Shown in pieces: positions 1 through 64,000 of a DNA stretch of 64,000 nucleotides; within the stretch, counting starts at the first letter, position 1, and each line of letters opens with the position of its first letter. Origin of the DNA: Dimorphilus gyrociliatus (Eukaryota; Animalia; Annelida). The notes under the pieces are model-generated. The model saw nothing but the letters and a program-made list of their open reading frames with translations, searched no databases and was not told where the DNA came from. The stretch is from contig CAJFCJ010000001.1 in the NCBI GenBank assembly GCA_904063045.1, positions 1,550,001-1,614,000 of the forward strand, written 5' to 3'. Both the position numbers and the translations under genes were made by a program.

Positions 1-183
1 GACTAGTTCAACTCTCTGATGTCTAAGAGGGTCGAAAGATTCGTCTAAATTGATTAAAGGTATTTCCTCAGATTCAATTTGAACTGGAATAGGTTCCGAA
101 GCATTTTTCAGCCAACATTCAAGATCATTACCACTACTACGTTCCAAATGGGAATCGACTAAACTTGTCATGGAGCTTACCGT
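1..183 (-). CDS. Partial coding exon of an unidentified gene running off the window edge (TVSSMTSLVDSHLERSSGNDLECWLKNASEPIPVQIESEEIPLINLDESFDPLRHQRVELV)
   Basis: Open frame from a tag acceptor near 184 (or ATG near 171) to position 1, with coding-like composition. No family recognised. Confidence 0.4.
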
Positions 184-682
184 CTATTTTATATTAATAG
201 AAAAATTAATTAATATAAATAAATAAACAAATAAATACTGTATATAGAACAGCTTTAACTTTTTATCTAAACGTATTCTTTACTAAGAAAAGAGCCAATG
301 ACGTGTAAAGTCAAGTATTCTCACTAATAATATAAATATTTACATAAAAGAGAGATCATTGAATAAATTAATTCACTTTCTCTTAGTTCTCTTTCTATCT
401 TTTCAAGAAGAACGAAGAATATACAGTACATTAACAATAAAATATCACTTTCATCATCATCATTTGTCATCATCATTAATTCTATTGTTGTCTCTCGTTT
501 TGTTTAAATATTATATTAAATTCCTCTTATAAATATTTCCAGTTAATCCAATTCAATAATCATTTTAATAGGCCTATTCAATCCGAAATTATCTTTTTTG
601 AGAAAAAAGAAAATAAAATCCGTTTTTGTACAGAAAGTCTTTCTAGATACGAAGAAGGTGACTAGCTTAATATACTGTATAT

Positions 683-711
683 ATACTATATATATATATA
701 TATATATATAT
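683..711. repeat. (TA)n microsatellite
   Basis: Run of tatatatata visible at about 683-711; a similar run lies at about 929-947. Confidence 0.9.
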
Positions 712-1171
712 TTTAATAAATTCCTTAGATTATTATTTATTTATATAAATAATGACAATCAGCTATGCATCCTTATAATTACTTACCTATTATACTATAA
801 CTAAAGAGTAGATACCGGTAGAAACAACAAACGTTATGAACAATCGATCCAAGTAGAATGAACGAACTACCTATCGATTATATCTTGCCAGAGCGGTAAA
901 CTTGTTTGAGCAAGTATATAAACAGCGACATATATATATATATATATTACTATATATTCATATTTTTCTATTCTATTAGGCCAAAATGTTAATCTTAAAA
1001 AAAACTTTTGCAGTTTAGAAAAAAAACCTTAATAGGCCTATTAACTATTATATACACTGTATTATTTATTATTTATTCTGTTGTATTTGCATACAAGATA
1101 GGAGATGAACTAGTTGTATTATAAGGTGATAGCGTCTTTCATTAGTATTTTCTTGAAAAGATGCAATTTTA

Positions 1172-2561
1172 TTAATCAACATTTAACTTTCTGAACATTG
1201 TTACTGGCTCATCTTTCGTGTCTTTCTTTTTACTTTTATCAACTCCTATACTGCCGTTGGAAAGTTCTTGGAAGTATTTTATCCATTTTGGTGACTGCAT
1301 TTCCTTCTTATAGTTCTCTGTAATTGAATATTAATTCATATCTTAAGTCTTATCAATAAGGTTAACTGCAATTAATATAGATGAATCTTTGATTATTTAC
1401 CTGCTAACTCTGCGCAAGTTCCAGCTGTTGGTCCGTCATAGTCATCGGGTAGAAATTCGCTAGGAAGATATTTTTTATCAATGGCCCCGTATACAGATTC
1501 CAACGTTTCGTGAATAAAGAATCTTTCCAAGTACTTTTTCTTAAGGATAGGTTTGGCAAGGGCGAAGAAGAATTCTATTACTGCACCGGAATTGTACAGG
1601 TGGAAACCTTTCAATCTACCCGGTAATCTATCTTGAGCCATTTTATTCCATGTTTTAGCTTTATCCCCTCCGACTAGACTCATTTGCTTTAAAGTTACTT
1701 TGGTGTAATCAAAAAAGAGAATAAATCCATTAACTTGAACTTTCTCATCCATTGTAGCGTATTCATGGTTCATTAACCAATATTTCAGCATATCATCTAC
1801 GGATAATAGTTTACCTTCCCCAACATCTTCCAGACGTAGTTTACCTAATTAATTAATGCAAATTTATTGTTATTTGTTCAGAATACCGTTTACTTATTCT
1901 TTATGATTTTCATTAGAGTTTTAAAGTCAGGTGAATGAATATGAATTTAATTATTTTCTACTTCTTATCAATGGAAGGGATTAGCTAAAATTTTTAAGAA
2001 TTACCTATCCACTTTATGAATGATTGTAGATAAGATAAATGGCGTAAATTAGTTTTTGTCATGATACAGTATTTATTACCTAGTTGTGACCTATATCTAG
2101 ATCAAAACTATTGATTTCTAATAAAGGGGTAGCTGGAGTTTTACAGGTATATAAACAAATAGCTTACTTATACTGTAAAAGAGGACTTTTCTACCCATTT
2201 TATCATAGCCTGGTAAGGGGAAGCCGTATCCAATTGATAATAGATGATCAATAGCCTTTGAACAAGGGTCCATATTTGTAAACCATTGAGGATATTCCAT
2301 GAAATTTGAGCAATAGCCCTCCAGAATTTCTCTTGCCCTTAGTTGACTAAATTTAGCTCCTCTTAGGAATTTCAATAAGAAACGAAAATGTTTAAACGTT
2401 TTCAAATGGTCTTGTTTATCAACCCATTCCTTTAACGCTTCAACAGCTCCCTCTCTATCTGAGAATATTTCGTGCAACTCCTCCTTAGCCTTTTTAACAG
2501 TCATATTATCATTCTCAAAACTGCATTTATAATCTTTAAAACTGCATTTGTAATCTTCCAT
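1172..2561 (-). CDS. CRAL-TRIO (alpha-tocopherol transfer protein/clavesin-like) lipid-binding protein, paralog 1; exons 2561-2168, 1844-1401, 1317-1172
   Basis: FLLKFLRGAKF (CRAL-N), GxPLPGYDxxGRKV, VQVNGFILFFD, GRLKGFHLYN, LPSEFLP. Splicing the two GT-AG introns restores co-linearity with paralog 2, including the shared C-terminus FRKLNVD*. Confidence 0.9.
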
Positions 2562-3073
2562 ATTTATCGGTTATTCTACTGCACATAACAAATGGAAATA
2601 ATCAATAAAGAGCACACGTATCACATAAATAAATATTTACTAGCTTTTTTACCTGACCAGGTTCACACGATAAATGAAAAGACCTATTACCGCCAGTAGA
2701 AACTTGAAAAGCCTCATCAGAATAAGAACTAGGCCTATTACATCTAAGTGCCGGATGTAATAGACCGAAATATGTTTTACCTATCATAAATTTGGTAATA
2801 TTTAAATTAAGCCTTTTCCTTATCAACAGGCCTATGTACTCTGATAGTCTTTGCTATTATGCTACATGTATTTAATATTATTTTACATTATTAAGAAGTG
2901 CTTGTTTGATAATGAAAAAAAAAACAATAGGCCTAAGATGACAATAATCGTAATAGTGAATAATAATGTACATATGAAAATCATAGGGACGGACAAGACA
3001 AGCAACAAGCAAATAAGAAAAAGAGTTTTATTCTTATATTTTTCTATAGTAACATCTTTAAAAGTAAATAGTT

Positions 3074-4033
3074 CTAATCAACATTTAACTTTCTAAATAA
3101 TGCGGTAGGTGCATCGCCGTTATTCTTCTTTTTATTATCAACATGAAACGAAGAATTGAATCTACTATCGTAATATTTTCTCCATTCTTCAGATTGTATT
3201 TCTTTCTTAAATTTGGCAGCCATTTCGCTAAATGTACCCTGAGTTGGACCATCGTAGTCGTCGGGTAGATATTCCGATGGTAAATTCTTTTTATCGATAT
3301 TTTTGTAGACTTCTTCTAGAGTTTCGTAAACGTAAATTCTATTTAGAAATTTCTTCTTCATAAAAGGTTTAATGAAGTTGAACATGACTTCGAATAGGGC
3401 TCCAATGTTATACATTTGAAAAGCCTTTAGCCTACCAGTCAATCTATCTTCAGTGGCAGTATTCCATTCCTTTATCTTATCCCTACCTATCATGCCAAGT
3501 TGTTTCATGGTTACATTAGTGTAATCGAAGAATAGGCTAAATCCATGAATTTGAGTTCTTTCCTCCGAATTAGCATAGGCTCCCAAAATTACCCAAACTT
3601 TCATTAGATCATCCACATCAATTGTTTTACCTTTTCCAATTTCATTATAGGGTATGGAGCTTATCTTGTAGAAGATAACCTTTCTTCCATCCACATCATA
3701 ACCTGGTAGTGGAATTCCATAACCCTTCGAAAGTATCCAATCAGTCTTCTTAGAACATGGGTCTAAATCCCTAAACCAGCAGGGGTATTCATCAAAATTT
3801 TTAACATAACCTTCTAGAGTTTCTCTTGCCTTCTTTTGGCTAAACTTTGCATGTCGCAAAAACGCTAAAAGCATTCTAGTATCGGCTTTGAATACAAGAT
3901 GCTCCTGACTATTTAACCATTGCCTCAGACAGTCGACAGCGGCAAGCCTATCAGACGGTATTTCGTATACCTCCTTTTTCGCCTTTTCCAATGTAAAAGG
4001 ATCATTTTCAAAACTGCAAGTGTATTGTTCCAT
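3074..4033 (-). CDS. CRAL-TRIO (alpha-TTP/clavesin-like) protein, paralog 2; coding region intronless, 319 aa
   Basis: Complete ORF with MLLAFLRHAKFS, QIHGFSLFFD, GRLKAFQMYN, LPSEYLPDDYDG; clear tandem paralog of 1172-2561. Confidence 0.92.
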   Translation of the reverse strand: MEQYTCSFENDPFTLEKAKKEVYEIPSDRLAAVDCLRQWLNSQEHLVFKADTRMLLAFLRHAKFSQKKARETLEGYVKNFDEYPCWFRDLDPCSKKTDWILSKGYGIPLPGYDVDGRKVIFYKISSIPYNEIGKGKTIDVDDLMKVWVILGAYANSEERTQIHGFSLFFDYTNVTMKQLGMIGRDKIKEWNTATEDRLTGRLKAFQMYNIGALFEVMFNFIKPFMKKKFLNRIYVYETLEEVYKNIDKKNLPSEYLPDDYDGPTQGTFSEMAAKFKKEIQSEEWRKYYDSRFNSSFHVDNKKKNNGDAPTALFRKLNVD

Positions 4034-5403
4034 TTTTGTTGTTAAAGATAAAGAACGGGTTATTAACGCATTCGAAATTTCATTTAAATGCTACCTACTA
4101 TTGCTTGTATATATACCTATAAAAACAGATACACTAGGTCGTGATATATGACTCATTCCTGTTCAACTCTATTTATAGCCTACGTCTTATTGATAGTCAA
4201 AATGGAATACGTTAGAATAATTTTTGCCACTACCTCCATCTATAGGTAAAATATAGATATCTAACCTTTTCAATTATTAAAATTATGTTATAATTGTTCT
4301 TATTTTAAATATTACATAAATAATTAATTGATAAATGTTTAAAGAGAGGTTTTTCTTGGAAGTTTTATGTGTTTGAATGAATTGTTTATTAAGGATATTA
4401 GGGGAAGAAGAGAAAGAAGAAAGGTGGTAAAGGAAAATAAATGAAAAATTGAATAATGTTCCCTCTTTATCCATTTAGTCATTTTATTTACCAATAAGAA
4501 TTCCATTAAAATTTTCCAGTTTAAACCAGAATAAGCTAGTAATGATAGTATTGTATTTGTGTGCTATTTTAAGCATATATATAAATTAATATATATATCT
4601 ACTATTAGTATATTTGTACAATGAAAGAAAAAAGGGGGAGAAAGAGAGAGAGAAAATGAGAATTTGCATCAATTAACATTCATTTAATAATGATATACAT
4701 CAACCATATAAACTGTTCCTCTCTGTTCTCCTTTCTTATCATTTCTCTTGTTCAACCTACTCATCAAATGATAAATTTTAATACCTAAGAAAGTCTATTT
4801 AATATTTAAATAGTATTATAATTCAATTGTACGATACATAATTTACATTGTCTAATTATTAATAAGTTTATACATAATCTATAATATATATATTTATGCT
4901 CCCTAAAGTTGACTGAATATTTTAAACTATTACACAAAACTATCATTACCATTTAATTTTTTTCTCCTATTGATGTAATTTATCGATTTATAAATACATA
5001 ACGTTTATTTATTAATAAACAGCTGAAATCTATGACAAAGAAAATTGATCATTTCTCTCTTTTGCAGCTTTCAGTAAGAATGTATGGACTTTTTAATATA
5101 AATGATATATGTGGAGGATGAGTTAGTTATCTAGGGATTAGAACATAATCTTGCTGTATTGAATGAAGGTAATAAGTGAAATTGAAATTTTCGAGTAATT
5201 AACTGAGCTAATTAAATGCCAATATACAGGTTATATAAATAAATATGCATATGTTACCTGTCTCTTAATTTATATATCATTTTATTAATATTTCTAAATA
5301 ATGCTAAGGAAACAATTGATCAGTTTAAAGAAATAGAAAATAATTGATAGTTATAATTTAGTATGGATATCTTTATTAAGATTTTGTTTGATTTTCAGCA
5401 AGT

Positions 5404-7161
5404 ATGATTAATAGGAGTAGAAGAAAGACAGTCGCTTCTAATACTACTGAAAATGTTCATAGTGAACTTCAAAAATTTCTACCAAAACGTTTGAAATTGA
5501 TTGAAATAACTCTTTCGCAGATTCAAGATTCCAAGGTTGTTTTAAAGAGGCTTACTGATAGTCAAATTAGAAAATATAAACAAACAACCAATTCTAAAAC
5601 GAATAATAAAGATATGGATCTTGATAAGAACTCAAAAAATGGTATGAGTTTGCAGAATTTACAATCTACCTATCCAGAGAGAAACCCTGCTAACATAAAT
5701 ATGACTGTTACTAGAGTAGAAGGAATTTGCCAAAATAATTTAAATAATGTTACAACTAGCGATGGTGTGCAATACAAGGATGCTACAACTTATTATCAAT
5801 GCATCCTATGCTCCAACTACGGAATTTGTAAAAAAAAACTGCTGGAACACTATGAATTAGTGCATAGGATTAGAGGAGAGGACATTTTCTATTCTCACTA
5901 CAACCAGAATTATTTCATAAATGGATCTCTTTCTGCAAGTGGTGAAATTCTAAGACGAATAAACTGCAGTCACAAATGCCGAAGTTGCCATCATAGTACT
6001 CTCAATCTTAATCATGCTCTCTATCACGCAAATCAACTTCAAACTGATTTTACTTGCGGAGTCTGCTCCTATATCAATTCGAAATCTGATTTAAAAGCTT
6101 TTCCAAATTGGCGACAATTATTACAATCTTTTCTTATAGTTTCAACAAACGTATATTATCCCTCTCCTTCTCCTACTCCTAGTCCTCCTGCTCCTCCTCT
6201 TTCTCTTTCTCCACCACCTCTGGATTTGAGACTAAAAAAACCATCTTATAACCATAATTCCCAAATTGAAAAGAAGTATGATTTTTCAAAATATCATTTC
6301 GATTTCTCTCATCTAATTTCAAATTTCAACAGGTAGGCTTAATTAATTTTTATATAAAGAATGCCCGATTGTTTTATCATTCTCTTTCTCTTATGTTTTT
6401 TAATCAGTTTACCAAGCTTAAAGAATCTGAGTTTATCAATGACAAACACAAATGAGAATCAACGAAAGTAAAATATAGTTTTGATGATAATATTACAAAA
6501 ATATTCAAATGATTTTATTTTACGTAGAGTTCATCATAATGAAAATGGCGGAATTAATTTACAAGAGGAGAATAACATGGTTGAAATGTAAATAGGATAC
6601 TGTATATTAAAATATTGAAACTATGAGCTTACAGTATATAATTGATTATATTTTTTTTCTTTTTTATGTTACAGAAGAGAGAGTAAGAAGAGAAAATTGC
6701 AGAATAGATTAGTTTTTTACAGTTGTAAGATATGTGGTAAAAATTCAAAAAAGAGGAAAGGTTTACTTGATCATCTGAGGGAGCATGTTGCAGATTATGC
6801 TTATATTTGCATGGAATGTCCAGTAAAATTCGTTTCATTAACATCAATAAAACACCATTTAAGTATTCATCATCCAAATTCCAAAATTGGATTTAAATTT
6901 GAATTAAAACAAAATATGGATAATCTTTGTTTAAAGAAGATTGGATTTAAGCATAAACTATCTACAATCAATATTAATGACGAGGATGAAAGTATTCCTA
7001 TTGCTTTTCCAGCCAATTCGCTTGACAAGGTTACCTTGAAAAATTTAACATGGACTACAATGGCATATGGTAAAAGTAGTCGAATAACAACACCCTCATC
7101 ACATATCATTGAAAATAGGATAGACCATTCGGCAATAGATTTAAATGAAATGGAAAATTAA
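5404..7161 (+). CDS. C2H2 zinc-finger protein; exons 5404-6332, 6408-6467, 6528-6587, 6675-7161
   Basis: CILC-x12-H-x4-H, CKIC-x12-H-x3-H and CMEC-x12-H-x4-H fingers plus degenerate fingers. Two 60-nt phase 2-2 exons with GT/AG signals join the two ORFs in frame. Confidence 0.75.
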
Positions 7162-7570
7162 ACTTTCAATTATTTCTCTTCTTCCTTATTCTATCTTCTT
7201 CTTTCTTATATTAAATATATTTCCACCCTTGTTTTTCATAAATTTTTTAATCATCAATATCCTGAAGGCTACTGAAACTATTAAATAAATAAGTATTATA
7301 CACGTAGCCAACGTTTTTAACTTATTAAGCAGATTTTCATTAAATTATATAAAAAAATCATTAATCTATTATTAAAGTTTAATTTACTTCTTTACCGTAC
7401 CGATTATATACAATATTATATTCAATAACGCACATTATAAGAAAAATCGCCCAGATGTCTCGTAGGTCGATAGTAATTTATTAATTGTTCAACAGATGGC
7501 GTTAAACTGTTTTATTACTTAGCAACAATAAAGCAGACGATAGAAGCTTGATTTGCCACTAATTTAAAAT

Positions 7571-10308
7571 ATGTTAAAAGTTGATGGAATCGCCGAAGCA
7601 AACTCTCCAGGTAGATACTTAATAGATTTTCCTTTAGATAGATTGTTTATTGATAGTGTACTTTTAATTATAAATAAAATATAGCCACTCGGCTGGATAC
7701 GCTTTTGTTGGAAATGGGTGCAGATGTTGAAAAGGCCAGTGAGGATAATTGCGCTCTAGCCTTTCAAACATTTGATGAAATTTTACCTCAATTAGGCGTC
7801 TATGTCCGTTTGATGAGAAGAGTTCGAAATATTCTTTTTAGTAAGTGTTCTATTCTTTTCTTTTGTAACAGTTTCTCTTAAAATTTTCTTGAAAATAGCA
7901 TCGGTATACAGTGATCAATATACTGCAAAAGATAATAAAATCGAAAGAACGCCTTTTTTTACGCTACTATCAAAAATTCATCAGGAAAGAGAAGAGAGAG
8001 CGGAAAAGCTTGAAAAATATGTTGAAAGACTGAAAAAAGCTTTGCTAGATAAAGAAAATGAAATTATCTCCATCTCAAACAACATAGACAATTTACACGA
8101 TCGTTTAGCGAAAAGTGAAGATCAAATTGTGCAATTTGAAGAAGAATTGACTCAAAGAAGAATAGATGTGGAAAGTTTAGAGAAAACTTTGGAGGGTGAA
8201 AGAGAAGAGGCAAAGAGAGTGAAAGAAGATTTAAGTAGTGATATTGAAAATTTAAAGGCTGGCTTAACTGAAGCTAGAGATGAAGTTGGTAATCTTCAAA
8301 ATTATAAAATGGGCTATGACGAATTAGAGCAAGCATTTCAAGTTGGATCATCAATTCGCGAGAAAACTGGTAAATCGAATGCATCAACAAGAGAGGTATT
8401 TCATCAAAATAAAAGCTATATCCTTTTAAAAGATAAATTCTAATTCTAAATTTAGAATCTTTTACTATCAAATTTGGATTCGGCTTTCAAACTTGAACAA
8501 CAAATACTCCAAGCTGAAAATGCATTAATTGAAGATATGGATAAGACATTGGAAGAGCATAACGAACGTCTAGTGGATACTGATTACGATGTGGAAACTG
8601 GTGAAGTTATTTTATCGTCTAAAAAGGAAAAGTTTAGAATGGCTATTGATGAAATAAACACTGAATTAATTCTATTACGACAACACGCCTCAGTTCTTAA
8701 TGAAGAATTGAATAGAATTCAACAGAAAAATGAGAGACCCAAGCTATCTTCTCAATCGAATAGGTCAAAGTCAAAGCTTACAGTTGGTCTTGTAGATCCT
8801 GAAGAAGTAAAGAAAGACGATCCTTTTATAGCCAATGAAAGAGTATTGGGGAAATATTCGGCCGTTATTTATACATCTGACAATGGTTTGTCAAACTTCT
8901 AATATTTGTTTGTATTGTTCATTCATTATTATTTTTAATCTAGAGGGAAAACACTTTCACGAGCTTAAAGGAGTTGATTTCTGCAAAAATTGCGGTCAAA
9001 AGGTTGTTCTATGTCCCCACAGAGCGACTGGTGCCCCAACGCCTTTGGTTGTTGAATTACCTCCAAAAACAACTCATATTAAAATAGTTAGACCTATTTT
9101 GAAGTTGGATCGTAGGAGACAGTTACAAATGACCAAAGATAGGCCGGGAACTACAGCGACAGATTTTGATTTGGAAAACATGTCTACATATTCTAGAAGT
9201 AAAGCTCCAAGTATGGGTTCTATTCAGCCAAGACAGAGTCCATCTGTTTCTATGGTATCCGTAGCCGAATCAGCTGGTATGCAGCACTATTCATCACAAA
9301 TTTTACTACATCCAATGCAAAGAGTTTGGGATGATTTTAAATCTAGAACATCTTTGGAACGACAAGTTCCCAGACCACTTAATCTTCAGCGAACCAAATC
9401 AATGTTAAAGAGTTTCTCCGCCTATATTTTAAGACAAGATGCTGAGGAAAACGCAACAGGATATTGGTGCGTCCTTGATACTTTGTACAGATACATGTTT
9501 GATAGATATTCGAAGGCTGACGTAGCATATTTATCAGCTTATGATTGGTTGGCAGCATTGATTGAATTTTCAGCATCAGATAAATTCATGTCATTGTTTC
9601 TTCATACATTGGTAGGGAATCTAGACGCTTCATCTTTTCGCTATGTCCTTTTAATTAACGACCTGTTGTCCAATTTTATTTGGTCCAAAGTAGAAGATGT
9701 TCGTCATCTGGCGGTAGTTTTATATCCAACTCTAACAGATGACGAACTGGATCAAGTTGTCATGGGTTATACATCTTGGAGTGAGAATAAAACATCAGCT
9801 TCATTAATATCCGATTACATTATAAATATTATATTAAAGTGGAGAGAGCCCAGATTCGTTGAAACTCACTCAAGATTACAACTATATGTCGACGAAACTG
9901 AAGTCGTCGACGAAATAAGATTCGGTGAGGCTTGCAATACAATGATAGGATCTTGTGACGAAAGAATAAGGAAGAGACTTTATCAAGAGGCTCTAGAATT
10001 TGCCGAAAGTAAAGATAATGTTAAGGGAGGAGTACCAATTCAAAAGCTAGCTCAGGTTATCTCTTACTTAGAATTGATACAAATCTTTGGAGAGACGGGA
10101 GAGAATGATATTCATTCGTACTTGTCAAAGTATTTACCAGAAACTGACGAACCATCGTGCCTAATAACTTATAGTACTTGTTTAGAAATGGCTAGTAAAT
10201 TATATACAAATCAATAAAAGACATCTTATTATTTTTAATTCTCTCTTTTACTTGTATCAATTAGGTCAATTGGTCAATTTTAAACCAATTTTACTTACCA
10301 AAAAGTAA
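7571..10308 (+). CDS. Coiled-coil protein with a TSNAXIP1-N-like N-terminus (possibly ciliary); exons approx. 7571-7610, 7685-7841, 7899-8395, 8456-8885, 8944-~10194, 10265-10308 (alternative stop at 10217)
   Basis: Phase-consistent splicing of the ORFs. The N-terminal AFQTFDEILPQLGVYVRLMRRVRN resembles, from memory, the TSNAXIP1/C6orf118 N-terminal motif. Long coiled coil, a CKNC...CPH motif and a helical C-terminal domain. The family call is weak. Confidence 0.55.
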
Positions 10309-10390
10309 CGATTATGATAAATGATGCTATAAGCTATCAAGCAATTACTTTATAAAACAACGATATATTTATAACTATCACAATAAGTTA

Positions 10391-11760
10391 TCATTGAAGT
10401 ACTTGTCTACAAATATTTATGATATTATAGTAATCTTTCCACTTTCTAAATGGTTCTTTTAACATTTTAATCTTATATAACTTCAACCATTTTTTAAAAT
10501 ATTTTGCTCTAAATCTAAAATTTATTGACCTATTTATTTTTGAATTTAATTCCCTAATTTGCCATTTCTTAAAATATTTTTTCATTAAATCATTTCTTTT
10601 TAGTTCAGTGTTCGAAGTTGAATTATTTTTCCAGTTTAAAAAATATCTTTTTGTTTTTTTTTTTAAAAAAAAATCATGATGATCGAAATAAAAAAAGTGT
10701 TATTTTACTTACTTTTTAATAATTACTGTTTCGTAATAGAATAATGAAAGTTTTCTACCAAGGAATAATTCTTTCCATCGATTGAATGTTTCCTTTCTCA
10801 ATGATAAGATTTTGAAATATTTCATATAAATGATCATTTTCATCATTTGATTTTTTCTCTTTTGTAATTTATTAAATAATTTCCAATAGTTAAAGTATTT
10901 TTTTGAATATTGAAGATTTAATTGAAGTTTATGAGAATCAACACAACTCTCTCTATAATCAGTAAAACTACAATCTACAGATGATTCGAATGGAAGAAGA
11001 TAATTCTTGTTGTATTCAAATGTCTTTTGACAAAAGTTAACACAATTCTCTTTCCATTTAGAAAGAGTAATTTGAAAATAATGCTTTTTTTCATTAATAT
11101 CTATAGGTAAAGTGTTATTTTTCTCGTCTAAAATATGAAAATATCATTAAAAAAAGTATAAAGAAAGAAAAAAAAATGAAAATCGTACTTAACTTCCTCA
11201 AAGCTGCTTTATACCACTTTTTAAAACATATTCTATAAAACAAAGACATTTTAGCTTGTTTATCACAAAGAAAATAATCTAAGAGAATAGATCTTGTATG
11301 TAATTTTGATTCATTTAACAAAATTCTAGCATCTTTTAACTTTTCAATGATTTCATCATAATTAATTTTATTATCAGATGTTAATCTATTAATACTATTA
11401 TTATTATTATTATTTATATTATCATATTCACTGTCTAATGTGAAACTTGAATATTTATGCGAAAGAGATGATAGAGAGTTAATCATATTTAAACGCTTGT
11501 TGCGATGATTTTGATAATTTGATTGGTAATTTATAATTGATATTTTTGAAAGTTTTTCTAATATTTGTCTTTTCTTCTTTAATCTTATCAATCTGTTGGA
11601 AATATCTAATAGAGCATTCTTCAATTCATTTTCGGCTCTTTGCAACATTTCTAATTGATATTCACTACGATAATCTTCTTGTCTAATTGTTAAACTTTTC
11701 GTTACATTTTCCACATCGTAACTTTTATCAATTCGGCATAAAACATTATCAGATCTGTAA

Positions 11761-11799
<39 letters not shown>

Positions 11800-12115
11800 G
11801 GTAAAATCATCAACAAAACCTTGTATACAATCTATTCGTCAGTCGTTTATTATATAAATCATCATTTTTCGAATCATAATCCGATGTTATGGTTGTAATA
11901 TCTTGACTATTTTGTTTCCTTAATGAATATTCATTATCATCGTTAGCAATATAGGATAAAGTTTTAAAACATTTCTTTCGACAGTCCATTTTAATTCTCA
12001 TTTGAATTTCAATATATCTTTTATTATCAATATTCAATCGGCAATTAAATTTTTTGTGATCATAAGATTTATCTTGCATTCTACTAATTGATTTTGAACA
12101 GTTACAATAGTTCAT
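10391..12115 (-). CDS. Sfi1-type (centrin-binding) Trp-repeat protein, 4 exons; start codon uncertain
   Basis: Spliced product has about 8 (Y/C/P/T)F/L-x2-W motifs (CFKKW, LSKW, YFNYW, TFNRW, YFLNW, YFKKW x2, PFRKW), several 23-26 aa apart, as in SFI1 repeats. Confidence 0.55.
11763..11797. repeat. (AT)n microsatellite filling about half of a ~65-bp intron
   Basis: Direct observation; lies just upstream (on the minus strand) of the cttacag acceptor of the Sfi1-like gene. Confidence 0.9.
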
Positions 12116-12540
12116 ATTTATATAATAAGCCACTTTTTACACTGATAAAATATTATAATAATGAATTTATATATTAAATAAAGTTAAATTTTTGAAAATA
12201 AATAATTATATAATATTTGTTTATTTGATTGTTAATATATTTATATACTGGTACTCTTATTAATTTATTCATAAATATATTCATTTATATTCATTTAGGT
12301 ATTAAATAGTCCAGTTTTACATTATCTTTGCAATATATTTTTGTTTTTTTCTGTCAACTACTCGTCTCTTATTCCAGCCATGTGATTGGTTAATTTATAT
12401 GGTACTCAATATATTGCAATAAATAGACTCAGGTATAGCGGTATAAATAGGCATTTCTACATTGGGCTGTTGAGCAAGTTTCGTCTAACGAAGAAACTGT
12501 GAAAGAGAAGAGCCATTGAATAGGACAATTGAATTCAAGT

Positions 12541-13023
12541 ATGATTCCTTATAACGCTTTGGGGAAGGGTGCTGAGCCGGCAGCGGAGGGAGAACCGAAA
12601 AGTGAAGAAATAAATGAACGTGACATCGATGAATTGGAAGCTTCGCAGCAGGATTCTCCATCCATTGAAGAAGAGGATTCCGATTCTCAATCGGACGACT
12701 CTCCGAATCGACGTCGAAAAGAGAGAGAAAAAGAGTCGAATTGTAAGCGTAAAGTTCCAAATTACGACTATTTTTTTCGCAATTCAGAATACTTTAGGAA
12801 AAAAACTAGAGAGGAAATAATCAACAGAATTAGACACCATGCAAGCCAAAGATCGACATTTGTTAAAAGAGAAAATCAGGCTAAGAATTCATTGGAAAAG
12901 CAAATTGATGACTTAGACAAAGCGATTCTTGAAGATTCTATCCGAAAAGAAGAATTAGAAAAGAGATTGGATCAGAATAAAACACTCAGATCAACTTTGA
13001 AGAACATTCATGAAAACATGTAA
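12541..13023 (+). CDS. Orphan protein with an acidic/Ser-rich N-half and coiled-coil C-half (~160 aa)
   Basis: Long ORF with higher GC than flanks, divergent from the Sfi1-like gene. A possible donor (at|gtaaga) at 13020 leaves the 3' end uncertain. Confidence 0.6.
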   Translation: MIPYNALGKGAEPAAEGEPKSEEINERDIDELEASQQDSPSIEEEDSDSQSDDSPNRRRKEREKESNCKRKVPNYDYFFRNSEYFRKKTREEIINRIRHHASQRSTFVKRENQAKNSLEKQIDDLDKAILEDSIRKEELEKRLDQNKTLRSTLKNIHENM

Positions 13024-13514
13024 GAGTACAAGGAAAAAAGATAATCCTAATAACTTCATTAATAGATCAAATTAGTTATTTGAAGGGGAAAGTATCGATA
13101 AAAATATATTTTTAAAAAAATACAAGTTTCTTTCATTACTTTAAAACTTTATTTGCTACTTAGTCGGTAATTCTTTGATAAATTTTGAACGATATCTTTC
13201 CATCAATATAGCACATAATTTAGGCATACCCAAAGCTCTATAACTCGTATTATCACTCATCCACGTGAGAGACTATTGCTACAAACACTTGCTAAACTTT
13301 ACAAACGCAAGTAGAAATTTAGCCAACTTAAAAAATATCTGGGATTATTTTATTCGGGATTATCCGAATCTTTAGAGATTTAAACTAAGATATTTAACCC
13401 AAGTTGAAACGTATTACCTTTCCAATTATTTTCTAGTGGACTTTATCAACTAGAGGATCGCTATAAAGACTTCTTAATTGTTTATTATCCTCATTAAGAC
13501 AATATTTGATAAAA

Positions 13515-14385
13515 ATGGATAATACTGAAAAAAAACTAATGAAATTAATACAGGAAACTTTTAAACTATTCGATAAAGAGTACAAAAAAGTATCAAAAAA
13601 TTGTAGTGAGCATAAGGAAACGTTTACAGCTTTAATCGATAGAGCAACACAACTGCAAGCTTTAAATGATGTATACAATTTTTTCTTCAAGTTATACCTT
13701 AATATAATGAAAGAGTTGAAGAGAGTTTTATTTTCAGAAATCCGTTCTATTAGACTCGATTAATAAAGACTTTCCAGATTTAAGATCCAATTTAAAAATA
13801 AAAATTATCAACTCTATTCACATTTTATTAAAGCCTTTAGAGAAATCAATGTAAGTATTATTATTCTAAATCTAACCTCTTCCTTTACGCCTTTGTTATT
13901 TGCATTTTCAGAGAAGAATTATTAAAATCTCAACAAGAATGTCAAAAATCTTTCACAAATGTTTGTAATAGTTATAAAAACGTTAAAACCGAGTTCCTAA
14001 CTACTTCTGATAATTTATGGCCTTCTCCATCTTCTATGATTCGTTCACTTCGACTAATTAATAAGGAATTTTTAAACCTGTAAAGAAGTTTTCTATAAAT
14101 CTTATTCAATTAAAGAGTATTGAAAATATAATTAATATAAATGTAATATTCTTTTAAGCTATTTGGCGAGAAAATTCACTCTAGAAGATTTAATTGTAAA
14201 TTCTGTTGAATCAATGACGAAATTGGAAAATGTATGGTCGAATAACGAGGAATTTGTGAGAATTTGTTCATGTAATTGTTGACTTTCTTTTTTATAAAAA
14301 TAGCAAAACATTCAAGTAACTTTCTTTTTTTATTTTAGATGAAATTTCCTTAGTCAATTTGTTATTAGAAGAGAAATTTTCATGA
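13515..14385 (+). CDS. AIRIM: AFG2-interacting ribosome maturation factor (C1orf109/AIRIM) homolog, 5 exons
   Basis: Spliced product LIDRATQLQAL...DFPDLRSNLKIKII...WPSPSSMIRSL...YLARKFTLEDL...LENVW aligns by eye with human C1orf109 (LSNLAEQLQAA, FPDLKERLRRKQL, SPSVADML, SYLKRKYLLSSI, LPKAW). Confidence 0.7.
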
Positions 14386-14834
14386 GTAAAAGAATTGAAT
14401 TGTCTTCTCAGGAAGAGACGTTGAAAAAGAAGCTAATTAAACTCCTTACAATCTCTATGCAAAATTTATCATGATTGTGAGTTACATTTTTCAACAACCT
14501 CTCACTGTTGAATTACTATTAGCCCTTAACTAAAAGCAGATGCGCAACTCTAAACTAGTTGTAAGAGAATTCAAGCTTGAATACATTTTTTTTCATTTAT
14601 TAGAAAAAATTTGGTAGTAAAAAGTGAACAATTAATAAATTATCTATTTTGGTCATTTACCTATTTGTTTGTCTTTTTTTCATATTAAAAATAACAAAGG
14701 CACTTTTATCATAACTATTCATCTATATAGCCTTCAATTATAATACCTATTCATTATTTCAAAGTCATCTACAGTCAATTCAATTAATTTGGGCTACAAA
14801 AACAACTAAATAAATTAACATTGTGATAAAAAAT

Positions 14835-17122
14835 TTAAGTATAAAATATAATTTCTGGTAATTGTCCATCTTCGACAGATGTCCCATTGTTATTTCCTGC
14901 AGCGTAATTGAAGTTGAATATAATTTTACCACTAGTAGGAGATTCGTATGGTACTTTTCTCAAGCCCTTTGTTCCGTAAAACGAATCTGGACCCTAGAGG
15001 GACATATATATATAAATATATATATATATAGAGCCTTTAATTTTTCTATTGACTATCAAACGAAAGAATTACCTTTAACGTCACGGAGGCTGTATAATTT
15101 GTATTTGGCTGAATTTCAACAGGCTCCTTAAACATTACTCTAAATGTTGAAGGAGAGCCGTCACACTGGTAAGAAGTCTCATTTGTTCCCATTACTTTTC
15201 CCGATTCCGTTTGAATTATTTGTATTATAGAGTTATACTCAATAGGGCCATGAATACTTCCATACAAACCGAAACCGACAACAAATATTCTACGATTCAC
15301 TGTAAATCTGCAAATTATTTAAATAGATACAATCAGAAAACTGCCTTCTGTTAGAAATTTGATTTTAAACAGGGATAAAACTACGAAAAACTTTAATGTT
15401 ACCTTATTCTATCGCTTGTTCCTGAATAGCCCCAGCGACTCTCAATTTGAGAGAATCTGTTGATAACTTGCTCTTTTCCCGTTAGACAACATCTGGGTAT
15501 ATCCAGGAAGCGAACTTGAGGTTTCGGATTAACGGTAAAGTGTAGAAACAATTCAACTACTTCCCTATCAGTTAAAATACCCGATTGCGCTGGACCAATA
15601 GCAAACTCTTCAACAGTCATCAACGGGAATCTAATTAAAGACAAAGCCTCTCCTAAAACGTTTCTACAATTCGTTCCATTTACGGGTAACGATTTTCTCC
15701 TACACTCTGATTCTGCCCATCTGGAAACAGCTATCCAAAGCCGACTTTCTCGGATACCTTCACAAAAAAGGCTGGTAATTTATGAATTGAAGTAAACAAA
15801 TTTCTAACCCAAAGTATCTCTTTGTAAAACTGCCCCTAAAGTTGAAACGTCTATTTCGGTGAAGCCATCAGCATTTAAAGCTTCATTCGTATTCTTATCT
15901 ATCGTTTCAAAACACATAGCTGCCAATTGAGGCTCGTCAAAAAGCCTAGCTTGAGTTAATAGCATAAAAGCATTATCGCTCGATAGATTTCTCTTCAAGA
16001 ATTCAACACACGCCTGCTCTAAAGCAGGAACTGCATATTTTTTGGCTGTATATAATATAATCATAACGTTTTCTGGATCAATTTGAACTTCATCTGTATA
16101 AAGGAACTGTAAAAAAAATAAAAACCAACAAAACAAACAAGTCATTTCTTTATAGAGAAATGTTAGCTTTTTTATAAAAATGAATTAAAATAATTGATAA
16201 AATAATTCACTTACTTTAAGTAATGACAAAAACGCTGACGGCTCTATATCTGGCAGTTCGATTTGAACAGAACTATCAGCCATTCCACCATTAAACATAG
16301 CATCAAATACTGCAGAACCAATAGATAATACAAATTTATGAGCGGGAATTCTCTGCGTATTTCCAGGTTTACCAACAACAAAGAAAATATCTGCCATAAG
16401 CTCATTATTAAAAATATATGCCAGTCTTTCCTTAATTGAACATTTTGCTCCCTGCCAATTGTAAGGAATATTCTGATTAGGTAAGACGGAGTTCATAGAA
16501 GCTAGACGGTCCGCCGATAGAGGTTGTATGGTGCTATAAATTTAAATGTTATATATTATTATTTTTTAGCTAGTACAGAGGGAGCAACAGTTGATTTTAA
16601 AGAAAGAAAAGCCTAAGTTAATTAACTTAACAGTAGTTTTATTACTCATAATTTAACGATGAAGAAATAAAGAGGTCATTTTTCAAATTATACAGTATAT
16701 ATTCTAATATTCAAATAATAAATCCTAATATGTTAATATAAAATATTCACGGTTTTTGTCTGTCTATCTATATACTAATATCTAGATATATATACATATA
16801 TTGGGTGATTATTTACTTGTTACCTTATTGGTGGGACTGACGTATTCTCTGGATCAGAAATTGTACTTTCTTGATCTTGATTTTCCTGATCCCCACTGCC
16901 CGTAGGCGTTGCGTTATTTTCTTCTGTTGGCGTTGTCTTATTCGTAACCTTCTTTCTACGGCTCGGTCCTAAAGTTGAACCATAACGATTACAAAATCGG
17001 CTTTGTCTATTTGTAGGCCTATTCATTCTTAGCAGGCTGGAAGAAACCCTTTGTAAATTTGCCGGCGAATCTGTCTCTTCGTCGCCGGCTTCATCTTGTT
17101 CCTGATCATTTTTCGACGCCAT
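14835..17122 (-). CDS. BTBD2: BTB/POZ-BACK-PHR protein, BTBD1/BTBD2 ortholog, about 6 exons
   Basis: [83 protein letters not shown] and last exon [10 protein letters not shown]...[19 protein letters not shown], near-identical to BTBD1/2. Alternative ATG at 17140. Confidence 0.95.
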
Positions 17123-17787
17123 TTTTCGATAGTTAAACATATAATTTTACAACATTTTACGTATATGACTCGGAAGAATCTCCAAAAGAGATGCTTCTAT
17201 AGCCTTCACCCCTAAAATATTCTAAACACCAGATGTCGCTCCTTAGCGGAAGTCAATATACAATAGAGGTTGAAACAAATAGCCAATTGGCAAATGAGTA
17301 GAGTAATTGTACTTAGCAAATCGTTTATTCGAAACTTTTATCTCTAATTATTGACTAACCAGGTTCGGAATATAAAACTTATATTATAGTGGCTTCATAT
17401 TATATTATTATACATGTAGAAGTTCCTAAGTATACAAATTTAAAGTAAAATATCTAAAGTTTATGCAATTGCGTAAGTCTGAAAACATTCCTTTTCTTTC
17501 GTAACCATTTGACACAAAATGCAGTTTCAAAACCATAAAATCAAGGATAAGTATAAATTTGTTAAAAAGTGGAAAATATGGATCAATAGACTAGGAAAAA
17601 GCGCAAAAAAAGTTTAAAAAAAATTATGTATTTTGTATCGGTTATACCATTTACAAAATGTCTGCAAAGAAGGGGAAAATATTGAATTATAAATCACATT
17701 AGTATTCATTTATGCAAAAAATTTTTTGATGAATTATTTCATTATTATTAACTTTCTTATTCTTTGATTTATAGAATTATCTGACAA

Positions 17788-18721
17788 ATGGCAAAACCAA
17801 CTCTTTGCGATGATATGAACTGCGTTCATTATCATATCAATGACCCAATTCCAGCGGGAATATTATCTCATGAAGAAATGAACATTTTTATGATTCTCTT
17901 TCATAAAATACATAGTGCTCTGGAAAAAAATTACACTCAGGAAAGAAATCCAAGTTTTAGAGGGGAACCACGAAAATCTGTGAAAGTTCGAGAAAAAGGG
18001 AGAAAGAGGAATAGCTTCTCAGATTTACAATCTCATACTCCTCAATTCACTGAGGGTATTGATTATATTAAACCAAAGAAAAAGATGGATTGGTCAGCTT
18101 TCGATGAAAACGTGTCTACTAAGGATAATTTTTTCGAACAGGGAATGGTTTTGGAAAAAAAGCCTTATAAACATAAAAGAAATCATTCAAAATCTACTTT
18201 TAGGGATGAGAGAAAAATAGAAGATAATTTATCTCTACGTACCGATTTTATGACGTTAACATCGTGGTCTTTAGTAGAATTACCACACGAGCAATGTGTG
18301 GCGGTTGAAGGATTTATACTGTATATAAATTAGATAGTAGATAGCAATATTTATTAACTAATTCCCTTGTATTTTTCAAGTGATACTGAAGACAAGGTCA
18401 TAAGATCAGAAGCTATAATTAGACGATGTAAGAGAAGTGAAATAGGATATCGATTTGGTTTTGATGATAAATCAGAAACTAATATAATAGAGAGTGCTGG
18501 AGGTGCTTTTTATAAACTTACAGGGCAGATAGATGAAAATGAGACATTAAAAGCTGGTAAAGAAAATTTCTTAAAACCTATTCCTATATTTTTATTTAAT
18601 TAAATCTATTGTCATATCAGGATTCTCGCCAGCTTTGATCGATGCTTTCAAGCGGGGCTTTCCGGTAAATTGGAAAACTCATATTGAAGAACATTTCATA
18701 ATGAGAAAGAAATGGAATTAG
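17788..18721 (+). CDS. SANTA-domain protein (KNL2/MIS18BP1-like), 269 aa; exons 17788-18320, 18381-18556, 18621-18721
   Basis: Spliced C-terminus LTSWSLVEL..CVAVEGFIL..IRSEAIIRR..IESAGGAFYKLTGQID..GFSPALIDAFKRGFPVNWKTHIE matches the SANTA consensus (human M18BP1: W..K..CVEG..HSNVIIER..TISGNVYILKGMID..F.FGFPENWKEHI). Confidence 0.8.
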
Positions 18722-19354
18722 AACATAATAACGAGATTATAAGATTTTTCTATTTTCATATTTAACTTATATGAAGTTGCTATTTTCAAATTGCTACGAT
18801 TATCTATGTTTTTTTTTCCCTCATGCATCTCTTTGATTTAAGCGTTCTTTCCAAATAAAACAGAAAACAAAATTTATCTAATTAAGCAACACTTACCTTC
18901 TTGCCATTCAAACATACAATTTCACAATAGATGTATGCTTTTGTATTTAAGAAACAAAGATTGGCGCTAATTAGCTTTTTATCATTTTATTGTCAATCTA
19001 AATGGTATTTATCTTAACATGAAAATATTCACATTTAGTTTATTAAGAAAGTAATTGCATTAGTAGTTTTTTTTAATAGGAGGATATATTTAACTTTTAA
19101 TTACATAATATACAGTACATGTATATATTGTTTACCATTTTCATCGTATGAATGAAAAATAGTAAATGAATGAACTTAAAAACGGCACAAAACATATAAT
19201 TTTTTAATTCTTATTCAAGTTATTTTAAAGAATTTAAAGAAAACATTATATATTTAAAATTTAGTATGAAAATAATCATTTCCATTTTTTCAAAAATTTT
19301 AGATATATAAACCATCAGTAATCAGTAAATATTTAAAATGTCGGTTACCTCTAG

Positions 19355-19546
19355 TTTTTGGCGGCCATTTTTATTTTTCGGTCCAACATAACGCCTAAAA
19401 AAGTAATCCGGTAAAAAAAATACAAATTCAGCCAATCAGCAATCAACTAGGACTGTTAAATTTACGCGGACTGGTTACGCGACCGTTTTGTAGTTTTTTG
19501 AATTTATTATCGTAAATATTTGCATCTTAGATTGTTCCGATGAAGG
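19355..19546 (+). promoter_or_regulatory. Cell-cycle-type promoter and first non-coding exon of CENP-F
   Basis: TTTTGGCGG (E2F-like, 19356-19364), CGGCCATTTT (YY1-like), AGCCAATCAG (NF-Y, 19432-19436), CG-rich TTTACGCGG, TTTGAA (CHR, 19497-19502), then donor aag|gtaaga at 19546. Confidence 0.5.
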
Positions 19547-19883
19547 TAAGAAATTGATTTATTATCGATTAATTTAAGTAATAATTTTTACAATCTCTTC
19601 CTTGTAATTAATCTTCATTAACATCTTCTAATAGCTTACAATTGCGTCTCTTGTTTATTGTGTGATACACAAGAGACTATTATAGTTAAATGATAAAAAT
19701 TTCTTTGTTAGCTTCTTAAATTACACCAAGTTTCTAGAACTTTTTGAGTTTATATACATTCTTTATAATGATTCCCATCTTAACAGTTGTGTTTTAATTG
19801 TTTTCATAACGTTTGCTAGATATAACTCTAAGGCTAACCAAAGCAAATCACAATAAGGGCGATAAAGAATCAATATATTCAAA

Positions 19884-22800
19884 ATGAGTTGGAAAAACGA
19901 AGAATGGAAAAGTGATTTACCTAACAAAGCTGTAGTCGAAATTGAGAAATTAGAAAAGCTGCTATCTTGCACCCAAAATGATTTAAAACAAAGGACATTG
20001 AAGTGCGAGACTCTACAACAATGTATTGATAAAGAAAAAAAGAAAACTGAAGATGCTAAAAATGAATTATCATATCTTAACCGTAACTCAGATCATTTTG
20101 CAAACTTGTGTAAAGAATCAGAATCGAAAAGGGTAAAACTTGAACATGAAATTCAAGCCAGAGATAATAAAATTAACTGTCTGGAATGCGATATTTCAAA
20201 AAGGGGTCAAAAAATTAATGATCTCGAATTAAAACTTAAATCTTTTGAAGGAGAAATTCGAAGAGTTCATAATTCAGCACCGTCCAGAAGCGATTTGGAA
20301 GAGAGTTCTTTAAGAATTCACAATTTGACTGCCGAGTTAGCCGTCGAGAAGGAAAAACGCTTAGACACAGAAAAGAAATTACAAGAGCTAGAAGATTTAG
20401 CGGGAAAAGATGTTGTTACACTTCGACAAAGAACCGAAGCTCTCGAAAAAGAGAGATCTACTCTTTTACTGAAACTTGACAACCAGAACATGGTACTTTC
20501 TTCATCCAAAAATAAAAAGGAACAAGAACAAAATGACGAAATTAAAACTCTTAAGGAACGATTACAAAGCACCGAAAGGGAAAGAGCAAACATGGAAAAG
20601 TTGTATAAAAATATTCAGATATCTTTTTTCAACTTGGAGCAAGTCAAGGCGAAGCTAGAAGGAGAAATGTCTAAAAATGATGCTCAACTCAAGAGAAAGA
20701 AGGACGAGTTAGAAAAAGCGATAAAAGGTTTGGAAGAACTTCAAAGACAACTTGGAAAGTTACGAGGAGAGAAAGAGATGATTAGAAATGATTTCACTAA
20801 AGCTGAACAACAAAATCAGGATTTAAGGGATAGAATGAAAAAGCTACTCGACGAATCTTCATGCCAGAAGCAAAATATTGACTCGGTTAAATTATCTTTA
20901 GAAAATAGGTTGAAAGAAAAAGAAAAAGATCTAGAGTTAGAGAGAAAAGAGATAATGGAAGTTCGTAGAACTGCTCAATCAACTATCGATGATCTTCGAG
21001 CAAAAATAGCTGATAATACTAAGGCGGTATGTCCTTTCAACATGAATTTTTTTTTGTACCTCAGTTGAATAATGCTCATAGTAATCAATGTAGATTGAAC
21101 TATACCGTACTCATTACTGATTTAGTTGTTCGATTAAGAATTATTAAATCTTTAATTGTTTTTATATTTTATATTCTTGGTTGTTTTTACCTAATATTTT
21201 GATTTTATTCAAGGCTACTGAAAAACAGAGAGAGCTAGAACTGGAATTAGATAGTTTTCGCTCTAAATATACAAGAATAACGGATTGTGCAAGTGACTAC
21301 GAAGTAAAAGTAAAGAATTTATCTGAATACAACCAGATACTGAAAGATAAAATAGAAAGCCTGAAAATGGAAAATGATACATTAACGGTTTGTGTCTAAA
21401 TTCTATGCTCATAGAAATGTATATAATTATAATTTATTTCGTTATCAATTTTAGGAAAAATCGAAAATGGCGGACACGAAAATTGAAGGCGAAATGCATC
21501 ATTTGGAGAGAAATATAGAGGAAATCAAAAGAGAGAATGAGAAAAAAGATTTCACAATCTCAGCCTTAGAAAGGCAGCTGAATACTGCTACGTCTAATAC
21601 ATCTGACTTAAAAAAACAGCTTGCTGAACTGGAATCAAATTATAGAAGTAAAAGTGAAGACTATGAGAAGATTGAGGTAAATCTGAAGGAAGCTAAAAAT
21701 ATGAGTCTTAAAAATGAGAATCATGTAACGAGTCTCGAACGAAAAATTACCAAGTTAGAAAAGGAAAGAGATGAGAAAAAGTTAGAGGTAGAGAAGTGTT
21801 CAAACGATTATTACTCTCAGAGATCTGAACTTGCCTCTCTCAGAAGTCAAATTCAAAAGAAAGATGATGAAATTGAATGTATTCAAAATCAATTGTCACA
21901 AGCAAAGGGGAAACTCAAAGTGATCGAAGAGCAGAGAACAGATTATGAAAAAGAGCGTACTCGTCTATTAACAGAAAACGAGAAAAATGATTCTCTTGTA
22001 CATAAATTGACAGAAGAGTTGAACAACGAGAAGACAGCTGTTCAAAATCAGAGAACAAGTCTGAAAAGGCAACAAGAATCCTACGATCAATTAACCAAAA
22101 AGTATAATGATATCTGTAAATTAAGCGATGAAAGAGGGAAAGAGTTAACTGCTCAACGCGATACTGCCTCCGCTAATGAACGCCACTACGATAATATAAC
22201 ATCTCGATTAAATGCTGCCGAAAATGAAAATACGAAACTAACAGCATCAATAAAGTACACTTTTCTTTTTGTAAAACATATTTTAAGTCTATTATTTTAA
22301 CTTTTAATTATATTTTTCATAGCGAATTGAGAGCGCAGCTGGAGGAATATCGAAAGAATTTATCTTCGGAAAGAGAACTTCGTCTTAGCGCCGAGCAAAA
22401 GAATGCTGAATTAACTAATGAGCATAAGACTAACGAGACTAACGTTGAAAGTAAAGCATATCTTTATTTCTCTTTATTTTATTATCTATTAATCGCTGAT
22501 AAATAATATTTTTAGATATTATTTTACGTTCAAAAGCCAAGCTTGAGAGTATGGAAAAAGAGAATATTAATTTGAAAAATGATTATCAAAACATCGAAAA
22601 GCAGCTTAACGAAACCGACGAAAAACTTCAGGAGTTGTCGAAGAAATACAAAGATAATGAAGATGAGAAGAATTATTTAGTAGAAAGAGTAAATAAACTC
22701 ACTTCAGATTACGAATTAATGAGCAAATCGAAAAATGAACTCGAAGAAGAAATGGATAAATTGAAAATCGATATGGAGGAAAAGTGCAATTCAAGCCGAA

Positions 22801-25800
22801 AATTAGAAGCAGATTTAGCAAACAAAAATCAACAGATGATAGATATATTGGCTAAGTTTGAAAAGAATTCTACATCTGATAAAGACGAAATAAAAGATAT
22901 GATGTCCGAAAATGATCGCTTGAACGCCTGCGTAGAAGAATTAAAGAAGGAAAATAAATTGTTAAATGCACGTTTGGAAGGTAATACAAGGAATCTTGAA
23001 AACTACTTAGAGAAGATGAACTCTGAGAAAGATAAATTTCAGGAAATTGAATCGAAATTATTAAATAAAGATGAAGAATTAATCGCAATTACTGACCAAC
23101 TACAAACTACTGAAGAGAAATTGAAACAAGTCAAAGCCGATTTCGAGATTGTCAGTGAACGTAATAAGGATTTAATTTCAAAAATTGAATGTAATCCTTT
23201 TGAAAATGAAGTAAAAATGTTAAACAACGAAAAAGATAAGCTAATTGCCGATTTACAAACTAAGGATCACGAATTAGAGAGTTCTGTTGTAACTCTATCA
23301 GAAATAAAAAATCAACTTTTGAATCTGAAAGAAATTCAAATTAAGTTAGAGTCTGACCTCCAAAGAAGCAATAACGAAAATGAAGAATTAAATACGAATT
23401 ATACAAAGTTGAATTCTGAATACCAATCCATTAACGAAGAATTAACAAAATCTAAGAAGCAGAATATTGAATTGAACGAATTGATTTCCTGCGCAATTAA
23501 AGAAAAGGATGTTAATATTAATTCAAAAGAAAAAGAATTGGAAGAAGTAAAGAACGAAAAAGAAAAATTACACGTTGAATTGGAAAATTTCGCTATAAAA
23601 TTAAAGGAAACGGAGAACAAACTTAATGAATCGAGTAATAAATTAACGACATTGGAGCAGAGTTTTTCTGAAAAACAAAAGGAATTAGATAACGAAAGAC
23701 AAAAGAGTAAAGATCAAAGTGAACATTTATTACAGTTGGAAGAAAATACGAAGGAATTAGAGAAGAAATTATCCGATTCGAATCAGCAATTGGAAAAGTT
23801 GGTTCACAATGAAACTGTTGATTGCAATTTGAAAGAAAAAGTTGAGGAAAAATTCGAAATGGAAAAAGCCGAACTTATTTCCCAGTTAGATCAATGTCAT
23901 AAAAAACTCGCTGAACAGTTAACTTCTCTAGATGAACGTGACCAGGAAAAACTTCGTCTAGATTCTCTTGTCTCCGCTCATGAAGCTAGAGTAGGAAATT
24001 TAACGGCTAAATTAAAGATATTCGAAGAAAAGAACATGACAATGAGAGAAAAATTGTCGAAGGCAAATTTCAATCTTGACCTAATGCAAGGTAATTCAGA
24101 GGAAACCATTAAAGAGAACGAGGAACTTCAAACTAAACTCGAGAATTTACAGCAATCTTTAAATAATTCTCAAAGAACGTTAGACGAGAAAACTAAAGCT
24201 TTGAAAGACATGGAACAATTACAAGAAAAGACTCAAAAGTTATCTTCCGACTACAATTCGATGTCGGCAGAAAATAAAAATTTGACTGAACAATTAAACA
24301 ATCTACGAGCTAAATATGATGATATAACGAAGAAATGTTCACAGTTTGAAAGTTCATCTGCTGAGGAGAAGACATCACTATTGACCTTAAATACGGAAAT
24401 TAAAAAAGCAGAAGATGTAAGGTCAAATTTAGAATTTTCTTTAGGGGAAAAGGAAAAGATTATTGAGACTTTGAAAAAGAAGTTAGAGTATATCGCAAAC
24501 GAAAAATCGTCTGAAGAGATGAAAGTAAAAACTCTGGAGGGTGAAATTTTGGATATTAAACAAAAATTGGAAAATGCTTTGGAAGAAATCTTTGTTCTTA
24601 AGGCCGACAGCGATAAGAAGTTCGATGAAGAAAAGGAAAAATTACAAGAATTGTGCAATAATAAGACAGAAATAATTAACCAATTAAAAACTGACATTGA
24701 TTATTATTCGTCTAAATTCATTAGGTCTGAGAAAGACGTCGAACAATTGAACAGCCAATTATCACACTCTCAGACGGAGTTGGCCACATATAAGGAAAAA
24801 CTCGACGAAATGAAAGCTAAATTGTCTGATGAAAAGTTTGAAAATGAAACTATTGTTGCTGAACACGAGAGTACTATTAAGAAATTCGAGCGGCAATTAG
24901 ACGAACTAAGGGAAAACAACTCCCAATTACAAATATCTGTTGAAGAAATAAATTCAAAATATTACGAGCTTAAAGATCAGTCCAGTAGTAAAGGTAACCT
25001 CTCATCTGATGACTATACACGACTCACAGAGAGTATGGAAGAAAAATGTAAAGAAGTAACAGAAATGGAAAAACAATGTAAATATTTAGAGGAAGAAAAT
25101 GATAAACTCAAATCAGAATTGTCAAAGATTGAGGAAAGTTTAAAGTCTGCCATTTCCGAGAAGAAGAAATTAGCGGCAAAAGTGAAAGCTAGCTCGAAAA
25201 AGGATATAGAAAAGAATGTATTCGAGCAGGTGATGAATAGTAAGGAAGTTGAAAATTTAAGAACATTAGTGAATGAAGCTGCTACCGAAAGAAGTCGTTT
25301 AGTACAGAAAAATACAGATTTAGAACAATTGAATTATCAATTGGAAGAAAGTCTGAAAGAAGCTACCGAGAAAAATAGTCAATTGGAGTTGACAATTAAA
25401 TCTCTTGAAGAAAGAAGCGACTCTTCTTCCGATAATTCATTATCCGATAAAGATTGTATAATTATAGGAACCGAGAATATGAAAGAACCAACTGAACGAT
25501 TGGGATCAAGTAAAACTACGCCAACATTTACAAAGGAAAAGAGTTCCTCTAAGAATTTAGAAATGTTACAGAATTTAAAAATGAAAGTGAATTCTCGCGA
25601 AGAAAAAATTAAGGCTCTTAAAAGTAGTACAGCAACTGCAATTGAACAAAAAGATGGAAGCGAAGTTAAAAAGTTACAATCTTATTTAGAAAGAGCAATG
25701 GACGATTTAAAAGAAACGAGAGAAGAATATCAAAAGAAAATTGAGAGTTTTAGAACAATGCAAAAAGATCTCGAAGAGAAATACGCCGCCGATAAACGAA

Positions 25801-26724
25801 GAAGTATAGACGATAATCGAAGGACATTTAAAGAATTGGTTAAAACTCAAAAGGAGAGAGATGAACTTCGAAGAAAGCTGGGTTTTTCTTCTTCTTCTTC
25901 TTCTCATAGATTAGCTGAAGTACAATCGTCATCAAGTACAAATCGGCGGTCTCCTCGATTGGCCAATAGAGCTGTTGATGAGGTTGCGCACACTTTACTT
26001 AAATCAACGCCAGAAAGAATATTATCAAAAAGAAAAGTTGCCGTAGAGGAATCGAATATACACATGTCTCCAACCAAAACACTATCGCCTATATCAAAAG
26101 CAGTCAGGACACCGCTCGGTGACGTCAGGGAATACGATAATGGAAAATTAAATAAGCGTTTGAAAATTAATGAAGAAGAGGTATATAATATTATTTAATT
26201 TACATATCAGATAACTGTTTAATTGGAAGATTGATTGATTGATTAATCATTTCTTTTAGAGATAGATTTTAAAATTTGTTTCTTATTAATTTTCTATTTA
26301 AAGACTAAAACAACGTTATAACATTTTTTTTTAGATTGTTCAAGTTTCTTTTGGTACGTTGATGTTTAGTTTTTATGACTGGAGCTAATATTTTTTTATT
26401 GGGAATGAAAAAAACAAAACAAACAAACAAAAAAGCCTTACCAAATCAGATCATCTTACCTATAATCCTCCTAATTCTTACATTTAAATAGTTATTTTTA
26501 TTTAAAATTTGCTTGAAGATAAAATCATAATATCATTCCTAATGAATAGCAAAAAAAAAATTTCACATAGCTTTTTGTATTCTTTATATTAAATGTTCGA
26601 AAAATATACTAAAAGTTATTAATTTTTGTATTTTCAGATGTTGAACATCATCGAAACTCCCAGTGTTCCGAAGAAGAAAATTGTCGCGACTATTCCTAGT
26701 GAGAACGAATGCACCTCACAATAA
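19884..26724 (+). CDS. CENPF: Centromere protein F ortholog, about 1998 aa; exons 19884-21026, 21214-21387, 21455-22254, 22323-22450, 22516-26180, 26638-26724
   Basis: N-terminus MSWKNEEWKSDLPNKAVVEIEKLE matches the CENP-F N-domain (human MSWALEEWKEGLPTRALQKIQELE). Long coiled coil. The final exon ends SENECTSQ*, a CaaX box (human SENCKVQ*). All junctions are phase-consistent. Confidence 0.88.
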
Positions 26725-27303
26725 TTCTTCACTTCATTCACGTGTACATATCTTTGAAAAATATCGAAAACTCAAAAAAAAACTCTCTATAAACACTATT
26801 TAATCATTCCTAGGTCTCAGATGTGTTTATTTCTTTTGCGGTCTATTCATTCTCTCTTTCTTTTTTATAGTATACAACTAGTATCATTTTAACATGTAAC
26901 CCATTTAACTATTTATACATAGTTATAGCCTGAAAAAAAATAAACAATCTATTTTTAGACAATCGTTTATTACTATTTGCCATTGTTAATTATTGAAACG
27001 AAGAAAAAAATGTAATTGAAAAGGAGCTGATAGCTGGCTTTATAAAAGATTTGCTCTAAAACTTTTAATCTTAACGCATAGCTAGTTTGTTTTTGTTGCT
27101 CTAAAGAAAATACCTTGCAGGAAAAGTGTGATCGTATATACTTGATAGATGAAAGATAGATTTGTTTACGAAAATGGTACATTTTCACATAAGGTATATG
27201 CAAAATGTATTGATAAGTATTGAGAAAAAATACGATCTTCAATTATGAGTTTTTTTTTTTTTGCAGTATTATTCATTGTGTGTAAAATAAAATATTGTTC
27301 ATA

Positions 27304-28953
27304 TTATAAACGGATTGAATCCATATTCAAATCCTCCGATAATGTTCTATTTCGTACTTGAGGTCTAGTGCAAAATATTTAGGTAGGTTGAGATACAATC
27401 TTTTGCGATAAAACAATTATACAAACCGCTTTCCGAAGGCTTCGTTCCAACTTCTGTCATCTTCTATTCCAATTTGACGAAGAAAATTTTCGAAAAACGC
27501 TTTATCCTCTGCCGGTATAAAGGGTCTCATACCTTTTAAGAAAACAGGAAGAGTAGCTTAATAGAACAAATAAACAATAAATCTTTTAACAGAACAAACC
27601 GCTTAATAGAAATATACGATCACGCCCATACAATTCCCGTATACTATTACAAAAGTCAGGGAATGGCATTCCAGATTCATATCTGGCTTTCATCAAGACA
27701 GCGTATCTTTTCAATTCCTCTGTGCTTAATCTTTCTTGAAGCTTAAATAATAAAAAAATTTTATGCCTCTAAAGGTTAAAAAACGAAAGAAAACTTTAAA
27801 TACCTTATTCATATAATCGTCTAAAATTTCATTTTTCCTCTCTCCATCTTCTGAATCTGATGAACTTGTATCCGAATCTCGTCCAGAATTTGTAGAATAT
27901 CTAAATATAGTAATAAAACACATAACATAAAGTGCTATATTTTTATATGAACCATTTAAAACAACTAACAATGTGGGATAACCAATAGTTCTAAAATCTC
28001 CAGTCATATTTGATATTGAAGTATCTAATTAAAAAAAAAAACAGGGCTATCATTTTTTCCAATAGGAACAAAACCTTAAAATGATATAATCAAACCTGGA
28101 TAGGATATAGACGTTCTCGGAGTAGCATTACCAGAATACATTCTATCTTCAAAGTACCGGCTTGAGTCAGTGTACATAATTTCGAAACATTGTTTAACAA
28201 GTGAACACAATTCTTCAGCATTTTCCTGTTTTTTTTTTAAAAAAAAAATAAGTAAATAAACAATGTTAATTAAATTTTCGTTTACCTTTTCGTGTACAAG
28301 CAAAACGCATAATTTACAATATCCAATATTTTCTTGATCATCAGCTGTGTTAATTTAATTTACTTTATTTGTATTTTTGTATTATAAAAAATAAAAATAC
28401 TTACTAAATTTTATGGCAACTAGGTGTAAATCATCGTCTTTAATATAGCATATAGCTGCAATCTCATTTATATGTATACGAAGGAAAACATCTAAGGTAT
28501 CATCCCTTCGAACAAGCTTAATGTTTGTGGCACTAACTGATATGACTGAATCGTTTTTCCCATTTAAATTCCATATTACATCGCCTCTTGCCTAAAAAGA
28601 GAATTTCAAAATATTTAAAGAATTTCTTCATATGTTTAAATTATATATATACTGTATATACTGACTTTGCCTTTATCAATATGTTTTAAAACTTCACACC
28701 TGCTATTCATGTCTAAAGTACATGGTATGTTGTTTAAAACTCCAGCTATCTGTAAAATATAACAGTTTATAACTTTATTTGTATTTCTTTTCTACAGGGA
28801 TAAGTGTGCTATCTTTTTAAAAAAAACATAACAAGTTACTTTTATTTCTTTTTCTAGATATCCATGAATTAAAATAGAGATATCGGGTACACGATAATCA
28901 GGAGGGATTAGCTTAATGTCAGTTAAAGATCGTTTATCCGATCGAAATCCCAT
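27304..28953 (-). CDS. CCM2: Cerebral cavernous malformations 2 (malcavernin) ortholog: PTB plus harmonin-homology domain, many short exons
   Basis: YLEKEIK|IAGVLNNIP..SRCEVLKHID, SVISVSATNIKL..LRIHINEIAAICYIKDD..HLV, AEELCSLVKQCFEIMYTDS and HHD LSTEELKRYA..FCNSIRELYG..LLSGMRPFIPAEDKAFFENFL all match CCM2. None of this was a complete ORF in the track. Confidence 0.85.
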
Positions 28954-29350
28954 TATTTACAGCTTCTCCTAGAATAGGAGTGTTTTACCATTAACCAGTT
29001 TTTTTTGTTATTGGGTATGTCTAAATTACTGAATAATATATCCCTAAAACTTTATTCCTTTAACTTTTCCACGTATTATTGTTAATTTAAAGGTATTTGT
29101 TTGATTTCCGCTGAATAATTATCTTAAATATATGATAAATAGTTTAAATTAGAAACTACACGTGATTCTGTTATAAATATACCTTTTTTTCGATACACTG
29201 TCAATTTGTATAAAAAAAACAATTTTCGGTGCTTATTTTCTCGGAATGCATCAAGTTTAGTTGATTAATTATAAGAAGGTGTTAGATGGTTTTTTGTATA
29301 TAAGTTATTAAATGCATTGATTTTGTTTACTATTTTCAATAGGCACTAAA

Positions 29351-30089
29351 ATGAGTGAATCACATGTTCAAGAAGAGGGTTTTTTATTTCAAGGAGCAGA
29401 AGCTAGAGTCTATAAGAAAACATTGTATGGAAAGCAAATTATTATTAAAGAACGTTTCTCAAAAAAGTATCGTCATCCAGTTCTTGATAGTCATCTCACT
29501 GATCAAAGACTAAAATCTGAAGTACGCGCCATATTGAAATGTTCTTCTTGTGGTGAGTTCTTTTTCCGAATGATTTTTTCATAGTTTGATATATTTATTT
29601 CTATTGATAGGAATAAAAACTCCTGTAATATATATGGTAGATTTTAACTCGAGTAAAATCTATATGGAATACATAGCTGAATCTATAACCATAAGGGACT
29701 ATATTGAAAATTTTTTAAAAGATGGTGGAAATATTAATGAGTTGGCTAGTCTTGGGAGACAGATGGGTAAACTTATTGGCAGCTTGCATGCGAATGGTAT
29801 CATACATGGAGACCTGACTACTTCTAATATTCTAATAAAATCCAAAGAAAGTGGATGCGACCTAATACCCATTGATTTTGGCTTGAGTAGCTTAGGAAGA
29901 TTACCAGAGGATCAGGGTGTTGATCTCTATGTTTTGGAGAGGGCAATGCTGAGCACCCACTTGAATTCGGAAAAGCTATTTGAGGAATTACTAGACGAGT
30001 ATAGACTTAGCTTTCAAGGCGGTTTGGAAGCTTTGAACAAATTAAGTGAAGTTAGGATGAGAGGACGTAAGAGAACAATGGTTGGATAA
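29351..30089 (+). CDS. TP53RK: EKC/KEOPS complex kinase TP53RK/Bud32; exons 29351-29552, 29611-30089
   Basis: QGAEARVY, KERFSKKYRHP.LD, IIHGDLTTSNIL, IDFGLS, GVDLYVLERAM, VRMRGRKRTMVG*. Confidence 0.97.
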
Positions 30090-30849
30090 AAGAGAACATT
30101 TCACATTTTTTGATTTATTCTGTTCGTTTCTGTTCGTTCCTTGGTTAAAATCCAGGTTATTCATAGTAGACTATATGCATTTTTGATACAAGAAGCTCTA
30201 CGTCTAAAAAAATTGGTCTTTTAAATATACACTCAACGTTTCGTATTTCTGCAATTCTAACCTATTTTTTTTGGGTTATTTGTAGGCTTAGTATTTAATT
30301 ACAATTCTTCAATCACTACAGCCTTCTTCTATTTGACAACATCAAAAGTATTTCAAGACGAAGAATATATAACATAAGTATTTGTTCAAACTTTTACAAA
30401 TCACAAAAGTTTAGGCCTAGAAAATAATTGAAATAGTTAGAGAGGAAATTTCAATTATTAAAAAGCAATCGGCCAACCTCAAGGGTCTTAAGATTTATAA
30501 AAAATTATAAGTTTCTGATATCTTATTAATAGAATATTCATTGAAATATTTTCTAGACAGGAAAGATTAATAATATACAGCCTGATTTATTGTTTGAAAA
30601 AAAAACAACTCATCCGATAGATGGCTCTTGAAACAGAGACGTACGTAATCGATGCTTATAGTTCAGTGCGTTGAAGACGGCGTTCGTAAGAAGGCGTCGT
30701 TCGACGCTTATCTGTTTTCGATTTATATAACTAGAATAAACAAAGAAAATATGATGTCGATTATAGGTTTGTTAAAAGCTGAATATTGATGTATTTATGA
30801 TCATGTTTTTACCACTAGAGACATGTAATTAAAGGTGTTGAAAGGATTG

Positions 30850-30990
30850 AAAGAAGGAGATAGAAGCAGTGTGGAACGACAAACAGAGTGTGTGTGAGAG
30901 AGAGAGAGCGCGAGAGAGGTAAGGAGAGAGAGAGAGAGGAAAAGAGGGAAGAAATAAGAAAGTCGAAGCTAAAGCGATAGTTAAAAAAAA
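30850..30990 (+). repeat. Purine-rich (GA)n/(GT)n low-complexity tract in the tetraspanin 5' region
   Basis: gagagagag/gtgtgtgag runs; explains the spurious minus-strand SLSL ORFs at 30815-31141. Confidence 0.8.
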
Positions 30991-31016
30991 ACAAGAAAGA
31001 GAATCTAAATGGAATA

Positions 31017-34000
31017 ATGACAATGAACGTCCAACACGTCCTTATTCCGTCTTCCGACTTTGAAACTCGCAGGAATCCAACGTTTTCAAGACTTATCTTC
31101 CGTTGTAGTTTCTGGTCCAAATATTGTGTTTTTGTTATCAATTTCTTCGTGTGGGTTCGTATTTCCTATTTACTGAAAGCATCACTTGATTACCCATCTA
31201 TTTTAGACATTTAACACGTTTTCTCTTTCACTCTATAGACCTTTGAGAAATGTGTAGAATGCTTTCTCTAACATTTTAAAGGAAAAAAAAAAAACAAAAT
31301 CTTATCCTAGATATATTAGTGTATTAGCCTATATTTCATTATATATAATTATATAATAGCCTCAAAGTTCTCATATTAAGAGTAAATAGAATAATTGATG
31401 ACTATTAATTATCGTGCATGTGTGTAGACCCTTTGGAAATGCTTCATTAATTAGTCTTGAATAAAAAAGTAGTTTTGATAAAGCGGGGAACGTGTTTCAG
31501 AACCCTTAGAGTATTTTTAACGATTGATTACGTACAGAGGTTATTGTAAATTGGAGTCACTTTGTCTATTCATAATGAGTAAGGGTCAACATTTTTTCAA
31601 TTAAATCACTTAATGCTTTGAAATAATATTCCGCTTTTTTTGTAAGTAGACTAGAGAGTAATAGCAAACAAAATATTCTAATATTACTTACATAGACGGC
31701 TAAAGAATAATTTGCATCTTAACAGGTGGGAGGAGTATGTTTAATGTCGGCAGGAGCTTGGGCTCAATTGGAAAAATCACGGTATGACACATTTAACTCG
31801 TTCACCAATGATCCAGCACTTATTTTACTTCTAATTGGGGTCATAATGTTTATAATGAGCGCGTTTGGTTGCGTAGGCTCATTGAGAGAAAATATATGCC
31901 TGCTGAAAACTTTTTGTTTAATGACGGCTGCCGTTTTCGTTGGAGAATTGACGGCTGGTTCATTTACCATTTCGCTATCAAATAGATTGGAAGAAGAGTT
32001 GGTTGAAGATTTGTACAATGCGATACAACTCTACGGTGCGGAAAAGAAATTTACTGACGATATTGATTATGTGCAAAAGAGATTCGAATGTTGCGGTGCC
32101 AAATCCTATGACGACTGGCAATTAAATAAGCTATATAATTGGTAAGTGTAGAATTTTCTTCTTATTAGGTATAAATAAGAGGAAAAAAAACACCCTTTTC
32201 TTTCTCATAAAGACAACGAATTTCTTTAATCTTGTTAAAACTATAAGATTACCTCTTGGAGCTGAATAAACAAACATTGATCAATTAGGAGGAGATTGAT
32301 AGATTTAGCTTTATGTGAAGGAACAATAAAACCTTCAGCCTTGACACAATCCTATCGATTTTACCAGAGGGATGCGCTTATAGGTACTTTTTTACTATAG
32401 CATTTTTTCTTTTTTATTTTGAATAAGTTAAACGAAAAACGAATAAATTTCCCTCTTATTATGTATTTTCTCTCCTTTTTTTCTCATAAAAAACTAGAAT
32501 ATGAGTAATATTAAAAAAAAAATAGGACGAACTGTTAGCAACAGTGGAACGAACTGGAACGAATTGTTTGTATGCGCTCGTTAGCCACACTACACCCTAG
32601 GGAAATGGTTTTACGTTATCCTTTCCCTTTCTCTATAATTTGGTAATTTTTGCCAACTCTTGATATTTTGATGGCAATTTATTTCTTTTAAAAAAATACT
32701 GACAACGTTTACAACTATAAATAGATCTTTTCTAAACTAAGTACAGGTTCATTTCAGCTAGAGGTAATCAATGATTTAGCCCTTTTTTTCCCAAGGATTC
32801 CTAACAAATCTATTTGTTTGCACTGATAAAAAATATTTCAATACTTCTTAATGGTTTAGCAGGACATAGACAAATATTTTTTTCATTTGACGTTCGATAT
32901 TAGAACGATTCTTATTAATAAAAACGCTGCGATATACTGTATAATCAAGTTATATCATATTTGAACTAATCTACTTTTCTTTAATAAAAGTTCCGCAAAC
33001 TTCCCGTCAAGATGTGGAGTTCCAACTTCATGTTGCAAGCTTGATAACAGTCCTACTTGTGGCTACCAAACAAGGATTAATGGAGTAAGTATAAAGAACC
33101 GAAAAAAATCACGTGATAGCTTTAAAATTGCTCTCTGTTACAAACAATAGTTTAATCTTTTACTCATTTGGAAATTGAATATGGAAATCAATTAACGTGT
33201 ATCGCATACATTATTTATAAGACTATTACTCTACTTGTTAAAATAGAGCTGATTTAGTGTCAATATACACAAATTGTTGCCAAACGTTTTCAATTTCATT
33301 ATAAAGTAATTATTCATGCAGAGACAATTGTTAACAATAAGAATGGAACATTTTGAAGATATTAACAATAATGACAAATTTGACTTGAATTTACCATCTT
33401 AAAAAGGAATGATAAAAACCTAACCATTTTAAACGTTGAGTTTTTTTAAATGTCAAACTGCTTTTTCAAATGAAACTGTAATTTAGCAATTATCTGCCTT
33501 TTAGCAATTGGCAGATGCACCTCACCCTACGCATGCATAATATATCAAATATATAAGTCTTAATGTAGGTTAAATCATGACAATGTACTCGAATTTCTTT
33601 GCTGGGAGTCATGCAAGGCGTACTACACTAATCTTTTCTCAAAAGAAAAACATACTTTTATTCTCTAAAAATGTTGAAAAAGGAAAAAAGAAAAAAAATC
33701 ATAATAGAACTTGTTTGACTATTTTTAGGACAAACTAAAAATATACTACAATCTTAATTTCAATTTTTCTTATCAAGCCATATATAATATGTATATTTAC
33801 AATGTGTACGTTATTATTTATAAAGTTAGAATACTATATTACTCTTTCTAGTTGCAATAAAATGACCTTCTTTAGGTACATGGCGATATAGAACAGGTAG
33901 TTTAGACTACCTTACCTAAATTTCATGCTGAGAAAACAAACGCCCTTGAAAATGCAAATAGGTCAATAGGAGCAATACTATATATATATATATATATATA

Positions 34001-34632
34001 TTTATACATAAAGTGTAAATATAGGTAAAACTTGACAATTAAAAATTAGGAGATGATAAAGATTACTGATCTTTAGTCTTTTAAGTCAAGGTAATCTATG
34101 CAATTTATCATATAGGCCTTATCCTTTTACTTTTTATGGGAATGGAGTTTTTTATATGAAAAAGTTAATAAATAGTTAATTTCTATGCGATCATTTATGT
34201 ATTCTTCTCTCTTTCTTTTATATCAATAATACTTATTTATTGGCCTTTTATTACAAAAGTATAAAGTTTGCAAAAAGCTCAGTTTGCCACGTGATCTAAT
34301 ATCTTTACAATTTATCTGCGATAAATTACCGACTATTTTTTTTATGCACTCATTTTGTGTCACAACAGGTACAATATGCTTCATACTCCATAAGAACAAA
34401 AGGCTGCGTTTATTACCTCATGAACGTGTTTAAAAATAACTTAACTGTTATCGGCTTTATAGCCTTTATTGTAGGGTTATTGGAGATAATAGCTATCATT
34501 TTAGCTATCATGCAATTAAAACATCTAGAAAAAATTCAAAGAGGAAGGTCTTCCGAAGATGTACGATTAAAGATGACTGTTAGAAAGGTATATAATTCTC
34601 ATGCCTCATACGATGATGAACTTCGACGTTAA
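31017..34632 (+). CDS. Tetraspanin of the TspanC8 subgroup (TSPAN5/14/17/33-like); exons 31017-31155, 31726-32141, ~32990-33084, 34369-34632
   Basis: Four TM segments, FGCVGSLRENICLL, and a large extracellular loop with 8 Cys (CCG...YNC...RCGVPTSCC...TCG...KGC) once the small exon near 33000 is spliced in. Confidence 0.88.
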
Positions 34633-36581
34633 AGAATAACTGCTTCTCAAACTGTAAACAAATGTTAGGAATTGTTAATATTAACTGTACAAAAAAATAA
34701 AAAGAAAGAAAAGAAGATATTGGTGCCATTTTTAGAATGAAATTTGATTTTTTTTTTAACTCTCTTATTTCAATCTGTACAGAAATATATACAAATAAAC
34801 AATATACAGATATATACAATATATATGCATATATCAAATTTATATATTCAGATAATAGATCTATTTGAAGTATATATTTCTTAATAAATATTCGATAATA
34901 TAATTATTTAAAAAAAAAAAGAACAATAATAATCAATAACCAATTAGAAAAATGCCTGATCATATCTACTTAAAATGAATCTATAAATAAATAATACTTT
35001 GGATAGAAAAAAATTCAATCAACTTCATTTTATTCAATATCCACTAGCTTGTCCATTTATCTTAGAGTAAATTTTTCCTTTTTTAGACATTTTCAAAATG
35101 ATTAAATGAACTGAAAAACAACAAAATGTTTTTAAAGTTAAGATCCGGTCACTTTGAAGCCAAAAGGAATTTCCATTAACTCTATATAACATTCATGGTA
35201 TTTGGATGAAGTATAATGAAAAATAAAGTGACTCTTTTGTTATTTCTAGTTTCAATACATTGTAATTTATTTAACAAGTCTACTTTCTTGATTTAAAATA
35301 CAAAGAGAATAAAAAGTTTGCCGATAACTGATAAGAAATGATAGAAGAAACAGGCATAACAAGAAAATTTTCTCTATATTATGATAATCGTAGTCCAGTT
35401 GCCAATCTGACAAATCTAATCGAGATTTTGGAAGTAAGTTATTCTATCTTGTTCCATTGAATAATGTAAAAATTCTACCGGTAAATAAATATATACAACT
35501 TCAGTTCGTGAAGAATTTATCACCATATTTATTAAGGAATTATATGGTTGCCTGTTGCAGAATGTACGATATACCTTATTTACATATCCCCCTAATAGAA
35601 ATGACTCGGGAAAATTGATAATATACAAACAGAACGTAAACTGATCCAGTTAGGTGCCTTTTGTCAGTCTAGTCACTCACCAAGTTTTTATTTGACTTTT
35701 ATTGATTACTTTTTTTCCTCAGTCATATTTTCTACTTGATTTTTCTTTTATTAAAGTCTTCCGTAGGCAGGATTCTGTTTATTATATTTCCACTTGTTCT
35801 TGACCAAAGGGAAGAGTCTTTTCATTCCTTTGAAAAACGAATACTTCCGTATCCTTTGATTAGTTCTCTCGCAAATTCCAATTAACAAACTGAAAGATGA
35901 GGCTAGAAGAAGAAACAGGAATTTCCTGTAAATTTCATACAAAGACTATTAAAGTAGAATTGAAAAGAAGTATCATTTAATCTTTTTAGAATACTTGTAT
36001 CTCTAATTCCAATAGATGGCACACTATGTAAACACCAAGAAAAGTACTATTCTCCTTTTCTAATCAAATCCTATAATTTGGCTTTCAAACTAACCGAATT
36101 GGATAAAGGAGGCTATCTTGTTTCACGCAAATCTTATCGATTATCGAATTTCAAATGATTAAGTATTTATTCTTCTGTTAAGCGACTAATTATGGTTGTA
36201 ATTTTAAGCTACTCTATTTTCGATTATAAAACCCTACTTATTCTGATTAGATCAATTTATTTCCAATTCAATTATTGTATTAACACAAATAGACAAGAAA
36301 ATAGTAAAAGATTCTTTTTACCCAGGTATCCATTTTGAATACAACAAAAAAAAGTTTAAAAATGTTCTAGAACATTTTTTTTATAAAGTGAAAAAATTCA
36401 TCATTTTTAATTAAATTATTAATCTTGATAATAAATAATATTTTATTATAAATCAAAGTAATAATTAAATTATAATGTTTTTTATAAAGTTAAGAAAATT
36501 GTTTTATACGAATATAAATGTGTTCTGTTGAGTTGTTTCATCGAGTCAGATAGCGGAAATATTAATTGTCACCTTATAGCC

Positions 36582-37962
36582 ATGCTTTTTAAAAATTTTA
36601 TCATTTCTTGTTTACTTTGCTGCTCTTTTCAAGAAGACGAATTCTTTAAAAAAGTACCAAGAAATATCGCTGTTACTCCCGAAACTAGTCACTTTAATTT
36701 TGACTGTGAAGTTGTTGGCGAAGACGAAAAAGGAGTCGCAACAAGACAAGATGTTTTCATTATGTCTAAAAGTAAAATTATAAAAGAGTATCAAGCTTTT
36801 TATGAAGCGAATGGTACTAGTGTAATTTATACGAAGCCGGCTGAACAATATGTAAATGATACGTATCACGACTGTATTGTTTTTCCATTTTCCAGAAGGG
36901 CAAGAGCTGTATTTTCTGTTCTCTGTACGTATTAACAATGATATATTTATAATATACTAAATGATATGATGGTTAATTTCAGCTAAGTTTACTTGTAATA
37001 TACCTGAAAAAGTACGAGAGGGGGAAATTATGACTGTTGACATGACAATTAAGTTTACTCATTTTTCGCCTACTTCCAAATGTAATCTTGGATTAGCATC
37101 TAGTACTAAATTAGACTATGATAATATTAATAATCAGGAGGAAAAACTTCAAGGGAAAGCATCGTTTAATCACACCGCTTCAGTGGTAAAATCAATGAAC
37201 GGTCAAACATTGAAATGTGAAATTTTTTATGATGAAAGTCAGGATTCTTTAACCGAAGAATTAGACCATTTAAGAAATATACAGGAAAAAATTGATTCCA
37301 ATAAACATTCCATTGATACAAAACAACCCAAGTTACTTGGGGCTAGTTTCCAATGCGAGAGAAAAGTTGAGCTTGAATGTGAGTAGTATCACGCTATTGA
37401 AAATTAAAACAAAAAATTTAGTCAATTATATCTTAAATTTCTATGTTCTTATTCATAGATGGAGCTCAGAATATAACAATTTCTATAGACGGAATTATTG
37501 CTTTGTGTGAATATGATTCATATCCTAAATCATCAAATATTACGTGGAGTATAAAACAGGATGAAAATGTAAAATTACAACTGATAATTTTAATTTATTT
37601 ATCCAATTAACTAACATCCTTATTATTAAATTTCAGAATACAGAAAAATTATCAACAACAACAAATGTACTGGATATCGAAAAATATCAAAATAAATACG
37701 TACAAATTTCTTGCGATGTACGTGTGGACTTTTACGATGGATCATTTTCTATAAAATCCAGCGAGTATAGTGAAAGAACCTATGTTGGTAAGTTGTTGTA
37801 ATTATACGATTTAGATAGAGATTAACTTATATATTTACAATATAAACTGATATTAAATTGAGTCTACTTTTAATTGCAGTTAGAGATGGATCAACTTCTA
37901 GTTTTTTGAAGGCAAACTTAACAGCAATCTGGATTTTAAGCATTTTAATTTACAATTTGTAA
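36582..37962 (+). CDS. Three-Ig-domain cell-surface protein with a C-terminal GPI-anchor-type signal (IgA), 360 aa; exons 36582-36924, 36983-37378, 37459-37568, 37637-37787, 37880-37962
   Basis: Signal peptide; Ig-like Cys pairs (FDCEV/DTYHDC, SKCNL/GQTLKC, ALCEYDSYP/ISCDV); C-terminus DGSTSS-FLKAN-LTAIWILSILIYNL* with no cytoplasmic tail. Exon sum is 1083 nt, in frame. Confidence 0.8.
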
Positions 37963-38790
37963 ATTTGTAAATTTTAGACTAAAATATGTTTTTAACAGTC
38001 TACAATAGTCCTCTAAAATATAAGAATAGTAGTACACTATAAACTCGATAACAGCTACATTTCCTTTATTTAAGTCTTTTAAACGCTACTATTATACTAT
38101 ATACTCTATTCCACTTGTATCCAACTCAACAAACACCCTGTTTAAAACACTGTCTTTTTGAAAACTTATAATTATGACAAATGAAATTAAAAACTATAGC
38201 GACCGGATTAAAATCTTAAGTGTTTTTAATCCCTTCTCCACACTAATAGATTTCTTAACAGTAGTAATATTTATCCTCTCAAGGTTTGCAACAAAGTTAG
38301 TTCAGCATAAACTTAAAAACTGTTTAAAAATTCAAGTTTTTATTAAATTAGGTGAAAAATATAACAAAAAATTCAACTTTTGGACAGAAATTGTATAAAA
38401 GCATATAAAAAGACTTAAACAATGGTTGATGATAATTATATAGAGCTGGATTTGCATAGTGTTTTTGATCCCTAAAAACAAGAATGATGAGAGTATACTA
38501 CAGTTTTAACATAAAAATGAAATATAAAATGAAATTGAATTTCGAAAAAGATTAACGAATCCGAAAATGTTGAATAATACAAGAACCGATTTTTTACTAA
38601 ATTAAATAATACATTGCGACAATCCTAATGGAGGAATAAATCTTCTGCTTTACCGCATAAAACATAGAAAAACAAGTGTGTTTACAAGCAAATTAGCGAC
38701 CATGAGGAACAAGCTATGCTGGATAATATATCGGAATCAAGTATTGATAAGATAAACACAAGGTTACAAAATATTCACAATACTATGCTA

Positions 38791-41164
38791 TTATGCTAAC
38801 GAATAAGGTATTTTATATGGAGGCGGTGGAGTCGTTTTATCAACATTCGAATAGATAACGCTAGCACCACTCGCAGCTTCTTCAAAACCGTAAAATTGTG
38901 GTCTTATTTCGCTGTAAATGGACGATGCTATACCGTCATTCCCAGAGGATAAGTTTACATTATCCAGAGGGTATAAGGGTTTCCGGCTATTGGCTTTTGT
39001 GTCCACAATGACAGCAGAGCCATCTTCATCGGCGCAGACTACTCTATCCGACTGTAGCAAAGACAAAAAATATTTTATTTATATAAAATTCTGAACACTT
39101 TTCTGATTGCATTCATCATAGTTAGAATGATACAAAAATTCTTCTTCCTCCTCATAAACCTGTTAGATAACCATTTATCAATAATTTATCTTGGAAAATT
39201 TTAAAAACTTTCATCTAGAGGCGCATGCTTTTTTTTTTCCTCTCTTTTTTTTGTTATAAAAAATTTGCACTCCTATTCGATTAAAATAAGCAGTCGGATT
39301 AGGAGCTCTTTTTTTTTATTTAAAACATTTTGCGTAGGTTTAATATATAAAAATGACTTACATCATTGGTAATTGCTTTTTGAGGTTTCAGGTCTCGAGC
39401 AACTTTCTCCGATCTGTAGTAATAAGTACAAACATTTAATTTAACAACCTTCCTGTTTGTTAACCACAAACCCAATATCTTTTGCCATCTCTTTATTTTT
39501 TTCTTTTTCCTTTCTTCGGCATATTATCACAGTGATTACAACAAGAATAACAAGAATAGCCATTGTCACTCCAACAGCTATCCCAATTTGACTGCTTGCG
39601 CTAAGTCCACTGCTAGACTTGTCAGTGTTTTCTGAAATAAAGTGTTTAACTTGTTAATCACATCAAAAAAATGTATAAAGCTCTTTGTTAAGTTTTATAA
39701 TGAACTGTGTTACAAGCTGTCTTTAAGATAGAAGCCACACAAGCTACAACTAAATCTGCCGATGCTACCTAAGATAGCAGTTGACAACATGGTACTGGAC
39801 TCCATAGATTCTCCTATCGTGGTCCTTTCAACTGAAATTTCAATTATCTTATACTACGATTGCATTTCAATACAAAAAATTTCATTCTTAACTATTGTGT
39901 AGCTTAAGAATATGCATAGGCCTAAATATGATAATTTAGTAAACTTACCAAGTCGAATTTTTTCACTAAAAGAGCTACTCTTTTCTTTGGTTGTTCCATC
40001 ATAAAACATAACTGATACTGTACATGAGATAGTGATAGGGCTTTCAAGGTATGCTTCAAACTTCAACTCCCTCGATTGCAGTTTTTTAACAATTTGACTC
40101 TAATTTCATTCAATTTAAAAAATATTTTTATACTATAAGAAAGTGAATAATTTATTAATATCTTAATATCTTACTCCGTTGGTATATCTGATGATAAAGG
40201 TTATATTGACGATGTTAGGATTGGAGTCATATTTACATATAGCTCTGTCTTCGTCAATCTCTACTTTCACAGAATCATCCAAATCTGAAATTAAAAGTGG
40301 GCGTTAAGATATAATTTTTTAACATTATACTTAATGGATTATATTAAAGATTAACTTACACTCAACATTTAAATTCTTTTTACAGATGAATTTGCTAAAA
40401 GTTAGTTTTGGCTGTTTTTCGTCAATATATAAATTACGACCTGCAGTAGGTATAAGTTTGAAGTGATTTGATTCAATGGGTAAAATATTCTCATCTGGTT
40501 TATAATCAAATCTACATCTTAATTCTCTGCCTTGCATTGACCTATGCGCAATATTTGTAAGTTCATTAGTAACGAGACCACGTAATTTTACGTTGGGCGA
40601 GTTGAGATTTTCGTAAAATGGATCTGTTGTTGCACTATCAAGTTTCAAGCCTACATCACATATAATAGTTGGCGAGAAATGGGTAAAATGTATGGACAGT
40701 TTCAAGCCAACTGATTCCCCTTCTTTTACTGCTTCCTTAGCATCACATTTAAAATCCGCTGTTAGTTTAAAAAAAGACCTCTTGTTAAAAATGATTATCT
40801 TATTTATTATCTAAGTTATTGTTAACTTACATAAGGTAGCGAAGGCTGCTCTGTAGCTTTCTTCCTTGAAAGATTCTACACACTCAAAATAGGTATCGTC
40901 TTCGTATTCATCTGCTTTTTTTGTGTAAAAAGTTTCATCTCCAACGTTTCTGTAGTGTTCTGTGTACTCAGGCCCAATTTCATTTAACCAGAAAATTTTT
41001 TTTGATTCGTTTGTTTTTATCGCTTTATGTTTAACAGAGCAATTGAAGCTAAAATTCGAAATTTCTGGTGTCACAACGATATTCCTGGGCTTTACTATAT
41101 CCTGTGTCTGACTTGAGATAAAATAAGTTGAGAGTAACATAAAGATGAAGTGGGAGTTGATCAT
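38791..41164 (-). CDS. Three-Ig-domain type I transmembrane receptor with a Tyr-motif tail (IgB), about 509 aa; exons 41164-40831, 40758-40360, 40284-40175, 40099-39949, 39831-39769, 39631-39472, 39413-39362, 39051-38791
   Basis: Paralog of IgA (PRNIxVTPE, THFSP, KQPKL, CxYDSxP, SCxVxVxFYDG). TM IGIAVGVTMAILVILVVITVIIC followed by RRK. Tail contains SIYSEI, VIYSNV and PPPPY. Exon sum is 1530 nt, in frame. Confidence 0.82.
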
Positions 41165-41591
41165 ATTTGCCACATATATCCGCTTTTTCTCATATGACTA
41201 AATTTTGTTACACCTTTCCCGTAACGGCCATTTTATAAAGTTTTCATGCATCAGCACCATCTAGTGTGAAATTAGCTACCCCACGGCCCTTTATAGATGG
41301 CGTTTTTTTAGTTATATCACTGTAGTTATTCAAGTGAATGTCTGACTAATCTTACTAAAGCCATCACGGAAAAATCATGACAGATAGTGACTGTGTCATT
41401 TATATAAAAAATAAATAAAATATACATAAAATATACAAAAAGTTTAAAGCAAAAATAAAAACAAACAAATACCTACGCCGTTGCGTGGGTTTGAAAATGT
41501 TAACTCGAAAACTTATTGTCTAAACTTATCACGTTTTGACACTGATAGCGATGGTAATTAACTCAATAATATTGTTTTTCAGAGTATCACT

Positions 41592-41727
41592 GTGCTAGAT
41601 ATTGATGCGTTTGATGGAGTATGCTCGCTTAATTGACTGTCTGCTGCAAACAAGTCGTCGAATTAGACTGTTACCATTTTCTTTTGACAAAGAAGTACCA
41701 TTAACAAAGCTGTCTCGAACAGGGATA
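41592..41727 (-). pseudogene. Frameshifted partial duplicate of the terminal exon of the Pnkp-like gene
   Basis: Nucleotide similarity to 42871-43010 (attgatgcgtttgatggagtat vs attgatgcatttgatggagtat). Peptide similarity (VRDSFV..TS.SK.N, then DD.F..DS.LS..TPSNASI.ST.IL) is split across two frames. Confidence 0.7.
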
Positions 41728-42773
41728 CTTTCAGAAATACTAGGTGTGCTTTTATCACGTTGTTTTCCATGATTTAGGGGCAGCACCGTCAAGAATCCTG
41801 TTAATTACTATTAAACCTGTATAGATGGCGTACGATCAAAAGAACAGTTACCCAATATGAGCACACCTATATGCTTTAAAGTGTGCATTTAGTGTTAACT
41901 TTGAACTTTTGAACATTCTAATTGTTGTTAGAGTAGTAAAATATTCAATTTTGCATGTTTGCTCCCACTTGAATGAGGTATCATTCTTGGGGAAGAGCCA
42001 ATCAATTTTTTTCGGTTTTTTAACTAGATTTAATTAAGAAACAACCGTGAATTTATAAGATAAATTAATGATCATGAACGTCGTTAAGTTGTCTGATCGA
42101 TAGAGCATTATAGTCAAGTACTGCTAAAGTCAGCAATGCAATGTTAAACAGTATAATATATCGTATAGTATTATAACTAGGACAATTTATACAGTACAGA
42201 GGAAATGGACGTTTCCGTTTAAGAATAATGAATAAACAAAAAGTGTCAATATGATTTTAGCAGGTAAAGTATACAGTGTAGTTGCGTAACATTACAATTA
42301 AGACAAGTAGGTTTATGAAATACTATCTATACTTTTAAATCATCAAAGTTAAGTTCATTAATTGTTATCCTATGAATAGTAAACACTATCTCTTACAATT
42401 GACACTTCGTTTTTCCCAAAGAAGCTTTGTCTTATTAATAACAATTGTAGTTGATCCCTGGATTTCTTTTAAAACAATTTCTAAATAAAACTAACTCCAT
42501 TCATAGGTTCAAGCTGGTATATAAGGTTGAACTACGGGCAATGAACTGAACTTTCAAATAGGAAATGGTATTTTGTCATAAGTCTTTTATTGAAACTTAA
42601 ATAGCTATTGATGATTCAAAAGAAAGTACATGTGCATAATTGTAGGCTTATAAATACACTTTTTTTCATCTAAATTTGATATATATACAGTATATAAGTA
42701 CTATTCAGTGTTTAAGTAATTTGAAAAGAGTCATGTTTTGGTCTTGAAATTAAATATATTTCTTATTTATTAG

Positions 42774-44920
42774 CTAGGAGAACATTTTCTCAAAGAACGC
42801 ATCAATATTGTCTGATGATGATGATGATATACTGGAAGATACTGGTACATTACTCGAAAGTAAAATTGTACTTGGTATTGATGCATTTGATGGAGTATTC
42901 TGCTGACTCAATGAACTGTCTTTTACAAATGAGTCATCTGATATTTTTAAGCTGCTGCTATTATCCTTTGATATAGAAGTTTCACTAACAAAACTATCTC
43001 GGACAGAGCCACTTGATTGGCGAACGCTTACTGATGATATTGAACTTTCCATAATTAAACTGTCAGGAACACTTAGTGGACTTTTAGTGCTTTTTGTTTT
43101 AGAGCTGGCAGTCTCCTCAACTAAGCTATCATTTGCCACTTCATCAAAAGTTGCCAATTTCATTCGTTTCCTTTTGCAGCTCCTGAAAGTATATTACTGC
43201 ATTTAATTGTACTCTATTTTGATTGCTAGAAGCATATTATAATAGTTTTAGAGACCTTGAAGTATTTAAATCCTCACTAGAAAATGATGAACTATCTTCT
43301 ACAAATGATCTTTTTGAAAATGAGGTATTCCTCAATTTTTTCAAAGAATCACTGTATTTCTTTGAGAATTCGCCGGAAATAAATTCCGGTTGACCAGTAA
43401 GTAAAATGCTTTTATGGCATTCAGTCACTATTCCTTTTCCAATTGATGTCTTTAAAAATAGCGATGGCTCTTCTTCTAACTCCTGATTACTTTGCTCATG
43501 GAGGGGTTTAGCGTATTGTATACTTTTCCAAAATTCTTGACCATTGGATCTTGCACAGCGACTTTGGATTACAAGCTGGAAGGATGGAAAAGTTTTAAGA
43601 TAATCAAATCATTACTCCTAGGCCAAAGTACTAACTGAATTGATGCTCTTTAAAACATCCTCAATCTATCATTTATAAAATATCAATATTACTAAAATTA
43701 TAAAGTAACAATTAGGATTTAAAACAAACCCTAATAGTTTTCATGCCAAGTTTGTGAGCCGCTTTTGAATGTTCAACAATTTTGTAAATGTATAAAGATG
43801 CATTGTGAGCTATATTCAAATACAATGAACAGCACATGTAGGCAATTGAATCTTGAACTTTATCCGTCAAAGATTTGTTCATTTTATCCTCAATGATATA
43901 AATAGCAGATGGCATCTAAGATAAATTATGTTTATTCTAAATAGTATTGAAATGTTAAAATTACTTGTTGAATCTTTGATGGGATTGAATCATTGTTAGT
44001 TGAATCTTTAATTAAACATAAAATTCCATTTGAATTCCTACTCAGCCAGAAGTTAATAGCATCAAGGAATAGATCTTCATCTCCATTCTCAATTAATAAG
44101 TCAATGATATTGTAATCGATAAATAATACGGGTATTACCCACTAAAAAAGTAAAGGTATATACTGTATATATATAGATATTTGTAATTAAATAATTACTT
44201 GATATACTGTACATATTGTTAAGGGTAGAACTTTTTCCTCCTGCTCTGAAAATTCTGTAGTTGATGGTTTATTGACATCTATAAGGGGAAAAATGACGGA
44301 AATTACTCCAAAATAGTTATTCTAAACACGTGTTCTTAATAGATTTATTTGTAGAATAAAAATGTCGGAAATTGCTAAACTTCAAACATTTTATTACCTG
44401 ATATCAAACCTGATTTGTGTCTATCAGATTGAATAAATTCTAAAAAATGCCTTATTCTTTCTTTTATATCTAATGATTGAGTTTTCCTGCATCCTTCGCA
44501 TGATAAGTAGGCTTGGTGTGCCCATCGAAGTTGTAAAAGACCGTTTTGAGGTTGAAAAATAATGCATTTGAAAACAATTGTTGACCTAATTTTGCGTTTT
44601 ATCAAATCTGTAAAAGACCTTCGTTCTGCTAACGTTAGATTCTCAGAATCAATAACTACTTTATTGTTCTTCTTTAGAATGTTTACACATTCTAGAATTC
44701 CTTGACGGAACGATGAGTCTGGATTCTTTAGAAAGTAATAATTGGGATCGAATCTTATAAAGTCTGATTTATCCTTTAAGTTATCTAGAAAATACCGAGT
44801 TTTTCCCTGTAATAGTCAACGGGTACTCAACAATACATAAAAATTTTAAGTGATTTAGACAAAACCTACACAATGTGGAGGACCAATAAAGAAAACGACC
44901 TCGAATTGTGAATTATCCAT
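42774..44920 (-). CDS. P-loop kinase (Pnkp/AAA_33-like) plus degenerate HAD-like domain plus Ser-rich tail, about 8 exons
   Basis: VVFFIGPPHC|GKT Walker A across intron 1; FIRFD; VVIDSENLTLAERRSF (cf. PNKP VAIDNTN..SR); KPSTTE; then PVLFIDYN...SLYI...HSKAAHKLGMKTI resembling HAD-IIIA N- and C-terminal motifs. Junctions are phase-consistent; AATAAA follows the stop. Confidence 0.65.
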
Positions 44921-45494
44921 AATTTCAACAAACTTTCAAAACACGTGCGAAGCGGGTTATAGAAATTTACAAACTAAATAGATGGCGCTTCTTGTACATT
45001 TCGGACTGAATGTTTTACATTCAATATTGAATTGAAAATATTCAAAGAACGATTAATACTAGTATTTTTTATTATTAAACTTTAACTGGAATCATACAAC
45101 GCATGAATAGCAAATAAATTTCAATGAATTATTAAAATATTTGATTATACTTTAAGCATACGAAAATGGCAGTAGCTCAGTCAGTTTACTTTTACTAGTT
45201 GCCCTGATTACCTTTTACAGTTGCTGGTGAAATTGGCTGCAGAGGATTATGCTTATTTAATACGTTATAAAACGTGCAAAGGAGCGTGATAATCTTTAGC
45301 AAAGTTAGAATAATTAGAAAAAGTTGCCTGGAAGAGAAAGCTCATTTCTTATCTGTATAGACTTAATTAAATATTTAACCTTCCATCTTCGTTCACATAA
45401 ACGATTTTATCATTGATATATCCATTAGAACAATTTAGCTATTATCATACATATATTCCACTGACTTCTATCCTAAAAAATTGAATTTTTGAAA

Positions 45495-45505
45495 TTCCCG
45501 CCAAT
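45495..45505. promoter_or_regulatory. E2F-like site TTCCCGCCAA in the divergent Pnkp-like/GALNT7 intergenic region
   Basis: Match to the E2F consensus TTTSSCGC-type motif; function unproven. Confidence 0.3.
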
Positions 45506-45833
45506 ATTTTGGAGGCGGATGTAACTGCTGCTAGAAACCATATCCGTGTTACTATCGAACGTGGAATTTTTTTGGAAATTGTCACCCTCTGCTTTGTGCT
45601 ATTATCTGGTACAACATCTCTGAATGTATACTAACAATTAAAAATCCCTGCAGATCATAGGATTAAAATTTATGTAATCAAAGGTGCAATTTTCTGAAGA
45701 CACCGATTTTTCTGAGTGATATTTAAAGATCTTTGAAAAAATTAGCTTTGTTTTGAGTACTAAAAGTAGCTTGAAACAGGAAATAATCTCTCGAAGTCTA
45801 TTCTTTTTTGTGTCTATGTGAATATTTGTTATA

Positions 45834-48800
45834 ATGAGGTTAACTCTGAGACTGTTACTTAAGGTGGTAGCAATTTTTGGTCTGTTATTGATTGTTCTAC
45901 CTCTCTGGCTAAATAGATTGGATAAGGATAATATTAAAAAAGAAGTTCATAGAAATAATATTGTAAGTTTCACAGTATTTCACATTGATGATAATAACAC
46001 GTGGTATTCTAAAAAAAAATCGATTTTAAATCTAATATAGGATTCCAAAGTCAACATTCCTGATTTGAAAATCAATCAGGACCAAGGAAACAACTTTAAT
46101 GAAGAAGATGGAGGTGCTCAATTACCTCCACCAGATAAGAGACAAGAAAACGTTCACAAACAAGAAGGTATTACAGACAATGAAGATTCTGCCCCAATTG
46201 GTTTTGAACCGGTTGTTTATGGGCCCAAGTCTGTGTTCAAAGATGGTATTATAGGAAACTATGAGCCAAAATTTGAGCCAAAAACAGGAGCTGGCGAAAT
46301 GGGAAAGCCTGTCTACATATCTATGTCTGAGAGATCAGAGGCAGACAGGTAAATGAGTTTCACTATGATGCATACATATCCAAACTGACAAAAACCGTTA
46401 AATTATTCATGTAGATAAAAGTAATTTATTAAAGTTCAGTATAGAAAACTGCGGTGATAAATAAAAGAAGGAGTTTTTATAAATCAATATATGCAAATGC
46501 TAAAAAAAAGACGATAATCACATAAACTTTGTAAGAAGCGGATTTTCGATTATCGACTAAATACATTTATTTAGTTAGTTTGTTTATACATAAAGTACTA
46601 AGTAACTTGTCTTGTTAATAATTATTAAATAGAAATGTATTATTTATATACTTTTTAAACAGATCAATCAGTGAATTTGGATTTAATATGGTCGCAAGTG
46701 ATAAAATATCTATGAATCGAAACATACCTGATACTAGATTAGACGAATGCAAATACTGGCATTATCCCGAAACTTTACCAACTGCTTCAGTTATAATAGT
46801 TTTTCATAATGAAGGATGGTCTTCACTTTTACGAACAGTACACTCTGTTATTGATAACTCACCTCCTCAACTTCTTCACGAAGTTGTTATGGTTGATGAT
46901 TTCAGCAGCAAGGCTCATTTAGGACAAAAACTACAAGATTATATAGACACACAATTTAAAGGTTTAGTCAAACTGCACAGAAATAAAGAAAGATTAGGAC
47001 TCATAAGAACAAGAACTTTGGGAGCTAAATATTCTACCGGTGATGTTATTGTGTTTCTTGACGCTCATTGCGAGTGCAATAGAAACTGGCTGCCTCCTCT
47101 TCTTGCAAGAATTTCTTACGACAGGTTTGTTTCCACACTACTTTCGCAGTAGAAAAAAAATTTCAAATACTAGATTAACCATGTATTAAAACTTGAAATT
47201 TAATTATTTTAATTATTAAGTTGGAAATATTAAAATATTCCACAATAGACATATAATGACTGTACCTGTTATCGATGCCATACATTGGGATACTTTTCAA
47301 TATCACTCAAGTTATGCTGAAAATACGCACTTTAGAGGCATATTTGAATGGGGCTTCTTATATAAGGAAAGTCGAGTACCAGTCAAAGAACTATCTCGAC
47401 ACCAATACGCTAGCGAACCGTATTGGTGAGATAAATTACTACCCATTTATTCTCTTTCCTAATGAGTTTTTTCTTGGCGGCCTATTGCTTTTCTTAATCT
47501 TATTTTATCTATGAAGCAAATTTACGTGCGAGGTGAAGGGGATCTTTATTTAGTTTTGGTATTTATCTTTTTCAGAACCATTATGACTGTTCCTACCATA
47601 GATGGTATAGATTGGAATACATTTCGGTATTCTCCTGTTTATCAGGACGGGCAGCATTATAGAGGTATTTTTGAATGGGGATTTTTGTATAAGGAATCCT
47701 CTGTTCCGGATAAAGTTCTTAGGTCCAGAAAATACAATAGTGAGCCTTATCAGTGAGTGGTGATTGGATCCTCTTATAAACTAAAATTTTATAAACTTAA
47801 AAGTGTGCAAGCTGTTTATGATTCTCAGTTGTTGAAATGATAAGCGGAAAATATATTTAAAGTAATGTCCTAATAGCTTTCTAAATATTGTGCACATAAA
47901 CTGAAAATCAATTAAACAGCTTTTACACTTTTTAATATTCTGTTGTCGAATCGTCTATAAGAAATATTTTCTAAACTTCTAGGTCACCTACACATGCTGG
48001 AGGATTATTTGCAATTGATAGGAAGTATTTCTTTGAACTTGGAGCTTACGATCCAGGTCTTTTAATATGGGGAGGTGAAAATTTTGAATTATCTTTCAAA
48101 ATTTGGCAATGTGGTGGATCAATTGAATGGGTTCCTTGCTCAAGAGTTGGCCACGTATATCGAAATTCCATGCCCTATGGATTTGGCAATATAAATCCAC
48201 AAATTCCAATTATATTAATCAATTATATGAGAGTCGTAGAAGTTTGGTTAGACGACAAATACAAAGAATATTTTTATACAAGGTAAGAAACATTATAGGA
48301 AATAATTATTAACTTATAACAAGTTTTTATTTTTGTAGAGAACCAACTATTAGAGGTTATCCAATAGGTAATGTCACAGAACAAATAGAATTTAAGAAGA
48401 AGCACAAATGCAGATCTTTTGACTGGTTTATGAAAAATATCGCATACGAAGTGTTTGATCGATTTCCTCCCCTGCCACCAAACGTTGGTTGGGGGGAAAT
48501 TGCTCAGAGAGACTCACCAAATCCACAATGTTGGGACACACAAGGCCAACCACTGGGTGGTGGCGCTATTGGCGTTTCACCATGCCATCACTTGGGGGGC
48601 AATCAAATGTTCAGATTAAATGCTGAAGGACAAATAGGAGTTGGAGAGCGATGCATACGTGAAGCTGGTAATGTGCTACAATTGAATTATTGTCCTGTTC
48701 ACCCAACTGGTCCTTGGAAATGGGATAAGGAAACAGGATTAATCAGCCATACCGGTGGAAAATGTGTGGGATTTAGGGCACTTAAGCTTAAACTGGTAAC

Positions 48801-48867
48801 ATGTGACAAGGAAGACTCAACTCAACTTTGGATCATTAAAGAAATCAGAACGTGGACAAAAAATTAG
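45834..48867 (+). CDS. GALNT7: Polypeptide N-acetylgalactosaminyltransferase 7 (pgant7) ortholog; exons 45834-45962, 46041-46348, 46663-47124, [47249-47425 OR 47576-47752], 47983-48282, 48339-48867
   Basis: Type II anchor; FGFNMVASD; [12 protein letters not shown]; FLDAHCE (DxH); [11 protein letters not shown]; [18 protein letters not shown]; C-terminal ricin lectin. Closely resembles Drosophila Pgant7. Confidence 0.95.
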
Positions 48868-49230
48868 AAAAATGTTTCATACCAAATTAAATTGGTTATT
48901 GGGATCATCATTAACTTTAAACATTATGGACAAGTTATTTGACAAACTGACGATATTTTAGAACCTAATAAGCAAAAATAACTTACTTAAAGATCGATTT
49001 TTATTTATCTATATGAAAAGGTCACTTTTTAAAACGTTTGATGAAGCACTTGTTATCGGTGATTTGTTTTTTCTCCATACTATTTACTGATTGATAGTTT
49101 AGTAATCCTAAATTCTGAGAAATTGTTTTATAATTAATCTGTTTTTTGTTGAAATATCATGTCCAGGGTTATATTAGATATTTGAATATATTTATATCAA
49201 ATCTATAGAACAAAAACATATTATACTGTA

Positions 49231-50283
49231 TTATGAAACTATTGTTGGAGCCCAATCGTCTGGCTCTGAAGCCCAATTCACTCCATATTTAGTTTTTAAA
49301 CAGTTCAACAGTTTTTCAGCTTTATTTGATAGGTCTTCATCATCATATTCAACTATTTCTGAGAGCAGAGGCCCAATAGTAGATGATAATACTCCATTTA
49401 CTGCATCCTGTCTGATTTCTTCAGGTAAATCTTTCAGTTGCCAGTAAAGTATTGTGAGGAGTTTACTATAGAATTTTGGGTATAGACCGATGGCCTCTCG
49501 ACAAGAGCAAAGAAGGTTTATTAAAATTTTCCATTTTTCTAACACTTCATAAATATGGCCTACTAATAGGAACACATAAGTGGCCTGTAATTCCCCTAAT
49601 ATCTCCTCTTCTGATGATTCTTGAAATAACTCTTTAAGTTGCCATGATCTATCCAGGCAATGCTTAGTTATATCTTCTTTATTGCAGAATTTTGGAGGAC
49701 GAGCCTTTTCTTGAATAATAGACCAATTTATAATTGTCCCTGGAAAAGGTAGCATATTTGGTAGACCTTCATTTTTTGAACGGCCCTGTCTTTCAGCAGT
49801 ATTTGAACGTTCAGGCATAAGATTCGGAACTGATGTCATATATCCACAATCAGGCATTAAACGCTTTAAGAGTTTTTCATTTATAACAGATGTTAAAGAA
49901 ATCCATCGTCTATACGTATCGTAGGGATAAGGTACTAAACGATGGTCAATACTCTGCTTATTACTTTCTATATCTTCGTCACCAGTTAAATTAACGCGTT
50001 CAACTCTCTCTTCCAAATCTAACCATTTCCACACCAGTACTTCGCCCGGAGAAGTATGAATTAATATGCTGGTTCTTGGCCCTTGTCGTTTCATTTTGTC
50101 ATCATTACAATTCCAGAACAAAAGGTGTACTCCCGGAGGAATCATTTTTATACCGGCGATATCTCCATCAAATGTCTTCCAGGTACATGAACAATCTATA
50201 CCGAATTCTGAACCAACAGGTAAGTTAGTTGTAACAATGGTAGCACCCTTATTGAAAAGGTACTGAGCCTCGTCTTGATCCAT
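49231..50283 (-). CDS. AAR2: U5 snRNP assembly factor AAR2, intronless
   Basis: MDQDEA..LF..GAT, GSEFGID, GIKMIPPGVH, PYPYD..RRW.SLT, EILGELQ..YV..L.G..Y..LEKWK. Confidence 0.92.
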   Translation of the reverse strand: MDQDEAQYLFNKGATIVTTNLPVGSEFGIDCSCTWKTFDGDIAGIKMIPPGVHLLFWNCNDDKMKRQGPRTSILIHTSPGEVLVWKWLDLEERVERVNLTGDEDIESNKQSIDHRLVPYPYDTYRRWISLTSVINEKLLKRLMPDCGYMTSVPNLMPERSNTAERQGRSKNEGLPNMLPFPGTIINWSIIQEKARPPKFCNKEDITKHCLDRSWQLKELFQESSEEEILGELQATYVFLLVGHIYEVLEKWKILINLLCSCREAIGLYPKFYSKLLTILYWQLKDLPEEIRQDAVNGVLSSTIGPLLSEIVEYDDEDLSNKAEKLLNCLKTKYGVNWASEPDDWAPTIVS

Positions 50284-50338
50284 TAAGCTAAAATTAACTA
50301 TATACACTAAATTCAAGTCGTACGTTCTTCTTACGATT

Positions 50339-50430
50339 AACCGGTTTTATAGTTAACCGGTGTGCGGAAGCGCAAATCACGTGTCTTCCTTTTTAGCCGC
50401 CATATTGGTTATTGCAACTGCACGTGTAAG
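50339..50430 (+). promoter_or_regulatory. Bidirectional AAR2/FAU promoter with a ribosomal-protein TCT/5'TOP start
   Basis: AACCGGTT (50339-50346), GCGGAAG (ETS/GABP-like), CACGTG, polypyrimidine CTTCCTTTTT (50385-50394), GCCGCCATAT (YY1-like), then a gtaagt donor of a non-coding first exon. Confidence 0.7.
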
Positions 50431-50555
50431 TTTTTAAAGAATTACGTAGTTAAACAATTACATATTACACAACCAAACGTAAAAAGTATCTATACTTAAG
50501 ACTAAGATCCGTCAGAAACGAAATTTGCTTTAAACGCTCTTGTTAAACAGGCATA

Positions 50556-51025
50556 ATGCAGCTGTTTGTTCGAGGCCGTACTACACACACTCTCCAGTTG
50601 ACTGGAAATGAAAATGTCAACGATTTGAAGGTAATTTACATTTACTTTCAAGTAAATTGTAACTAAAAACCAATAATTTCTTCTTTATTAACTTGTGATT
50701 AAAGACAAAATTGGCTGAAGCCGAAGGAGTTCAAGTTTCTGAGCTTGCTCTTTACGCCGCTGGTGAACCTTTGGCAGATAATGCCCAATTGAACTCATGC
50801 ACTGAATTGTCTACTTTGGATTTGGAAGTCCGTCTTCTCGGTGGTAAAGTTCACGGTTCTTTGGCTCGTGCTGGTAAAGTAAAGGGACAGACCCCCAAAG
50901 TCGACAAGCAAGAGAAGAAGAAGAAGAAGACTGGTCGCGCAAAGAGACGTCTTCAATACAACAGACGATTCGTCAATGTTGTTTCCACTTTCGGACGTCG
51001 TAAGGGACCTAACTCTAACAGTTAA
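50556..51025 (+). CDS. FAU: FUBI-ribosomal protein eS30 fusion; exons 50556-50630, 50705-51025
   Basis: MQLFVRG...RLLGG|[19 protein letters not shown]...[13 protein letters not shown]...GPNSNS*. Confidence 0.98.
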
Positions 51026-51574
51026 ATGTAGTACTTGGGGGATAAATACAGTTTTGGATGATATGATTTTATGAACTTATCATGAAATGAAAAAGTTTAA
51101 CCTCATATTTGTAACATTATTAATATGGTAGAAAAATTTTTGACAATAATTTACATTCAAGTTATCGTCTTATTTAGACAGAAAAATAAGCAATCAAAGA
51201 TGGAACCATTATCTAGACTAAAGAAAGTAGAGGCAGCAGTTTCAAATTACATATAGGACCATAGTGTATTTCAATTCCACATTACACATAACATCTACTT
51301 GAAACAATATATACTGAATAGATTAATAACTAAAGTATACCGAATATTGTATATATTTCATCGAAAAAAAAGCAGATAATTTATAAGCATATGCTTTATT
51401 TACTCTTGCAAATAATCTAAAAATAATTCTATCAACTGTAAATAATACGATTACAAAGAATACGAGAAAATATAAATCGGATTTTTACAAAAAGGTCATA
51501 CCAATTCGGTATTTGAAGAGCACACGCTAACGGCAAATTAGCGAGATAAAGCTCAGATCTTTTTTACCATAGAA

Positions 51575-54500
51575 ATGATAAATTCGTTTGATTACAATAT
51601 GAACAAATTGAAGAAAGTAGACAGTCATGACAGTTGTTCCTATTCTCTAAAAGTATTCAACATGTCATCAGACTCGCAGACTGTTGAATATAGAGACATA
51701 GAAGTAGAAGAAAGTTCATCTGTTGATGATGTTGTTAAAATTGCGCTAAATAAGTTTGGAATACCTGAGTATGAGGTATCAAGGTATGAATTGAGGGATG
51801 TCATAGGTAAATATAACACAGAAAGATGGATAGAAGAATATGGAAAGCTTCTGCATTCTAACGAAAAGCCAGTTTCCATGGAGCAATTTATAAGACCATC
51901 GAAAGGCTACATGAGAAGGTTTGAATTAAAGAAAAAGGATAACCAGAGTAAGAAGAGAAAAGGTTTGTAAAATGTTGCAATTTAACTTGTATAAGGTATA
52001 TTAGCTCGAATATAATTTTTGTCTAGAATCAAAAAATTTCATTCAATCAATTGCTGCTTTTTCGGAATCAATCGATTGTCAGATTGTAAAAATGCCGAAA
52101 AATGAACCATTTTTATTGTTATTATCTGGAAATGATAGCGAAACTGAAAAAATGGTACACCCTCTAGTCGGAACAGTTTTAACCGTTGGAAGCGATCCTC
52201 AGGGTTGCGATATTCCTCTGCAAGAGGAAGATATTGGTGGACGTCATTGTTGGTTAACAATCCACAGGAATAATGATAGAACATTTCTGGGCGTAGAACC
52301 ATTAGCGGATTGTAAAGTTAAGCTTAATGGTAATCGTATTAGAGAGCCTACAAATGTTTTCTCGGGTGATATTATACAATTTGGCGAATGTTTTACATTC
52401 TTTTTCAAGGTTAAAGAAATAAGTCATTAGTGTGAAATTAAAATTACAATTTATATTTAAAGAAATTCTACTTAAAAAAAAAACTGTTTATTTATCTCTT
52501 GAACCTTGAAGGACCCAAATGATTCTATAAACAAGGCTAACGTTAAAACTTTAAATTTCGAAGAAGACACTGTAGATTATACTACGGAAGAACTAGTAGC
52601 TAGATGGCTAAAGATGAAGAAAGAATGTTACGATCAAGATAGAAAAAGACATAAGTTTGCTTTTGATTTCGATAAATCGAAGGAAATTATTCAATATGCT
52701 GCAGACTTAATAGATAGAGATGGAACATATTACCGTTTAGCTCCGGTTTATTTCTTTGCAATGACTATAGAATATTGTTCCGTTCATCAACCGCAAACAC
52801 ATACGAGGCAATTCATGATAGATCTTACGGAAACCATTCAAAGTAGTATACAGGTAAAAAATCAGAATCCTAATTAATCAAATATACATTTTTAATGTTT
52901 ATTTATAGAATCTGAGTTCAGTGGTTGATGATCTCGATCCGAAATATCACGATGTCGATTCACAAGATGAATTTAACCAAAATTTTAGCAAACTGTCCAG
53001 CTGGTTGGCTAATTGTAGTGAACTTTATTACTTTTTAAAAAAAAATATAACTCAATATCTTATGGATCCTTCAACTTCATTGAAGGAGGAAGACTTTCGT
53101 TTAGTCGATGTTGAACAAAGAGTAGAATCATCTCTTCAAAATTCTATTCATAAAGCTTTTCAAACTACCATTAATTATTTGACAAGATTACTTAATAAGT
53201 GCATTAATCAAATGATCAATTGTTGTTTTGAAGATATAGAAGATGAAGACAATATTCACTTAATTGATTTACTACAAAGTATCGTTGATATCCTAGAAAA
53301 GAGTCTTATTCATTCAGATATAATTCGAAATTTATTGGATTGTATATTATTTTTCATCAATTGTACAGTTCTAAATGAAATCTTACAAAATGGTAATTAA
53401 ATACGAAAATTTGCATATTTAATCAAAAATTTTGCGTTGTTTTAATTTTAGATAAATATTTTAATTTCCAATTTGGAATTCGTATAAAAACGCTTCTCGA
53501 TCCTTTTGGCGAATGGATTATCGATAATTGCTTAAAAACTAAAGCAGATGAAAAATTGAAAGGTTTACACCAGTTAGTTTCCTTACTATCAACACCTCAA
53601 ATCATATTATTAGAGGTAAGGTAGTGTTTTATAATTAAGCTATTTATTCTGTAACCCTTGATTTTTTTTTTGTTATTTATTTAGAATAATTGGATGGAGT
53701 TAAAGAGGAAATATCCATCTATTCCTTCTCAAAGATTATATTATATATTAAAGAATTATAAACTTAAGGGTAATAGATCTCTTCCGAAACTCTGGGAGCC
53801 GGATGAGTGTATTACAGATAGCGAGGATATTATACTTGAAAACTTTACTAATTTCCCAAAGCTAATCATTCCAAGGAATGGCTATCAGGTCAATTTGAAG
53901 AATAAGAGCATAGATAAATCTTTCTATGAAACGCTTGCGAAGATTTCATCTGCATTTTACACAGCTAAATCCATGCAAGCTAAAGTTGATAATGTACTTG
54001 GGAAAGAGACAGTATCGAGACAAGAGACGCTTTCATCATCTTACACCGTCTCAAGAACAAAAAGCACTAATACAATCGATCTCCTCGCTGAACTAGAAGG
54101 TATTGATATACCCTACGATCTTAATGAGCTACCCGAAGGAAGGTGCAGGGCTAATTCTCAGGGCAACGAGATAGAAGGAGCTAACAATAAAGAAGAAGCG
54201 TTAGCATTTTCAAGGCGAAGAGCATGTTCAGAAAATTTACCAAGAAAGGCCCTTGGAAGTTTTCAGCAAAGGAGTCACTCGATTAGCTCTCCTGATGTAT
54301 CTATAGGTGGAGTAGAATCTCTTAAACCAATTAGACCACCAAGAAGAAAAAAAACAGAAAAGATAACGAAAAAAGAATTAATACCTAATGAACTAGCTAA
54401 ATTAAACAACCTAAAACAACAACTAATCAACGATTTTATACCAACAAAGAGAAAAACGTCGAAGAAGAACAAGAGAATGACGTTAAACAGTATAAAAACC

Positions 54501-54806
54501 ACTACCAAGGATATTACTAAATGCCCTGCAAATAATTTGCAAGTGCCTCTTGCTAATTTCATAACCTCAAGATCTACTTCAAGATCTTCAAGTATTTACT
54601 CAGTTAGGTCCGATGATTCTGTCTTTACTGCCGACGAGGAAGTAAAGAACATTAATAGCAGATGCCTATTAGAAGAAAATAAATTGGTAGACGACAATCT
54701 AGAATCCAATCAATATCTATTATCAGTCACACCGAAGACTGGTGAAATGTTCCCTTTATCGGACTCTTCCTTTTGCCCTGTAAACTTTCAGTCAACCAAC
54801 TTTTAG
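51575..54806 (+). CDS. Ras-association (RA)-FHA-Dilute (DIL) protein, RADIL/RASIP1-like, 6 exons, no PDZ domain seen
   Basis: RA domain (YRDIEV..SS..DVVKIALNKF..YEL.DVIG..RRFEL), FHA domain (LTVGSD..DI.L..IGGRHC..VKLNG..GDIIQFG) and DIL domain (WLANCSELYYFL; FFINCTVLNEIL; GIRIKT..LVSLLSTPQ..RLYYILKNY). Confidence 0.75.
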
Positions 54807-55222
54807 ACAGCAAATCTCGTAAGATTTATTATTTGCTCCACCTAGAGGACATCATCTGTAACACCTATCCTCATCCCCTCTCTTATTTATCATAAATCCT
54901 ATAGAGGTTAAAAAACTAATCGTAAATAAAATCCTTTTAAAATAAAATATAAATGAATGAAAAATTGTCTAATTAATTAAGCAATTTCCAAAAGATTATC
55001 GTATCGTGCAGAGAGGGTAATTCAACAGGAAATCAATCTTCCCTATGTGTTCATTTATTCCTTTTTTTTCCTTGAATATCAGTGCAATTGAACGACATAA
55101 GTGGAAAGAGTTAAACATAATATAAAATATAGAGCAAAAATTCGTTAAAAATTGACAATTTCCAGTATGGCACTAAGACGACTAAAGTAATATTTAAAAG
55201 GGATAAAAAAGGGCAATGGACA

Positions 55223-56020
55223 TTAAACTAAAGAGGATAACGTGCCTGTTTTACGATCCCAAATAGTAGTTATTTTTACAGTTTTGGGTACATTGAAATG
55301 TGCATGAGTACAGTGTGCTTCAATATCAGCATCTACGCAAGTCTCTTTTATTCTAATGGCTTCATTTGTTTCTTGAGTGCTTATATTCAATCTCTCCATG
55401 TCTGATTGACTCTTTCGTAAAATCGATTTTGGCTTATTGTCGATTCGTTTAGAGTTTATCCGCCTCTGACGGCAGCTGGATACTATTTTATCAAATTCTG
55501 TTCTATGAAATTCGTTATAAGACATTTGCCTTTGAATTACTTCGAAAGTCTTGACTGAACTGACGTAGCAGTCTTCCCTATTAAATTTAATGCTTGGTTT
55601 AATTAGGCGAGAATCCGACATAGTTCTCTTAATTCCATGAGAAGAACTTGGAAGAGATACTGCAGAGGATATAGGGGTATTTCTTGAAAAATTTTCTAAT
55701 CGTCTAGCGTGATAGAGTCCATTTTCATTCGTTTCTTCCCAGGATTCGTTTGAATTCGTTTCAACGCCACTATCTTCATGAATTTCCTTGATGCTCACTA
55801 ATTTTTCGATTTTCTTTTGCAATTCGTTGACGTCCCTCTTCTTTATTTGAGGTTTAATAGTTGCAATTGGAAGGCATTTTTCATTTCTTATTGAGGAAGA
55901 CGACTGCTTTAAGTATAAGTAGAATGAACTATTAACGTCTAAATTTTCATCAACATCATCTTGTACAATCATAGTATCATCAGATGCGTCGCTCTCATCC
56001 GATCTTGCCTCCTCATTCAT
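55223..56020 (-). CDS. Orphan Ser/acidic low-complexity protein (265 aa ORF); may have upstream exon(s) at 56544-56432 or belong to the CEP15-like gene
   Basis: Long ORF preceded by an in-frame acag acceptor near 56045; no family recognised. Confidence 0.55.
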   Translation of the reverse strand: MNEEARSDESDASDDTMIVQDDVDENLDVNSSFYLYLKQSSSSIRNEKCLPIATIKPQIKKRDVNELQKKIEKLVSIKEIHEDSGVETNSNESWEETNENGLYHARRLENFSRNTPISSAVSLPSSSHGIKRTMSDSRLIKPSIKFNREDCYVSSVKTFEVIQRQMSYNEFHRTEFDKIVSSCRQRRINSKRIDNKPKSILRKSQSDMERLNISTQETNEAIRIKETCVDADIEAHCTHAHFNVPKTVKITTIWDRKTGTLSSLV

Positions 56021-56887
56021 TTTAATGTTAAAATTAATAGGGCACCTGTTTATAAATCGTATTTAGATAGAGAAAAGACTTCAGGTCAAGAATGTTATCA
56101 AAATCTTATCTATACTTTTTTACTGTTGAATACAAGAGTTTGATATCAAATTGAACAGTGCAAATGTAAATATGTATAAGATATATACAAACATATATTT
56201 ATAAACATACGTTATTTATATAGATATGGGTAATATTTATTTTTAATCGAATTACACCAAGTTATAGAGACGTATACATATGACAAACATATACGCTTAA
56301 ATATCTCCGCGCGTATAGGCTCCTCGACTAAAGGATAGAAACTCTTAAGTATACAAACCTTGTATATATAGAACTTCAATAAGTAAGTTAAGTAATAAAC
56401 TTGGGTCGTTAAGTAATTAGTAACTAACCATAGCAAACAATCCGCTAGGCAAACATCTCCATCACCTGGCGGTGTACAACCCATTAACAACCGATTATTA
56501 TCGAGAGGCGGTGCGTGCTTTGAGAAAACAAAATGGCGATTCATACTCTATTATTACGCCATGAGTATTATTTTCCGAGATCGATACCATACCTTAGCTG
56601 TAGCATTAATTCATATTCATTAAGCTAACAGCAAGAGCGCTATAGTCGGTGTTTGTAAATATCGAATATGATTATTTGCTATTTACGTAGGCAACCTAAA
56701 TAAGAGCTAATAACAGAAACAAAACACAAACTTTTATCATTTTCATATTCGTATCTCGTTTTTTTTATTAAAAAAATTTAACAATCAGAAAAGTTTCAAT
56801 CTCTATTCAAAAAGAAGAAAGAAACTAATTAATAAAGTAAAATACATTGAAAGAACACATAGATAAAGTAACAATCAGTAACAATAG

Positions 56888-58047
56888 TTAATTTCGTGGA
56901 ATAACCCTCTTCGTACGTGGCGATCTCCTCTCAAATGATCCTGTTGATCTCAAAGAACTTTTCATATCCAAAGTACCAGTTCCAAATTCATCTGAAAGAT
57001 GAAATCCCTCAGATGATATTCTTTTTGATGAATGGGACAAATGGCTGAAGCAGATGGAGAAGATGTGACAAAAAGAAAAACAAGCAGAAAAGCAATTATA
57101 TATCTATAAATTGCTCGTAAAGCGTTAAAGTAACAAAAAAAAAAACAAATAAATTATAAACTGAATAGCTGGATTAGCGATTATCTACAAAGTTTGTAGA
57201 TTAAAGACACACCCTGTTACTTTTAAATAAACACTAATTAAAATATAATAAAATGTGCTAATTAGAGAGCCTTTAAAAGTTTATATTGATCTTTCTATTC
57301 GAATATTCTAAAGCCCTATTTATTTCGATTCCAACAGCTGCTTGTTATACCCAAAAGATTATGATATTATTTAAATGAGACTCTCAACTGACAAACGTCA
57401 CAGGTAATCGATTTGATGTGTACATTTCGTAAATAAGCAATCATAACCTTTTTTGTGATGGGCTGGGCGTTCTTGACCGTGGGGTTAATCTTCTTGGGCT
57501 GCCACCTGATCGTCTCCCAGGAGGCGGTGACGGTGTATGACTTCCCCTCCTGTATGACTTATCATAGCTTTCATCACACCAGAGTTGATAAGTCTTTCTC
57601 ATCATTGCCAAATAATTTTTCTATGTAATTTTTAGTATTAATCGTATAGATAATTAATATTTTATCATTTAGTTTGCTTACCCTCACTGTTTTAAATTTT
57701 GGTGTATCTTCTAAATTTATCTCAAACGTGTCTTGTGATAATTCTTCTATACGCTATTGCGTAATTAGTACTTAGATGCAAATTCGTAAGATTGACTATA
57801 TTTTATTTATACTTACTGCACATATTTGGTTATTTCTTTCCCTCGCTTTTTCATAACTTGACACAAATGAAAATGATTTTCTCATCTGAGAATCGAAATA
57901 TCGCTCAGTACCTCTTAAGAGAGCTTCGCGTCTTTGCAGTCTGTTGAACAATATACTTGTTAATAGTTTTTAGATTAATTTACAATCTATTTACAATTCG
58001 TCATATTTTCGATTTAATTCCAATTCTTTTTCCAACCAAATAGACAT
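56888..58047 (-). CDS. CEP15/C3orf14 (DUF4570)-like protein with an RS/SP-rich C-terminal extension, 5 exons
   Basis: Spliced MSIWLEKELELNRKYDELLQRREALL..EKARERNNQICARIE..PKFKTVRKNYLAMMRKTYQLW aligns by eye with C3orf14 (EIRLSKRHEEIVSQRLMLL; TAFKRNLSLLKDIE; PEVVSLETRYW..KW). Not present in the ORF track. Confidence 0.6.
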
Positions 58048-58205
58048 AACCCTTTTGCAATTTCGTTACTAATGTCAACAATAATCAATTGAATTCACAG
58101 TTTTTGTAATGTCCAGAAATGGCGCGTAATTTGTATTATTTAAAATATTTTACAAACAAGGTGACGCAATCAAGAAAATTCATTAAATTCAAATGAAAGA
58201 TTAAA

Positions 58206-58814
58206 ATGATATCTAATCGTGAGAAAAGACTCGAAATAAATTCTTCAATCAATAGTTTATTAAAGTTGATATGTTCATTTATCCTGATTTCACTGTTCGC
58301 CATTCAAATATTAACAGAGTTTATAACATTCCTATTAAACGATCTCTTAAACTATACAATGAAAGGAATTAAAGATGTTCAATATTTCATTCAAGAAGGT
58401 AGAAAAAGTCAAATAGAAATCAAAGAGCAAAGAGATAAAGTTGATGAAAAGTTTGAAACAAGCGAGGAAACAAGCGATCCGCAGCAAAGTTACTTTGAGG
58501 CTGAAAATAATTTCTGTTGTACATCATTGGAAAATAATGACTCACTCAATTCAACAGAAGCTCAAGATAACAAACCTATTAACCTCTCAACCTATTGGGG
58601 TATGCATAACACGAAATTTAAGGATAACAATAACAATACTGACATAGAAAGCTTTCCTGACAAGTCTAAATTATGGTTAAAAGATTTAACATATCTAACA
58701 CCCGGCGTCAAATTACCTCCAACGTTAACTAAAGGAAAAGGACAAGTTTTCATAAGCAAAAAATCAAGGCCGATTAATAGATTTGATTTTTTAAGTGATC
58801 AGAAAGATGACTAA
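58206..58814 (+). CDS. Orphan intronless protein (202 aa) with an N-terminal hydrophobic segment
   Basis: ATG-initiated ORF divergent from the CEP15-like gene; LICSFILISLFAIQILTEFITFLL could be a TM anchor. Confidence 0.55.
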   Translation: MISNREKRLEINSSINSLLKLICSFILISLFAIQILTEFITFLLNDLLNYTMKGIKDVQYFIQEGRKSQIEIKEQRDKVDEKFETSEETSDPQQSYFEAENNFCCTSLENNDSLNSTEAQDNKPINLSTYWGMHNTKFKDNNNNTDIESFPDKSKLWLKDLTYLTPGVKLPPTLTKGKGQVFISKKSRPINRFDFLSDQKDD

Positions 58815-59032
58815 CTTTTTATTTTTTCATAAATATGTTAATAGTCCTATATACAACCTAAATAAAATAAAAGGTTAGGAAGCTATTTTTATACTCTACT
58901 ATTGATATTTTAAAAATAAGATTAAGATATTGTTCTAATGTTAACTTCTGTTCAATTTATTGTTAATCTTGTATCTGATGATGATAGAGACAAATAACTA
59001 GACATACTAGATGATCATTGGAGCGTTTCGAA

Positions 59033-59829
59033 TTATTCAGCAACCTTTAAGACTAAAGGTCCAACATTATCCCCAGTTTCTTTATTATGTGCATTGTGAG
59101 ATCCATCGCATAAGGGGAACTAAAAAAAATGAGGCGCATATATAATTATATTGAGTCGTTTAAATGTTTTTCTCTTTACCTTCTTTGATCTCCAACATCG
59201 GCAATATGAAACTTTCTTACAAATTTCTTCAATTTCAACGAAATCTACAACCTTTTCTTTCTCCTTACATATTGATGGGTTACATTTTAGAGTTTTCGTG
59301 GAACGTCTATTAGCAGCAGGACAAGTTACCTTATAGGTAATGTAGACGGAAAAAGACACAATTCCCAAAAATGGAAGTAGCTTTATGATCTCAGATGCTA
59401 AAAATTATCATAGAAAAAACAGTTATTATTTAAATTTTGATAGGGTTCTCATTTCAACAATTCACATGGTTTAATTGTTTTGAGTCACGTGATTTTATTT
59501 TATAATAATGAAGAAACACATGAAATTTTATTATAATATTGTTTATACTATACAAGAATCTAGCAAATACTCTCTGTTATAAACTTTGCAACTTCTTATG
59601 GTAAATGACAGGATAATAATATCATTTAAATAATAGAGTATTGTTTTTTCGGTATTTTTGATACTTAAAATTGTACAATTATAGCATTTTGCTTTCCATT
59701 TGAATAGTAATACTTTAAAAATTTTTATTTACCATTGAGTTTAAATAAACCAGCAAAAGAATCTGGAATAGGCAAATTCTTAAGATAATTAGGAAGAGAA
59801 ATTCGGACAAGGTTGTGTAGCGACTCCAT
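59033..59829 (-). CDS. CISD2: CDGSH iron-sulfur (NEET) protein, CISD2-like, 3 exons
   Basis: MESLHNLVRISLPNYLKNLPIPDSFAG (CISD2-type N-terminus), TM segment, YCRCWRSKK|FPLCDGSHNAHNKETGDNVGPL. Confidence 0.92.
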
Positions 59830-59954
59830 TTTGATTTGTTCGTAAAGAAATAATTTTTAAGGTGAATAAAGTATATATAATTTAAAAATAAAAAGATATA
59901 GCGTTATCTGTTTCCGAAGAATATCATAATACTATTTTGTACGTAGATTCCAAC

Positions 59955-60774
<820 letters not shown>

Positions 60775-60981
60775 AGTAGACAGTTTTTTGTTTGTTTTTC
60801 AGTTTTTCATAAGTTTGTGGCGAATAAATACGCCTTAGAAAGAAACAATTCAATATTTTCGAGATGAATAGTGACGCTATAATAGTGAAAATGATTTTTA
60901 ACATCATAACAGCAAAAAAACATGTAAACCATATATCAATAAAGGTCTTATCAATATATGATATTTTAACTTTATAAGACT

Positions 60982-63271
60982 TCATGATTTTATTGGACGA
61001 TCCTCTGCAAGACTTTTAATGCAGATATTACCACTCATGATAAAATGTTCATGACACTTGCACCTATTAAAGATACGTAAATATTTATAAAAAGCTATTA
61101 CTTCAGCTGTTATTTCTTACCCATAGTTTGCAATACCAAAACGAGTACAGCTGGAATTTTCTGGGCAGCTATAGGGCGACGACGAACAATAGTCAACGTC
61201 TGAAAGTATTTTATAATGTCAAAAATATAGATGGGATATTTCTTTTGAATAGTTTTACCAAAGACTATAAGATTTGAGGGGGAAAACTTCCATGCTGTTG
61301 AAGGTTGTATAGAACCTTTCATCAGGCCGTTTGAACTAATTGCTAAAGATATTATGAAAAGCTTTGTGAAATGTTTAATTTTTTTAATGATAAAGCTAAA
61401 GACCTATGCAATGTTTATCCTTCTCGCAAGCCGACGCTAAAGCTTCCGTATTATCCTTTAACTTGGGTATATAACCAACAATTTCCCCTTCCGCATAGGA
61501 ATTCTATATTAATCAATAAATCATTCAAAGTTTAAAAACTTTAAACCAAAGACTTTACCTTAAATACGAAAAAGGATAATGTCCTATTGTAAGTTTTCCT
61601 GTTAATAAATTTCACTAAACCATCAACCTCAACAAATATTCTTCCACCCTTTGCTTCGCACGACTTGAATAAACAGCTCTTTGGCGGTAAAGTTTCAAGG
61701 GTAGGATTTATTAATTTCAAATATTTGTCCCTTCTTAATTTTTCTCTGAGTAATCTAAATATTACAAAAAATAGAACATTCAAATAATCTAAACCATCTA
61801 CATTGTTTTAGCGTCGAATATTTACAATGAATAATATTTTACAACTTCTGACTTTGGCTCTTTTAGCCATTTAGTATACCACTTTACAAAATTTCTGACT
61901 CCTGGTAAAATTTTATCAGTAAGATTAAAGATACTTTTAGATAGTTTACACCATCTTACCATTTTGTAAATTTGTTTTAGGATTGAAGTTTAAATGAATT
62001 CTAGCAAGAGTTACATTAGCCCATGTGTGTAGAATTTCAGTTGGAGGTACGGGTAAACGATTCTAATAATTAATATGTTAAAAAATAAATAATGTATCTA
62101 TGGTCCATTTACGTTTATCAGAATTCTACTAACAATTAAAGCTTTGATTCCCAAAGAAGACTCAAGAGCTGTTACAAGATTGGACAATCTTTGAGACTTG
62201 CCAAAGCCAAGGTTGAAAATTTCTTTACAGCCTTTCGTCTTGTAGTCTATTGCTCCTATTATTCCTGATACAATATCATCTACATAGGTAAAATCTCTTG
62301 CAAGAAACTTCCTTCCTTCAGCTTTAAACATAGGTATAGGCTTATGGTTCATCATCGACTCAGCAAATTTATACACAGCCATATCAGGACGGCCCCATGG
62401 TCCGTACACAGTAAAAAATCGTAAATTAATAATAGATAATCCATATAAACGGCAATAATGTTCATTTAAAATTTCACCACTACGCTTTGAAGCAGCATAC
62501 ATGTTACCCGGTCTATCCACATTATCTGACTCATCAAATGGTATTTTACCAAATTTTCCATAAACACTAGATGAGGATGCATGAATATATTTGATACTCT
62601 GTAAAATCATATGAAAAAAATAGATAAAGAGAATTCATATGATTAAAATCTTAATATTCAAATTACCTTTCGTACTTTCAATTGATCTAATAAAATTTTT
62701 AAACATTCGACATTTTGTCTAAGATATGAATGGGGATCTTTCAATGAATATCTCACTCCAGCTTGTGCGGATAGGTGAATAACATGTGTAAATTCGTATT
62801 TATTAAATAGACTTCTTAAAAATTGTTTATTACAAACATCATCGTAGAAAATTTCGACTCCTAATTTATTAAGTTCGAAAGCCCTTGCCTTATGGAATGT
62901 TTATTCAATTCAAAAGAGAGTCGTGATAGAAGATATTATTAATATATTTTATAAAAGTATAGTAAATTCCTACTTACCGCTTTAAGACTAACGTTATAAT
63001 AGCTATTAAAGTTATCTATACCAATTACTGAAATGTTATAATTCAAAGTTAATGTTCTTGCTAGATGAAAACCAATGAAGCCAGCGGCACCGGTTACTAA
63101 AATATGTTTCTTTGAACTACGTCCATACGTCTCTATTTTTAAATAGTTTGTAAAAAATTTAGCTAATTATTCACTGTGTGATTGATGTTAAATATATACA
63201 TAGTGACGAAACAATAGCTTACCTTTATAACCGGAAACTATAATAGCTAAGTATATATATTTTAGAATCAT
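60982..63271 (-). CDS. UDP-glucuronate 4-epimerase-like extended SDR with an N-terminal signal/anchor and C-terminal Cys module plus EGF-like domain, about 11 exons
   Basis: [69 protein letters not shown] (GAE/Uge/Cap1J signature). Downstream exons splice in frame to [18 protein letters not shown] and DVDYC..C..C..CKC..C. Confidence 0.8.
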
Positions 63272-64000
63272 TTTCCATTGATTATTATTGTATTGTATTG
63301 TGATATTTCATATTTAGTAAATTTGCATTCGAAACTTATTACTATGGGTACGAGTTGCTATATACCAATGGAAATTTTTCAATAAAATCTTTACTACCTT
63401 CTTCAAAACGTAGGCGCCACCGTTTCAGACTCTTTTTTTTCCTTGGTCTATATAAATATAATACAATAGAAGCTGAATATTCATCGCGTGAATTGTGTTG
63501 AATAGTATTAGAACACGATAGTCTGTCTCCACAGCAGACTCTTTTTTTTACAAATTATTAATTTCTCTTAACAATTTTCTTTCTATCAGTAAAAATTATT
63601 AATATTTAATATTTTTAATATTCTCTTAAATAACTTTAATACTTTAAAATTTCTCTTTAAGAACATTGATATTATAAACTGGTATGAGAAAAAGCTTAAA
63701 AGGGTATAATTATCATGGACAGAACGGATTTTATTAAGTCAATTTGTATGATTCTGACAACGCTTTTGGAAAGGTTTACTTTATTGATTTAACATCGCAT
63801 TTGTTTCTTTTCCTTCAAGTTTTCATTATTTAGTCTATGTTGAGTTTGGCTAAACGAATATTGTAATAGTATAAACAGCATGTCATGTCTTGTATGAACA
63901 ATAATTTATTGTGTGATCCTTTATTCAAGATTTTACAATAAATTTTAAAAGTTTTAAATTATGTTAATGAAAATGTTTGTTTTTTTTAATCCGATTTATA

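What the first reader, a model, noticed from the sequence alone, without database searches (positions are those of the whole stretch)
36582..41164. Paired Ig-receptor locus: GPI-type paralog facing an ITIM-bearing transmembrane paralog
Seen: two convergent genes share a 3-Ig ectodomain with identical intron phases (1,1,0,1) and identical exon 3 and exon 4 lengths (110 and 151 nt), yet are very divergent in sequence. IgA ends in a GPI-type hydrophobic signal with no tail; IgB has a TM and a Tyr-rich tail. Known: pairs combining an ITIM-bearing TM receptor with GPI/decoy relatives occur in vertebrate CEACAMs, and ITIM-bearing Ig-like receptors function in Hydractinia allorecognition. Inference: this may be an undescribed invertebrate inhibitory-receptor/decoy (or ligand-receptor) module for self/non-self recognition or cell adhesion. 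Neither full gene is visible in the ORF track.
Basis: partly seen in the sequence, partly recalled or inferred. Interest (0 to 1): 0.82.

Follow-up and report, generated by a model that had tools for sequence, protein, structure and literature searches.

The report
Worm-specific Ig receptor and anchored sister
A tiny marine worm has two facing genes for related antibody-like surface proteins, one probably lipid-anchored and one with a conserved signalling tail; they belong to an undescribed seven-gene family, but the sequence evidence argues against one being a decoy for the other.

Summary
In Dimorphilus gyrociliatus, two convergent, expressed genes (DgyrCDS412, DgyrCDS413) share a three-domain Ig unit with the same intron phases and 35% identity. 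RNA contigs confirm the splicing and add a cassette exon in IgB's stalk. The predicted fold is nectin/SynCAM-like (V, long C2, C2). The pair belongs to a family of 7 genes and 14 units at 5 loci. Relatives were found only in unnamed related worms, where orthologs are one-to-one. IgB is the only member with a long tail. Against a second species its ectodomain is the family's fastest-changing (34%), while its last tail exon is 76% identical. Only one ITIM is shared by three species. The second is better read as a YxN site, the PY motif is lost, and the relatives have an ITAM-like pair instead, so 'inhibitory' is unproven. The decoy reading fails its key test: A and B first domains are 38% identical with no gene conversion. 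Best reading: a lineage-specific cell-recognition family with one tyrosine-signalling receptor; IgA is a GPI-type partner or co-receptor. The scan noted other GPI-Ig repeat families in this genome; one note (s1-081005) may cover a paralog locus.

The parts
36582..36924 (+). IgA exon 1: signal peptide and V-type Ig domain D1 (Cys42, Cys98; no core Trp)
   Evidence: AF2 pLDDT 87.8; Z 11.4, rmsd 1.9 over 88 aa to DIP-alpha D1
36983..37378 (+). IgA exon 2: long C2-type domain D2 with the family motif FTHFSP and four Cys in non-canonical places
37459..37568 (+). IgA exon 3 (110 nt): first half of D3
37637..37787 (+). IgA exon 4 (151 nt): second half of D3
37880..37962 (+). IgA exon 5: GPI-type C-terminal signal (small residues, polar spacer, 14 hydrophobic residues, stop); missing from the GenBank model
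   Evidence: joint; hydropathy and species-2 counterpart; no GPI predictor available
37963..38790 (.). Shared 3' interval; the two 3' UTRs overlap or abut
   Evidence: one RNA unitig runs unbroken 37879-39051; X1 IgB contig ends at 38445; a contig across two genes shows no single transcript
38791..39051 (-). IgB last exon: conserved tyrosine tail; first 30 residues identical in three species
38905..38922 (-). ITIM-consensus site SIYSEI (SVYSEI in two relatives): the only ITIM shared by three species
38842..38859 (-). VIYSNV: ITIM consensus here only; relatives keep VIY.N (YxN, Grb2-type by known SH2 consensus)
38806..38817 (-). YKIP (YRIP in relatives): conserved YxxP site; the overlapping PPPY is not conserved
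39079..39159 (-). Conserved candidate alternative exon in the last intron: 26 codons and a stop, would give a short tail with none of the last-exon motifs; not seen spliced
   Evidence: 66/81 nt identical in species 2 with acceptor, frame and stop kept, against about 60% in most other introns; no joint
39362..39413 (-). IgB 52-nt cytoplasmic exon
39472..39631 (-). IgB TM exon (helix about 39519-39587) and basic stop-transfer stretch
   Evidence: TM 70% identical in species 2
39769..39831 (-). IgB cassette exon (63 nt, Ser/Thr-rich stalk), included or skipped
   Evidence: joints 39831/39949, 39631/39769 and 39631/39949; a 75-nt counterpart in species 2, present in the transcript of species 3
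39949..40099 (-). IgB exon 4 (151 nt): second half of D3
40175..40284 (-). IgB exon 3 (110 nt): first half of D3
40360..40758 (-). IgB exon 2: D2; 9 SNPs in the second allele; 31% identical to species 2
40831..41164 (-). IgB exon 1: signal peptide and D1; 6 coding SNPs in the second allele; D1 37% identical to species 2
41202..41269 (-). Conserved non-coding element just upstream of IgB (promoter or 5' UTR)
   Evidence: 84% identical over 68 nt to the matching place in species 2

Best explanation
IgA and IgB are sister paralogs from an old inverted tandem duplication within a small worm-lineage family of cell-surface recognition proteins built from a V / long-C2 / C2 Ig unit (nectin/SynCAM-like architecture). 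Most members are GPI-type or short-tailed and cannot signal alone; IgB is the family's one signal-transducing receptor. Shown: gene structure, expression, family size, motif conservation. Predicted: Ig fold, GPI anchor. Inferred mechanism: the N-terminal V domains bind family members on neighbouring cells, as in nectins, DIPs and Kirrels. Engagement clusters IgB, a tyrosine kinase phosphorylates its tail, and SH2 proteins dock: a SHP2-type phosphatase at S[IV]YSEI, Grb2 at YxN, a Crk/Nck-type adaptor at YxxP. IgA acts as a trans ligand or cis co-receptor rather than as a mimic. Splicing tunes stalk length and possibly removes the signalling tail.
For: Splicing in RNA. AF2 ectodomain pLDDT 86.8; best whole-length matches MAG, nectin-1/3, Necl-4/5, CD22, SYG-2; D1 matches adhesive N-terminal domains of DIP, RIG-5, JAM-A, Necl; Atlas rows are CADM, Kirrel, Fas3. 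Exactly 14 units at 5 loci with shared intron phases. The tail is single-copy in the genome. All 14 first domains have a one-to-one counterpart in related worms, as expected of a stable recognition code. Tail 76% and 91% identical across species, against 34% and about 55% for the ectodomain. Two SH2-SH2-PTP loci exist in the genome. The pair and its orientation are kept in species 2, though inverted as a block against the flanking genes.
Against: No binding, localisation or phosphorylation data. IgB's ectodomain is the least conserved of the family (D1 37%, D2 31%; others 46-83% and 34-63%) and more polymorphic than IgA (16 of 907 vs 2 of about 930 nt, p = 6e-4), which is odd for a stable developmental code and fits outside pressure. 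Fold matches to adhesion molecules are tied with antibody V domains within about 1 Z and show no function. Conserved adjacency may only reflect the duplication.
Confidence: 0.5

Rival explanations
1. IgB is an immune-type inhibitory receptor whose ectodomain is driven by microbes or parasites; IgA is either its decoy or an unrelated bystander.
For: Fast ectodomain with conserved tail; raised polymorphism in IgB exons 1-2; one conserved ITIM; opposite orientation as in CEACAM pairs (PMC5112662); a precedent in a lophotrochozoan, oyster CgNCAM1 with two ITIMs and SHIP2 (PMC11841013).
Against: No A-B homogenisation (38% in D1; longest shared run 10-11 nt), so the decoy part fails. pN/pS about 0.4 within species and dN/dS 0.34 in D1 between the two relatives. 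No gene birth and death. Relatives carry an ITAM-like pair.
Confidence: 0.2
2. IgB, with or without IgA, serves species or kin recognition, for example in gametes or mating contact, so its ectodomain diverges between species and varies within them.
For: Fastest ectodomain in the family; elevated allele divergence confined to the ectodomain (0 of 450 coding nt in TM and tail, p = 0.002); architecture loosely like Hydractinia Alr (bioRxiv 2022.03.04.482883); an Atlas row is a tunicate histocompatibility ligand (0.91, a lead only).
Against: One allele only, 1.8% different and mostly conservative; sampled species-2 contigs are 100% identical to each other, though they were picked by exact match. 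The worm is solitary and has no known allorecognition (own knowledge). No sex- or tissue-resolved expression.
Confidence: 0.12
3. The family is a heavily eroded offshoot of a conserved CAM (Kirrel/nephrin N-terminal three domains, Fasciclin 3, or a Wirin) and does that family's usual job.
For: V plus CD80-like C2 start as in Kirrel, nephrin and Fas3; three Ig plus GPI as in DIP/IgLON; an origin from some such ancestor is likely.
Against: No sequence link: 0 PDB hits at E<=10 for D1, only 27 hits among 1.84 billion proteins, all family members; domain counts and C-terminal PDZ motif do not match (PMC10084454); canonical C2-set_2 domains exist elsewhere in this genome (7 matches).
Confidence: 0.1
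4. A and B are functionally unlinked; they are neighbours only because of the duplication.
For: Divergence is near saturation; different anchors; separate promoters at the outer ends.
Against: Kept together through a block inversion; both expressed in the same two runs; 3' ends overlap or abut.
Confidence: 0.08

Closest known systems
Nectins and Necl/SynCAM (CADM)
   Same: Three-domain V-C-C ectodomain; best whole-length structural matches (nectin-3 and Necl-4 Z 9.9; CADM1/3 TM about 0.57); single TM in IgB.
   Different: No sequence similarity; D2 has a long insertion and four unusual Cys; no C-terminal PDZ or band 4.1 motif; nectins are chordate-only (PMC10084454); the unit is repeated up to four times in paralogs.
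Wirins (DIP, Dpr, IgLON, RIG-5)
   Same: Three Ig plus GPI for IgA; D1 fold closest to DIP-alpha, DIP-eta, RIG-5 (Z 11.2-11.4); a small family with stable orthologs.
   Different: No sequence hit to solved Wirins; D2 is a long C2-type domain; one member has a tyrosine tail.
CEACAM1 with GPI-anchored CEACAMs and paired decoys
   Same: One TM member with ITIM among GPI-type relatives with repeated units; opposite orientation; fast ectodomain; possibly a short-tail splice form.
   Different: No gene conversion or high similarity between the pair; no expansion or turnover between species; unrelated sequence; D1 keeps its Cys pair.
Hydractinia Alr family
   Same: Ig domains missed by Pfam but clear by predicted fold; tyrosine motifs in tails; SHP homologs in the genome.
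   Different: Alr D1 lacks the Cys pair, the layout is V-I-I-Fn3, 41 genes lie in one complex and alleles are extreme; here 7 genes at 5 loci and modest polymorphism.
Oyster CgNCAM1 (PMC11841013)
   Same: A lophotrochozoan IgSF receptor with two ITIMs and SH2-phosphatase signalling, so ITIM receptors are already known in this clade.
   Different: It is an NCAM homolog (3 Ig plus FN3); no relation in sequence; no GPI sister gene described.

Membership tests
Immunoglobulin superfamily | Ig beta-sandwich fold in each domain | tested here: met
   AF2 pLDDT 86.8 and 87.8; Foldseek E 7e-10 to MAG Ig1-3; D1 Z 11.4. D3 alone also matches Fn3/C2-type sandwiches (Z about 9). D2 was not folded alone.
Immunoglobulin superfamily | B-F Cys pair and core Trp | tested here: inconclusive
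   By sequence: Cys pair present in D1 (13 of 14 units) and D3; Trp absent in D1 and D2, present in D3 of IgA and paralogs but not IgB; D2 Cys are non-canonical. Bonds not measured on the model.
Immunoglobulin superfamily | Match to a Pfam Ig model above cut-off | tested here: not met
   Best: V-set E 0.015 in 1 of 26 D1 sequences; nothing over cut-off.
Nectin / Necl (CADM) | Three-Ig ectodomain plus TM | tested here: met
   (IgB)
Nectin / Necl (CADM) | C-terminal PDZ-binding motif, band 4.1 motif; sequence homology | tested here: not met
   Tail ends YSLA here and IPYC in relatives; no sequence hits.
Kirrel / nephrin | Five Ig domains (or nine plus FN3) and C-terminal PDZ motif (PMC10084454) | tested here: not met
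   Three domains; C-terminus not conserved.
Wirin (DIP/IgLON) | Three Ig domains plus GPI anchor | tested here: inconclusive
   Architecture fits IgA; GPI inferred from hydropathy only.
Wirin (DIP/IgLON) | Sequence homology to Wirins | tested here: not met
   D1 profile: 0 PDB sequences at E<=10 although DIP structures are in the PDB.
Paired inhibitory receptor / decoy (CEACAM type) | Highly similar ligand-binding domains kept by gene conversion (PMC5112662) | tested here: not met
   D1 38% identical; longest shared nucleotide run 10 (this species) and 11 (species 2); synonymous sites near saturation.
Paired inhibitory receptor / decoy (CEACAM type) | Opposite transcriptional orientation | tested here: met
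   Convergent in both species.
Paired inhibitory receptor / decoy (CEACAM type) | Diversifying selection on the inhibitory receptor's binding face | tested here: inconclusive
   Ectodomain fastest in family but pN/pS about 0.4 and D1 dN/dS 0.34; too few sequences for site models.
ITIM-bearing inhibitory receptor | Conserved [SIVL]xYxx[IVL] in the tail | tested here: met
   S[IV]YSEI in three species; each species has two hexamers but only this one is shared.
ITIM-bearing inhibitory receptor | SHP/SHIP effector present in the genome | tested here: met
   SH2-SH2-PTP arrangements at C9:2359307-2361723 and C4:1793607-1795674; SHIP not sought.
ITIM-bearing inhibitory receptor | Phosphorylation, phosphatase recruitment and inhibition of an activating signal | not testable with these tools
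   Needs biochemistry; ITAM-like spacing in two relatives leaves the sign open.
Hydractinia Alr | V-I-I-Fn3 layout, D1 without Cys pair, single gene complex | tested here: not met
   against bioRxiv 2022.03.04.482883.
Hydractinia Alr | Extreme allelic polymorphism | tested here: inconclusive
   One further allele, 1.8% different in the IgB ectodomain.
GPI-anchored protein (IgA) | Signal peptide, small omega residues, spacer, terminal hydrophobic stretch, no tail | tested here: met
   By inspection and hydropathy (max 11-residue KD 2.6; no charge in last 15); same pattern at 15% identity in species 2 and in three paralogs.
GPI-anchored protein (IgA) | Predictor call or PI-PLC release | not testable with these tools
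   No GPI predictor among the tools.

The most novel reading that the evidence does not exclude
An annelid lineage independently built a CEACAM-like system from a nectin-like Ig unit: one fast-evolving, polymorphic receptor with a tyrosine-motif tail and a short-tail splice form, reading GPI-anchored relatives or foreign ligands for immune or kin recognition.
Probability: 0.15. Interest if true: 0.75.

Novelty: new variant of a known kind. Interest (0 to 1): 0.45.

Why it matters
Surface-recognition families of annelids are almost undescribed, and this one is invisible to Pfam. It is small and closed (7 genes, 14 units), has exactly one signalling member, and sits in a culturable worm with a compact genome, so an all-against-all binding map and a tail-signalling test are feasible. 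The contrast between IgB's fast ectodomain and its nearly frozen tail marks it as a real receptor under some outside pressure. The design itself (IgSF receptor with tyrosine motifs plus GPI relatives) is known from several animal groups, which limits the surprise.

Tried and rejected
Pfam on exons, on P0001 and on 26 D1 sequences: no hit over cut-off; RENR_N and others are noise. PDB sequence search with D1 and D2 profiles: nothing. Word searches found only the worm's own proteins and unnamed Logan relatives. The big protein search was used once because these left the protein open and the claim rests on absence: 27 hits, all family; clusters at 50% hide members (P0029 was not listed). D1 and D2 profiles are not related to each other. 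Rejected: IgA splicing on to a TM exon (RNA shows exon 5 and stop); decoy by mimicry; a conserved PY motif; a conserved PDZ motif; P0029 as an allele of species 2 (synonymous sites near saturation and a clearly diverged 3' UTR, so more likely a third species); an internal A-B recombination explaining the swapped positions in species 2 (A matches A2 in all domains and the IgB upstream element travels with B2, so the block was inverted whole). A 72-row fragment alignment (A4) was misaligned and not used. The related species could not be named (no paper cites the run). Left out: the joined splice models were built only inside scripts and never sent to a search tool; searches went exon by exon by reference or with database proteins P0001, P0003, P0029, so the full IgA (with exon 5) and the long IgB form were not searched as such.
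Full report
Organism and gene models. The genome has 77.9 Mb in 349 contigs, and the two proteins are on record as DgyrCDS412 and DgyrCDS413 of Dimorphilus gyrociliatus. I rebuilt both models from the window. IgA has five exons and 360 aa. IgB has seven or eight exons and 488 or 509 aa. Contigs of two RNA-type runs show all IgA introns and all IgB introns but one; that one follows from contig lengths and from two database proteins. RNA adds a 63-nt Ser/Thr-rich cassette exon in IgB's stalk. The GenBank models lack IgA's last exon and IgB's signal peptide, which hides the anchor difference.

Fold. Pfam and PDB sequence searches are blank. AlphaFold on the IgB ectodomain gives three beta-sandwich domains (pLDDT 86.8). 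The best whole-length matches are MAG Ig1-3, nectins, Necl-4/5, CD22 and SYG-2, with high rmsd from domain hinges. IgA D1 alone (pLDDT 87.8) matches the N-terminal V-type domains of DIP-alpha, RIG-5, JAM-A and Necl-2 (Z 10.8-11.4, rmsd about 2 over 88 of 92 residues); antibody V domains lie within about 1 Z, so this shows the set type and not the function. The Atlas agrees (CADM, Kirrel, Fas3). D1 keeps the Cys pair but lacks the core Trp; D2 is long, carries a family motif FTHFSP and has four unusually placed Cys.

The family. Searches of the genome, closed with profiles, give exactly 14 units at 5 loci: the pair on C1; two genes on C14 (1 and 4 units); C2 (3 units); C9 (2 units); C4 (2 units). 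All units have the same four-exon layout. IgA, C14b, C2 and C9 end in GPI-type signals. C4 has a TM with a tail of about 12 residues. C14a has no anchor exon that I could find. IgB alone has a long tail, and that tail is single-copy. Among 1.84 billion representatives the profile finds 27 proteins, all from this worm or unnamed Logan assemblies of related animals. The family is thus restricted, as far as HMMER can see. I found no paper describing it.

Comparison with relatives. A second species (run SRR23372228) has the same convergent pair, inverted as a block against the tetraspanin and TP53RK-like neighbours. Every first domain has a one-to-one counterpart, so the family is stable, not turning over. 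Neighbouring genes are 60-97% identical. Family D1s are 46-83% identical and D2s 34-63%, but IgB is lowest in both (37% and 31%). In contrast its TM is 70% and its last exon 76% identical. A spliced transcript from a probable third species (P0029) repeats the pattern: 49-60% in the Ig domains, 91% in the last exon against species 2. A second D. gyrociliatus allele from a coral metatranscriptome differs at 16 of 907 coding nt in the IgB ectodomain (10 replacement, 6 silent; pN/pS about 0.4), at 2 of about 930 in IgA and at none of 450 in TM and tail (p = 6e-4 and 0.002). This is one consensus contig per gene and is only a hint.

The tail. Two ITIM-consensus hexamers are present; chance gives two in 3% of shuffles. 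Across three species only S[IV]YSEI is shared. The second site keeps VIY.N, which by known SH2 consensus suits Grb2. A YxxP site near the end is kept; the PY motif and the C-terminus are not. Both relatives have a Tyr where this worm has Asn, giving them LDYVNL, a second ITIM that with YSEI also forms an ITAM-like pair. The tail is therefore a constrained phosphotyrosine scaffold whose sign is unknown. The genome has two SH2-SH2-PTP loci. The most conserved part, the first 30 residues of the last exon, is identical in three species and unexplained. A conserved in-frame exon in the last intron (39159-39079) would give a short tail without these motifs, but no run showed it spliced.

The decoy idea. 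Paired receptors and decoys must stay alike in the ligand-binding domain and do so by gene conversion (PMC5112662). A and B are 38% identical in D1, their silent sites are near saturation, and they share no run longer than 10-11 nt in either species. IgA is not a mimic of IgB. A ligand or co-receptor role remains open and untested.

Mechanism and rivals. Most likely (0.5) the family is a cell-contact recognition set, with IgB turning engagement into SH2 signalling and IgA as GPI-type partner. A microbe-driven inhibitory receptor (0.2) or species/kin recognition (0.12) would explain IgB's fast, polymorphic ectodomain better, but neither has direct support, and ITIM-bearing Ig receptors are already known in a lophotrochozoan (oyster, PMC11841013) and in Hydractinia (bioRxiv 2022.03.04.482883). 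An eroded ortholog of a known CAM (0.1) fails on domain count, tail motifs and sequence (PMC10084454).

Verdict. Real, expressed and conserved; an undescribed lineage-restricted Ig family of a known general design. Interest 0.45. Joined splice models were kept inside scripts and not searched; searches were exon by exon or with database proteins.

Noticed in passing
window 36573 to 35925, minus strand: A spliced antisense transcript (donor at 36572, acceptor at 35926, both with good consensus) whose 5' exon overlaps the IgA start codon; inferred from a loose contig end; longest frame across the joint is 68 aa.
   Followed up: partly
window 37963-38790: The 3' UTRs of IgA and IgB overlap or abut; one RNA unitig runs through; poly(A)-type signals at 38635 (+) and 38339 (-).
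   Followed up: partly
window 38962-39051: First 30 residues of the last IgB exon are identical in three species, and silent divergence in this exon is low (pS 0.51 and 0.29 against 0.6-0.9 in the Ig exons), hinting at an RNA-level or binding constraint. Unexplained.
   Followed up: partly
L044 / L049 (species 2): The IgA-IgB block is inverted relative to the tetraspanin and TP53RK-like neighbours; the sequence beyond A2 does not match this window.
   Followed up: yes
G000:C14:1641606-1642910 (L032:606-1910): Single-unit paralog whose D1 lacks both Cys in both species and which has no obvious anchor exon; possibly secreted.
   Followed up: partly
G000:C14:1637616-1640870: Two neighbouring single-exon genes upstream of the C14 Ig cluster, similar to each other in their C-terminal halves, with signal-peptide-like starts; not identified.
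   Followed up: no
G000:C9:2359307-2361723 and G000:C4:1793607-1795674: Two SH2-SH2-PTP (SHP2/corkscrew-type) loci.
   Followed up: partly
P0026 (Logan ERR14224706): A D2 exon of the IgA/IgB clade from yet another sample, about 35-40% identical to the others; no DNA was served.
   Followed up: no
window 2118-4033: Two tandem CRAL-TRIO-like genes on the minus strand (judged from the ORF translations only).
   Followed up: no
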